Position numbers and translations under genes: made by a program. Positions 1 through 64,000 of a stretch of 64,000 nucleotides of DNA are shown piece after piece (position 1 is the first letter of the stretch; every line of letters begins with the position of its first letter). The DNA lies in assembly GCA_045837725.1 (NCBI GenBank), contig JBEWZL010000215.1, positions 1-64,000 on the forward strand. The letters are read 5' to 3'. The stretch comes from Vermamoeba vermiformis (Eukaryota). A model generated the notes under the pieces. The model was not told the origin of the DNA and made no database searches. It was given only the letters and a program-made list of their open reading frames with translations.

Positions 1-199
1 AACACTAAGAGCAATGGTCCTTTGCAGGGTTATCAAAGGCAGAGAGAACCTCAGCATTCTGCGATCCAGGACATCAAACATTTTCAACATGGGGACATGT
101 CAATCCCACAAACTTCAACAAAAACCACCTGCGACCAATGTAGAAAGATATATCCACCAACTATCACTCATACAGACACTAAATTTGTTTGTACAAAAA

Positions 200-2515
200 T
201 GAATATTCAATATATTTATTTGTATATTCAAAAAATACAGCTTCGACTTGTCTGGATCTGCTTAACCAGCTCTTGCTGCCTTCTGTTGACCTGACAACTA
301 GTATTAGAGCACTGTAGTTAATTATTTGAGTGTGTTTTCAAACTTACCAGTGGTCACTGAAGCTCCACACTGATTGATCCTGGATCGTGCACGAGCCTCT
401 GGATCGGCAAAATCTCACTTACTATTTATCCTACAAGTATGACATTAATTTTACCATAATACTCATATTATTGTCACTATGAATTGATACTTGCTGGCTC
501 GAACTGCTAACAAAAAGTTATAAAGTTTTTGGTAACGGCTAGATTTGATTTTATTAAATATTTATTTTATTATATAGTAGCAGATAATGCCACCAGTTTA
601 ACCACATAGTGTAGTTAATATTTATATTAATATTCTTGGATTACTTACTTTACTGGAAGCCACCAGACTGAAATTGGCAAATCCTGATCTCGATCCAACA
701 TCGGCTGACCATCGGATCCTCACCAATGGGCCCTCTCCTTGACCTCTTACATATTTGAATAGTAGCACACTACTGATGTGCCCCTTGAGAAGTGTATTAG
801 GAGGTTGGCAGTGCGTGCATTGGTCAGATTTTAACGAGCATCGATCACGTGCTTGACCAAAAAAAGATTTTTTTGTTCATTTTCTGTTACATTCAACTTG
901 CCAACAACACCACTATAGAATATATAAGAACACCTGTATTTGCATGGCTTCCTTTCATTGCAGCAGTAAGTAATCAAATGCGGACCCACAAAAATAAATA
1001 GTTATTATTTTTTTTTAAATATTCAAATTCAATTCTTTATTTTGTCACTCTGATGCTAATCTACCTTACTATAGCATACAAGTAATATCTGATGGCTGTA
1101 TTGGATGGTTTGGACTTATTCTGCACTGTTAGGGTTATGTAAGTCTTCAGGGTTATAGGTGTGAATCTTTGACCGTAGTCCTTGGACTACGCTCAGTCAG
1201 GAATTCTGCATTTGACCGTAGTCCTTGGACTACGCTCAGTTGAGAATTCTGAATTTGAGCGTAGTCCTTGGACTACGGTTGTTTCATCATCTTTTCAAAC
1301 TTTTGAATAGACAAATTAAATTAATATATATGCAAAATAACTTAGGTTCCCTTTCTCAGGTCACCTCTTATAACTTTGGGCAGTTTCCCCCTGTTCAAGT
1401 ATGTCATGAATTCTGTATTTGAGCGTAGTCCAAGGACTACGGTTAGTCGAGAATTCTTGATTTGACCGTAGTCCTTGGACTACGCTCAGTTGGGAATTCT
1501 GCATTTGACTGTAGTCCTTGGTCTACGGTCACGTTATCTTTACAAACTTTTGAATATACACTTTTAATTAATGTATATTCAAAATTACTTATGTACCCTT
1601 CTACAGGTCATAGAGACAATTTAAGCTGCTTTGCCCATTTTCAGGTATGTCAAGAATTCTGCATTCGAGCGTAGTCCTTGGACTACGGTTAGTCGAGAAT
1701 TCTTGATTTGACCGTAGTCCTTGGACTACGCTCAGTTGGGAATTCTGCATTTGACTGTAGTCCTTGGACTACGGTTAGTCGAGAATTCTGTATTTGACCG
1801 TAGTCCTTGGACTACACTCGAAGAATTGTTAAAGTCAATGTAGTGCCCTATGACAATGCATAGACACTATTTTTTTTGCATATTCAAAATATTGACATTC
1901 TTCAGGATATATTCAATTGGAGTTAGATTCGGTCGCTGCAACCTCCCCCACTCGCTGTAGACGACTAGCCCACAGGTATAAATGAATATACATTTTAATA
2001 TTTTGCATATTCAAATATTCTAACCCTTCATTATTAGGCTGGTACACATCAGGTCTTCAAGAATTCTTTGTTTGAGTGTAGTCCTCGGACTACGGTGGTC
2101 ATGAATTCTGGATATGACCGTAGTCCTTGGACTACGCTCAACTGAGAATTCTGTGTTTGAGTGTAGTCCTTGGACTACGGTTGATCAAGAATTCTGCACT
2201 CTACAGGTTGGACGTGCATACAAATGAATAGACATTTTGTAAGTATGCATATTCAAAATAGTTGCCACGAAACTAAGTTCCTTAACCTTAGGCTCTGCCT
2301 TCATTGTAAACCTGCCAAGGCAAATGGATGAAAAAACAATGTTTGTGATTCAAAATTGGGAATACAAAGACAGTACAGATTTTCGTATAATTGTATATTC
2401 AAAAATAAACAACATGTATTCAAATCATGGGGTTTTATTCAAAAATATGACATTTTCCAGGCTTTAGGCCTATAAGCCTTAAATTAGCTAAGCCTAACTA
2501 TATATATAATACTGC
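200..2515. repeat. Module A: first copy of a ~2.3 kb diverged direct repeat (second copy ~6070-8610)
   Basis: Collinear matches at ~6.0-6.1 kb offset: 372-417 vs 6367-6412; GTAACGGCTAGAT at 532 vs 6527; CACGTGC followed by an A-run at ~847 vs ~6849; shared 43-bp arrays; TAAGCCTAAnTATATATATAAT at 2489 vs 8586. Boundaries approximate. Confidence 0.7.
1168..2196. repeat. Array of 43-bp units with palindromic core CGTAGTCC(TT)GGACTACG plus GAATTC; 13 copies in clusters of 3+3+4+3
   Basis: Core starts at 1174, 1217, 1260, 1424, 1467, 1510, 1670, 1713, 1756, 1799, 2077, 2119, 2162; spacing within clusters is 42-43 bp. Confidence 0.95.
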
Positions 2516-2935
2516 TTTATATAAGTTCATTTACTGGGTTCAAATTCCTAAATAATCTCATTTTGCAGCAAAAAAGTTTGACAAAAAATGAGTTTAAAGC
2601 CTCTTTAAACTCTATAACCTGTGGGTTTTTATAACCCAGAAGCCTACTATAATGATATAGTATATACACATATATACCATGAATTGATAGCTTGGCTTGC
2701 AAAGGATGGCAAGCCCCAACTGTTATAAAAGTTGACATGAAAAATGGCCAAAAAATCGAAAAAACTTTGTTCAGGAGGTTATTAATTAAAAGAATCCACT
2801 TATATTACATGATGATAAACATCAATACATAAGGTATTGATACCCCAAAGATTCATCTCCCTTGTCGCTGCTGTCGTGTTTGAAACATCCCTCAATAGAA
2901 CCACGTACTCATCACTTGTCAACAACTTAGTAACT

Positions 2936-4468
2936 TTATTTATGCATATGATATGGTTTAAAACACTCAACATGAAGCACTACATTACATACATCACACT
3001 TATAAGCTGCAGAGCTGTTCTTCTTGCAATGTTCACACCTCTGTCGCTTGGCAGCAGGCTCAATCAAGTGTTGTCGAGTTTTTGAAGGGCTAAGAGGAGC
3101 CAGAACTGGAGTATGTAATTCCATAGCCAAATCAGTGAGGAATTCACTCATACTAGTGTATTTATCTGTAGCTGAAGTGCAGATCAAGTGTGCATTGGTC
3201 AGTGCAATGTAAAACAATCCTTGAAAGATTGCACGCTTCCAACTGACTGTACGATGCTTAGGAAAGTGAGCATTGATGTATCTATCAGCCAAATCAACTC
3301 CGTGCATCCAATGGTTGTAATCATTAACAACACTAGGTATGACTCGCTTTGCACCTCCAGGCTTCGTTGTGTCAGTTTCCTCCTCGGATGAACAGTTTGT
3401 GAAGAAGCAACAAGGTTTTTTATCCAAGAATTTCAGAGCAATGACTTCATCATTTCTATTAATTGCTGTCCAAGAACCTCTTGAAGTGACTGTCATTTTG
3501 TCCCAAATTGCAGTGGGATGGTTAACTTGACAAGCTAAAATGAACTTGAATCCTCGTTCTTGTAATGTATCCATCAAATCATAGCCACCATAGAAAGAGT
3601 CCACAATAATAACAAAGTTTGTTGATGGCAGTTGGTCGGCAAATTGAACAACCAAATCATGAACAGATGGGTGATCTCCCAAATAGAACCAAAAGCCATA
3701 AATAAACCCTTTGTTATCACACATTGCATACAACTTCAATCCTGTTGCATTGGGTTTTCCTCGGACATGTTGTCTGTATCTAAACCTTCCTTTGAACAGG
3801 ATCAATGTTTCATCGATAGAGATAAACGGAAACGGACGCCACTGTTTTTGAGAAGCTGCCACTGTTTGCTTTGTGATAAATTCAATGTCACAGAAGATGA
3901 ACTTTCTTATTTGTAGCCAGCGATCCCGTGACATGCCAGAGTTGCGAATAAAATCGTTGCCAAAGATGCCACTGTTCGAAGTAGGCTTGGCCCAATATTT
4001 CTCAAATGCAGGCTGAGGACAAAGACCCATCACAATTTGGATTGCTAACCAGGTTTTAAGCTCTTCTAAGTCAATGTCTTTCCAGTTTGCATTAGAAGAA
4101 CTGCCATTGAGCTCGGCATCTTCTACTTCCTCTTCAATTTCATCTGATGAATCATCCTCCTTGACTTGCTCATCCTCAGTCCATCCTGGAGTGTTTGTTC
4201 TCCCTCTTTGGTTAGTGCAATCAATAATGTGCTGCCAAACTTCGTTATTCCAGATCAAATTCAACGAATCAAGGGGAGTGGAGACATGGCGTCCATTAGT
4301 TGCTCCACAATGCTTAGTGTTGAACTGCATTGCAGGGGGAGTAAAGTAATCACCAGTCCATGTGCCATATCTATGAACAAAGTCTTCAGCCTTTAATTCC
4401 TTGAAATTGACAATAGGAGGGACCCGGTCATCAGAGCTGGGCTTTGAATTTTTTTTCTTGGGTGGCAT
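2936..4468 (-). CDS. piggyBac-family (PGBD-like) DDD transposase, 510 aa, intact and intronless
   Basis: Catalytic-type motifs SIDET, VDSFY, GVDLAD; KPNATGLK motif; MSRDRW; YNHWM; C-terminal Cys-rich domain CEHC...CDVCNVVLHVECFKPYH; basic N-terminus (PPKKK). Confidence 0.93.
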   Translation of the reverse strand: MPPKKKNSKPSSDDRVPPIVNFKELKAEDFVHRYGTWTGDYFTPPAMQFNTKHCGATNGRHVSTPLDSLNLIWNNEVWQHIIDCTNQRGRTNTPGWTEDEQVKEDDSSDEIEEEVEDAELNGSSSNANWKDIDLEELKTWLAIQIVMGLCPQPAFEKYWAKPTSNSGIFGNDFIRNSGMSRDRWLQIRKFIFCDIEFITKQTVAASQKQWRPFPFISIDETLILFKGRFRYRQHVRGKPNATGLKLYAMCDNKGFIYGFWFYLGDHPSVHDLVVQFADQLPSTNFVIIVDSFYGGYDLMDTLQERGFKFILACQVNHPTAIWDKMTVTSRGSWTAINRNDEVIALKFLDKKPCCFFTNCSSEEETDTTKPGGAKRVIPSVVNDYNHWMHGVDLADRYINAHFPKHRTVSWKRAIFQGLFYIALTNAHLICTSATDKYTSMSEFLTDLAMELHTPVLAPLSPSKTRQHLIEPAAKRQRCEHCKKNSSAAYKCDVCNVVLHVECFKPYHMHK

Positions 4469-5152
4469 CTAGCAGTTTATCATAATTATTATAATATTAC
4501 ATATATTATAACTATGCTATAGGGATACTAAAAATATTTAAATATGCTTGCCTTATATTTAATAAATTAATTAAAAATCAGATCTGAAAAACCGATCTGC
4601 TACCACTTCAACTATTCTATGCCTTATATATTATATATATAGTACCTATATAGTAATATATGACAATGGTATTATGGTGACCACTCCTGATATGCTAGGT
4701 AACTGAACAAGAAAATGAATTTGGCCAAAAAAACAGTCGCATTTAACTTTTGGCGGGAAACGAAATTTCTGGTGAAATTTCCCAGGGATACAACCCATGT
4801 ACCATCAACAATGCAATCACCAAATAGCAAGAATGCATCTATCATTCACTCAAAGATAGCTCAAAAATGCTGTTTTTTTGCTCAGGGTTCGAAAGGATAT
4901 GGAAATTGCCCGTAAAAAAAAATCACGTGACCGGGAAAAAAAAAAGGGGACTTGGGGATCTGATACTAACTTTGCATTTTTTGATGCAAAAACGACCCTG
5001 AACGATGCCAGTGAAGTGGAAATCGACCTGTAACAGGGGTCTGATCGGATTTTGGCACATTTTTGCACAAGTATCGGAAAACCAAATTTCTATATACAAA
5101 AATTATATTTGACTATATAAATTCAACATCACACCAAGATTAAACATTTTTA

Positions 5153-6032
5153 ATGGGATTTAGAAGATTATTTGGCAGGAGAATACGCCCCAAGCGCATT
5201 ATTGGACGCCTGGCCTTTAGGCGTAAGACCATCAAAGGATTGAAGCCTCTCAAGGAGAATGATCCACGCGTGGCAGATCTGAAACTTATTTCAACTGAGT
5301 AAGCACCAAAAAATTTAGAAAAAATATTAAAAATTCTGAAACATACTTTTAAATAGCTACACCCATTTGGACTCCAATGGCAAGGTGATCTTCAGGCTGT
5401 GGAAAAATAAGATCCCGAAGAAGTACCTGAACAACTTGGTCAAATCATCCCGTGCTCTTAAGAAAGCTTTTAGACCTAGAATTAAAAAGTCCAAGAGTTA
5501 TCACCTTGGATATTGGAGAAGATTTCGGCGCACCATGTTTCGATCTGCGGATGCAAACTACAGCCTGTGGTGGAACAAGGGAGTATTCATTGACAATGTC
5601 ATCAACAAGAAGTTCTTCAAGATGATTGATAGACTATTTTATTGGACTGACAAAACTCTGCACAATGAGTACGCTGCAGTAAGTTGATATTTATATACAA
5701 AAATCATTTATGTATATACATTTTCTTGACAGATACAAACTCCTGGGCCTCGAGTTGTAGGAGATACCTTCTTGATGTGTGTGGTGAACTGGGGAGGCAC
5801 AGGACCCCATTATGATCACATGGACAGACCTGATGGCCTTTGCTTCGTAGTTCCTTTTGGCACTTTCAAAGGTGGAGACTTGGTGTTCAGTGACCTTGGT
5901 TATCGCATCCAGTTTGAGGCAGGTGATGTTATCTTTTTCCAGTCGCAGAAGCTTCTACATGAAAATATGCCAGTCACTGAAGGGGAAAGACAATCTATTG
6001 TCTTCTGCACTGATCGCTACTGTTTTAACTAA
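5153..6032 (+). CDS. TET/JBP-like 2OG-Fe(II) dioxygenase, 255 aa; exons 5153-5298, 5357-5678, 5733-6032
   Basis: Both GT-AG introns keep the frame. The double-stranded beta-helix carries NWGGTGPHYDHMD (HxD), FGTFKGGDL, GDVIFFQSQKLLHEN (distal His) and GERQSIVF (Arg), the motif pattern of nucleic-acid-modifying TET/JBP oxygenases. The N-terminus is very Arg/Lys-rich. Confidence 0.82.
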
Positions 6033-6069
6033 TGAATTAAGTTTTTATATATGTAGAAATGAAAATTGT

Positions 6070-8610
6070 ATATTCAAAAATAAATTTATTTATACATCCT
6101 ACAATAAGCTCGTTACATTAAGTCCTAAATGCCTCATGTTGCCTCCTTGATATCGAAACCAACATCCACATATCAAGGATATGTTTGAAAAGGTAGTGGA
6201 AGGCTGAAAAGCAGATCCTTGATCCGGGTCACCACCGGATGTTGACCAACTGGGGGCTTCCTTGACATTGCAGAGCTATATCTACCCTAGCACACGAAGA
6301 GCATTAGTAAGTATACTTATGTACTTAATGTAGTTTACTTACTGGTTACACAGGAGGGTCTGCAGTGATCGATCGTGGATGGAGCACGCATACCTGGATC
6401 AACAAAATCTCAGCAACTAAAAGTGATAGAAAAAAAATAAAAATATCCTGTTCATTAGAATATCATAGTGAATAACATATTAAACAATTGGCTTGAAATA
6501 CTTTCACATATGAAAATTGAATTTTTGTAACGGCTAGATCTTTTACCGCCACAATTAAATAAATTATAATTTCAGCAGGATGTAACAGAATTTACAACCT
6601 GCTTCACCACAAACATACCACTATATATATATAATATTACTTACCTTAATATTTAATTCTGAAAGCTGGTAAAGCTTCCAGCAAGATCCCGATCGTCGGC
6701 CAAACTGGTTTGATGATCTGGATCAGACCATGCAAGCTGCTGCTGGGGCAGCCATTGTTGAGAAGTAAGGCAGCATTGATGCGTGCCTTTTTTGATGCAT
6801 AAGATTTATGGCTGCCCGTGCACACAAGTCTGTTTTGGTTCGGCAAGGCACGTGCCCTGACAAAAAAAAATTACTAAGTTTTTTTCTTCAACATAAACTT
6901 TCAATTTTCAACACAAACACCACATATAGTGTCGCATCTGCCTATAATACCCTTAATTAAAGCTTCTGCATGTAAGTAAACAGTAACGACTATATGAATT
7001 TAAATTTTGTATATATAAATTAACATTTACGTTAATTAAATAACTAATTCACATGTAAAATTATTTACTATTAACATTAATACTGCAGATAATGTCACAA
7101 CAACCTTCCTCCTTTGTGGCTGAATGATTGAGTCCAGTTATAATGGTGCTAGGTACGTTCTCACAGTTTTTCAACCTTTTGCATAACCCGTAAATTTCCA
7201 ATTCAAGCGTAGTCCTTGGACTACGCTCAAAGTATACAAAAGTATAACCCTGGAATTATCAAGAATTCTGGATTTGAGCGTAGTCCTCGGACTACACTCA
7301 GTTGGGAATTCTGTATTTGACCGTAGTCCTTGGACTACGCTCAGTTGGGAATTCTTGATTTGAGCGTAGTCCTTGGACTACACTCACTTGGGAATTCTTG
7401 ATTTGAGCGTAGTCCACGGACTACGGTCACTCTTAATTTAAATACGTTGGTAATTTGTACAAATACTTTTCAAATTCGTATATACGAATACTAATACATT
7501 CATATTAGTTTCTCAATGGTATACGCCTAACTGTGTAATGCATTTGGATGTTGATGGTAAGTTAAGAATTCTGTATTTGACCGTAGTCCGAGGACTACGC
7601 TCAGTTGAGAATTCTGGATTTGACCGTAGTCCTTGGACTACGCTCAGTTGAGAATTCTAGATTTGAGCGTAGTCCTTGGACTACGGTCATCAAAGGGTTA
7701 TACTTTTATTCAGGGTTATACTTTGACTGTAGTCCTTGGACTACGCTCAGTTGGGAATTCTTGATTTGAGCGTAGTCCTCGGACTACACTCAGTTGGGAA
7801 TTCTTAATTTGAGCGTAGTCCAAGGACTACACTCAGTTGAGAATTCTGAGTTTGAGCGTAGTCCTTGGACTACGGTCAAGGTATAACCCTAGATAAAAAG
7901 TATAACCTTTGGCAAATGTTTCCAAGTTCCACAACCAAACCCCATATTTCGTATATACAAATTTGATTCTTGTTTATATAGAAATGGACTCGACTTAGCA
8001 AAACTGCAAAGTGCTGCAGGCAAGTGCATCGTATGGATACTTTTATTTTCATATATACAATTATCATTTTTCTTTATACATATTAACAAAAAATTCCAGT
8101 TGCTGTACCAGTGCATCAGCACATAGATATTGGCACCGAGAATTCTGTCTTTTTGCATAGTTACTAAATATATATATACGGATTTTGATTTTGTATATAT
8201 AGATTGTTAACCCCTACACAAGCCCTAGTGCTAGCCCTTCTGCCGTGCAAGCCTTGGTACTGTAGCCTCAAGTGTACCAAATTTGATAAAATGAACATAC
8301 AATTTTCAATTTTATTTATAACTTTTTTGACTTACCCCAACGCCTTGGTTTTTTAGCAATGCCAGGGAGATACACCTTGGTTTCTTGTAATTGTAAACTC
8401 CTTTTATAAAATAAACCACCGAATCTGTATTTTTTGAATCTTGGATGGTTCAGGGTTATGTCACAGAAAAACACACAATCCAAATATACAAAACTTGAAA
8501 TTGTATAGTGAAATTCTAGTTTATTTATAAAAGTTACAATTTTGGGGTTATCCCGCAGGAAAAGGCTTATAACCCTTAAAAGGACTAAGCCTAAGTATAT
8601 ATATAATCTA
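6070..8610. repeat. Module A': second diverged direct copy of module A
   Basis: Same landmarks as module A, in the same order and orientation. Confidence 0.7.
7203..7880. repeat. Second array of the 43-bp palindromic unit; 12 copies
   Basis: Core starts at 7208, 7279, 7322, 7365, 7408, 7582, 7625, 7668, 7728, 7771, 7814, 7857; linker CTCAGTTGRGAATTC is in the same orientation as in the first array. Confidence 0.95.
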
Positions 8611-8996
8611 CAAATGCAATATAAATCTAATCCTGACGTAAACGAAAGATTTATTCTCAAGCCTGTTGTGAGATCTGTTTCTGATTCAGGAGATGATTTG
8701 TTTAGCACTGGCAACAAATCAATTTCTGGCTCAAGAAAGGATTTGTTGACCATTGACAGGTGACTCATCCCAAGCCAAGAAAGATTTATTAACCACTGCT
8801 AATTCATTCATTCCTGAATCAAGAAGGGATTAATCTACAAACAATAGCAAGTCCAATTCCTAAACAGATTTATTCCCAGGTATCCTTTTGTGGTTCAAAA
8901 AGATTTTTTATTTAAATCAAATTTTGTGGAGACCAACCAGCCCTAAACCACCCTAATCTCAGACCCTAACCATGGCTTGATCAGCGACAAATGTTT

Positions 8997-9066
8997 GGGC
9001 ACCTAGGATTCCGTGACTGGGCACCTAGGATTCCGGGCACCTAGAATTCCGGTCACCTGGGATTCT
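8997..9066. repeat. Minisatellite, 4 copies of GGGCACCTAGGATTCC (two degenerate)
   Basis: Directly visible tandem copies. Confidence 0.85.
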
Positions 9067-9069
9067 GTG

Positions 9070-12000
9070 GGTCAGGCCAGGTCCTCCAAATACTGGGGAC
9101 TTCGAGGGGAAATGCACAAGCTACCAGCATATCCCCTGCATGAGGAAAGGGGAAGTTAGGTGTTGGACCAAGGTCAAGACCTGGATTGGTCCCGAGAGGG
9201 GTCCAGGTGGGGAGCTGAGGGGTCTGGGTGGGGAAATGCAAGGATCAGGGCAGGTCGGGAGGGGGGGGTTCAACCAAATTGAGAGGGGACTTCAAGGGTG
9301 ATATGCACGAGGTACCAGGGTATCCCTGTGCAAAGAAAGGGGTGTGTTAGGTGTCGAAGGAAGGTCGAGACCCAGGGAGGTCTGGAGAGGGGTTTGATGG
9401 GGAAAGACAGGGGTCCGAGGGGGAAAGTACAGGGGTGGGGGCAGACAAGGGGGTGAACAGGGTGCGTCAACCAAATCGAGTGGGGACTTCGGGGGGATAT
9501 GCTGGAGGTACTGGGGTATCCCCTGCACGAAGAAAGGGGGAGGTTGCTTGTTGGCCTGAGGTCAAGACCCAGGTCAGTCCCAGGAGGTTGAGGGTTGATT
9601 TGATCAGACAAAGGGGAGGTTCAATTGAGCAGATAGGAGGAAGGAGGGGGGAAGTCCCCCACCCAGGTAAGTCGTCGGGTTGGGTCCACAGAACAGAATG
9701 GGACCTTCGAGGGGGATATGTGGGAGGTACCGGCATATCCCAGGCATGAGAAAGGGGGAGGGTAGGTTTTGTACCAAGGTCAAGACCCGGGTCAGTCCCA
9801 AGAGTGGTCCAGGTGGGGAAGTGCAAGGGGCAGGGGGTTGGGAAGGGGTCAGGCATGTCAACCAAATTGAGTGGGGACTTCAAAGGGGATATGCATGAGG
9901 TACCGGGGTATCCCCTGCATGAAGAAAGTGGAGGTTAGGAGTTGGACCAAGGTTGTGACCTGGGTAGGACAGGAGAGGGGCTTGATGGGGAAAGAGGGAG
10001 TCTGAGGGGGAAAGTACAGGGGTGGGTCAGGAGGGTGGTTGGGGTGGTTCAACCACTTCAAGTGGGAACTTCAAGGGGATATGCACGAGGTACCATATCC
10101 CCAATGTGAAGAACGGGGTGGGTTAGGTGTCGAAGGAAGGTCGTGACCCAGGTCAGTCCTGAGAGGGGTCATGGTGGGAAGCCAAGGAGTTCAGGTGGGG
10201 AGGTGCAAGGATCAGGGCAGGGCAGGAGGGTGGTCAGGGTGGGTCAACCAAATTGAGTGGAAACTTCAAGGGGTGAGGTACCAGGGTACCCCCTCCATGA
10301 ATACAGGGGAGGTTGGTTGTTGGCCTGAGGTCAAGACCCACGTCAGTCCCAGGAGGTTAAGGGTCGATCCAATGAAGGGGAGGTTCAATTGAGCACATGG
10401 GTGGAAAGAGGGGGAGGTCCCATGTCCAGGCAGGTTGTCAGCTTGGGTCTGCGGCATGGGACCTTCAAGGGGGATATGCAGGGGGTGTCAGGGCATCCAC
10501 AGAGTGAAAGATGGGGGGAGTTAGGTTCCCACCCATCCTACCCTCTGCCCAGCCACGTCAAGGCCCATAAGGTCAAACCTACAGGGCAGTGCAGGACCAA
10601 GCTGAGGACTGCCTAGGGGGACTCACAGTGGGGACAGGTGGCAGATGTGGTGAATGTAGGCCTCTCACAGTGAAGGAGGCAGAGGTTATGGACAGAGGCA
10701 AAATATTTGCTCCAAGTGATGGGACCTGAACCTCAAGGTCAAAACTTGAAAAGAGGGACAAATGCAATCTCACTTACCTGGTCTTCCACCAAGAGGCTGA
10801 TTGTTAGGCACAACAGGAGGTTGGGGGGTTAACCAAATTACATGGGACTTCAAGGCAAATCCGTGCAAGGTGTATCCCTTGCACAAAGCAAGAGGGAGGT
10901 TGGGTGTTGGACCAAGACCTGGGTCAGTCCCAGGAAGTTGAGGGTTGACTTGATTAGATGAACAGGAGGTTTGATTGAGCAGATGGCCCAGGGAGCAAGG
11001 TAGTCATCTGGGTGGGTCAATGGGATGGAGTGATAGCTTTGAGAGGGGTGTGGGAGGTTCTGGGGTAACCCCTGCATGAAGAAAGGGGGAGTTAGGTCAA
11101 GAAATGTCACCCAGGAAGCGTCAACTGGATTGAGCCAGCAAGGAGAAGTCCAGATCCAGGGTGGTGGGTGGTGATAGCTACCAATCACAGGGTCACCCTT
11201 CAAAGCTGAGTTGAGCAGACAGGGTGGCTGAAAGTTGTATGTGATGGGTCAACAACTGTTTGAAGTGGGATACCCTGGCAACAAATAGACATGAAGTTAG
11301 ATCTATTGGGGATTGGATGTTACAGGCACTCAAAAAAGAGCAGAAATTCATCTACAGATGCCAGGACTTTGTCCAGGTAGTAGTGTGCACATACAAAGGT
11401 CACCAGTGGTGCCTGAGGAGCATGGTGGTCCTGGCCTGTAGCACCTTCAGGCAGCCTTCATTCAAGGTAATTGTCCGACCCTTAGATGGTCCAAGGTCTC
11501 CATCAGCCAATCAAAACATCCAAAGGGTCAGAGCTGGCAACTGTTGACAATTCCTCAAGGATCACCCTCTGTGGGTCAGAACCTTGAGAGAACAAGGCCC
11601 CAGACCCTTGACCAGGTTGGACCTGCAACCAAGGTGATAGGTTGCAAACCATTAATCAAACATGATAAGTGAGCTTGGCAAAGTCCAGTACTTCCAGTTC
11701 AGCCAAGTTGACCTCCCTTCCTGAGTCATAAAGGGATTAGAGAAATGGCATGCACTCAATAAGAGACATACCTGTGTTTTTTTATCAAATTGAAGGTTTC
11801 TTTTCTCCTTGCTTTACCAAGTTCAAGATCTGGGTAGCTTGGGTAGATTGCCTGTAAACTCGAATTAGAATCTCTTCTTGGGTCAGGAAAGGATTATCTC
11901 ACTGCAACTTTAATCTTTCCCCTCTCTGACTCAGGAAGGGATTTTCCCTCTCTGATTCAGGAAGGGACTCTTAATTTTGAATAAAACTTAGAAATTTTCT

Positions 12001-12070
12001 ATTCCCTTCCCTGTCTGCAAATATTGTACTTACAACATATTTGCAGACTTTCTGTTTATTGGGCAGCATC
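9070..12070 (-). pseudogene. Decayed gene or mobile-element relic with ~10 tandem ~190-225 bp G-rich units encoding a Pro-rich repeat on the minus strand
   Basis: Anchor CCAAATTGAGTGGGGACTTCAAGGGG recurs at ~9085, 9274, 9471, 9862, 10052, 10248, 10832. Minus-strand fragments repeat the peptide MQGIPRYLxHIPxEVPxQFG in different frames. Many TGA stops; GTAAGT donor near 10777. Confidence 0.55.
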
Positions 12071-13969
12071 TGAGCTGTTTTCTTGTTGTCAAGCGTGGTG
12101 TTGTGTTTGTGAGGGGGAGTAAAATGATTTTTTTTTGTTTCCAAACATTACTATTGAATTTCCTCCCTTTTCATTTAGGGAGGATATTTTTTCCCTCCCT
12201 AACTGAGAGAGGGAAAGTTTTCTGCAAATTTTAATGTTGCTTCTCGAGTTTCAAATCCGTTACTGCGTAGCAGTTTGTCTTGGAGGAATTGGGGGGGAAA
12301 CCCCCCCACACCCCCCAGCAACATTTTTTCTCATTTTTTCTTTGCTTTCACCTTGCCAAAACCCCTTCAATCTCTGATTTTGACCTATTTTTGCCTGATT
12401 TTCCCTCAATTTTGGAATTTTCGCCTCAATTTCTGTCATTTTTCCCTTTTTCTTTCAAAATCCCTTCCTGTCTCAGGGAGGGATTGCCTCGTAGGGGAAA
12501 GGATCTTCATCACTCCCTGTCTTTCTTATTGAATTCCCTTCTTGAGCCAAAGAAGGATCGTCTTCAAAAACAGCTTTCACAACCCTAACCCCGATGTTTT
12601 TTGATATTTCTCATATAAATAATAACTCTGAAGATTTGACAAACAACTCATGACAAGCTTTGAATTGCAATTCCACCGGAATTTATTGTTTAAAGATGCT
12701 TGGATTGCTTGTCATATCTAAGAAACGACTATTTCTTCATATCAGGCCCATTATGCTTGGCAATGTACAAATTATTCAAAGGTCAAACCAACTTAGATCA
12801 GAATTATTTTCTTTTGCATAAGATTCTAGTTCCAAATAGTCATTTTTAATGCAAGACAATTATGGTGAGCAAAAGAAATAGACATGAGGGGCCAACTAAC
12901 CGCACTTATTTATTGGTAAGAAGAAAAGGCAGTTAAGCCAAAGAGCAGACTTCATCACATCAAGGCTTGAGTCAGCCATCTGCTCATCTTAGCCCCCAAA
13001 ACTGCCAATCCATGACAAACCAAATACATTTCTATTTCACAAAGACCCTGGATCCAATGGTCAATTATTGGCTCCACTGTCCATCCTTAATCCTAGATCC
13101 TGGATCTATTCTGTTCCTCTCTTAAGACATCCCTATCCTATGTACTCCTATTAATGGCATTGTATCAATGTTAATACTTTGCCAAAGATTCCCAATGCCA
13201 GCATGTCAGAGATTGCATGAATCTGAACAAACCAACTTTCATTTTATTTTTATTTTGATATCAACCAACCTACCCTCTCTCTTCCATTTTTTTCTTCATC
13301 CAACCTTAACAAACTCACCTGTGTGTGGATGCAACACTTGTGAAGTGGTTGGCTGGAGAGATTAAGGATTGGTTGTTGGAGACATTTCTGATGGAGACAT
13401 GAAATGCAAAGGTTTTTTGCGGATGAAAACTCCACAAACTATAATGCAGAGCACAACAAACAAAGATTTAGCTAAGTTATGTTTTTAAAGAAAACTGTTT
13501 TTATTGCAGTGAAAGCAATTGAGTTACATCAATGGTGTTAGCAACTAGTTGCTTGAGAATACTTTCATTTCTTTTATTCAACACACCAAAGGCAGTTTGG
13601 ATGTTTATAATTTCCTTCACAATTTGTTTCTCAAGTGTGAAGCTTCACCCCTCAAATAAGGTATTGTCAAGAAGCCCACATCCCAGTACACCCTCAAAGC
13701 AAGGACAATCAGGCAGGCAAATTGAAGGAAAAACCAGGAAGAATCAGCTCTGTATCAAATAAATACAGTGTACCTTCAGAACTTGAAAATGAAAAGGAAG
13801 AAGAAAAAACACTGAAAAGATCTGGCCAAAACAAAACACCAAGCTGGCAAATTGACAAACTTCTCCAAATAACCATTGATACAAGGGCTTTGATCATGCA
13901 AGTAAAGCCAAGGGAGAGCCAGCTAAAATTACTCAATTTTTTTTCAACCACATTGTTTAAGTAAGTAAT

Positions 13970-16900
13970 TTATTGAATAATGGTACAAGTATCTCTAATA
14001 CACCCTTCTTTTGCATCACAGTATTGGTTAATAATGCCTGTTTCTAAAAAGTCATGCATTTGGTCTTGGCCTGCTTTCTCTCTGTATAAAAGTTGACTAT
14101 TAGAAGACATAGGAGAAAAATGAAAGAATACATACGCTCTTGGGCAGCCATGGGTATTATACAACTGATTTGGGGGTATGTTGTTATAGGGAGCAAGAGG
14201 AATGTCTCTGTATTTCCAAAGAACTATTCCACTGCCATTGAATGGAGCAGTGCGTTCTAATGCAAGATTAGAGTTGATTTGTCAAATTTGTGCAGCATAT
14301 AAATGTACCTGGAATGCCCCACAAAGGTTCATAAGCAGGAGCGATGGCTGAGGCATTGTAAGCACGTGCAATAATTTGAGCAGCGAGGGGAGTGACTAGC
14401 GCATCACCATATGCTGCCTGAATAAGTACTTGCTTGGAGGGAATGCCTGGCTGCACATCACGATTCATCAGCGTCAACCAACCACCCGCCTCAGCCGAGT
14501 CCCAAAAGGACTGTATTAAGGAAAATACAATACGAATGTCGAACCAAGAGTAGAACTGCAACTTCATGAACTCTGCGTACATTGTGAACGCTGTTGATCG
14601 CCCAAGCAGAAGTGCAAACGGAGCGCCGGGAACACCGAGGGTGAGACGAGTGAACTCGGGGTGGTAAGCGCCAAAACCACCGCCAACAATGCCACCTTGA
14701 GAGACGCCATAGTATTGGCGCGGAGTATCGGGGGTAATGATCGAGACACCATTGAACTTCAAAGCATCGTCTTGACTCACCTTGTTCATGAGCATCTTCA
14801 AGCCAACCACTCGACTGGCCCAGCCTTGATTGACGGACTCGGGCAAAATCGGGAATGTCGAAACATCGTTGATGAGAATACGGGCCACGATCATCACATC
14901 AAAAGCGCACATGCCGTACCAATCAGTTGCGTAGTAGACCCAATCGTAGTTGTTGGCTATCATCGCTAACATGGTGGCGTTGTAAGATTGGTCGCGGAGA
15001 CCGAACAAACCGTGACCAAACTCAAGCACCATCTTTGCGGGACGAGGATTCGAGGTCAGTGAGCAGGGAACACGCACGACAAAGTTGGTGTTGCGATTAC
15101 CAGTTGACTGTGGCTCCATAACTCGCTTGCCACCGTTCTCCCTTGGCAGCATTGAGCCGCGAGCAGTGCCATTCAAATAGTTGGGAGTGGTAAAGTGACC
15201 TGAAGCAATAATTAAGCAACGAATTCACTCTTCAAATAACTGGACTTACCCCAAATCGTTCGACCAAATGTACGATTGGCAGTGGCACCGCACTCTTTGT
15301 CGTCAATGCGATCAATCACGTACGTGAACTTGTTCTCGTTGTACAACTTGATTGCATCATCGCGCATGTGCTGGGCACGACCGAGGAGACTCTTCATTGA
15401 GGTCGTGTGGAAGTCCCAAGCAAGTTGAATTTCTTCGCGAGCGAAACCTGATGTAATTGCAGTTCAGAACTAATTAACTCGAAGTAAACTTTGTCTTACC
15501 TTGAGCAGCAAGGGTAGGGAAGATCAAAGTGTTGTATAACTGAGACGTGCCATCGTCACTCGTTGTCTTGTCAATCAGCACCTTCATGCCAGCAGTCGCA
15601 GGAATGACTTCGCCCTTCGAGTTGGTCATACGTCTGATGCCCACAACATAATGCGTGTTGAACTCGAGCGACACAGCAGGTTGCATAATTATCATAGGCC
15701 AGTGCGGGTCTACACGGTCGATTTCAACCCAGTGCGGCACTCGCTCGCCGGTCTTCGTGTCAATCAAAATTGAGCTGACATTTGACGCGCTGTACAGCTC
15801 AATGTTCCACCAGGGCACCATCGTGTCATTTGTGACATCGGGCAAGTTGAACAAGAGCGGTGCAGTCGTTGAAAATCCATCGAGATCGTTCCAATTCTCG
15901 GGATTAATGTGCGTGCCTCGCTTGGTGATCGGCAGTGTGCGCGGACCAATGTTGACACGGTAGCCAGTCTCTGTCGAGCTATCAACGGCTAAGTAATACG
16001 ATGACGGATACGGCAAAATGCACGCCGTAGTGTCGATAGGATTGCATTGGTCGAAACAAGCTGGATCGGATCGATCGGCGCAAGGATCACCGTAGTTTGT
16101 ACCAGACTGCACAGCTGACACAATAGACAATATGACGAAGATGACTATCACGATAAATACTGCAATATAGGCAACGTATTTAGCGGCAAATAACGCGCGG
16201 CGTTGATGTTCGTTCTTGGTTGGCACGTTGTACGGCTTGTCGTTCGATTGCTTGAGCCATCTCAACTTCAATGCAGTGACGACGATGAGAGCTGCGACAA
16301 GTCAAAGTGTACGTTAGTAACAGTACAAAATTGAATCACAATTCGTGCGGGAAATTCGGTAACAAAATGGGACGCGCAATATCAATTCGGGACTCTAAAC
16401 AGATTCTTGACATACAAAGAATTTGTCTCCTAATATGAGTTATTATTATTATTATGCACGTACCTAAACAGATTGCCATCGCGAATGCACTGAAGACAAA
16501 GTAAAAAACGAGACCGCTCCAAAGCCACGCCCAGTCTTCATTAATTTCACCAGTTGGCTCGAATAAGTAAGGCATGAATACTTTAGGAATGAGCACTATA
16601 AACGCGATTAAATTGATGCAAAATTCGAGGCCCAACCAAGAAATGTAGATGATCTCCAAAACCGCATAACGCTTTCGAGTGAAAACAAACGCTAAATAAA
16701 GCATAGTGGTTAATTTATATTATGGTTGTAATTTTGGCGAACTTCATCGTACCTAACCCCAAGAAAAACCAATCCAACAAAAGTTCTAACATGAATGGCA
16801 GCACAACAAAGTAAAGACCAAGCCATTGATAGAGACCAAATGCTGCAAATAATCGCAACGATACGACACCGAATGCGATATTTAGGTAGGTCTGCAGCTG

Positions 16901-17108
16901 TGTGACGATCTGGTGATCCGCGTGTCAGTTGCAATTTTCAATTAATGTCAATAGAAATTATGGACTTCGTTATTCGGCGTTATTTAAAATATTATCTGAG
17001 TTGATATTTTTGAATGCTTGCCTTGATTTTTTTTGAGTCGGTTGCAGATCCATTACTTTTGGGAGTCTTGCCTGGAGTTTCCAGCTCGATGGCTCCTTTG
17101 TTGCTCAT
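13970..17108 (-). CDS. Membrane-anchored alpha/beta hydrolase (lipase/esterase-like), bacterial-type fold with N-terminal multi-pass TM region; multi-exon
   Basis: EFGHGLFG oxyanion-type motif; YYGVSQGG nucleophile elbow; GDALV; last exons give NTHGCPR...QMHDFLETG...CTIIQ*; LPYPSSYY...NDLDGFS N-terminal domain. Joining of the TM exons (16.3-17.1 kb) and the start at 17108 are inferred from splice signals. Confidence 0.7.
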
Positions 17109-17728
17109 CGTTGCTCGTGGATTGTTGAATCAAACAACGGCACAAGAGATTTTGTGCGATATTGTGTCACATGCATGAGACAAAAACTGACAGGCTAGGA
17201 ACACGTGCGGGAGCAAGTAACCTCCACAAAAAAATAAAATTATTAAAAAACAACTGTTTGAAAAAAACAAATCAAATTTGATTTCGATTTCACCGAATTA
17301 TTACTGCTAGCAGAAATTTTATCATATTGAAAATAAAAATAAAATTATTATTGTAGTCAGCCTAACTGATCAACAACTACCACAATAATCGCGCAATTGC
17401 TGACCGACTTACATTATTGTAATAATAAAAGTTTTGTAGATGACAAAGAGGCTATTATACAGCCTGTATAATTGCAATCGCGCGATTCTTGTACTCCAAT
17501 AATTGCCATAAACCCGCCATATCCAGCACTTAGTGTTGTTTTGAGGGAAGAATGGAAGACAAAGAAGCTGCAAAAGTTTCATTTAGAGCTAAAAATAGTG
17601 CACAAAACTTTTGCGGGCTCCAAAAAGTCTAAAATACGCGCTGGTAGCTGAATTCTAGAACCACACGTAATTTTGAGAATAATCAAATCGAAAGACATCA
17701 AGACAATCGAATTAATCACGAAATATTA

Positions 17729-19532
17729 ATGGACAATCGAGAATCCGGAGTTGGTATGCCTTTAAATTGCACTTGCATAATTAATTTAAATTATTTGGTA
17801 ATATTTTTAATTAATTCATGCTAATTTCAGACGGATCCGACGATAGTATCAAAGTCGAGTGGCGTGCACCTGTCGAAGAAAGAGATTATCAAATGTAAGC
17901 ACCCTAAAATTACCAAACATTTTTAATTAATATACGTAGACGGTCCGATGCTCGTATAGATAATTATGATGGCGACGGATCTGTAGAACTGCAACCCGAG
18001 ATCGGTCAGCTGGAAGAAGTGGTGGAAGTGCCGGCTAAACCGAGCATCGCCAATGCCATTTACAATTTGGTAAGCATTCGAACTGTTTCTAAACTTTACT
18101 AAAGAGATCTCAATCAGCTAAATTACATTGTTGGAGCTGGTATATTAGGCCTTCCCTATGCCTTCAGACAGTCGGGTGTATTATTAGGATTGATACTATT
18201 ACTTTGCGTGGGCTTAGCTACGGTTTATTCTTTTTATTTATTGTTGTGGAGCAGTGACATTTCAAAGCGTAAGTAAATGTGTCGCACCGTATTTCTGTTG
18301 TAAGTTAACACGCTTCGATTAGAATATTCGTACGAATCACTGGCGCGGCACGGCATGGGCAATAAGGCCTCAACAATCGTGAAATGCATTATTATCATCG
18401 ACTCGTTCGGCACTCTTTCGGCCTATCTCATTGTCGTAGCCGATGCAGCACGAGTGTTCTTTGCAATTTTCTTGGAAGAAGGCAACATCTTGCTCGACAA
18501 ACGCGTGCTGATTTTGCTCTCGCTCGTAAGTCAAGCAAAGTTACCTCCGTGACATGTGCTGACCGACAACAGATTTTAATTCTGCCACTGTCGCTGTTAC
18601 GCAAGATTGAAGCACTCGGATTCACCTCGCTGCTATCATTATTGCCCTTGGGGTTCCTGTTAATATTGCAAATCATATTCTTGGGCACACTCGGAGTCGG
18701 TGAAGGCGTGGCCATGTTCAAGAGCAGTTTTTTCTTGGCCCTGCCGATATTCGTATTTGCATTCTCATCGCAACAAGCTTTCTTTCCAATTTACAACGGT
18801 CAGTCCTATAATATTATATTAATATAACACTATTAATATGGTACTAATGATCGCTGCAGAGTTGAAAGAGAAGAGCGGTGAACATCGTGACATGAATCGT
18901 GTGGTATTGATCTCGGTATCGATCACAATATTCTCTTATTTCACGAGCGGTTTGTTCGGCGTGTTGGTATTCCCGACCACCGCTAATGGTACGTAATTAC
19001 GGAGAACGAAGATCAAGATCCGCGGACTGACCTCATCAAAAAGGCAACATCTTGAACAGCTACCCGCACAACCTTGCAGTGTACATATTGATCTTCTCGA
19101 CGGCCGTTAGTATCATCTTGTCCTATCCCGTCATTCTTTATCCGTGCCGCTACTCAGTCGATCGACTCTTCTTCCCGTCAAAAGAGTTCTCGTATCCCCG
19201 TTTCGTTATTGAGACAATCGTGCTGATTCTATTGTCTATAGGTAAGTCATTAACGAGGTATTGAAAATCCTTCTAACACCCTGCTAGGCATTGCAACACT
19301 GATCCCTTCATTTGCGACGATTCTCGGCTTGTTTGGCTCGCTGACAAATACAGCAGTTGGATATATCCTTCCCTCCTTATTCTTTTTAACTGCAGACACG
19401 CGCCCAATCAAAGAATCAAAAAGGAAGTGGGGAGCCTTAGCGCTGATGATTATTGGAGGCGGATGTGGTCTTATTTCGGCCGTCTTGATCATTAAAGACT
19501 ATGTCGAAAGCTTTAATCCACAAGATGCGTAA
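17729..19532 (+). CDS. Amino-acid transporter, AAAP/SLC38 family; multi-exon
   Basis: NYIVGAGILGLPYAFRQSG, SYESLA, ALPIFVFAFSSQ, LSYPVILYP, GSLTNTAVGYILP; many TM segments. Confidence 0.92.
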
Positions 19533-19621
19533 AAAATGCATGTCAATTAACAAAAATGTAAATACTAAAAATCCAACCCAAAACGCCAATCTTATTTAGC
19601 AAATACACGGATGCACCACAA

Positions 19622-21035
19622 ATGAACCGAAGAGTTGTAACTGGAGCACTTGCATTATTTATTTTAGTCAACCTATATTTTCTTAGTCAGTCCTCTTTCT
19701 TTAACAAAAAATCGGGACAACCGCAACCTAATCCAGCAAATCCGCCCAAAAAGGACGAGAATGGTAAACCCAATAATGAGAATAATAATGTAGATAATGA
19801 AAACAAAAATAATGAAGAGGAGAATATGAATAACGAAGAAAGCGAAAATGAAAACGAAAATAATAATGGTGAAGAGGACACCGACAATAATAACGACGAA
19901 AATGATAACGATAGTAAGTAATATTATGCAATATTATTTACGCACAATATAATTTATTACGACATTTTAACTAAATTTAAATAATATTTCAGGTCCTACG
20001 TTGTTCGAGCCCACAGCTGTAAAGCCGTTGGATAAGAATTATAAACTATGTATTGGTGTACATTCAGCTCGTTCTTATTATGAAAAACGAAGGTAATGCA
20101 ACGCAAATAATTCCGTAATTTCCTTGCAAATCCGTTTGTTTTTCGTTAATTAACCCCTTTGCACTGAATGCAGCTCCATTCGTGAATCATGGCTGCGTGT
20201 CGCAAAATCCATGAATAATGTGCTCGTTCGATTTACTGTTGGTGATCAAGGACCTGCAGATGAGAATTCACAAATAGGAACCGATTTGCAACAGGAAGTC
20301 AAAGAGTACGCGATACTTGATAATATTCTCTTATGCTCGTGTTACTGATATTAGTCTGTTGCAGTCACGCGGACATTGCCTTGTTGCCAATGGTTGACAC
20401 GTACAACAATTTGACTCGCAAAACTGCCACGTGGTTGTGGTGGACCGCGCACATGCACGCACAGGGTCACTTCTCGTGCGAGTACGTGATGAAGACTGAT
20501 GACGACACGTGGGTCAATGTCGGAGCTGTTGTCGAGCGATTGAAAGACAAGCCCAAGCAGAAGATGGCTTACGCGTACTGGCGCGGTCCTGAGAATGTGT
20601 AAGTGATCACAATGAACGGCAAAATAGTCACGTGATTAATTATTCACGCACAGACATCGTGGTGGCAAGTGGGGTGAGCCTGATTGGCCCGTGGACAAAT
20701 ATCCGCAATACCCACACGCAGCTGGTACGTAGAATTTAGTGGCTCTTTTAGCGCACAATTATATTGATAATATCTGCACAGGTTACATTTTAAGCTCGGA
20801 TTTGGCCACCTTCTTGGGCAACGCGTTCATGGACGGATGGTTGAAACCTTACGCGAATGAAGACGCGAACATGGGCATTTGGTTGTCCATGGTCAGACAC
20901 GAGAAAATCGGCGAGTCAGGATTCTACGGCAATCACTGCTACGATAGCGTGCTCACGTTGTACGGACAGACCGCCGAGAAGATTGTGCAAATGGGTCAGA
21001 ACTTTGACAAGTGCGGCAGGCCTTGCAGATGTTAA
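19622..21035 (+). CDS. GT31 beta-1,3-galactosyltransferase-like type II membrane protein with Asn/Glu-rich stem
   Basis: N-terminal TM; DTYNNLTRKT; YVMKTDDDTWVN; YPQYPHAAGY; EDANMGIW. Confidence 0.9.
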
Positions 21036-21116
21036 TGGCAAGATTGTAGAATAAATAGCTTCTTATGTAATTAAAATGGCAAAAATGTTTATTTAAAATT
21101 CGAACAGCAAGTTACG

Positions 21117-24100
21117 TTACTTGTTGGCACGTTCCAAAATTTTTTCTATTGACAAACCACCGAGCAATTCCATCTGAGACAGTTTGATGTCAAAGTTCTT
21201 CTTCAAATTAGAAGACAATTCGACTGACAACAAAGAGTCGAGACCCAATTGCGTGAGCGGCGCGGCGGGGTTGATAGACGAGGGCTCGATGCCGAACAAC
21301 TTGGCCACGAGACGTGACAGTGACTCGATGGACACGGCAGTCTCGCCAGCACCATCGCCAGCATCGTGGTGAGCGCGATAATCGATCAAGTGCTCGACCT
21401 TCGACTTCATGAATGGGAATTGTTCGCCCAAGTGCTTGAAGTTGAAGTTACCAAATACCCATTGCACCACGCTGTCTTCGCTGATCATCAAGCGGACCTG
21501 CTCGAAGACTTGCTTGCTGGTCAAACCGCTGCTGACACCACGGAGACGCAAGATCTGTCGCTTCTTGTAGTCTTCGGCCAAGACACCGACATCTTCCACG
21601 GCAGACAAGTTGAGCACACTGACACGCTTGAAACCACGTGATCGGAGCTCGAAGGCGTACTCGTCGAGGTAGCTGTTACCAGCGGCGTAGTTGGCTTGAT
21701 CAGCGTTACCAAAGACAGATGAAATTGACGAGAACAAGACCACAAAGTCGACGGTGTTGTCGGCAGGGTTGAAAGACTCGATCAAGTTGCGACCACCGTC
21801 AATCTTGCAGTCAAGAGCACCGTGCAAAGCCTTCTCGTCCATGTTCTTAATGGCCATATCTTGCAGGGCCATGGCCATGTGCAAGATACCAACGCGAGAT
21901 GTGAGGAGACCTTGTTTGCGAGCTTCATCATAAGCAGCCTTGACGTCAGCCTGTTTGGCAACATCGGCCTTTTGCACTAGCACACGAACACCGCGTGCTT
22001 GAAGAGCGGTCAAATCTTCTTTCTGACTCTCGCTCAACGCAGCAGGACCTTGACGAGAGAGCAACAAAAAGCGAGCAGCACCTTCGTTGGACATGTACTT
22101 GACAGTCTCCCAGCCCACTGCACCGAGGCCACCAGAGATCACGTAGAGTGTCTCTGGGTGGAACACGCTGCGCTTGACGTTTTGTGAGTTGGGCCATTGA
22201 GCGCAATCAAAGTCAACGATGATCTTGCCCAAGTGCTTGCCAGACATGAGATATCTGAAGGCTTGTTCAATGTCACGAGCACCAAAGACCTTGTCAACAA
22301 TAGGGCTGATTGACTTGGACTCAGCGAGCTTAGCAACATCCTCCAAACATTTGCGCACGAAGCGAGTACCACGAGCGTCGTCCATAAGAATGTCCAATTG
22401 TACGGAGTAGAATGACAAGTCCTTCAAGAAGGGAGCCAAGCCAAGCGAAGAGTTGCCGAGGATATCGACCTTGCCGATTTCGATGAAGCGACCTCCCAAA
22501 TTCAAACTCTTCAAACCACATCTAAATCAAATCGTTAGTTATCATGCTAGACAAAGTAATTAAATTAAACACTTACTCGATAGCCTTGCCCTTGAGTGAG
22601 TTCAACACAACATCAACACCTTCGCCGTTTGTCAACTTCTTCACGTCCTTGCTCCAGATAGTGTGATCACGAGAGTCGCTGAACTTGGTCACGCCGTACT
22701 TCTCGTTCAAGAACTTGCGCTTGTCTTCGCTGCTAACAGTGGCAATGACTTCCGCACCCACGTGCTTGGCGAGCTGAATGCTTGATTGACCAATACCACC
22801 AGCACCAGAGTGGATCAACACTGTTTCACCAGCTTGCAAACGAGACTTGGCAATGAGAGCAGCGTATGAAGTGGCAAAGACGATGGGAATGGAAGCAGCT
22901 TGAACGTGTGTCATGTGATCGGGCTTCTTGACCACGAGTTCACGTGACACCTTGATGCGATTGGCGAGACATTCGTTACCAATTCCGAAGACTTGGTCGC
23001 CCTTCTTCAGGTCTGTCACGCTTGAACCAACAGCAACAACTTCTCCGGAGAATTCCAAACCGAGTTCAACTGGCTTCAAACCTCCGTTCTTGGCAGGGAC
23101 AGTAATCATACCGAGAGCCAACATCAAATCCTTAAAGTTCAATGCAGCAGCACGGACATCGACGAGAACATCTTGTTCACCGAGTGAAGAGGCTGAAGGC
23201 ACCTCGACGTAGTGCAGAGTGTTCAATTGACCACGAGTGCCAATCACTAGCTTGAAGTTGGTTCCGTCCAAGTTGGTCGACTTGGACAAGGGAGCTGACG
23301 GGTCTCGCTTGACTTCTTTGAATTTAGACACCCAAATCTTGTCGTCACGAATGGCAATTTCGTGATCGGAGAATTCCTTCGCCTTGACCAAATTGTGAAT
23401 TCGCTTGATCCACAGCTTCTCGGTCTCATGAGTAGTCTCATTAGCAAAATCGACCAAGAAAATGTTGTGGTTCGGGTATTCAGAGGCCAAAGAACGAGTG
23501 AATCCGATCAATGGAGCATCCTTTGACGAAGTGACAACGACGCTGCCGCTCTTGTTGGGCACTGGTTGCGCGCCGTGAGTGATCACGAACAAAGTTTGCG
23601 GTTGTTCAGCATTCACGATCCATTCTTGGGACTTGTGCAACAACTCTTCAACGGTGCCTCGGAACTTATGGTAATCGCTGTGAGAGTGGCCATTAGCAAC
23701 ACCATTGGGCTCTCCATTGGCATGACCGTTGGCAACACCGTTAGCGTGAGCTTCTTCGGTCTTATAAGTGGCAGGTTGAGTTTGAGCGACAATAATTGAG
23801 TGGCAAACTTCAGTGGCATCAGTTGCAACAGACACGTTGGTGAACTCTTGCTTGTTCAAGACCTTAGTCCAGCCTTCGCGTGAGAGAGCACAGTGGTTGG
23901 GACGAGTCTCCACGTCGGTGAAACCGTACCACTCGCGGAACAAGCCAAAGTACATGTTGAACCAAACGCCAGGACGAGTGGGTTCGATGGCCATAAACAA
24001 GCCATTAGGTACGAGCAAGTGCTTGATCTGAGTGAGCGCGAGATTGATGTCGGAAGTGATGTGCAATACGTTGAATGCCAAGACAATATCAACGGACTTG

Positions 24101-27100
24101 GTGTCAAAGCCTTGAGACGCGATGTCCTTGTTGAGATTGAGGATCTTGTACTCGATGTTGGGGTGATCAGGGAACATCTGTTGAGCGTCCTTGAGGAACT
24201 TTTGGGAGATGTCGGTGAAGGTGTACTTGAAATTAGCCTTGCCGTCCAACACCTTCAAGACTTCACGTGTCAAAACACCAGTACCTGCTCCAACTTCGAG
24301 GATGCGAATGACGCGATCTTTGTCACCGCTTTGAGCAATGACATTATCAACAGTCGAACCAACCACCTTGGCCAACTCCTTGAACGTAGGGCATGAAGGT
24401 GGTGCTCTTGTACAAGCGTTCCATCAAATCGTCGGTGAACAACAACTTTTGGGCCATGAGAGGGTCCTTCAACAGTTGCAGGAAGTTCTCACCGACACGC
24501 TTAACAGCCTCAGCTTCAGTAGCCATAACTCTGACGTTATCGATCTCGGTCTCAGCGGTGGCAGTGACCTCGGCTTGGCGGGCTTGAACGAGCTCATTGC
24601 ACCAAGCAATGTATCTTTGACGGTGAGGTTGAGCTGTTTCAACAATGCGAGGAGGCAAAGCCTTCAATGCCTTGCCAATGTAAGACACGCAAGCCAAGTC
24701 GAAAGACTTCTCCAATTTGCTAGCTTCGAGCATGTCAGGGACATCAAGAACAGGAGGCAACAAAGCAGATTCGTGAGCAGGAAGTTCCCAAGATTGCCAC
24801 TTGACAGTGAAGTTCTTCTGTTCGATGACTTCAGCAGTACCAATAGGAGCAACAATAACACCAGACACACGACCAATGACGCGCTTGTTCTCAGTGTCGT
24901 AAGCAACCAAATCTCCTTGGAGAGATCCTTCAGGATGACCAGCGGTAACAACAGGGCTAGTTCGCGAATAGACGGTGAACTTTCTGGTAGGCTTCTTGGT
25001 GGCAGGAGTGTCGTGTCGTCCTTGCAAGTCTTCAGCGTCGTACCAATCAATGCGATCAATGTGCACGGGTACAAATGTAGTGCTGAGGTTCTTGAATGAA
25101 GACAACATTGCTTGGAAGCAAATGTCCAAAACAGCAGGGTGCAATTTGAAATCGTCTTCGAAAGCGTTGTCCAAGTGGCTCACATCGACTTCAGCGAAGC
25201 CAGTCTTGTCAGACACTTGACCGGAGTTAGTAATGCCTTGGAAGAAGTGACCATAAGCCAAGTTGATGGACTTGAATCTGTCATAGCACTCGCGCTTGTT
25301 GAAGTTGCGCGACGATTTGGCAGCTTCACTTTGGATAGCTTGAATCCAGCTATCATCAGCATCAGAGGCTGTTGTAGCAGGTTGAGCAGAAGCATGAAGA
25401 ACCCACTCGACGTCATCCCATTGATCGGGCTTGGAGAAAACTTTGACAGTCTTATCACCCTCTTTGTTGACGGTGATGCGAACATCACGGTAGTCGTTGT
25501 CCGTCAAGGTCATTACGCGACCAATAGTGACGTTTGTGAGTGAAGTAGTGTTGAGAGCTTCCATGGCCATTTCAACGTATCCAGCGCCAGGGAACACAAT
25601 GGCGTCTTGAACTACGTGATCGCCGACCCATCTGTGCTTCTTTACCGACAATCTGGTAGCCCAAGTATCACGCTCGGGATGTTGTTGCTTGACGCCCAAG
25701 AGAGTGGAGTACATGCCCTCAGGTACAATACGGTTCATGAGGTGGTCCTTGTCTTCTTTCCAGCACACGGTGTTGAGGTGAGGATACGGCAACACATTGT
25801 TGTGCAAAGGCACGATAGGTGTCTCGGTACCCAATAAACCGTCGATGTTGATGTTGTAGTTGTAGGAAATCAAAGATCCAACAGCGTTCAAAATTGCGTT
25901 CTGCTCGGGTTGCTCGCGGTGCAAAGAGAAGAGCGAGGTCTTGCCACCACTTTGCTTGATGTTAGTACCAAGCACGGGGTGTGCGGTCAATTCTAAGAAG
26001 ATAGTGTCGGGACCAAAGCGTTCAATGCAACCCTTGACGGCGGCTTGGAATCTGACTGGACGTTCAATGTTCAACCACATGTAGTCAGCGGAGAACTTCT
26101 CGGTTTGCCAAGTACCGTAGACTGTGGAGAACAAAGGAATGTTGGGAGTGTGAGTCTCGTGCAAAGTGCGACCGAACAAAGCCAAGGCCTCCTCGCGGAC
26201 GGCACTCATGATGGGAGTGTGATAAGCATTGTTGATCTTCAAAATGCGGTTGAAAATCTTCTTCTCTTGGCACTTAGCAGCCAACTTCTGAATAGCATCG
26301 GGGTAACCTCCGACAGTAACGGATTCAGGGCTATTGTAAGCGGCAATCCAAGCGCGTTGATTCTCGGGGTTTCCATCTTCAGACACAAGCCAAGGCTCGA
26401 TGACGTCGGCGCTAGCTCCGATGGCAATCATTGTGCCCTTGCCGTCAAGCTTTTCGAGCAACTTTGAACGATAGTAGGCAACTTCCACGATTTGGTTAAG
26501 AGAGCACGAGTTAGCGGCATAAGCTGCAGCCATTTCACCAAAGCTGTGACCAACGACAGCTGAAGGAGTGATGCCAAGCGACTTCCAAAGATCAATCAGG
26601 GCGATCTGAAGGAAGATCAATGAAGGCAATGTGTGTTTGAGATTGTGCACGGCGTTAGGATCTCCACGAGTAGCGCCAAAGATACCAATGTCCTCTACCA
26701 GTGAGTAACCGGACACTGCTTTGAAGATTGAGTCGCACTTGTCGATAGCTTGACGGAAGGCTGGGAAGAGTTGGTAGAGTTGGCGACCCATCTCAGGGTG
26801 TTGAGGGCCTTGACCACCAAAGACCCAAACAAGCGGCTCGCGTTGTGAGGTTTGCTTGGGATCAGAGAAGACAGCATTGTTGGGAGTAGCACCGACACCC
26901 AACGACACATAGCGTTGAAGTTGTCTGCGCATCATAGTGGCTGAGAAATTTCGTGCAGTCATGGCGTTGTCAGCGGTAGCCTCAGGCACAAATGGAAGTG
27001 CCTTGGCTTGTTCAATACGAGTCTCAAGGGCCTTAGAAGTCTCAGCAGTCAACACATACAAGTAGGGAGCGTTGAGAGTGAACGGATAGTGAGACAACTT

Positions 27101-29095
27101 GGCGGGAGTGGTGCGGCCAAAACCTTCGATGATGACGCAACTAACCACAAGGTCAGAACAGTTAACAAGTAAATATCAGCCTACATACCCGTTGGAACCA
27201 CCAAAACCGAATGAAGAAACAGCCATCAATTTGCCAGCAGAATCGAACTTTTCGACTTCAGTTTGCACGCGAAGTTTCTAAAAAAGGAAATTAGATTCAC
27301 ATCTTGATTTTGGTTCCTTTATGTGCTTACGTGTTGGTCCCATTTAATGTCGGGATTAGGGGTCTCAAAGTTAATATTGGGCACCAAGCAACCTTTGTCG
27401 AGCATCAAGGTGGCTTTGATCAAACCAGCCATGAAACTGGCGCACTCCAAGTGACCTACGTTTGACTTGACAGAACCCACGCGCAAGATATCGGATCTTT
27501 CACCTCCAAAGACCTCTCCGATAGAGTTAGCCTCGATAGGGTCTCCAACTTTAGTTCCTGTAGCGTGAGCCTCGACATAGTAAACAGATCGAGGGTTGAC
27601 TCCGGCAGTTTGTGCTGCTCTTTTGAAAGCCTCTTGTTGAGCATCTACAGCAATATAATTAATGACCGCTTGCAAAGTAGGCCTAATAGTCCGAAACTTA
27701 CCTCCGTTGGGCATAGTCAGTGAAGGGGATCGCTTTCCGTCAGAGTTGCAAGCTGATCCACGAACGACACAGTAAATGTGATCACCGTCTCGCAAAGCAG
27801 CCTCCAAGGGCTTGACAATAACGACACCGCAGCCTTCTGAGCGCACGTAGCCATCGGCACCTTTGTCGAAGGATCTGCAACGGCCGTTAGGTGAGAGAAC
27901 GCCGAGCTTGCTGAACTCAATCATCACAGTAGGATCAAGAATCATATTGACACCTGCGTAAGAGCCATCAGCAAACATAGTAAAGATATTCCGCGGGAAA
28001 ATTCGATCGAATCGGGAAATTAAAACTGGAAGGCGGATCTTCGGGGGAAATTGAATACATACCACCGACTAGGGCCTGGTCACAATCGCCGTCACGAATA
28101 GCCTTGCATGCTTCATGGAATGCAGTCACTGAGGATGAGCAAGCAGTATCAATGCTCATTGAGGGACCTTGGAGATTGAACACGAAGCTGATTCTGTTGG
28201 CGTTGATTGAGAGCGTGCAGCCAGTGATAGAGTATGATGTAATGGTGTCTCGGTCATGCGCAGCAACACCGTACTGTTCTTCCATGCCTACACCAACGAA
28301 AACTCCCGTGCGCGATCCGTTGTATTTAATTCCCGAATCCTCCAATGCCGCTAAAGAAACCTTTATTTGAGGTTAATAATGAATTCACATTCAATATATA
28401 ATATGCACGTACCTCTAAAAGCATTTTCTGTTGAGGATCCATGCACTCTGCTTCACGTTTTGAGATGCCGAAGGCTTCGTTATCAAACTCGAAGATTCTA
28501 TCGACAAAACCGCAATAAGATGTGAGTGCTTTCGATGGACGCTCCTTGTCTGCAAGAAAGTAGGTAAGTAAGAGCTAAAATGATTTAACCGCCACAGATC
28601 GGTTTCTCTAATTACTAAAAAAAATTGTATTTTCGCAAGTATTAATTTTGTGCACTAGGGCGTTCGGTTAAATTGATGTTCTATTAGATCCTTAAGTTTG
28701 AGACCAGTCTCACTTTCAGACCCTTAAAATGTCGGATCGGATTGTGAACCGAAAAACAATTGAAAAATATCTTTATCAAATACAAAATATGTGACGCGTA
28801 AAACGCATTATAAGTATCACATTTAATGCATTGATCGTTGAAACGAAAGTTATGCGTCTGGATCGGATACCGCGGATCAGATTTGTATTTCCGTTTCTTA
28901 ATTTGTTCGAAAGGCTGATATTGTTGAAAAAAAGTTAAACGTACCTTTAGATGAATAGTAGCGAGCATTCCAACGATCCATCTTGGCCTCTGAAATGCAA
29001 TCCTTTCGGTTGACCAAGTTGTTCCAGAACTCGGCCGGGGAGTTACCGGAGCCTGGAAATCGATTGGCAACACCAATAATAGCTAAAGGCTGCAT
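21117..29095 (-). CDS. Highly reducing iterative type I polyketide synthase KS-AT-DH-MT-ER-KR-ACP, no thioesterase; multi-exon
   Basis: KS DTACSSS / EAHATGT / NVGHLE; AT GHSFG and AYH; DH HVVQDAIVFPGAGY and HPAVLD; MT ILEVGAGTG; ER LIHSGAGGIG; KR GGLGAVG and YAAGN; ACP LGLDSL. Confidence 0.95.
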
Positions 29096-30065
29096 TTTAA
29101 TCAGTGTTTGGCCTTGTTAAGTTATAATAAGCAAGTGGCCAGCAGCAAACATTTTTAGGCGTTTTGGATCAATTTTTGACTGCCAAAATCGATAAATTGA
29201 CGACCAAACTTCAACTATTCGGCTCTGGTTTCCGCGTGATTCTTCGGATACGTGTCTGTGATTCGCTGCGACGTTGGTAGCTGTGGAATTTCAATTGTAC
29301 AACGGGTGCTCTCGTATTATCTTGTACCCCTGTTGAAAATTGTTGACCGAGTAATGACTGAGTACCACGTTGATTATCACTGTCAATTATTGTTGATTGA
29401 ATTGCCAACAGCCTCTTTTGCTTGCAGGGTGAGAATGAGGTGATCTCGTTGATCCAGATTGCAAAACTTTCTAACCGTTGCGTTGGTCATCGTGTTTGCT
29501 TGTTATAGGTATGCGTTGATTTGCTAAAAATTATATACAAAAGGCTGCTTATAAGTGAAATTTTTGATCCCAGGGTGCCATCATTAGTTCGGTTTTCAAA
29601 ATAACCAAAAAATCGGTATTTAATCCAACAATATCAAAAAATATTGTAAAATGAATTTCTAACAAAGGACAGACTTGAAATAAAAAAAAAGCATATTGGT
29701 TGAAATAAAATCCCAACTCCGCCAACTTCAAATTACCGCGTCTTTCGATTAACCTCGCAGCCTTCTACTGATATATTTCCGATACAGCGACTGGGGCGCC
29801 GCCTAGTAAGCTGAAAAAATGAGGTAGCGCTAACACCGCATCACCGATGCCGACATTTTCTGCAACTTGCTTTCGTGACTATGATTCTCAGTATAACAGG
29901 TGAGATGTGTATGAACGTAATGTAAATACAAGATAACAAGAGGAGGAAAGCTACGCTGCCCAGCGCTAGCGGATGGGAACTTGGAAGGCCCCGTACACAC
30001 ATTGACAGATCTGACATTTGGTTGAACAAGAATACGCTTTGATTTAATACTGAGACAACATGTGC

Positions 30066-31503
30066 CTACTGGCTATTTGGTCTCTGGAGGTACAATCCGA
30101 AATCACGCGTCGTTGCGACAGTCGGACCTTCGTTGTCGTAAAGGCCACGTGTGATCCATCGCTTGTCAAATTTGTTTTGGATGATTGTAGCCAAAGGCGT
30201 CTAAGAAAGAAACATATCGTAAGTCAATGCTTCAGTGAGCAGTATATCACGTACTGTGCGCCAATAAGACACCACTTGTTTTGGGTGGGAGGTTACTTTG
30301 CAGAATCCTTTGCCGGCTAGTTTGATTCTCAGATCATGCTCGAGCCTTTCCTTGAAGCCTAGCATTCAAAAGTTAGCCGCACATCGTAGAGGTCAACTGC
30401 AGTAAGCAAAAATAGCAAGTACAGTTACGCTAACGTACCAGGAAACCACGTGTTGCCGCCAGCAAGAACTACGTTAGCTAAAGTGCCGAACGCCACTTTC
30501 GGATCGGCATCACTGGCAAGTACTGTGTCGTAGATCTCATCGATTAAAGGTTTGCGCTCCGTATCGTTGGTGAGGGCTGGATTGAATATGGTTTCAGGGG
30601 CCAAAAATAGCTCTTTGGTCAGTTTAATTGGTTGTTCGTCAATAGTGTACGATGGTAACTCGCTGTCTTCTTTGAGCAACAGTTCGTTTGGATTTAGCGC
30701 GACGTAACACTGGTTCTCTTTGATATATCTGCGAGGAATCGATAAATCACTTGTCCCTAGGTACGAGTCATTGGTTAAATACCTAATGATATCCTTCTTA
30801 ACATTAGCGTCACTTGAAAGCGCGGTAACTCTGTTAGATAGCCAGCCGTTCACATTAGCACCGCCGTACAGAATGTCTTTCACAGCTACAATACGGCAGT
30901 TCCTGATGACCACAATCTATTTGGAAGTTATGAGAATTTCGCGCTTGAAGTCGACAGTACCCGTACCTGTGTTAAATCATCGCCAGATTCAATGATAACG
31001 CCAAAGTTATTGAACAGTCCTGCTTTGTACAACGCGACTTCTGCGGTGGTCATCAACAACAACGCCGGGATAGTGAACGTTTCAAATAAGATCTGCACGA
31101 GTTTTTCTACTTCACTAGCGGGAGCTCCAGCTCGTATTAGCATTATAAGCTAATAAAATGATTGGCGTTACGCATTACGTTCAACAAAAGACAAAACTTA
31201 CACCATTTTCTTCTGGGGCTACGCGGAGCTGGTTGTAAAGAGTATCGTGCAATACTTTCTAAATAATGCACCATCAATATTTAGTCGTGAGCGTTAAAGC
31301 GTTCGGATTTGCCAATCGAATTTTTAAAAATTTACCTCCCAGTCATCCCAATTTACAACTCGACCTCCAACCACGGGGTATCTGTGTTAAGTATTATTTT
31401 AATTAATTATTGAGCGAATAAATACTTACTTTATAGTCAAAATGCCTGCTTTCGGATGCGTGTAACCTTTAAGCACGGCAGCGGGTGCGGTATAATGCTC
31501 CAT
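30066..31503 (-). CDS. Divergent actin-like protein lacking actin residues ~1-57; multi-exon
   Basis: Spliced product begins [57 protein letters not shown]. It continues through LFETFTIPA, IESGDDLT, IKENQCYVAL, FLAPETIFNP, NVVLAGGNTWFPG, VVSYW and WITRGLYDNEGPTV, all collinear with actin ~58-375. An in-frame stop lies upstream of the ATG. Confidence 0.88.
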
Positions 31504-31701
31504 TGCTTGATTATACTTGTAACTGATTTTTCTTTGGCGAAAGAGCCTCTTGTTGTCTTGTAAGGCCAATACAAACTCGAAAATAGAGGAAATTCAAAGT
31601 CCAACCGCGAATTCTATTTTTGGTTCAGCTAAAGTCGGTATCAAAACGAGCAAAAAGGTTTATTGTTGACCACTTTTATCACAGAAAACACATATTTTAT
31701 C

Positions 31702-34700
31702 ATGTTGGCAGCTTTTGGCTATGTCATGCCGTTATTGCACGGCCCCACGTTGAACTTTTGCGCAGATGAGGAAGCAAACAACAAAATTAAATTATCAAAA
31801 ATGGTGGTGGAGTCGAAAATTAGGTAAGTTACTTGAATATTATTATAGCGTGACTGATCACAAAATTCAGCAAACTATTCGCCAAAACGACTATTTTCTT
31901 AACGTTCAAAAGCGAGCTAGAATTTGACGTTGAAGGAAATCTAGAATTTCCCTTGCCCGACGGTGCAGTGATTAATGGCTACGGGTAAGCTCGATAAATT
32001 TCTACAAAAGTCAAATATTAAATATTTCTGAAGACTGGATGTTGATGGTGTTATTGCCGACGCCTCTTTAGTTCCAAAAACCAAGGCCGAAGCAGTATTC
32101 GAAGAAGGTACTGTACTTCGCATTGTTACATTTCTAGGTGCTAATGATTGTACAGAAAAACGTAAAGGTGTTGATCCCGGATTGGTTCAGCAAGTTAAAG
32201 GCAACATGTTTCAAACACGCGTATATCCTATTCGAGCACATGGCACTCGCACTGTCAAAATTGTTTACACCTCCGAGCTAGCGACGGGCAAAGATAACTC
32301 GGCGATCTATGCCCATCCCGTGCCGTTGGAGTACAACATCGACTTCGAGGCCAGGTGTGGAAGTGGTCTCCAACACAGACGACGCGCCGATCTTCGCGAA
32401 CGAAGGCTTCGGTCCTGTGCAATTCACTCGAACTGGCGGAAGTTTTGTGTGCAAGATTGAGCGACACGATTGGTCCATTCCCGATGCCTCGATCGCCGTG
32501 GTGTTGCCCTCACAAAAAGCAACGGAGTTGTACATTGAGAGCGCAGAGGAGCGGCAGTACTTTGCCATTAGTGACGACTTGCCCAAGTGCGACGAGCCTC
32601 GTAAGTTGGTCGGTGGTACTGAAGTTCCAAAACTAATCGTTTGATTCCTTCAGGCAAAGTTCCCATCAATGTCGCCATTCTGTGGGATTGCTCTGGCAGC
32701 AGAGCGACTGAAGTAAGTTGTGGCGATTGAGAGTGAATTTGACTGTGCTAATGTTACGCTTCAGGCCAAAGAGATCGAGCTCGTCGAGAAGTTCGTCGAG
32801 TCCTGTGGCGACAACCTGTCGATTGACTTGTACAACTTCAGTACCTTTGTCGAACCGAAGAAGTCGTTCACCAAACAGAACATGAATGAGTTAATCAGCA
32901 CTCTAAAGAAAACGGTTTATGACGGGGCCACACGTTTCGATACTTTGCGCTCAACAATAGCCACGAACAACTATGATTGCTTCTTGCTCTTCAGCGACGG
33001 CATCACCTCTCTCGGGGATAATTGTGCACCGCTAGACGAATCTGCTGTTGGCACAACCAGCCCTATTTATGCATTTGGTGCCAGCACGGGTGCATGCGAT
33101 CACAATTTCTTGCGCTTGTGGGCTTATCAAACTGGCGGAGTTTATTTCAACTTGCAGTCCAAGAGCACGGACATCGGCGACGTCGTCAAGTCAATTGGCA
33201 AGCCTGTGCTCCGATTGGTCAGTGTTCGGGGCACGAGCGACAACGATGTCGAGCAAGTGTATCCTCCTGCTCTAACTCCTGTGGCATCGACCAACAATCA
33301 TTACGTCGTTGTTGGACAGTTGCGCGCCAAAGAGACAGAAGTTACTGTGAATTACGGCTTCGGACTGAACGATGTACGCGTCACAAAGAAGTACAAACTG
33401 AACGGCAATGTGACTAACACTGGTAAGATTACGGTTCTTTAAAAAAGGCGACTAATCTCCTTAGGTCTTATCTCTACTTTGTGGGCTCAATACAAGTTGC
33501 ACTCTTTGCAGTTCTTGCCCGAAAAGAACAAAGATGAGATTTTAGCATTGGGCCAAAAATTCAACTTTGTGACCTCAGAAACCAGCTTACTAGTGCTTGA
33601 GACCGTCGAACAGCATGCAGAGCACATGATCGAGCCCGCCAAGTCACGCAAAGAAATGTACGAGGCGTACCACAAGCTGAAAGAAGATTTCGAGCGAAGA
33701 TTGGAGAACTGGGAGACTGAGAAGGTAGCTCTCGTTGAGCAAATGTGGGAGGGCAGGTAAGTCAGCGCATGAATCAATATGCACGAACTAACGCGTGCCT
33801 TGCAGAGTGGCTTGGTGGGAAACAGGCGCAACACCACAACAACAAGGTCTCGAATACCCAAGCTTCTCTTATCCTGTCTTTGGTCCTTCCCCACTTGCTA
33901 ATGGCGCGAACGTTCCCACTGACAATAACATGATTGTGATTGAAATCGGCTCTGGGCTCACTAAGGCCGGATTTTTAGGCGAAACCAAGCCTCGAGCGAT
34001 AGTTCCAACCATGATCGGCAGACCTCGTCACACCGGTGTCATGGTCGGCATGGGTCAAAAGGACAGCTATGCCGGTGAAAGCCTTGATACTGGTGGCGAC
34101 GCAGAGAACGAGGAATCGGCTTCGGTTCAAGCGTCAGTGGTGCTTCAGCCTTGGAGCCCCAACACACCCTACACTGAAGCGATCAAAAAGGCACCCAAAC
34201 CCCAACAATACGAGGTGTATCTCACCCAGAAGGCACAGTACGGCAGTTCACCTGCATTCTACTTTGACTGCGCCAGTCACTTCTTTTACGACGGCCGACG
34301 AGACACTGCCATAAGAGTTCTCGGCAACATTTGCGAACTCAAAGTTGAACAAGCACAAATGTTACGCATCATGGCCTACAAGTTCTCTGAGATGGGTGAA
34401 ATCGATCTGGCTATCGAAGTGTTCCGCAAGGTGTTAACGCTGAAGCCATTTGAACCTCAGTCTTACAGGTATGACCGTAGCGAGGGCACATTGATCGGTA
34501 CTAATCAAGGAGCAGAGACTTGGCATTGGAACTGGCTCGCAAAGAAGAGTTCCAAGAAGCAATTGATTTGATGTTCAAAGTCATTGTTGGCTACTGGCCC
34601 GCTGCCTTCCAAGAGATCGAAATCACCGCGCTGTTCGAACTCAACAACATGATTGCCAAGGCTGATCGCAAGGGCTTTAAATACGTCTTGCCTAAATTGC

Positions 34701-35196
34701 TGACACCCAAGCTCGTCAAAAACTTGGACGTTGATTTGCGCATTTCAATGGCTTGGTAAGGACCGATGGTAATTGCGAGCGTTGATCTAACGCGAATGTG
34801 CTGCAGGGACACTGACAACACCGATCAAGATTTGCACGTAAAAGAGCCCGGAGGTACCGTGTGCAGCTACTACAACCGATTCCCTGCCTCAGGTGCGATG
34901 ATGTCACGCGACTTCAGACAAGGTTACGGACCCGAAGAGTAAGCACAGGCTCAGGTAGTACTCATGCAACATAGCACTAACGAGTTCGCGTTAGGTACAT
35001 GATTCGCAAGGCTAAAAAAGGTGTCTACGAGGCTACGACTAATTACTACGGTGGCGGTGGCATGTGCGGTCCGACAACGATCATTCTTTATTTCTTCACC
35101 AACTACGGTCGCGAGAATGAGCGAATGACAGTGACTACCACACGCTTGGCAGATAACCGCTCGACAAACATTATTGGCAGCATAACGATCACTTAA
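31702..35196 (+). CDS. VIT + vWA-like + TPR + DUF2135 protein with an embedded actin N-terminal segment; apparent 1-nt frameshift at ~32354
   Basis: VIT ([25 protein letters not shown]); vWA-like ([21 protein letters not shown]); LWAQYKL...[44 protein letters not shown] region; [19 protein letters not shown]...[12 protein letters not shown]...NYYGG C-terminal DUF2135-type domain. Confidence 0.85.
33921..34079 (+). other. Actin residues ~5-57 (phosphate-1 loop + D-loop) inserted in frame in the VIT/DUF2135 gene
   Basis: [53 protein letters not shown] aligns without gaps to actin [53 protein letters not shown] (actin sequence recalled from memory). Confidence 0.95.
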
Positions 35197-35227
35197 GGTG
35201 CAGTTGTAGTAATACATTAAAACTATA

Positions 35228-36527
35228 TTATTTATCTTCGATTGGTCTTCCATAGTCGTCGAACAGGTTGCATTTTAGCTTCCAGAACGGCTTCTTAATC
35301 CGCTCAAACAGCTGCTTGAATTCAGACGAGCGTTTCCTGTGATTTAATACCACAGGCAGTTCTTTTTCAGTGGCGGGGCCAATTGTAAAGGACAGTTCAC
35401 GAGGTCCGTCCATACCTTCAAAGTGCACGTATTGCAGATTGGCAGGCAGATTTTGCATGAGTAGTTGAATGGCTTTTGGATCCATAGTCATACCTAGTCA
35501 AATCGTTAGTTGCTTTGTTTTACCTTCTGAGCGGTCAGAAAAACTTACCTTTGTGCGTGTAGTTCTTAATCTTCTCGAGGATGCGCAGGATCTTGTCGTT
35601 ATCAACTTTATACAACTGATGAAAAGTGAATGATTCGAGCGATCTTCGGTCCAGTATTGCGTCGAGAAGTTGGGGCGTCAAATCGTAAAATCCGAGTTCC
35701 AAGATCGTGAGCTGTTTCAATGAGGCAAGAACTTGGCTCAACAGCTGTGAATTGATGTTGGAATTGTTCACTAATCGCAGCTCTTGCAATTCAGTCATAT
35801 TTTTAATGCACTCCAGTGCTTGTGGTGTAATTTTGCGGCACTGTCGCAATGACAAGATCTCGAGATTCTTCAACAGCGACAGAGACGAGTTGTCGAGCAG
35901 CACTTGACAGCTGTCAATGCGAAGCTCGCGCAAGGTTGGGCCATAGAAATTGCAAATCTTGGCCACAACGCGGTCATTGATCGCAGTGTGCGACAGATTC
36001 AGTCGACGGATGCGCGGCAGTTGATCCAACGCGTGGACCATTTCAGAGCTGTTGACTTTAGTGCCTGCCAAATTGAGTTCAGTGAGACCCGGCACTGCGG
36101 ATAGTGCATCGATAATAGTGGCTGTTGGGATTAGTTCGCAGTTGGACAGATCCACTCGCTTCAAGCCACCAAACCGTTTAGCGAGTGAATAGAGCATTTG
36201 ACCGTCGAATTTTTCTTTGGCAAACATGCGCCAGTTGAATGACGTAATGATGCTCCAGTACGTGGCGTTCCATCCGCGGCAAACCGTTCGCACTCTGAAC
36301 GATTTATTAATTATTCAAGCGTCTAAAAATTTCAGTATTTAAATGCTATTATTGTTGCTTGTAACTTACGACATTAAATCAATATTATCAAATTGGTCGA
36401 ACAAAATATACACTATGTCAACGGGCAAATCCAAAAAATCAATCGTGCCCTCGTTCATTCCATAAAAGGAGCCGATCTCATATTCGGTGGTCTCTTCCAC
36501 CTCCGTTTGCTCAATTTTCTCGTCCAT
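35228..36527 (-). CDS. F-box/leucine-rich repeat protein
   Basis: FLDLPVDIVYILF...VRTVCRGW F-box followed by LxxLxLxxC-type LRRs. Confidence 0.88.
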
Positions 36528-36902
36528 TATTAAGCAATTGTGGTGGACAGACAGGGGACTTAAAAAATTAAACGTTGTTGTGGAAATTTGTGAAACTATC
36601 TTCGCAAAACAACCAGAAGGCAGAAAAATCTAAGATGCACGATAGATTATGCTAATGTTCGTGCAAATACACGTGAATCAATTCAGCAAATGACTCGGAG
36701 TCAGGATGTCAAACTTTTAATTCCAGTCCATCAAAATTTGCCTTGGTATTATTGCCTTGGAAGGTACAAATCTAAACTAAATACAAATACTAATTATATT
36801 GATTTTTCTATGGCATGTCAACCTTTTTAGAACAACCAAATAATTATTTGGTTTACGGAACCCTTGTGTAATTTCGCTTTCATACCCGATTAATAAGCAA
36901 AC

Positions 36903-38535
36903 ATGAGAATAATATTATTAATTTTTTTGGTTGATTTACTCCTGCTAACTGCAAGCTCGATTGCAATTACCGGTGCAGATCCGTATCTCCGAGCTACAGA
37001 CCTTCAAAACTTACCAGAGGCTTCCATAGACGCGTCCTTATACCCTATTAACTGTTCTATACACGTAGAAGAGTGGTTACCATTGAGTTTCTCTTTTGCT
37101 GGTCAAGCGGCATCCAGTAAGTCTACCCCAAAGTATCTTTCTCGCTTGATTGTGAATGATACTAAGCATTCGATGCAATTACTAAACATTGTTTGTTCGA
37201 TCACAATTAGTTTCACTAAGCCCGACTCACAAAATATTGAGAATTTATCTTCGTTCTCGATAGGTTCATCCGCCGTCGTCGCAGGCAAGCTGCTTGTATT
37301 CAGTATTCCGTCAGAACATCGATTGTTGTCGAGAAAAGATATCGCGGTGGACACATTTGACCCCGCGAAAGACGCCTGGATCAGATCCAAGTCCCATCAA
37401 ATTCCCATCAAAGGTGATCGACTACTTGTCACCAGCGATGGGGAAAGGTACGAAAAAAATTGTTACTGTCTCGTAGTAATTTCTGTTTTAGATACGCCTA
37501 CGTCGCTATTGGCAGTCACAGTCCGATCCACTACTTCGATCGCGGTCACACTTTGACCGGTGTCTGGCGATATGACGCGATGACCAACGAATGGACTGAC
37601 ATGCCACTGATCTCCCACACGGTGTAAGAACCTCTGATCAATTCTAGGGTCTTATTCTTGCTAATCCTCGCAACATTAGCTTTTTGGGTGGACTTGCCTT
37701 TTCTGGAAAGCACTTGCATTTCATTGGTAATATCGGCCAATTGATTATATATCAATACTCACACTACTACATATGTAGGTTCATTAGCTGCACGTGATTC
37801 GAAGTCACCCGTTGAGTGTTCGCATTGGCGACTCGACACTAGTGTCACGTACCCTAAATGGGAAAGTGCTGCGCCGCTCACTCGATGTCGCGGAAACTTT
37901 CACGTGGCGGCGCTGAAAGGTACGTCTCAGCAACAAAAGAATTCAGAACTGATGTCAGTTTGGCAGGCCACGTTTACGCGATTGGTGGAACGAAAGGCCA
38001 AGGAGAGCAACAGCTCGAAGTCAGCGCCATGGACCACTATGACCTCGGCACAGGTACGGCGGTTATTGACTCGATTGTAATGACTCATCATCATTGCAGA
38101 TTCGTGGACTGCGTTGGACATTCCACTGGCCGTGTCGCAATCCAGTTCATCTGTGGCAGTGATCTACGACACCCTTGTCGTGATTAGCACGCAGCTCGAT
38201 AGTCCATTCAGTCACGTGATTGAGTTCGATACTGTCGCTGACACGTGGAGCAATCTCGTGCCATTGCCGCGCAAACTGACCCAACCCGTGCACTTTGGTA
38301 AGAGGTGAGCTAGTAATATGAACAAGTTCTCATGGTGCTGTTGTTAGGCTTGTTAAGTGACGTCACGTGGCAAGATATGAAGGGAGATTTCATTGCAGTG
38401 GTGAGTGACATCAACACGATTGATCCACTAGCATTCATGGGTCGCATCAAGTACCCCACTGAGTGCAAGTTGCGTGCCAAGAAGAACGTGCACCCGCCCA
38501 AAGGAGTATGCGAAGTGTTGCCTCATCAGCCATGA
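36903..38535 (+). CDS. Secreted Kelch-repeat protein; multi-exon
   Basis: Signal peptide MRIILLIFLVDLLLLTASS; repeats FDPAKDAW, YDAMTNEW, HVYAIGG, FDTVADTW. Confidence 0.65.
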
Positions 38536-38547
38536 ACGTGCTTTGCA

Positions 38548-41500
38548 TTAAACGATCTTCTGTCGTTTATTGTTTCTGTCTTTGTTGTACTCGTTGCTTG
38601 TGGGCTCCACAAATTTGTTCTTTTTGGGCTTGGTTCGAGAGTGCCACAATGAAGATATCAAGCACGCGGTCAATGCAAAGGCCACGAGATAAATCACAAA
38701 CACGTCTCGATTGGATTCTTGTCGGGTGAGGGGCAGTTCTATTTTAGGTCTGAGTGTTTTAGACTTCATTTCTGCATTATACGTGCTCGTGTCTGCCATC
38801 GATCCGAGCTGCACCATGAAGGTGCGGATCTCGCATGGGCGAAGTGAGATTTCATCTTTGACCTCGCTGTTCGCCACAAACTCTGTTTTTACATTGACGT
38901 CCTTGATCTTCGACAGTTCTGACAGCCCCGATGATCTCCATGCCAAGCGTGCATTGTTGACACTGCCTGTGCTGTCAAGCGACTTTTCTTCGAGCACACG
39001 CATGACATCCATATTTAACAACTGTTGAACATTCGTGATTTTATCTGATTGGCCTTCAATATGTCGTTGAGCAGTGTTCGCGAGCCGTAGCAAGATTTTG
39101 TTCTCGTCGTGCAAGTGCTGTAACAGCATTAAAACGACGGTAACATGTTAATTGACCGTACCTGAAATGTCGCAAGATGTATGTTGTGGGGCAAGGATTC
39201 TGACAGGCACATTAGAACTCGTTGTCATTCGATATGAACTTACCTTTCATTGGCCGATAACTCGTTGTAAACGACTTCTTCCACACTTCTACTGACACCT
39301 GCGATTCAAAGGCGCGCTCTTTGGTCGTCAGAGCCAACAACGGATTGTTTAACATGGTGCTCAGTTGTCTAAATAGAAATTCAGTGCTACAGTAAGGCTT
39401 CTCTGTCGTACCTGGCCGTGACTTCAGACATTGCAGTGGTGTGCCATAAACTCCACAAAGTCGCGCTGACTGTTGTCTGGTCGTTGTTGCCCTCGCCAAT
39501 GCCTCGCTCGTCATCATTCGGCAGATTTCGATGCAACATTAGCTCAAGTGTGCCTGATTCGAGACTGGTAACTCCCATCGCATGTTGGTGCATGACCTAC
39601 CACTTGTTAATAACATTAGACTGGCTGCAGTGCTACGTACCGTAAATCTTTGGTTCGTCCGTTCACTCTGCACGTACGCCATGGACACGCAGGGGTAATA
39701 ATTGTGCTCGGGCACGTTGTCTGTTTTCTCCCGTCGCAGCAATTCGAGACCATTGTCGGTGTAAAAGTAGCTGCTGTCGTCAATGTTCGTGTTGTAGCGC
39801 ACAATGACTTCACTCGCGGACTCAGCTCTGACCGTGTAATCTTGTTCGATCACGTGTGCCATGGTCTCAATGCTCGAATACACACGAATCTGCCACTCCA
39901 TGCCGTTGTTCATAATCACGCGTGCTTCTTGTACGTGCGGGCCTTTGAACAATACTAACAAGAAGCCATCAACGATCGATGCAGCGGGACCTGCTGTTGT
40001 CATCAAATAGGCACCACTTCTCACTGAATTTTGGTATGCTAGCAGCTAAACGCTTGTTATAAGAAATAGGCATAAGATTAATGCGTACATCTTGCACAAT
40101 AGTAACGGGCTCATCGGTTACTTTGTTAACAGCTCGCTCAATCATGCCATTGGTCGCTGAGAACGTGACACGAATAACGTCATTCTCAATTATTGCTTGA
40201 TCAGGCTCCAATGCCTTCGACTGTGCCTCGAACTTCGAGTCCACGTAGTGTGTGGCTGAAATGCAATGAGACACTATATTGGTGATATAACCCGTTGTTC
40301 ATTACCTCTCGATTGGTACACCTCCATCGCTGGCATTTTTATCGATGAGTCCGTGGCAGTCAAGTAATAAGTCTCGATGGCTAAGGGCTCTACAGTCACT
40401 TTGAAGTACAAGTGGTACTGGTGATTGTAGCTCGTTGGATCGGCTGAGATTAACTGCAACAGACGTCATTAGCGAAAGAGGTTGCAATGACTGGAGTTAT
40501 TACTTGATGCGGCACCACTTGGCCTTGACTATTGTGCACTCGAATGTCGTTCAACGAGCGCACTGTCAGCTTGTAGAACTGCTCTCGCGTCCACGCAAGT
40601 GAATTATGCAAGACAACAATGTGTTCCTATCAACGGATTAATTCTTATGTTCACTGGCCAGCGAGGGTACTTTTTTGTAAGTGAAATCTAGCACTGAAAT
40701 CTCCGAGTCGAGCTGAGGTCTGCCGTGCTGGCCATTCAACAGCACTGAAAGTGAGTCAGACAGCACTTCTTTAGCCAAGTGATACGCTTGATTCAATCGT
40801 CGCATGTAGTCGTTGATCACTGTCGAAGTCGCCGTGCCAGTGATGGCGTCGTGGTGCATAATCAGCGCTGTGTCCTATTAAAGAAGTCAACAAGTAGTGC
40901 AAAGAGAACGCGCATCCGTACTTGTCGTGCAACAGTCATGGCAGCTGAGTGCAAGTCAGTGTCAAGCACGACTTGTTCATTCAACGCAGGAACTATTTGA
41001 AAGATCAACCTCAGTAAATTCATTGAAGTAATATGAACTCGTTGACGTACTTGACGCGTGATAGTTCGCGAGTGTCAACGCTACATCAGCGGAACGAATG
41101 ACTGCGTCAACTTGTCGCGAGTACAACTTGAGTAAAGGTTGAGTGGTGTACAGGCCCTAAATTGTCATGTCAATAATATTCTCGCTAATGAGAGAGGTCC
41201 GAACTTACAGTCCAATAGCCGTTCTCCAGATCTGCGTACGGAAAGAAATCTCCGACGTACGAAGGAAATTCGACCTCAGTCCGTTGCAGAGCGGCAAAGT
41301 AGCGCGATAACGTCGAATATTGCACGCGCACATTGAACTCTGGATGTGAATTGACGTAATTGATCAAGAGGTCCATGTTCGTGAACTGTCGCTCTGCTGC
41401 CACGAATCGAAAATCATCGCCCCACGGGAACATGATCACATTTGTGCGGTACAAACTTGCTGCACTCTGTTGACGGATATTTAAATCAACCACGTTTGGA

Positions 41501-42588
41501 GATGATACATAGGACAGTACTAACCCCGACGTATTTCTTCGCAAAGTAAGTGCCTTCTCTTTCGAGGTCTGCAGGCAGATCTGAGCGTTCGAAGTCATAG
41601 GAGCTGCGTGCAAGTATTAGAACGACCTCGATTAAAGGAAATTGAATAGGAGACTTACGAGGAGTAGCTGAGAGTCAACACGTGCGCAAGGAGCTTGAGT
41701 TCTGGTCTGTAAATTGAAATTAATAATGGCTGCTAGTATAATTATATACATTTCGTCCTTGCCTCGTGTGACTGTGCCACAAGAACTCAAATTGTCGATT
41801 GTCGCGCAGTTGTTTCTTCGTCGCATAATGCACTCGATTTAACACTACTGCATCGAAGCCTGCAAGTGCTAGTACTGTTGGAGTCAAGGACGAGTGACCG
41901 AACGGATCAATCTGTAAGTATTGGTATGAGAATAGATGCCCCAAAGGTTTGTACTGGATCCGATTGTACCTGCCAAGCCACATTGGGCTTCACTTTGAAG
42001 TTCTCCCATAAATAACGGTGCCCCACTGTAATTTGATCCATCACTTGATGATAATGAGCATTAGCTTCGTCGTGTTGGACCCATCCGCCTACAAAGCAAT
42101 GGCAACTTAATATGCATGTGTCTACAATAGTGATCTTACCTCCTACAAACTCCAATTGTTTATTTTCAACTAATTTGCGCACGTTTGCTCGTAGTTCTTC
42201 AGATTGTTCCTCGTACCAACGAGCAAAAAATGATCTACCAGCCAATATTTGTTAAAATTAAAATAGACAAGCGTATCGTTAGTACTTACATCTCTGACCA
42301 TATAAATGTGCGAGTTGAATTTTTCAATAATTCTCCAACGACATTTGTTAAAATCTGAGATACTTTGATTTGAAAATACCCCTAGTACAATATCAATAAC
42401 AATGAATGCTAGGGAATTTTAATGGTTGTTTCATTGTTGGAATTTCCAATTACTTCAAATGTTTCTTTCCAGCCTGGGTCGCAATGTGAGTGAGGAATCA
42501 GATGTACATCAATTACAGCCAGTCGTACAGAGAAAAAAAAAGATAAAATAATAAATGATGTACATATTAACTTCGTGTACGAGAACAT
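38548..42588 (-). CDS. GH38 alpha-mannosidase (lysosomal type) with C-terminal TM anchor; multi-exon
   Basis: VHLIPHSHCDPGW, GGWVQHDEA, WQIDPFGHS, PWGDDF, GDFFPYAD, HHDAITGT, LELMLHR, LRPCEIRTF; signal peptide and C-terminal hydrophobic helix. Confidence 0.95.
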
Positions 42589-42838
42589 GGTTCATTTGTG
42601 GCTTCATGCCTAGCACTAAAATCTGATTTAAAAGTTTTTTGGCGCTCAATTTTGGCCAGATGAAATTTAAACCTTAACAGGAATAACCGTATGTTGTGGT
42701 AATGGACTATTCATATACTATCCACCAGTTGCGAAATTTGATAGCTACCAACACACGTCAAAAATTTTCATGAATGCCAAAAAAAGAACTTGAAACGCTA
42801 CTTTTCATTAAATATTACATTATCTAACAACAACAACA

Positions 42839-45726
42839 ATGAATCGTATCGCTGGCATTGCTACCAAGTCTGTATCGTCATTGTTAAGCAAGAACAGCAG
42901 ATCTTTGCTTCGAGGTATACATTCCACCTTAAAATTACACAATTAATTATGATCTAATTAAAAATGTGTATTTAGCCTCAGGAATACGAGCCTACTCTCA
43001 AAAGAAAGGTTAGTAATTGAACCAAAGATTTTTTATTGATCTGCCAAATTTCAATCCTGAAATTTTTTCAATAATATTTGAATATTTCAAATGAACTTAA
43101 AGGTGATTATTATACTAATTTTCTATCAGCTGGTGAGGTCTATGGTGCTGGAAAATTAAGCCAACCTGCACACGAAGAATTGATCGTGCAGCCCATACGC
43201 GAGAAGTTCCCAGTGGCTCTATCGCATCCTACGCAACAATCAGGCCTCGTTAACTTAGCTCATGTTTATGGCGCTAAAACAGCACCCCTGATCCACCGTC
43301 CAATCGGTGTGTTTTTTGACGAACAGGCATCCAAATACTCGAGCAAAGAACTTGTTAGCTCAGTCCATCAAAATATTCGCCTGAGTTGGACCGACGTCAA
43401 GGTACTTTCGTTACAATATTGGAATTCAGAGCTAAAGTTTCCATGTTGCTAGATCTTTGAATAATTTTAGGGCAATTAATATTGCGAGAATTTGATTCTA
43501 ATTATTGTATATAGAACAAAGCCGATGCCTTTGCCGCTGGTTTGTTGAAATTAGGCTTTCAAAAGGGCCACAAATTAGCTGTTTGGTTACCCAACACTGC
43601 TGAATACGTAAGCATTACTAATTACGAAATATTAGTTATTACCTAATTACAACATTTTTGCGACATAATTAAGCTTACGGGACTCGCTAATATTTTTTTC
43701 TAGCTGATCTGTCAAATTGCTACAGCGAAGATTGGTGTCGTGCTCGTGACTATGAATCCGAGCTACAAATTGTACGAGCTCGACAAAGTGATGAGCATTG
43801 TAGACGTGCAGGGCATTGTCATTCAGCCTCAATTGCGTCACGCTAATTACGTTGAAATGATCAATGAATTTTTGCCCGAATTGAAGTCAGGTACCGCCGA
43901 GAGTGAACTCAAAAGCATTGCACAAATTTATTAACAAGACTATTTTATAGCCAAAATTGGCACTTTGGAAGGTTCCAAAGCTCCGTCATTGAGATATGTT
44001 ATTCACACCGGCAAAGACAACTTGCCTGGTAAGTGTTAAAAGTGATATAATGCAAGTACAGTACTTATATTTCCATATTAAGGCATGTTGAAGTTCGATG
44101 ACGTGTTGAACAACAATCCCAATGACATCAAACAAGTGGTCAGCATGCAAGCACAACTGCAGCACACTGAACCAATCAACATTCAATTCACTTCCGGCAC
44201 CACTGGCTTCCCGAAAGCAGCGGTAATTCACTGAAAATTGACTTGGGAATTCGACAGCAGTGAACTCACCTATTTTTAGATGCTGTCGCACTCGAACATT
44301 CTCAACAACGGCTTCTTTGTTGGCAAGAGAATTCATTTGACACCCAACGACGTGCTCGTGACACCTGTGCCGCTGTTCCACTGCTTCGGCTACGTCATGT
44401 CCAACCTCGCTGCTCTCACGCACGGTGCCAAGTTGGTCTATCCTTCAGACGTGTTCAACGCCAACACGACCTTGAAGGCCGTTCAAGACGAGAAGGGCAC
44501 CGTGCTGCAAGGTGTACCGACTATGTTCATCGCGGAGCTCGAGGACCCTGACTTCAAAGCCGGCAAAATCAACGTCTCAACTCTGCGCAGTGGTATCATG
44601 GGTACGTTGCAATTATTTATTATTACCAAATTAGGCAATACTGATCGAATTTACAGCCGGTGCCCCGTGTCCCATTGAAATCATGAAGCGCGTGATGAAT
44701 GAGATGCACATGAAAGAAGTCACGATTTGCTACGGCATGACTGAGACCTCGCCCGTGTCATTCCAGGTACTGTCAACCAGTTCTATATTTAGATCACGTG
44801 CTTAATGTCGTGCAATCTCCAGACTGAGATCGCGGATTCCGTGGACAAACGAGTCGAGACCGTGGGTCGCATTCAAGACTATTTGGAGGCCAAAGTCGTC
44901 GACAAGTACGGCACTATTGTTCCCACTAACACTACTGGCGAGCTCTGCGTTAAGGGGTAAGTCATTGCCTTATTTGGAATGCGAGCGTGGTTACTAAATA
45001 GTTGCAAAGTTACTCCGTGATGTTGGGCTATTACAACAAGAACGCCCACACGAGCATTGACTCAGATATGTTGCAAGCCAAGGATGGTACGAGAGTTATT
45101 ACCATATAAGGAAATAATACTGATCGATGACACTTCAGGCTGGATGCACACTGGTGACTTGGTGACCATCGATGACGATGGCTACTGTCGCATTGTTGGC
45201 CGTAATAAGGTACCTCGCCTCCATATAAATATTATTTATGTCTAAATATTTATATTAATATGACGCTATTAATAGGACGTCATCATTCGTGGCGGTGAAA
45301 ATATCTTCCCTCGTGAAATTGAAGAAATTTTGCACAAACACAAAGACATTGCCGAAGTTCATGTCTGTGGTGTCCCTGACCAAAAGGCACGTGATCGATA
45401 AATAACTGCAATATATTAACGCTCGTTTTATAGTACGGTGAACTCGTGTGCGCGTGGATCAAAGTCAAACATGGTGCGACTTTGACTGAAGAACAAGTGA
45501 AAGAATTCTGCAAACAACAAAAGATCTCGTCTTATAAGGTACATATCATGTGATTATAGGTCATTATGAAAACGTTGCTGATTAATTATCTTGTTGACAG
45601 ATCCCGACATACGTTTTATTCGTGGAGAATTTCCCCACAACGCAATCAGGCAAAATTCAAAAGTACAAAATGCGCGAGGCGTCAGTAGAAATATTCCACT
45701 TAAAAGAACTCAATACTACTAACTAA
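42839..45726 (+). CDS. Acyl-CoA synthetase, ACSF2-like, probably mitochondrial; multi-exon
   Basis: [58 protein letters not shown]; Arg/Ser-rich N-terminal presequence. Confidence 0.93.
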
Positions 45727-45865
45727 GAAAACAAACTAGATCCAAAACAAAAACTTCTTGTACATTCATTGCTACCATAAAAATTCCCATTCAAAGTAAT
45801 GCTCGTACTGGATTTAAATAATGAATAGCTAATTTATAAAAACACTGTACAGTTATTTACAAATT

Positions 45866-46226
45866 TTAAGCCTTCATAGTCTTCTTCATTTCCTTGGCTT
45901 CTTCCTTAACTGAAGAATCGCCGCGGACAACATTCTTGCCAGATTCCTTCATTTGAGAGACGACATTCTTAGCGCCCTCTTTGAAGTCCTCACCGACGTC
46001 TCTGAGGTTGCCCTTCTTCATGTCTTGTTCGACCAAGTGACGAGGGTTCGTTCGGACAGTGACGGCGTTGTGGTCAAGAGGTTCAGCGTGCTTCTTTGAG
46101 CGCTGTAGAATATGTTATAAGCAATTTGATCGTGTTCTCAGCGAGATCCAGCGGACTTACAGTAAAGTACAAAATGCCACCGACAGCAGCGAGGCCACCG
46201 AGCAAAAAGGTAGTAGTTCTGTTCAT
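45866..46226 (-). CDS. Small (~100 aa) protein with N-terminal anchor and Lys/Glu-rich amphipathic (LEA-like) tail; 2 exons
   Basis: MNRTTTFLLGGLAAVGGILYFT|RSKKHAEP...EEAKEMKKTMKA*; the GTAAGT...CAG intron restores the frame. Confidence 0.7.
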
Positions 46227-46623
46227 TTTGGTTGTTGTTGTTGTGTTTTTAGTTGAATTTGTTGAATAGAACTGCGGCATCGAGCACTATTTATTGCTGT
46301 ATTAGACACGTGATGGCCGGAAATTTCAAAGTAATTTCATGCGATTTTGCCTATTATTCGCTGATTTTGCGTTCTTTGCTTTGCCTTGTCGTAAACTCAG
46401 GCCCACAGCGGCCAATTATCAGCAAGATTTACATCAGTTTGCTGTCGTATTAACTCGAAATGCCCTTTCTAGGGAATACCTCACTGCACATCACTTGCCT
46501 TTAAATATCAAAAATCCAATAATTATTACTAATTAAATCCTAGCTGGCTATTTACATTAGTGACCCATTAAAATTACAAAGAAAATTTGACGGATGGAGT
46601 CTCCAAAAAATTTTCATCCGCTT

Positions 46624-48814
46624 TTAAACATCATCAACAATAGCGTTGCAGTTATCATCAATGCCGTTCAGTACCTCGGCTTGTGGCATCACTTCATTTT
46701 GACACACGAGCACGCCCTCAATACAGGCAGTAGTTCCAGCAGTGCACGCGCCTTGACCGACACATCTACCGCACGACTGACCGACTTGAGGCACGTTGTC
46801 ATCGACTTGCCCATTGCAGTCGTTGTCAATGCCATCACACACTTCCACTGTGGGACCGACGAATCCTGAATTGCTTTGATATTAGTGAATGTGCTTCGAT
46901 GACACGTGTCAAACAGTGTCACTTACCAACGCACTCAGTTGAGCCGCAGAACTGTTGACCACGCTTGCAATGACTAGTGCCGTTGTAGACGAGGTCTGCA
47001 GGGGCATCTAGTGGCACACAATCAGTGGGCGGGACATTGTCATCGATCAGTCCGTTGCAGTCGTCGTCAATGTCGTTGCACGTCTCAGCTTGAGGACTGT
47101 TCGAACAGGACCCCCAGCCTCGACCAGCAACACATCCGCCAGGTGCAACTGAGACTGGTGCTTGACACGACATCAGACCTTGACACCAAGTTGGCGTTGG
47201 ACTGCCGCAGGTTGTCTTGTTGATCACTGGGAAATCATCCACCAGTCCGTTGCAATCATTGTCGCAGCCATCGCACACTTCAAGCGAGGGGACACAGCCG
47301 TTGCAATTAACACCTAAAAGATAGTTTGTTAGTGACACGTGTCAAATAGTGTCAAAATCGTACCGTCGTCAATGAGTCCATTGCAGTCATCGTCGAGGCC
47401 GTTGCAGACTTCAGCTGTGGGGCAGTGCAGCGGTGATCCACAGCGCACAAATCCTTCGTCAATTTGTCCGTCGCAATTGTCATCAATGCCGTTGCACTGC
47501 TCTCCTGGATCAGAACACAGCCACGTGCTCGACTGCTGACTTTGCGCCACTGACGTGCACGGTAATTGCGTGACATCGCCGCGGGGATTGGCAGCGGAGA
47601 TTGACGAGACAAACTGCGTCAAACACTGTGTGCGATTGCTCAAGGTACAACAGTCCGTGCGCAGATTGCAGTAGTGCGGGTAGTCCTCGTCCACTTCACC
47701 GTCGCAGTCGTCGTCGAGATTGTTGCACGTGTCGGGCGCACTCATTGCGAGCCAAGTGGAGCTGAGGCCAGCACTGAGCGTGGTGTCAATGTCCCATTTG
47801 TAGACTGTCGCGCCCAGACTCGTCACATTGCGATCAAAAGCGTGGAGTGACAGAGACAGCGAGCTGTAGTACGAGTAGAGCGTCACTTTGATTTTGAAGG
47901 TCTTGCCGTTGACTGTGATGCCCGTGGAGGACAACTGATTGATCAGATCTGTGAAGTACGTCCGCTCGCTGCACTCAAAGGTTTCGGAGTTAGACCACCG
48001 ATAGACCAATGCGATGTGCACGGACTTGCAGGCCGGTGCGTCGTTGAGTGGCGAGGTCAACACTTTGCCGCTGATCGGATCTGTGTACGTGCCCTGCAGA
48101 TACGACGCAATGCCGCGCAACAGCCCGTTGAATGGCTGGCAATCGCCGTACGAGATGAGTTCTCCATTGGAAGCAGTACATTGTTCGTCGATATAACTGA
48201 ATAATGATTGATAGTTTGATGAGTTTGTTTCGGATGTGGGCGCTGGAACAACAACGTGCGCTGCTTGGCGCGAAAGAGGGCAAGGTGATGTCGCGCAACT
48301 ACCACACACACCATTGCCAACGCTCGAGCAGTTAGTGATGTAGTTAGCTACGGGCATAAATGTACAACTAGAGGCGGAGCAACTTGATGACGAGCAACTA
48401 AATGTTTGAGGCAATTGAGCCAAGCCTAAGCGCATCCGCGTCGAAAAAAGTGGAAATACTATGTCTAAGGCACCCTTGATATGACCTAAGCACAAGCAAA
48501 ATTAATTAATTAGCTTTTTTTTATGGGGGTCAGTTAGCTCAGATTTTCTTGATAATTTTCCTACAATATTATGTACACGAAGATAAAATTGTTATAATTA
48601 TTGATTAATTACCAATAATGTATGATGTGTATAGTCCGGAGGTAGGTGCCGTGGTAGTTGCCTTATCAATTCCACTACTCATAACACCGACAATTGCCAG
48701 CGGATCTCCAGCAGGGTATAAATTACTGGCCTGGCCATTCTTCGTGGTTGAAACGAGATGGAGCAACGCAAAAAAAATAAACGCCCACAAAACACCAACT
48801 TTCAGGCCCGACAT
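46624..48814 (-). CDS. Secreted Cys-rich protein with multiple ExCNGxDDDCxGxIDD (MopE-related metal-binding) repeats
   Basis: Signal peptide MSGLKVGVLWAFIFFALL; about 7 repeats such as DTCNNLDDDCDGEVDE, EQCNGIDDNCDGQIDE, EVCDGIDNDCNGQVDD. Confidence 0.8.
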
Positions 48815-49006
48815 TGCAATATAATCATATAATACAATATGCACTAGTGTTTCGGGTTTGATTGAATTAATTTTAATTTGATTCTCTGGGAGGGATTTTT
48901 TGTTGACGCGTGTCAGTTGCGGATGTGTCACAAACGATGTTTTCATTTTTGCAAAATGATACTTTACTAGTAAACACACATTAAACAATAGTACAATTTT
49001 CATATA

Positions 49007-51746
49007 TTACAAAGTTGGATTGCTATCAAAACAGCATCTGAATCCCAAATCTGAAAATCGTTGGGTACTGGTGATAGTCTGATACACATCACGTTGCGTG
49101 CCTCGCTCACTTGTCCTAAAAGAGCCTCCAACCATCGCATAGGCGGCGCTGTTAGTCACAATTTCAAATAGATTTCCCGTCATGTCCCACACGGCTGTTG
49201 TATTGCCCGTGTTGGCGGACAAAATGCTCCAATCAGCACCGCACGCATATGGAGCAAGCGTGGCTGTTGGCATGAATGTGAACGCCGTACCGCTGCCAGC
49301 ATTGCCGAAGATGTTGCAGTACCTCGTGTTGGTATTACTCTGTTGGCACGTGCTCGGGTGCGCGGGACTGTAGCTGTAGAGACAAGAGGCATTGGTCGCG
49401 AGAGCAGCGCGCCACTCGGTCATGCTGCACAATCGTCCGCCCATGCCTCCGCAGACATCAGCTGCCTCGAGCGGGGAGATTTGTGTCCACGGCATGCGCA
49501 AGTTCGCTGAGCAGCCACGTGTCGCGTCAATCGTGTCTTGATTCGCCGTGGTCCAGCCATTGCCAAAGCCAAGGCTCGACTGCGTAGACGACGCGCGACT
49601 GATTTCGTACGATGTGATCCACAGCGATGAGCCCAAGAAAGTGACTGTTGGCTTGACAAATGTCGCTGAGACCGAGCCCTTTTGCGTGAAAACCTCGTCC
49701 ACAAGTCCGTCGCAGTCGTTGTCAATGCCGTCACACAGCTCAGTGCAGCCACCAGGCAATGAACTGCACGAGGCCTTGACCGCTGAACACGTCACATTGT
49801 TGGGGCCGTTGCAGACATAGGTGCCTGTTGTGCGACATGCGCCGTGCGAGACAGGGCTGCAAAAATATGTCAGAACACGTGTCAAAAGAATTGACTGATC
49901 GAAGACTTGCCTTCCATCGTCACTAGCGCACGGCAGACCCAGTTGCGGGACATTTTCATTCAGCACTCCGTTGCAGTTGTTGTCCAAGTTGTCGCAAATC
50001 TCCACGGCCGCAGCACACGAGGGATTGCAGACATTGGGCGGGAACGAGCACTGCCAGGCACCGCTGACACATTGCGCGGACACTTGAGTCGTGCATTCAC
50101 TTCTGTTTGCCGCAGGACCGACGCCACAAAGCTTCTTCACGTTATGAGGCACGACATTTTCATCGATTTGTCCGTCGCAGTTGTCATCAATGCCGTTGCA
50201 CATTTCTAAATGAGAGGTGAACTGACAGGCGTACGAACAGCTCTGATTGCCCGTCAAGTCGTAGTACCCTTGCTTGCAGCTTTGGAACACGCACTCGCCA
50301 TTGGAACACGCCCAGAGAACATTAGGATTGAGGTCTGCACAGCGCTTGTTGCACGCACCGCAGTGCTCAGAGTCGTTCTTTAAGTCAGGCTGTGAAGTGA
50401 TCTCTCCGTCGCAGTTGGAGTCCACTCCGCATGCGTCAATAGAACTCGCTGGGAATATTGCCCCGACACACTTGAGCTCGTTGTTTTGACACTTGACTGC
50501 ACCCAATGAACACACGCCATGAGCTGAACAGCCGCAAGGAGTATCCACTGCTATAGAGGATTGAAATGTAAGAGTTGGGTGTTAAGAATAACGACAAGCT
50601 AACTCTTACCAGGACACGAGTTGTTGAGGCAATTGGTCGGGACACATTCGCCCACCGAGCAATCAGTGCCTGAATAGCCTGACGTGCACGCACACCCACT
50701 CAAGGTGCAGACACCATTCGACGAGCAACAGAACGGACACGCTGCGAGGTGCGTTAAGGATCGTAGAACTCATACTAGAGGGCAGTAAGGACTTACATGA
50801 AGTGCTGTCAGACACGCCACAGGTCTTGTTCAGCGTGTTCACGTCAATCATGGACACGTTGCTGTTCTTTGTTTCAATGACCACGCTCTGCCAGAAGTGA
50901 TCGCGCGGCACAATGACAACAAGATCCACACTGAGCTGCGCTGTTTGTTCGACCTCTGCTGTCGACAGTCCCGCGCAGAGCACAACGACTGATGCAAGTC
51001 AATAACATGTACGTCTAGCTGGTGCAATATTGCGTACCTATGATGGCGAGCAATGTGGTAGATCTTTTTCTAAATAAGGAAATTGTGAACGCTGCAAAAA
51101 CTTGCAACAAAACGTCAATGCTGATTGCTGAGGATGAACTGATTTGGCGCTTTGGGCGTGGTGTATATATTATAATATCGTTTGATGGCGTATTAGTGGA
51201 AATATTCAAGTCAACCATAACGCGGATCTGCTCGTCTGAAACGAATCATTAGGCGTGTCAAAAAGTGTCATAATTTGTGCAAGCGGAAAAGGTGCAAATT
51301 AAATTGAATATTATTATTCGATATTTTTAGTATGATTATCAACTAAAATAAGTATCATCAACGGTTATTAAAAGCGAAATCCAAAAAGATTTTGATATAT
51401 ATTAACCAACAAATTATCCGCACTTACTTGGAATATATTTTACATCTATAACTACATATTTAGAGGCCTCTTCAGTCGGACCTGAAATCGTGGCTATGAT
51501 TGAAACCGCATCCGTTGAATTTCCACTTTTCCACACAACAGCGCCCTTGAAACGTATTAATACAATATTGTGGATATTAAAATAATGTTATACCGGTAAT
51601 TTGTTAATGATTTCGAAGTCAATTTGCGATGCGGCTGTCGTTGTCAATGCCTCCGCGAAGATCGTCCTGTCCACAGAATACTGCGCAGTGGTGCACGAAA
51701 TTATTGATATAATACATAGGACTAATACTACAGTTGATTTGTACAT
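49007..51746 (-). CDS. Secreted Cys-rich MopE-repeat protein with C-terminal FGE/SUMF1-like domain
   Basis: Signal peptide MYKSTVVLVLCIISIISC; EMCNGIDDNCDGQIDE-type repeats; C-terminal YEISR...PWTQIS...RLCSMTEW...WDMTGNLFE...GGSF...LGFRCC. Confidence 0.8.
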
Positions 51747-52035
51747 GGTCAGCGCACGTCCAGTGTGCGTTTGTGGTAAAATCTTTCAAACAATTAAAAA
51801 TTTTATGAAAGTGTTACGGAGACATTACTGACGGGTGTACTGATCTTTATAAAGATCTATATATTTACAATCGCGGTATTGACTACAAGAAATGCAGTCC
51901 TCTTGAACAGTATTGTGCCTCAAGTTTGCTCCATCCGATCCAAAAAAAAGAGCCCATACAAACTTAAAATCGCATCCTCCTATTTACATATAGTACACTT
52001 AAAACCTCAAAAAAAAACAACGTGCGTTGCTTCGC

Positions 52036-53730
52036 TCAAAATGCAGCCACTTTGATGAACTTGGCACTCTTTTGCAGCGCATCCAAGTTGATCTCGTGTC
52101 CGCCTTGAAACGCGTTGAATTCTAATGCAGCACCGTTGTCGCTCAAAAACTTCCGCAGATATTCGCCAGAGAAGTACGGTAGCATAGTGTCGTTGTAGCC
52201 GTGCGATTGAAACACGCGGAGATTGCGGATCTTGTCCACTCGTTGCGCCCATTCGAGTAAGTTGAATGGCACTCCTGAATACACCAACAGACCTGCGCAC
52301 TGCTCCTCCAAGTTCAAACAGACATCTATCGCCAATATAGCACCCTAGAATAGAGCTATTAGTATCGGCAGACATTGAGTTTTGCTGTCAAAGACCAGCG
52401 GTAAAAACTCTGTTACGAGATTACGGATGCAAACTTGCTAATGTATATATACCTGTGAGAACCCTCCTAATACGATGCGCGAGGTTGGTAGTTGAGTTTC
52501 TTTTTGAACTTCCGCAATGAGTTGTAGAACCGCGTCGCGGGCCAAGTCCATGCCAGGAGGTTTGGATTGCATCACTTCGTCAAATTGTCGCGCAAATACT
52601 TTAGCCATAATGCTCTGTAGATTAAGTTCCCACCATAACTTGCCAGTCGGCACGAGAGGCATCGGATGTGGTGCCTCAGGCATGATGTACATGATCTGTC
52701 ATTCAAACTCGATTAGTAACTTCTTCAAGACGCATATTCGAGTATCATAATATCGTAGGTCGCATAGCTTAGTAAGTCGACGCTCTACCATGCTATAGAG
52801 CTCAAATAAATTCGCGTACAAAGGTTAATACCGCTTGACATTCCAAAATCGAATTTAAAAATCAAGCCAGTTATACTGGGAAATACTGCGCAATATGCAC
52901 GATATACTATCAAATAAGCATCTAACTTACATTATTGTTAGCCAAGTCGGGATGATTTAGCAGGTATTGTGCGACTGTTGCTAAATCCAGTCGATTAGCT
53001 CCATAACCGTGCAATAATATGACAACTAAGGACGGAGCTTGAGTTCTTGATAATACCGCGCACTTTAATCCAGCAATATCCCGGTCTTCGATAACCTGGT
53101 GCCGCGGGGCTTGGGCCGTTGTTTGGTCTAAATATAACCCAGGGTTAGATCGCAGTTTTATAATAATATGATGGTAAGTATTATTAATGGATGTATTGAT
53201 AGGCCTTTAAGGGTTAAGTATTAACGAAATTTTGAAGTAAAAATTGGTACTGACGGATTCTGCGCATAATTGTTATTGCCTCGTTGTGATTGTCCAACAA
53301 TACCAATGCGTGGTAAATAATCAAATGAACAGTTTTAATGAAAAAAATGGTGGCTCGTAACAACTACGTAATGCCGTAATTTTTTAATTACGAAGGGAGG
53401 TGCCCTCGAAAAAACCACCGGAAGGTAATTTATTGTGTTGTCGCTCGTATCAATTAAGTACGATAATGAATTTCGCGAATAAATAACATTGCAGAGAGCA
53501 AATGAGGACGCGGAGGTTGGATCGATCCCCGTAATGCGGCGCTATTGATTAATCATGATGATAGACTTACCAGCAGGCTCCAAATGCTCCGTCTCCATAA
53601 TTAATTTCAGGAATTCCTCTTTGTCTGCAATTCCAGTCACATCTACTTTTCGTCTCGTCAAGATCGTGCGCAGCTCTCTTACTGGCTTCTGGCGCAGCAC
53701 TTCCATCGTATACTTTGCTTTGGTATCCAT
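52036..53730 (-). CDS. Phospholipase/carboxylesterase (acyl-protein thioesterase-like), probably with an N-terminal SAP-like helical domain
   Basis: LLHGYGAN, LGGFSQG, HGYND, GGHEI. The upstream exon (PVRELRTILTRRKVDVTGIADKEEFLKLI) is phase-compatible; the joining is inferred. Confidence 0.8.
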
Positions 53731-54077
53731 GGTGATCAGTTCATTAACAACTGAAGGTTTGTTGGAACGCAGAAAAGGGAAAAAGTTATTACGATTTGTT
53801 TCACGAAGCGGATTTCACTTGAAAATAGAAATCCGCTCCGCTCATAGTATTCGGAACTAATGTCAGCCCTGAAATATTATCGAGATGCTTGATTTACTCA
53901 TCAACCGTATGAACTTTTCCTACGATAGGGAAAAGTTTCAAAAATGCCAAAAATAGCCGCTTCAAGAATTGGTTGGCCGCGGAGGTTGTCCCGTTATTAA
54001 TTAAATGTTCCATGGTATGACCAGAATGAATAAGAATGTTAAGCAACAAACACCATATTCATGAGAATCGCTAGACT

Positions 54078-55852
54078 TTAATGAATGCCAGATCCATCTT
54101 GCAGACCAGGCACAGTCACAACACCCTTATCAGTCACCAAATCAACATTTAAGAACGTTGCATTGCCACCTGACCAGCATTATTAGTCCTAAGTCGCGTA
54201 ACAGCTACTACTGTGCTTACCAATGACGCTCAAATGATCCACAATTTTGAACCAATCGTTCGGATCAATCTTCTCGGGATAAGTGCTCGCTGGCTGACTG
54301 CCCTTCATGTAGACTAAGTCACCGACAGTGGAGCCTTGAGGAGGCTGCAACAGTATGACTTGCAGCTGATTGGGCGTGAATTTGCCGTTGTCACCTGCGA
54401 GCAACATGCCCTGACTCGGAACTCCTCCGAGAGGTCGTGGAGGAATGTTGAGAATAGCGACTGCGACTCTGTCCTGCAAGTCTTCGAGCTTGTAGTAGCT
54501 ACAACAATAAGGAGTATTAAAACTAAGTCCCGTCAATAACTGTGATCAACTTACGCTTGAATGCCAGCGCAGACAGTGACGCTCGATCCAGCGGCATCAG
54601 TTTGCAATTGACACACGACCAACTTGTTGGACTTGGGGTGTTTCTTAGCTGACGTAATCTTCACGACCTAAATCAATATTTCCTAATTAGGAAAGGTCGT
54701 TCAAACAATACCGGTACAAATCTAGCTCGTGTTCCTGGATATTAATGGACTTACTTGAATCTTGGCACTGCTAAATAATGAAGCATCGACACTAGAACTG
54801 CCACTAGAGCTGGCTGGTGCAGCTGGTGCGGCACCTGAAGCAGATCCAGAAGACGAACCGTGTTGAGGGGCGGATGGCGACATGGCAAGGTGTTCTAACG
54901 CTGATTTTTCTTTGACGAATTCCTATTACGATAATACATTAACCAAATAGTTTATATAGCGCAAAGAATGCTTTTAAAAAAAATAAATATGCGGATCAGG
55001 TTCTACTTGTCATCATCAAATTCAGAGGATTGACAGATTTAATACAGCAGAATAAGGTCATCATAATGCATATCATTAGCACTATTAGAGCAATAGTTCT
55101 CAATACGTACATGAGACAAGCCCAAGTTGTTTTCTAAATCAAAAATGATATTGTCGACGCTCTTCAACGCGCGTTCGAGAGGATTAGCAATCTATTAGGC
55201 AATATATTAATACTAATGTCTTATGAAAGCAAAAATAACACTAGATCTGGTAACGTACGTGTTTCTCAGGCATCGAGAACGGGCTTGAAATGTACATCAC
55301 GTTATTAACATTGCCTAAGGCATCTCTTTCGGTGTGTCTGGCGCTATCAGTTCTCCATTCATCATTGACGACATATTTGTATCTATTAAATCAATTGTAA
55401 GCCATCTGAAACCGATCGCATCTGAAAAAATTTTGTTGTAGGAGCGTACTCGTATTTGCCAGGGGCGAGTGAGACTGAAGTTGAATATACATGATGAGTA
55501 GCATCTTCTGCTGGCTTGCCTTCGAGTTTCAAAGGAATACGGCTCCAGTTATTAAATGATGCAGACAATTCGACCTTGGCTTTGTGATCTGGATGCTTCC
55601 AGGAGAATGTAACATTTTTCTTATTCTATTTATAATTATTCGTTAGCATTTCGGCCGATTGAATCGCTATTAGTTTCAGATCCGATTTTCAAACAAATAT
55701 CATTTCACTAATTGTTTTACTATTATTATTTTATAACCTATTCGAATAATTAGATAGTAATTATTAATACTCACGTGGGGCAAGCCTAAATTATTTTCTA
55801 TGTTGACTACAATATGATCGACTTTTCTGATCGCTTGCTGTGTGTGACTCAT
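54078..55852 (-). CDS. CBM48 (AMPK-beta-type glycogen-binding) + EMAPII/tRNA-binding OB-fold fusion protein; multi-exon
   Basis: VTFSW...SASFNNWS...LAPGKYEYKYVVNDEW...GNVNN (CBM48); KITSAKKHPKSNKL...VCAGI...ILNIPPRPLGGVPSQGMLLA...LLQPPQGSTVGD (EMAPII-like). Confidence 0.8.
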
Positions 55853-56243
55853 TCTTCGCTATCATTAAAATTAATTAAAATTATATAATATAGCGCGTCA
55901 TATTTTTTGGCTAATTTAATTAATCAGTCTGACGAAGTGTCACGGATCATCTAGATGGGTGATCTGCTTACTTGACAGTATTGGGTACTAAGTGCTCGTA
56001 GTGTTGTATTTATAGCACTTAACATTGTACTAACACGCGGTGGCTACAAAACAACAATAAATCAAGCAAGCCACCCAGGCCCGGGAAATTTCAGGTTCAA
56101 AAAAAAGTTGCGAAACGATCGAGAAAGGCGCAAAAAATTAATCCATTTACCCTATTTCAATCTCTGTGTACACCACACCTCACAACCTTAACGTCGGTTA
56201 TGTAAATCTACATTCACTACAACAAAACAAGGTAGCAGAACAA

Positions 56244-57961
56244 ATGTACGACGAATCAGACGAAATCTTCCAACAACTCGTTGCAAGTGTCCAAGGACAC
56301 GAAGACTTGCTAAGGTAAAATTACTATTAACAATAATCAACAATTATTGCATATTTTACACGAAGCCGAAACGACGCAGTCAATTTTTAAAATTATTCTT
56401 TGAAATTATCTTGATAAATAAGACTTAAATTCTTTTAGTGTTGTACATGTACAAAGCTTTACAGCCTTTAAACAAAGGCAAGATTAACTGACTGATTCTT
56501 TTTCGCAGCTCATCTGGCCCGATTATGCTGGTGAACAATGGCCCCAATGGCGATAATAATGCCCCCAGTCAATTGAATACGACTGTTCCGGGTGAGAATT
56601 CGGCATTGCCCAATCCCAACAATAATGCGAACCCCGCTCCGAGTGCAGCAGAGTCTAATCCCAATCAACGACGCGTGCCCCTAGTGACCGTTACATTCGT
56701 CAACAATCCGCTGCTCAACGCGCCTGCTGCTACTCTTGTTCGCGACCATGCCATTGAACCCATCTCCGTGCCTACCATCAACAAGTTCAGCACCGTCACG
56801 CCCTCCAACGCACTCAGTCAGCCCGCTGCACCTGCGGCACGACGAGTAGCCCTCGTGAACCAGCCCGCCATCAGCCACTTGGTCCGCAAGACCCTGCGCA
56901 AGTACGCTGATGTCTATGCCGCCCAGCCCAATCGCCCTGCTGTTGTTGCCAATAATAACAACACCGCTGTCAACACCGCCACTGTCAATAATGTCGTGGT
57001 TAACAGCGCTGCGCCGGTCTTCAACAACGCGCAGATCACAGCCACGCACACTGGCATCAACTACGTCAGTGTCACCGTGCAGCAGCAACAAGCCCCTGTT
57101 GCTCAGCCCCAGAACCGCATCAGTTACTATGCGTACAACTACCACAACAAGGTCAAGCCCCGCGACAAGTTGAGTCCCAGCCACATCCCTGTCAGCAAGT
57201 TGCAGATTGGGGCCTGGAGCCGGCAATCCCAATTTGTCGGTGACACGATGTGCAAGTTCCTGTACAACAAGAAGGAGCTCGTGTGGGAGATGTTGCACTC
57301 TGGCGGCCTCAAGTACAAGATCCTCATTCACTACTCGGATGTCATTGGGTTTGACTTTGACATTCCCAACTCTGTCTTTGCCAAACAAAAGACGAGTGCC
57401 GTGCCCAAGACGAAGAAAACTGACGGCGATGACACGCAGTCCTCGGGCAATGTGTCGCGCTTGATTGTCGAGCTGTCCAAGGCTCCTGAGTTCTTTGTCG
57501 AGATCAACCCTCAGCCTGGCAAGAACACGCAATGGACGCGCACGACTGACTTCACGGATGGCGAGGCCTCGAGCTGTCGTTATCACGTGTTGGAGTTCAA
57601 CCGCGGTCACCTGCCTCATCACTATCAAAAGCTGCTCAGCTCTGACGTGCGCTTGAAGATGATTGTCGAGGTAAGTTTGAATTGGTTTTAAATTTGATCT
57701 GGTGGAGACTAACATATTCTTATTAATTATCAGACGAAAGAAGTGAACATTGACCCAGCTGATGTTGCTTTTCGTCCCGCGCAGCCTGTGACAGATGTCA
57801 ACAGCGTGTCCTCGGTGTTTGTATTGCCCGCAGTTCCTGCTCACACCAGACCTCACGCACCGCCAGTGAACTACATCAACACGCACCACGCTGTGCAGTC
57901 CTCAGCGCTCAACATTGCCGTGCCCTTGCATGTAGTGCCCGCACACAGCGTGTTGCACTGA
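56244..57961 (+). CDS. TRF2/HOY1 PH-like domain protein with long Asn/Pro/Ala-rich N-terminus
   Basis: LQIGAWSRQSQFVGDTMCKF...KKELVWEML..GGLKYKI.IHYSD...PEFFVEINPQPGKNTQW..TTDFTDGEAS..RYH matches, from memory, the plant/amoebozoan family motif set. Confidence 0.7.
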
Positions 57962-58276
57962 CTCGCGGACCAATCGTGCGTGTCTTGACCGTTAGTGCAG
58001 CAAGCTCTCGCTGACACTTTGACCTTTTGGATGGTTAATAAAGCTCTAGTATTGCGATCCAACAAATTAACATTAGTATTGGCATTGAATTGATTGTTCT
58101 AGATTGTTATACCGATTTGTCCGATCATTTTTAGCAACCTCGTGAAATTTCAACATTTGCATCGTGTCAGATAAGACGGAGATGTGAACGAATCTTAAAC
58201 CAACCAGCGGACAATAAATTGTTCGGTTTACTATCGACATATATTTACATTTACATTCATATTTCTTAGTGGTTAT

Positions 58277-59310
58277 TTACAGCTGATCGGTCAGTTTTTG
58301 CAAATGTACTCGAGCTAAAGCAACCATGTAATCATTGTATTCAAAAGTCAGTGACTTTTTAATGTTTTCAATCGCTGCTTCTTTGTTGCGCATTGCTTCG
58401 TAGTATAGCCCGATGTAATAGTAGCCATAGAACTTGGTTCGGTTTTTGAGTGCTGAATCCGGAAGTTTATCTGTCTCTTTATGGATGTCTTCGATGCTTC
58501 CTTTGCCTATGAACGATATAAGTATTAGTTCCATTGATCGTTAAGATTGCTTATCGAAAGAAAGCGCGGATCAATCGCGTGATTGCGCGCTCGAAGAATT
58601 TTCCTTGTTTGGATCGTAAACTGCGCACGTACCTGCGAATAAATTATAAACTTGCAGCATGGGCACGCGTTTATCTGTCCTGTTGGCACCGAAATTGTTT
58701 CTCGAGCCTATAATCGGAAAATTAATTAAAAATTGATCTGGACTTTCGGATGGATTGAAACACTTCGGAGATTGATTTATTCGGCATAACGCAATATTGT
58801 CATGATCATTGAAGTCATAACAGCAAATCATTACCTGATCGAAGCTCCGAGATGCAGCGATGCACAAAAACCTCCAGACAGTCTCTTCTACATCGGCTCC
58901 GTTTACAGTCATATCAACTTCAAATTGCTTGGCGCCTATAATATAATTAGTTTGATACAAATTTGGTACAAATAATGACGGTCGCGTAGATGAGCGCGTT
59001 AATTGTTTAGAATGCGTGAATTAAATTATATTTACCTTCGTCATAGCGCTCTGCAAAGTAGTAAGCGAGGCCTCGTTGCCACAAATAAGGAAGAACTTTG
59101 GAATTTGCCTCTAAGGCCTAAATTATTTTGTTAAAGACTAGATGACGCAGAATTCGAGCTGATTATCGCTCAAATAATTTCCTAAATCTACAAAAAATAT
59201 TTTTTAATTGATTGAATTACCTTATCAAACATTTCAATTGATTTGGCAAAGCTGCCGCTCAGCAACAAGTCGGATCCAATGTCCATATAATCACGATAAG
59301 ATTGTGCCAT
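58277..59310 (-). CDS. NlpI-like TPR protein; multi-exon
   Basis: PYLWQRGLAYYFAERYDEGAKQFEVDMTVNGADVEETVWRFLC; DKRVPM; FYGYYYIGLYYEA; DYMVALARVH. Confidence 0.8.
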
Positions 59311-59785
59311 TTCAGGTGTGGTGCACTGTAGTAATTTGTAATATAATTATGAATGTGTCCCCGCATTAAAATGTCCAGCAAATATTGGTTCGAACGTTAA
59401 ACAACTCTTCTTCAGCTAAAGAACTAACTGAAATTTCACTTAAATTAAGGCTGGCTTGCCTTTTATGGACAGCAGTTCTAAACATGGTCAATGACGTCAT
59501 ATGCAGCACAAAATTACGTCATCAAGTCACATGTCCTGAGGCGTTTTACCTTTAAAATCTCTTCGGGTTTCGAAAGTAAGGTCACAAATCTTATTTTGTA
59601 CCACTTAGGCTTCCTGTTCCGCAACAATAAGACATCGATTAGATATATAGATGATCGGAGATGATTCTTTTGGGTCTTACCCTCTTTACGGTCACTTTTT
59701 CATCTAAGCTAATAATTTTCATCGATAAAGAGTAACAACAGCTCTCGTCTTGTAAATAGTATTAATATTATATCAATATCTATTT

Positions 59786-60755
59786 ATGGGTCTCAAGCAT
59801 TCCAAAAAGAAGAAACACGCAAACTTAACAGTCGATAAAAAACCTGCACGGAATGGAACCTTAGTGTAAGCTAGATCTGGCCCCAAATATAACAAATAAT
59901 TAATTACAAGACATGAAGTAAGGGCAAAGTCATATTCGTTGGCGATTCAGGTACGCAACATAGATTTTTTTGAATTGGAATTCCATTTAAAATACAAATT
60001 AAATGCAGGCGTTGGAAAAACAGCCATAATTGAACGAATAGCAGTAAGTACTCGATTTTATAAGGTACAAAATATTAACGATCTCCAGGAAGGAAAATTC
60101 ACCTCAGAATTTGTGTCGTTCACGCCGGACAAAGTATGGATCTGCTTGATTAGAGGGAGATATCGCTAACTGTAACGCTTTAATTAGAAAGAAAAAATGA
60201 TTGCTGCGAGTGACGGGCGCGAAGTCGAATTTGAACTGGCAAGTGTCACCACGATGTAATTTATCAATCATTCATCTAATTTGTTCCTTACAGTGGGACA
60301 CAGCAGGACAAGAGAGGTAGATAGAACGACATTTATTACCATATCATATCACTATAAGGCACGTATAACCTCGTGAACAGGTTCCGCACCATCACTGCGT
60401 CGTACTACCGCGGGGCCAATATCGTGTGTCTCGTGTGTGATTTGACGTCCAAAGAGTCGTTCAACAACTTTGACATGTGGCGCGGTGAGATCGACAGGTA
60501 CGCCAGTGACAGCGCCATCAGACTGTTGCTCGCCAACAAGAGCGATCTCGCGGACAAGCGGTCTGTGTCCCCAGAGGAGTTGCAGGTACGTTTGCGACAC
60601 TTTAAATGACACGTGTCAAACGACTGACTGCGCTGCAGAACTACGCCGAGCAGTATGACACACCGTTGTTTGAACTGTCAGCCAAAACCAGTGCGAATGT
60701 CAACGGGACATTTCAAAAGATTGCTGACTTGTTGCTTGCACGCCTCAGGAATTAA
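59786..60755 (+). CDS. Rab1-like small GTPase with N-terminal MGxxxS/polybasic extension and no C-terminal cysteines; multi-exon
   Basis: GDSGVGKT, WDTAGQE, RFRTITASYYRGA, NKSD, LSAK; starts MGLKHSKKKKH; ends LLARLRN*. Confidence 0.85.
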
Positions 60756-60841
60756 TGGTTCTGCTCGGAATAAAATACATCCAGGACTTGTTTGTGTCAT
60801 TTTGATATTAAGGTATTTATTTGTACAATCATCTTCTTGCA

Positions 60842-63800
60842 CTACTCGTGCTCGTCATTCGCTTGGTCCACGTGCTCAGTATTGTCATATTCTTTGCCGT
60901 ACTGCTCTTCGCCCTGCATGTACTCCTCGCCCTCGCCCTGCACCTCGTCCACGGTGTGTTCTTGTGCTGCAGTGTCTTCATACTCTTCGCCGTACTGCCC
61001 TTCATCGTGCATCTCTTGTGCGTACTCTTCGTTGTCGTGTGAGTACTCCTCGCCTTCACCTTGCATCTCTTCATACACGTGCTCTTCGTGCTCGTGTTCG
61101 GCACTCTGCTCGTACTCAGCCTGCTCTTCATTCATGTCAATACTCTCGTCGTGAGGGAGGCCATGATGTGATTCGGCTGCTAGCTCTTCATTGTGTTGTG
61201 CATCAACGGGCGTGGTTTGACTTGCAGTCGACGGCATGACATTTGTGTTGTTAGTGCTGTCAGTGGAGACACTCTGCTCGTGCTGCTCAGCGCTGTCTGG
61301 CACTGACTCGCCTTCAGCTGGCACATTGCGCAGTGACAACACAATTCTGTCGCGTTGAAAGTCCAATGAAGTGACTCGTGCGCGCAACACATCCCCGACA
61401 TTGGCAATACTTGCAGGAGTGTGAGAGGCGTTGTTGCTCACTTCGCTCTTGTGCACAAAGCCTGTTTGTTTCATGCCGAGGTCGATGAATATACCAAATG
61501 GCGTGATATTCGTGACGACACCTTCAACAATCTTGCCGATAGTTAGATCTGTCATGCGCGGCACATCAGACTTGAGGGCTGGTTTGGGCATTGACTCGCG
61601 TGGATCGGTCAGTGGCTCTTTGAGTACTTCAATTATGTACAACACTGACTCGCGCTGTGATGCGGCATCGAGTTCTTGCACTGTTAACGAGTGTTAGTGA
61701 ATGACACGTGTCATTTTGTGACAGGTGACTTACAGTACTCGTCAGACACTTCTTTGCCGCTCAGTTTTGTTTTGATTGCTGCTCGTCCTTCACTGGTTTT
61801 GATGCTGTCAACTGTCTCGTTGATTGACTGCAGCACTTTCTCAGCCAATGAATAGTCAGCGGGATGGATCTGGGGCCTCGGTTAGTACTGTCCAAATGAG
61901 CCTTGGTGACGTACTCTCGTGCTGTCCAGCGCATTGTTCGCCACATCAATCGCAATGCGTACAAATCCAGCGCATTGTTCGTAGATTTGAGCGCTGAATT
62001 GAGGCACGGAAAGCAGCTGTTGGCGCGAGGTGAATTTGTTCTGCGCTCTGTAGCTCACAATCTCGCGCGCCAGTGCCGCATTGAGACCTGACACGTGTCG
62101 CAGTTGATGGAGCGAGGCTGTGTTGATGTCAATGAGCGATGAATTGACTGCATCAATCACGCCTGACTCAAGCATTGTGTGCACATTAACGATGTCTTGT
62201 TGCAGGGGATGGACGCCTGTATATGTTATGAGTTGATATGTGGATGATAATTTACTCTATCAATGACCTACCAATCGCATCCACTTCAACTTTGACGAGT
62301 TCTTCGAGTGGATCTTGCAGTCGTCGAGCAACAGAGACTGCTGCGCGCATTTGAGTGTCAAGACTCTGTTTAATACAATTAGAATACTGTGACTGTTTAA
62401 CGTTGATAGCTATCAATAACGTACTGGAAACTCTTCTCGTCCAAGATCTGAACTAGCGTAACTCCTGAATGAATGTTAGTACCGCTATGTATACTCCAAT
62501 ACTCATGCACGCACACTGCAGCCAGCTCATTGACTATCATGAACTTGACATTGGTTTTGAACTCCGCGTTGATGTTGGCCAAGAATCGTTCTGTCTCACG
62601 CGCTCCGAACCCTGATGGATTAGGAGCAATCAGTGAGCTGTTGGATATGACAAGCAGATTATATTACCTTGCGAAATTGCTACAGCGATAACGTTGTGCT
62701 GGCGATACAGTCCTAACAGTGCCTCTTTAGCCGGGGCCGGTTGACTGATGGGCGGGTGCGGATAGATCAGCGTGGAAGTTTGCAACACTCCGCGCTCATT
62801 GATCACTGCTACACGACAGCCTAATTAGGAAGTCAGTTTAATGACTTGAGTGGGTACATTGATTCATTTCTACCTGACTTGTAGCCCGGATCGATGCCCA
62901 TGATTGCACCGCGCACAGGTGGCTGCAACACAGACTGATAGACGCTGTTGTATATCACACTCGTCATTGGCTCACTGGCTCGTGCTACAACCAGGTGTTA
63001 GTTACTAACATCACTGACACGTCTAATCGATGGGCTGAGCTACATACCAGCAGCACGAGCACGCACTTCAGCTGCAAATATTGGCAGCAAGTAATGTTTG
63101 CAGGCCTGGTCGATCGCATTGGTGATGTACAGCGCGTAGTCTGAACTCGCGTCCTTCAAGTAGCGCGTCTTCAAATAGCCTTGAATGTCGTGCGGGAACT
63201 CAATGTCGACGTGCAAATATCCTTCTCGCTCACCTGTCACACGTGTTAATATCAATAGCAGAGGTTGAAATGACGTAATCAATAACAATTGGATTAGTAC
63301 TGATCTGATGTTATGTCCCCAGTACTTGTTGTATATCCATACCCTTATTCATGGTGAGCAGGCGAATATTGGACATATTGGCGAGGGGCTCAAACACTTG
63401 AAAATAATCGCGGAACTTGTGCGCGCGTTTGATGTAATCTGTCATTGCCTAATTAGTACATGCCAAGTCGGTACTCGATGCTCTTACCTTGATCTTTGTT
63501 CTGCCTCTCGACACTGACCAACTTGTTCGACTTGGTGCACTTGACAATAGCATCGGCAGTGAAGTGTTGTCTGATGTAGTCGCGCACTGATTGGTCCGCG
63601 CAGATCTGTTCAGCTGCGAGTTGAACGGCCGCTTTCATCACCGAGGGGTAGTCTGGATAACCTTGTTCTAGTCATGCAAGTTAGTACTGAGTAGTTTGAG
63701 TATATTAGGATTGTAATTAGTAATAGAAATTCTTTTTAATCTTCCTAATTGCAGCAAGTAGCGCGTTAGACATAATTAATAATATTTCTTTAAGTATGGT

Positions 63801-64000
63801 ACTATGAAGAAATTACCAGGTTTGATGAAAGACATGGCAAAAGCATGTAGATTCATATTCGGAGTGTCAAAAGGAGTTTGATCGAGTAATTTCGCTGTCA
63901 ATTTATCCAAGCCGACGACTTTAATCGGCGCAGTGCGAGGATTACTCTCCAATTTAATGGGAATATAATAATCTGCAACTTCTATAATAAAATATAAATA
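60842..64000 (-). CDS. Tex/SRBD1-like S1 RNA-binding protein (5' end outside the window) with acidic repetitive C-terminal tail
   Basis: [15 protein letters not shown] (YqgF-like), [24 protein letters not shown]...[14 protein letters not shown] (HhH), [10 protein letters not shown]1 domain [27 protein letters not shown]. Confidence 0.9.

Follow-up and report, generated by a model that had tools for sequence, protein, structure and literature searches.

A candidate split actin in Vermamoeba vermiformis: complementary pieces of one actin fold in two head-to-head genes

Few protein folds are as conserved or as intensively studied as that of actin. Residues 1-57 of actin carry the P1 phosphate loop, three of the core strands in subdomain 1, and the D-loop, a segment that in F-actin lies in the cleft of the next subunit. 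Judged from the structure of actin, a protein that lacked these strands and the P1 loop would hardly be expected to be stable by itself; we know of no role for the P1-loop residues outside the actin fold. The closest described system is nicked actin, in which subtilisin, chymotrypsin or ECP32 cuts the chain at residues 42-48, leaving an N-terminal fragment of about 40-50 residues and a C-terminal core with no peptide bond between them in subdomain 2. An article on subtilisin-cleaved actin states that it retains several properties of intact actin, and its reference list names a "functional, chymotryptically split actin" (PMC2116201); a solved structure exists for ECP-cleaved actin (3ue5).

Protists also contain fusions in which a whole actin is joined to vWA, Sec23-trunk, NACHT or TPR modules; P0028, P0029, P0063 and P0065 combine VWA/Sec23_trunk with Actin, and P0046 and P0077 (the latter labelled Balamuthia mandrillaris) combine NACHT/TPR with Actin. 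Proteins with the domain order VIT-vWA-TPR-DUF2135 are mostly bacterial, with some eukaryotic members, and no open-access literature on DUF2135 was found. Incomplete folds that are completed by strands of another polypeptide are known from gene fission with fragment complementation and from the donor-strand complementation of chaperone-usher pili. No description of fragment complementation was found for the actin fold, and the open-access literature yielded no account of a natural actin encoded in two genes.

The locus discussed here lies in a 64,000-nt stretch of V. vermiformis DNA (contig JBEWZL010000215.1), referred to below as the window. The initial annotation had assigned complementary parts of one actin to two neighbouring genes, and tblastn, Pfam Actin and matches to solved actins together located both pieces at the positions it had given.

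Two divergent genes and their actin pieces

The actin-like gene (30066-31503, minus strand) encodes a divergent actin that is truncated at the N-terminus. It has eight exons (31503-31430, 31381-31336, 31258-31202, 31149-30967, 30916-30783, 30728-30439, 30358-30255 and 30200-30066), assembled from their coordinates and then translated into 340 aa; a plain reading of the sequence misses one of the introns (30729-30782). Pfam Actin (PF00022) matches the minus-strand exons from profile position 103 onward, with 27.3 bits in exon 4 and 29 bits in exon 5 against a cut-off of 27. The protein (residues 18-330) is about 32% identical to conventional actins, and its homology begins at about residue 59-61 of actin; the full-length orthologue P0121 aligns to residues 59/60-371 of solved actins (E 1.6e-50). 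All 60 matches of P0121 shown from the PDB are named actin and none Arp; when exon 5 of the actin-like gene is taken alone, "HC1 actin" and Arp2 rank slightly above actin. In place of actin residues 1-57, orthologue comparison reveals a leader of 17 codons (31453-31503, minus strand), whose first 10 or so residues vary among species and whose remainder is conserved up to the ten-residue motif that follows. An in-frame stop at 31594-31596 lies upstream of the ATG and, together with a transcript free of any upstream exon (X5 record 9, below), bears out the earlier statement that no N-terminal actin sequence lies upstream.

The AlphaFold2 (AF2) model of P0121 alone has a mean pLDDT of 80.6, falling below 50 over residues 1-25, and a TM score of 0.80-0.81 to actin; AF2 is insensitive to missing strands, so this model argues neither for nor against a protein that works by itself.

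The neighbouring gene (31702-35196, plus strand) encodes a VIT domain, a vWA-like region, a helical linker, a TPR region and DUF2135 in 10 exons (31702-31823, 31871-31984, 32034-32600, 32654-32712, 32765-33422, 33465-33756, 33806-34468, 34510-34755, 34807-34938 and 34995-35196), all with GT..AG boundaries. Pfam recognizes the VIT domain at the N-terminus (29.4 bits, cut-off 26.5) and DUF2135 at the C-terminus (30 bits, cut-off 22). The Pfam vWA profile has no match on exon 5, a region that can be aligned with family members around a WD.S.S motif; the gene as a whole aligns lengthwise with P0006, P0009, P0011-13 and P0017. An acidic linker and then a TPR-like helical region (34080-34755, plus strand) follow the actin piece, as indicated by the family alignment and weak TPR Pfam matches.

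The initial annotation located this gene correctly and passed over a 1-nt frameshift, a surplus base at 32353-32356 (plus strand) that breaks the VIT reading frame and gives a CDS of 3055 nt. No plausible short intron accounts for it, and the explanation as an intron was therefore rejected. The surplus base is most likely a consensus error, because both X1 contigs omit one base, at 32353 or 32356, and the L001 orthologue runs through the region in a single reading frame.

The actin piece of the large gene occupies 33921-34079 (plus strand), in frame within exon 7 and without flanking introns, and corresponds to actin residues ~4-57 with the P1 loop, subdomain 1 strands and D-loop. The translated exon scores 35.1 bits with Pfam Actin (cut-off 27), over positions 4-45 of the 410 in the profile, and matches residues 5-58 of solved actins (E 2e-17), and tblastn with the conventional actin P0284 aligns actin 4-56 at 66% identity (E 1e-18). 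Across all 64 kb the same tblastn query matched only this segment and the minus-strand gene. The AF2 model of exon 7 has pLDDT <50 for the insert and both linkers, and 80-92 at residues about 121-170.

As the initial annotation had claimed, the pieces abut with essentially no overlap: the N-terminal piece reaches actin 5-58 and the C-terminal part starts at 59/60, so that they meet within about 2 residues. By our own rough estimate, breakpoints placed uniformly would abut in this manner about 1% of the time. No single polypeptide holds the complete fold, since phosphate-1 lies in the VIT product and phosphate-2 and the adenosine motif, both kept, lie in the actin-like product. As expected of a split gene, the fragments are complementary and nonoverlapping, and each is expressed (X5 transcripts) and conserved. 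The two start codons are separated by 198 nt (31504-31701), presumably a shared promoter region, and by 150 nt in L001; from this spacing we infer a bidirectional promoter common to both genes. Two simple routes to the arrangement were considered and rejected: if one inversion brought the actin halves together again, it would part VIT-vWA from TPR-DUF2135, which are one protein family-wide, and exon shuffling with retained intron borders does not agree with an insert that has no flanking introns.

The pieces are unequally diverged, with 65% identity to conventional actin in the N-terminal piece and 32% in the C-terminal part. Neither value (0.65 and 0.32 to the reference) reaches the conventional level, if the 108 of 147 panel proteins with at least 0.70 identity in the C-terminal region are taken as conventional actins. 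Catalytic residues are also changed, and glutamate replaces the aspartate of both phosphate loops. The C-terminal part has Q161 for H and E154 for D, the latter change being shared by 10 of 164 panel proteins; the N-terminal piece has E11 for D, found in 5/6 inserts and in 0/164 panel proteins, of which 163 have aspartate. Because of these substitutions, the ATPase activity of a completed split actin would be uncertain.

Within the insert, the P-loop half is 0.55 identical to actin, as are 39 orphan actins on average (mean 0.55). For the D-loop half, identity to conventional actin is 0.85-0.90 in each of the five inserts tested; in the same 39 orphans it averages 0.25 and does not exceed 0.50. 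By sequence comparison the insert is a mosaic, with a P-loop half diverged like that of orphan actins and a D-loop half that is 85-90% conventional. The divergence of the former fits co-divergence with the C-terminal part, and the near-conventional state of the latter is better explained by a separate function or by gene conversion than by simple complementation. Mere capture of a conventional actin exon is weakened as an origin of the N-terminal piece by the orphan-like P-loop half and by E11, absent from the panel.

The core of the D-loop is encoded by a 42-nt tract (34023-34064, plus strand) that matches conventional actin of this organism, as gene or mRNA, in 41 of 42 nt. Thousands of reads from X21 and X23, and one high-depth X1 contig, align here and are confined to the tract; their sole mismatch is at 34049, and their loose ends continue as conventional actin.

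Expression, assembly and age of the pair

One spliced X5 contig of 1050 nt (record 9), the only transcript found for the actin-like gene, has joints at the positions of all seven of its introns; it is collinear with the genome to about 31542 and contains no N-terminal actin exon upstream. In the large gene, X5 contigs show the joints 32600/32654, 32712/32765 and 34465/34513; the last of these is in record 12, which is contiguous over 33849-34465 and therefore retains the insert, so that the segment is not spliced out. Thirteen of the 16 X5 substitutions listed for exon 7 fall at third codon positions, by our own arithmetic. Expression of the pair is documented by contigs of one run (X5) and by transcript-derived orthologues. 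X21 and X23, RNA runs labelled as the same species and of about 13 million reads each, contain 0 reads from either gene, which may reflect silence or strain divergence.

Misassembly, which the initial annotation had named as a possible objection, is contradicted by X1 records 2 and 7, two independent contigs that span the junctions; nor is the pair a one-off, given its orthologues and the collinear head-to-head layout in a relative's contig, L001. Of the four refuting outcomes listed in the initial annotation, the three that were checked (a normal N-terminus from a transcript, an insert that is spliced out, a one-off or misassembled pair) did not occur. The relatives have the same breakpoint. 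The truncated start is shared by all four orthologues with a known N-terminus (the window, P0121, L001 and P0342, a EukProt transcriptome sequence), and the insert is present in 5/5 exon-7 orthologues (P0222-P0226), which are 70-98% identical. The L001 contig ends about 115 nt before the expected start of the insert. P0122, P0126 and P0223, which come from a further relative, each have one Logan contig of 8,247 nt as their recorded source. No insert-bearing VIT protein was found in the EukProt transcriptome that holds P0342. A metagenome scan with P0121 gave no match, and the same kind of scan with an alignment as query found L001 and L002.

Over 336 codons of the actin-like gene, the window and L001 differ with a dN of 0.217 and synonymous sites are saturated. 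Judged from these comparisons, both the truncation and the insertion are old: the former because 4/4 orthologues share the start and synonymous sites are saturated at this dN, the latter because 5/5 exon-7 orthologues carry the insert, and no other part of the exon is conserved as well (pairwise identity averages 0.83 in the insert, 0.56 and 0.60 in the two linkers, and 0.78 on the TPR side). Constraint extends over the whole insert, D-loop and nucleotide loops alike, GSG and KAGF being invariant in 6/6 sequences.

What the pair may do

We propose, with a probability of about 0.55, that the locus encodes a naturally split actin-fold protein, in which two chains would complete one fold by trans-complementation. 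The complementary breakpoints, the presence of both mRNAs in one run, the conservation of the pieces and their conserved head-to-head linkage all argue for this proposal, which is further supported by the fact that nicked actin remains functional and by the prediction that the insert alone is unstructured between low-confidence linkers. The small gene would produce an orphan actin without residues 1-57, and the neighbouring VIT-vWA-TPR-DUF2135 protein would carry the missing segment between a pair of flexible linkers, from where the segment would insert into the truncated protein by strand complementation. The completed product would be a nucleotide-binding actin-like module, anchored noncovalently and stoichiometrically to the large scaffold, and divergent transcription from the 150-200 nt gap would help to match the dosage of both genes. 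Through its almost conventional D-loop half the module might offer ordinary actin a conventional pointed-end face, and thereby connect the scaffold with filaments or monomers. A stronger version holds that the two chains form an obligate, nucleotide-binding actin protomer whose D-loop, kept conventional by selection or gene conversion, docks on or caps ordinary filaments. We regard it as tentative and rather doubtful; if true, the VIT-vWA-TPR-DUF2135 scaffold would be wired to the cytoskeleton via a split actin fold.

Complementation alone is an insufficient explanation, since the D-loop half is far more conventional than its presumed partner. One could suppose instead that the two products have independent functions, the insert being a peptide module, chiefly a conventional D-loop, by which the VIT scaffold would contact conventional actin or proteins that bind the D-loop, and the truncated protein acting alone or with other partners. 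The five near-conventional D-loop halves, which have no counterpart among the 39 orphans, the 42-nt tract and the confident AF2 model of the truncated protein by itself would suit this explanation, to which the constraint on the P1-loop residues GSG and KAGF, the complementary breakpoints and linkage kept across relatives, and the poor stability expected of an actin deprived of its core strands and P1 loop are all opposed. We consider it unlikely. A related idea is that the insert is a regulatory mimic or decoy, engaging the machinery that folds or modifies actin or competing with the N-terminus of conventional actin, and that the fold of the neighbour is never completed. The likeness to conventional actin is indeed greatest in the surface-exposed D-loop, and the linker that holds the insert is variable and unstructured across the family. 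This idea leaves unexplained why the neighbouring gene lacks exactly the same segment in 4/4 orthologues and why the linkage is conserved, and E11 would be an odd choice for a mimic of proteins that have aspartate there; it appears improbable.

The remaining explanation, that an actin gene was broken up by local duplication or inversion, one or both pieces being nonfunctional remnants, or that the arrangement is an assembly artefact, could appeal to the frameshift in the window's VIT gene and to the silence of both genes in X21 and X23. It is already largely refuted and is given hardly any credence here, as the frameshift is missing from both X1 contigs and from L001, the 8 and 10 exons are intact, with GT..AG introns spliced in X5, several lineages conserve both genes (with the dN and saturated dS given above), the insert is better conserved than its flanks, and independent contigs span the junctions.

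Comparison with known systems

The proposed split actin resembles nicked actin in consisting of a small N-terminal fragment and a C-terminal core. In nicked actin the cut is made after the protein has folded as one chain, whereas the two parts here come from separate genes, the small one forms a segment within a protein of about 1000 aa, and the chain is interrupted near residue 57-59 instead of 42-48. Like orphan actin-like proteins and Arps, the C-terminal part is a divergent member of the actin family with the phosphate-2 and adenosine motifs and an actin-like predicted fold (TM 0.80-0.81), but in 164 of 164 panel members the N-terminal region belongs to the same chain, and the solved matches shown for its orthologue P0121 are named actin, not Arp.

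The whole-actin fusions of protists share the joining of an actin to vWA or TPR modules, and residues 249-566 of P0029 and 95-421 of P0065 align to the C-terminal part described here; these proteins carry a complete actin domain, whereas only about 53 residues are fused in the present case. The large gene has the domain order of VIT-vWA-TPR-DUF2135 proteins and aligns along their length, but in them a variable linker takes the place of the actin piece, and Pfam Actin is found in 0 of 14 DUF2135-bearing matches and in 0 of the 6 aligned family members. If both products assemble, they would provide a first functional handle on this uncharacterised family, and they would show a new means by which an actin-like module can be tethered to a scaffold. 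The near-conventional D-loop in an otherwise diverged module would furthermore offer a directly testable hypothesis on contact with ordinary actin.

As in fragment complementation and donor-strand complementation, an incomplete fold would be completed by strands of another polypeptide; the difference is that the strands would here be donated from within an unrelated scaffold protein. Assembly of the two products would bring natural fragment complementation to the actin fold, in the form of a ready-made split-actin design that could inform how actin subdomains 1 and 2 fold.

Two actin pieces in divergent genes

The window DNA is eukaryotic, with short introns (GT..AG, about 47-80 nt), and its GC content switches between about 37% and 50% along 2-kb bins, consistent with exons that are richer in GC than the AT-richer intergenic and intronic sequence around them. 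A tblastn search of all 64 kb with the conventional actin P0284 found actin-like coding sequence at two places only: a plus-strand insert at 33921-34079 (actin 4-56, 66% identity, E 1e-18) and a multi-exon minus-strand gene matched over about 30437-31383. Because just these two places are found, the coordinates that the initial annotation gave for both actin pieces are exact.

Both gene models were assembled by coordinates from the window sequence. The small gene runs from 31503 to 30066 on the minus strand and encodes 340 aa, of which residues 18-330 share about 32% identity with many actins; the ORF listing places an in-frame stop upstream of its ATG. The alignment of its full-length orthologue P0121 with solved actins spans residues 59/60-371 (E 1.6e-50). 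The best solved matches of P0121 are conventional actins, and that of small-gene exon 5 is 'HC1 actin' (9wc4, E 3.8e-11), above Arp2 and actin. The large gene (31702 to 35196, plus strand) has 10 exons and carries the Pfam domains VIT (29.4 bits) and DUF2135 (30 bits). Exon 7 of this gene matches Pfam Actin (35.1 bits, profile positions 4-45) and aligns with residues 5-58 of solved actins (E 2e-17). The two actin pieces meet to within about two residues, and the start codons of their genes are just 198 nt apart. In the neighborhood, a putative ketoacyl-synthase / polyketide-synthase-type gene lies at 27319-29116 on the minus strand (long ORF pieces, by eye), and leucine-rich-repeat-like ORFs occupy 35228-36629 on the same strand, immediately 3' of the VIT gene and convergent with it.

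The VIT coding sequence of the window is 3055 nt long and out of frame as it stands, and no credible intron was found as the cause. The surplus base lies at 32353-32356, where two X1 DNA contigs each drop one base, 32353 or 32356; either deletion restores the frame, with a different residue. Since these contigs omit one base and the orthologue on the metagenome contig L001 reads through the site uninterrupted, the frameshift is most likely a consensus error or artefact at a heterozygous or variable site; the same in-frame sequences speak against a pseudogene lesion.

When exon 7 was searched against longer proteins, 14 matches carried DUF2135, and Pfam Actin is listed for none of the 14. An alignment of six of these with exons 6 and 7 reveals a common plan: VIT is followed by a vWA-like region, a helical block with WW..F at its end, a linker, a TPR-like region and DUF2135; the linker is very variable in length and sequence, and it is exactly inside it that the actin piece is found. 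No obvious signal peptide was seen by eye at the N-terminus of the window or L001 VIT protein, which makes a cytosolic location plausible.

Transcripts, assembly and relatives

The X5 contigs, labeled only as probable RNA, have introns exactly removed and therefore derive from RNA. Record 9, a 1050-nt contig on the small gene, has seven joints that are the introns of the model, including 30729-30782, and is collinear with the genome to about 31542, corresponding to a 39 nt 5' leader (hand summing of pieces). It contains no upstream exon and no unfitting part; thus, no transcript with a normal actin N-terminus was found. Record 12 runs without a break from 33849 to 34465 and is joined there to 34513; the VIT mRNA thus retains the actin insert instead of having it spliced out, and the joints 32600/32654 and 32712/32765 confirm two further VIT introns. 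At the DNA level, X1 record 2 (29966-32309) extends from the small gene across the gap into the 5' end of VIT, and record 7 (33635-35009) spans the insert and both flanks. These contigs were assembled independently and therefore support the gene layout, an independence that is weak only, as X1 may be the sample of origin. Together with the orthologues in relatives, they dispose of a misassembly or a one-off event. One placement of reads and contigs answered three of the four possible refutations that the initial annotation had named.

The raw RNA runs X21 and X23 (same species label, about 13 million reads each, placed at a 95% threshold) have no reads of their own on either gene, which counts against expression; the sole reads here, 3,502 and 9,498, fall on 34023-34064, and their loose ends read on as conventional actin. 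This may reflect silence of both genes under the conditions sampled, or a strain that has diverged too far for its reads to pass the 95% threshold. Expression of both genes rests on one run (X5) and on transcript-derived orthologues.

An exhaustive search with small-gene exon 5 gave 99 matches. The one full-length orthologue among them is P0121, whose 336 aa match the window protein from end to end with 76% identity; P0122, P0123, P0124 and P0126 are fragments, and the next best match has 36% identity only. A word-based search with P0121 returned three matches with E below 1e-40, namely, P0121 itself, P0342 (a complete transcriptome ORF of 345 aa, 78% identical to the window protein) and one 36% match. 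No close unsplit relative was found in either search. A metagenome scan provided L001 (4046 nt) and L002, identical to L001 over 2066 nt. The N-terminus is known for four orthologues (window, P0121, P0342, L001), and all four have the same start and the same short leader. L001 is collinear with the window through the small gene, a gap of 150 nt, and VIT up to the start of exon 7, where the contig ends just short of the expected position of the insert; its DNA identity to the window is about 66%. Among proteins of similar length, exon 7 found five orthologous fragments, P0222-P0226 (98, 74, 75, 70 and 78% identical), each with a Pfam Actin flag and with the insert present in the alignment. For P0122, P0126 and P0223, the recorded source is in each case a single Logan contig of 8,247 nt, read most simply as one contig that carries both genes. 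In P0223 the ORF is uninterrupted from the helical block into exon 7, the window intron 33757-33805 being absent there.

Selection and mosaic composition of the insert

Between the window and L001, the small-gene proteins are 71% identical over 336 aligned codons, with saturated synonymous sites (NG86 undefined) and a dN of 0.217, which can only be inflated by the few intron codons included at some HSP ends. Within exon 7, mean pairwise identity (98% pair excluded) is highest in the insert at 0.83, compared to 0.78 on the TPR side and 0.56 and 0.60 in the linkers, and 13 of the 16 X5 substitutions listed fall at third codon positions (hand arithmetic; some differences are unlisted). Taken together, dN, segment identities and third-position bias indicate that the small gene and the insert are both kept by purifying selection.

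Compared to one conventional actin, identity is 0.65 for the N-terminal piece and 0.32 for the C-terminal part; in the 30 full-length proteins of an actin-family panel with a C-region identity of 0.30-0.50, that of the N region ranges over 0.27-0.58. Dividing the insert in two accounts for its higher value. Positions 8-36 of the insert (P1 loop and strands) are 0.55 identical to conventional actin in the window and 0.48-0.59 in four orthologues; the mean of 39 divergent (orphan) actins is 0.55, equal to the window insert. Positions 37-56 (D-loop) are 0.85-0.90 identical in all five, the 39 orphan actins having a mean of 0.25 and a maximum of 0.50. In the D-loop core, 41 of 42 nt (34023-34064) are identical to the organism's conventional actin and the flanking 30 nt and 15 nt match it at only about 57-60% (hand count), which suggests gene conversion or very strong constraint. 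This conventional actin is highly expressed and multi-copy, and X1 contig depth is about 1738 on the tract versus about 368 for the locus. Glutamate replaces actin D11 in five of the six inserts and in 0/164 panel proteins; therefore, the insert is not simply a copy of conventional actin. The C-terminal part has E154 (10/164 in the panel) and Q161 (14/164). The X5 strain or allele carries a compact change at 34028-34034 (substitution, +1, -1), so that the D-loop His is followed by Gln in place of Thr. The residue at this position is T, M or Q among orthologues, and Gln is the commoner actin residue there.

Putative strand complementation and known systems

Predicted alone (31-row alignment), P0121 has a mean pLDDT of 80.6 and a pTM of 0.81, with its leader (residues 1-25) below 50, and the model matches actins with a TM of 0.80-0.81 over about 318 columns. 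For exon 7 by itself (6-row alignment), pLDDT is 80-92 at residues about 121-170 and below 50 in the insert and both linkers. These single-chain predictions fit an insert segment that would need a partner. In actin, residues 1-57 form an integral part of subdomains 1 and 2, and nucleotide binding depends on them. Strand complementation between the insert and the truncated protein is the best reading, a putative mechanism to which we assign a probability of roughly 0.55. The truncated protein would receive the P1 loop, three core strands and the D-loop from the segment carried by the scaffold, and the two chains would make up an actin-like module that flexible linkers attach to the VIT scaffold. 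Cleaved actins (PMC2116201; 3ue5) show that a break in subdomain 2 is tolerated by the fold. More speculatively, the conventional D-loop suggests contact with ordinary actin.

Beside strand complementation, the two pieces may have independent functions, or the embedded segment may act as a decoy; that the pieces are the debris of a rearrangement is essentially excluded. The two-gene actin arrangement itself is a solid observation, conserved and directly testable.

In the open-access literature searched, nothing was found on DUF2135 or on an actin fold whose coding sequence is divided between two genes. A whole actin domain is joined to vWA/Sec23-trunk or NACHT/TPR modules in protist and metagenome proteins (P0028, P0029, P0063, P0065; P0046, P0058, P0077); one whole-actin fusion protein is labeled Balamuthia mandrillaris, and P0059 (labeled Planoprotostelium fungivorum) combines an actin domain with small-GTPase, anoctamin and PP2C modules. 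Actin-scaffold fusions seem to be recurrent in amoebae, and the whole-actin fusions of protists, with their vWA or TPR/NACHT modules, are the nearest genomic precedent for the present case, in which an actin-family gene is split and complementation between its fragments is presumed.

Follow-up and report, generated by a model that had tools for sequence, protein, structure and literature searches.

The window, i.e. the whole stretch of 64,000 nucleotides that was analysed, belongs to contig C215 of a Vermamoeba vermiformis assembly (43 Mb, 309 contigs, introns of about 40-80 nt) and carries two genes arranged head to head. Gene A encodes a scaffold protein with a piece of actin in an internal linker; gene B encodes an actin-like protein devoid of the beginning of actin. 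Their features, in window coordinates, are the following:

30066..31503, minus strand: gene B, headless actin-like protein; 8 exons, 340 aa
31504..31701, no strand: gap of 198 bp between the start codons of genes A and B
31702..35197, plus strand: gene A, VIT-vWA-hybrid-(linker)-TPR-DUF2135 protein; 11 exons, about 1000 aa, Pfam VIT and DUF2135
32350..32360 (near 32355), plus strand: one-base frameshift in gene A in the sequence of this assembly
32686..32700, plus strand: MIDAS DxSxS motif in the vWA domain of gene A (aa 264-268)
33819..34148, plus strand: variable linker between the ITIH-like core and TPR-DUF2135, the cargo or bait position (aa 594-703; placed by family anchors)
33921..34079, plus strand: N-terminal piece of actin, residues 4-56 (beta1-beta3, P1 loop, first half of subdomain 2)
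34017..34070, plus strand: actin residues 36-53 including the D-loop, by alignment to host actin

RNA-type contigs from four runs (X1, X2, X6 and X11), three of them RNA by guess only although their contigs do skip introns, were aligned to the locus, and both genes are spliced in them. All seven introns of gene B coincide with RNA joints; eight of the ten of gene A are listed as such, the remaining two being implied by pieces of RNA contigs. The actin insert, which lies in frame in the open exon 8, is part of the mature message, since it is spliced to both of its neighbours: an X1 contig starts at 33849, crosses the insert and continues into the next TPR exon, while the upstream core exon and the insert are united in an X2 contig. 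The interval that separates the start codons, 150 bp long in L029, a locus of another species, is presumed to be a shared promoter. The frameshift in gene A is either an assembly error or a mutation of the strain; the frame is open at this site in the L029 orthologue, and none of the RNA contig pieces listed bridges it.

The scaffold of gene A

Over its whole length gene A aligns to the VIT-DUF2135 family, and its C-terminal part is shared by 4246 representatives. A profile of 79 family members matches, over positions 32-534, ITIH4 (E 3.7e-26), PARP4 (1.8e-19) and ITIH1 (1.9e-15), in agreement with the original prediction, which had recognized in VIT-vWA the architecture of the inter-alpha-inhibitor heavy chains; on this profile evidence the VIT-vWA-hybrid core of gene A is homologous to that of ITIH4. 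The MIDAS is intact, the DxSxS motif being accompanied by its Thr (aa ~328) and Asp (aa ~350) partners, and among the 79 members conservation is complete, or reaches 90% at least, at the DxSxS positions and the later Asp.

Evidence on the fold comes from a model of P0153, the best full-length relative among the best 150 of the 4246 representatives (35% identical to gene A), the scaffold of gene A itself being known from sequence. The model (pLDDT 87.5, pTM 0.87) is confident in the core, TPR and DUF2135 parts, and contains a single long disordered loop, 605-681, equivalent to the linker of gene A. It matches ITIH1 (Foldseek E 3e-22; Z 22.9, rmsd 7.7, 481 residues aligned) and, with the same fold, a protein of the Trypanosoma brucei flagellar doublet (9e5c; Z 18.0, rmsd 8.2, 473 aligned). 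No structural match was found for the DUF2135 fold by the whole-chain search, a weak probe of that domain. The macroglobulin and thioester domains of alpha-2-macroglobulin were matched neither by Pfam nor by sequence profile against the PDB, and no Pfam match to NB-ARC/NACHT, LRR or TIR/CC domains is present in the exons of gene A or in the relatives scanned. The N-terminus of gene A reaches 1.7 in a crude hydropathy window, as opposed to 2.3-3.3 in five prokaryote-type members, and no signal-peptide-like start is seen by this measure; the protein is presumably cytosolic.

The actin insert and gene B

The insert matches positions 4-45 of the 410 of Pfam Actin (E 7.5e-9) and retains S14, G15 and K18 of the P1 loop. 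When compared with the genome's own conventional actin, which is encoded as one identical protein by six loci (L002-L007), its residues 36-53 are identical at all 18 positions and its residues 7-35 at 14 of 29 (Fisher p 2.5e-4, slightly conservative, as the test was entered with 15/29, one above the aligned count). Both the identity of the loop and the drift of the rest, with the substitutions quoted, had thus been correctly read in the original prediction, the identity holding in full for the allele of the window: residue 41 is Thr here and His in contigs of the X1, X2 and X6 strains (environmental runs), which are left with 17/18, X11 having no coverage at this point. The divergent full-length actins L016 and L018, the two that were scored, keep 11 of the 18.

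The proposed comparison of silent sites gave a divided answer. In the window allele, 11 of the 16 non-Met codons of the loop are those of host actin (expected 6.0, P 0.005, the expectation being a crude null taken from the codon use of gene A), and an exact run of 26 nt is shared with host actin (P 0.009); for the His41 allele the figures are marginal (9 of 15 codons, expected 5.8, P 0.05). Gene conversion from host actin has therefore probably touched the D-loop, to judge from these codons, and contributed to the likeness in this strain. On the other hand, the loop differs silently from each conventional actin gene in five or six codons, and the paralogue C236 keeps 17 of the 18 residues at just 74% nucleotide identity, 9 of those 17 codons being different; both facts indicate selection on the loop, so that the claim of selection stands with conversion added to it. 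P0122, from another organism, keeps 15/18. The contig of L029 ends about 20 codons ahead of the insert position, just inside the linker exon. A query with the insert exon against proteins of 388-2000 aa returned no other protein combining actin with DUF2135 among the 120 of 204 matches listed.

The alignment of gene B to actin covers residues ~60-375 with 33% identity, and nothing in gene B matches the first ~52 residues; it carries the replacements Q137T, H73G, D154E, G158D and H161Q, the first two of which had been predicted. The insert (actin 4-56) and gene B are complementary and free of overlap, only residues ~57-59 remaining uncovered. Gene B is no relic: the same start point is found in P0124, P0126 and P0127 (336 aa; a metagenome species) and in P0125 (345 aa, Vermamoeba vermiformis); gene B is 76-78% identical to its orthologues P0124 and P0125, the three being invariant at 224 of 316 positions. 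Gene B is also headless in L029, a second metagenome species, where the head-to-head pair is retained at ~66% nucleotide identity; conservation of linkage amounts to one independent locus in one other species, L030 being the same sequence as L029. A metagenome scan with P0124 as query confirmed none of 596 candidates, and a second scan yielded two loci with one sequence.

The core of subdomain 1 of actin is built from the strands that gene B lacks, and lacks in four of four species (the window, the P0124 cluster, P0125 and L029). For this reason the folding of gene B most likely depends on the insert. A model of P0125 alone (mean pLDDT 45.5, 19-row alignment) is uninformative on this point. 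Binding between the insert of gene A and gene B is a prediction that we consider likely, and the unit is probably a split actin completed in trans by gene B, and not a lone loop as the original prediction had it. In the rebuilt chain the D-loop is kept at 15/15 residues, and gene B at 27/41 in residues 60-100 and at 76/275 in residues 101-375; in terms of surface residue sets, 6/32 are kept on the barbed face, 6/25 on the lateral face, 13/23 in the nucleotide pocket and 7/20 in the non-loop set of the pointed face, residues 61, 63 and 64 being retained. As judged from these alignments, insert and gene B would make up a split pseudo-actin with a host-like subdomain 2 and eroded filament faces. 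The search of the genome for another B-like gene gave none, and none lies in the ~5 kb upstream of C236.

A linear peptide, serving as bait or binding motif and refreshed by gene conversion from host actin, with gene B as an independent neighbour, is an unlikely reading of the insert. Such a bait would account for the excess of silent identity and for the exact 26-nt run, as well as for the actin pieces of C236 and P0122, which have no known partner. It would have no need, however, for the buried beta-strand pattern nor for the S14, G15 and K18 that the insert retains, and would leave to chance both that gene B lacks exactly these strands in all four species and that the pair is conserved in L029.

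As to the origin of the pair, an inversion was considered and rejected, as the order from VIT to DUF2135 is ancestral and unbroken across the insert. A phase-2 intron in codon 68 is common to gene B and to the C236 insert, and absent from 11 of 11 other scorable actin-like loci (six more being unscorable); it was not accepted as proof of common origin, and is a hint only, the codon pair holding a cryptic GT.

Cargo in the linkers of paralogues and relatives

The genome holds at least four DUF2135 loci. Whether the linker carries different host-protein fragments in other paralogues was a check proposed at the outset, and it turned out positive in three of three paralogues and in other amoebozoans. 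In C236 the linker contains actin up to residue 68 (E 9e-9) and a ubiquitin-like domain (6e-29) that is 76% identical to the organism's own polyubiquitin and lacks the terminal Gly-Gly; in C263, synaptobrevin (2e-17), V-SNARE_C (1.4e-6) and a weak ribosomal P-stalk-like match (0.003); and in C83, repeats of the Pol II CTD (1.7e-16), the open frame running unbroken through these, the end of the core and the TPR part. Microbial targets include SNAREs, ubiquitin, the P-stalk and the CTD. The first SNARE-like helix of C263 is without a SNARE Pfam match and resembles six other loci of the genome at 30-47%, and motifs like WH2/VCA and like the AGC tail, in P0143 and C263, are recognized by eye only.

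Among the relatives, the best 150 of the 4246 representatives were examined and 81 of these scanned with Pfam. In a quick tree built from 84 C-terminal regions (every labelled row, all ids below P0150 and every third other), 17 rows form a clade (SH-aLRT 99). Of its 11 rows with a linker of at least 140 aa, 9 have a host piece recognized by Pfam, the three paralogues among them; six rows are too short. In the other six of the nine, the linkers carry actin up to residue ~68 in P0122, a ubiquitin-like domain in P0139 (Amoeba proteus), 14-3-3 and a kinase without its first half in P0164 and P0194 (Arcella intermedia), a SNARE together with CTD-like repeats, these by pattern, in P0238, and Snf7 with PH in P0266 (Pelomyxa schiedti); in P0143 a P-stalk-like motif is recognizable by pattern alone, and P0140 has no recognized host piece. 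Several pieces are truncated (actin 5-63 of 410, kinase 154-263 of 263). Four of the nine cargo rows (P0139, P0164, P0194 and P0238) are N-terminally open fragments, among which chimeric assemblies are possible. The Pfam scan recognized no cargo in the Anaeramoeba, Adineta and P0005 members, and actin occurs in 2 of the 137 linkers screened, both of the P0122 cluster. In the quick tree gene A is placed outside the 17-row clade, with poor support for its position; the cargo pattern applies to it, therefore, by position and not by proven descent.

A linker that tolerates insertions might simply gather pieces of highly expressed genes, in a gene A that is itself decaying. Actin, ubiquitin and ribosomal transcripts would be abundant donors, and the frameshift near 32355 and the spread of linker lengths (44-876 aa in 122 members) would be as expected. 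Neutral debris of this kind is very improbable in the light of the following observations: in the exon 33806-34468, where at least 20 variants are present, 17 of the 20 scored are silent; gene B is invariant over most of its length across the three orthologues; the loop of C236 is kept although half of its codons have changed; and both genes are spliced in the RNA contigs.

A weightier alternative, if still a rather unlikely one, regards the cargoes as targeting modules, the pseudo-actin formed by A and B docking the scaffold on filaments and the others addressing it to membranes, ESCRT, the ubiquitin system or the nucleus. An intact D-loop, with residues 61, 63 and 64 kept, above an eroded barbed face is the expected look of a barbed-end cap, but erosion has also reached the pointed face, in its subdomain-4 half. 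Several cargoes are whole domains, and the near-complete 14-3-3, Snf7 and PH domains and the SNAREs with their membrane helices could be working modules; others are crippled, such as the ubiquitin without Gly-Gly or the half kinase, and unrelated pieces pointing to different places in the cell are stacked in single linkers (actin with ubiquitin, three SNARE-like motifs with a P-stalk-like tail, CTD with SNARE). The protein of the flagellar doublet (9e5c) shares the fold, and Dictyostelium Vwa1, a VIT/vWA protein, is cytoplasmic and has a role in development (PMC10539598).

A candidate trap and its likeness to known systems

The reading that we prefer, at about even odds (roughly 0.5), makes the product of gene A a cytosolic trap of the ITIH4 type, in which integrated decoys of host proteins serve as bait. 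A TPR-DUF2135 unit would close a rigid VIT-vWA-hybrid core with its MIDAS, the two being connected by a single exposed linker, and in amoebae this linker would have become a cassette for copies of the most conserved proteins of the cell. At the present locus the cargo would be an actin split in two, of which the linker provides residues 4-56 and gene B the rest in trans, so as to rebuild a catalytically dead and poorly polymerizing pseudo-actin whose subdomain 2 and D-loop look like those of the host. An enzyme of an ingested or invading microbe that recognizes folded actin would cut or bind the mimic; the linker would thereby be opened, and the vWA/MIDAS core would hold the enzyme or signal its presence, as ITIH4 does. 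As to the actin-targeting enzymes, a review (PMC7311988) describes the D-loop as a target of bacterial proteases, among which grimelysin cuts at Gly42-Val43 with a specificity that seems to depend mainly on conformation, leaves fragments that remain associated and, when injected, halts Amoeba proteus; the dependence on conformation would be a reason for presenting the loop on a folded actin. The bait or decoy proposed in the original prediction is strongly backed by comparative evidence, namely the diversity of the cargoes and the homology to ITIH4, with the split actin probably taking the place of the loop alone as its unit.

Several observations weigh against a trap. C236 and P0122 carry actin to ~68 without a known B-like partner, the loop bears the signal of conversion and differs at residue 41 among strains, and the assembly has the frame of gene A broken. 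No orthologue of gene A from another species shows the insert, the L029 contig stopping ahead of it, and gene A lies outside the cargo clade. A further point is that ITIH4 is secreted, and in the open-licence literature no precedent was found for a cytosolic trap.

Amoebae are a natural training ground for many intracellular bacteria and giant viruses, and to our knowledge their means of sensing or neutralizing effectors are poorly understood. A broader and more tentative proposal is that the trap belongs to an undescribed form of amoebal cell-autonomous immunity, in which cytosolic ITIH-like traps shared with bacteria have a bait loop that can be programmed with mimics of host proteins (actin, ubiquitin, SNAREs, Pol II CTD, ribosomal P-stalk, 14-3-3, kinase and ESCRT-III), one member building a decoy actin from two genes. 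If this were true, the contents of the cassette would list the host proteins attacked by amoeba-infecting microbes, protease bait and NLR-style integrated decoy, known separately, would be found joined in a new host group, and a first testable function would be available for DUF2135 proteins. An actin that is split in nature is unusual in its own right, and even with the cargoes as targeting modules, a headless actin completed by an embedded piece would represent a new kind of actin-related complex.

Among known systems, ITIH4 is the closest. With it gene A shares a homologous VIT-vWA-hybrid core, the MIDAS and a long variable region right after the core, the linker lying at the place that corresponds to the bait. 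In PMC7793589 the ITIH4 bait (633-713) is described as following the core, susceptible to proteases and variable among species, its cleavage leading to a non-covalent, MIDAS-dependent complex with the protease; ITIH4 is a plasma protein, whose bait is Pro-rich and unstructured. Gene A differs in having no signal-like start, in its TPR-DUF2135 C-terminus and in the recognizable copy of a host protein in the linker, apparently completed in trans. Alpha-2-macroglobulin, discussed in PMC7793589, is likewise a large scaffold with a bait that can be cleaved and varies fast, but its fold is unrelated, and gene A has neither a macroglobulin nor a thioester domain. The link of YfaP to a macroglobulin operon, which the original prediction had invoked, found no support in the open-licence PMC/bioRxiv literature. 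In this same body of texts no mention of DUF2135 was found, nor any description of cargo in the linkers of the family or of a split actin.

The prokaryote-type VIT-vWA-TPR-DUF2135 proteins, which are uncharacterized, have the same scaffold (33-36% identity over the full length), and in several of them the same linker holds the N-terminal portions of TonB-dependent transporters (CarboxypepD_reg, Plug); they differ in that many have signal-peptide-like starts and that their linkers are short (median 98 aa) and of low complexity. These two traits and the taxa of the Atlas suggest that they are bacterial. With respect to conventional actin and the actin-related proteins, insert and gene B together cover the sequence save residues ~57-59, but from two genes, with the catalytic Q137, H73 and H161 replaced and the filament faces eroded. 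In plant NLRs with integrated domains (PMC4759884 and others), copies of pathogen-targeted host proteins are fused to a scaffold in lineage-specific variety; gene A likewise carries a fused copy of a host protein, one that pathogens would target if the decoy reading is right. The cargo of gene A is housed inside a loop of an ITIH-like fold in which Pfam finds no NLR domain, and no split, two-gene decoy was found described for NLRs in the open-licence PMC/bioRxiv texts. Overall, the actin insert and its setting are real, conserved and probably undescribed, and gene A resembles the baits of ITIH4 and alpha-2-macroglobulin as well as the integrated domains of NLRs, being by its defining features a member of neither group.

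Cargo in the linkers of other family members

The linker between the inter-alpha-inhibitor-like core and the TPR-DUF2135 part carries other pieces elsewhere in the family, two of which lie at the following loci:

L021:5780-5959 (source genome, contig C236), minus strand: degenerate synaptobrevin-like stretch in the linker of the gene A paralogue (E 0.003)
L028:4652-5143, plus strand: hydrophobic, membrane-helix-like segments 3′ of a SNARE-like cargo (by eye)

The decayed state of the synaptobrevin-like stretch hints that cargoes decay and are then replaced. In protein P0238, too, a SNARE-like cargo is followed by hydrophobic segments resembling membrane helices (by eye) and, therefore, some members of the family may be membrane-anchored. 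In the prokaryote-type members P0021, P0203, P0207, P0211 and P0228, the linker holds N-terminal pieces of TonB-dependent transporters (CarboxypepD_reg and Plug; Pfam), which may be the same habit of capture as it occurs in bacteria.

Neighbouring genes

The window also contains (Pfam matches):

2936-4468, minus: DDE_Tnp_1_7 transposase ORF (510 aa, Cys-rich C-terminus), which we take to be piggyBac-like
21117-28372, minus: type I polyketide synthase (KS, AT, DH, MT, ER, KR, ACP), ending ~1.7 kb from gene B, the headless actin-like gene
35535-36314, minus: gene for an LRR protein, in convergent orientation to gene A
47329-50581, minus: two ORFs that contain Cu-binding_MopE repeats and, weakly, match CPL1-like

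Actin in other contexts

A full-length actin is fused to other sequence in the source genome:

L008, contig C191:8001-11186, minus: actin with a helical part on its N-terminal side and a further region on its C-terminal side

Sequence comparison finds a 26-nt exact run common to its D-loop region and the window insert; its relatives P0036, P0037, P0069 and P0070, which share this fusion, have vWA or Sec23-like matches (Pfam). Many short-contig matches from the actin scan of prokaryote genomes look like contamination; the actin genes L049-L053, L059, L068 and L071 (69-90% identity to amoebal actin) are carried by long contigs from bacterial genomes, among them those of cyanobacteria and myxobacteria.

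Among the matches listed in the homologue search with the insert exon, P0051 and P0082, one of them with Balamuthia mandrillaris as its named source, combine NACHT, TPR, DUF4062 and actin (precomputed Pfam). By domain content, these are STAND/NLR-like proteins into which an actin is integrated, and they may form a second amoebal decoy system.
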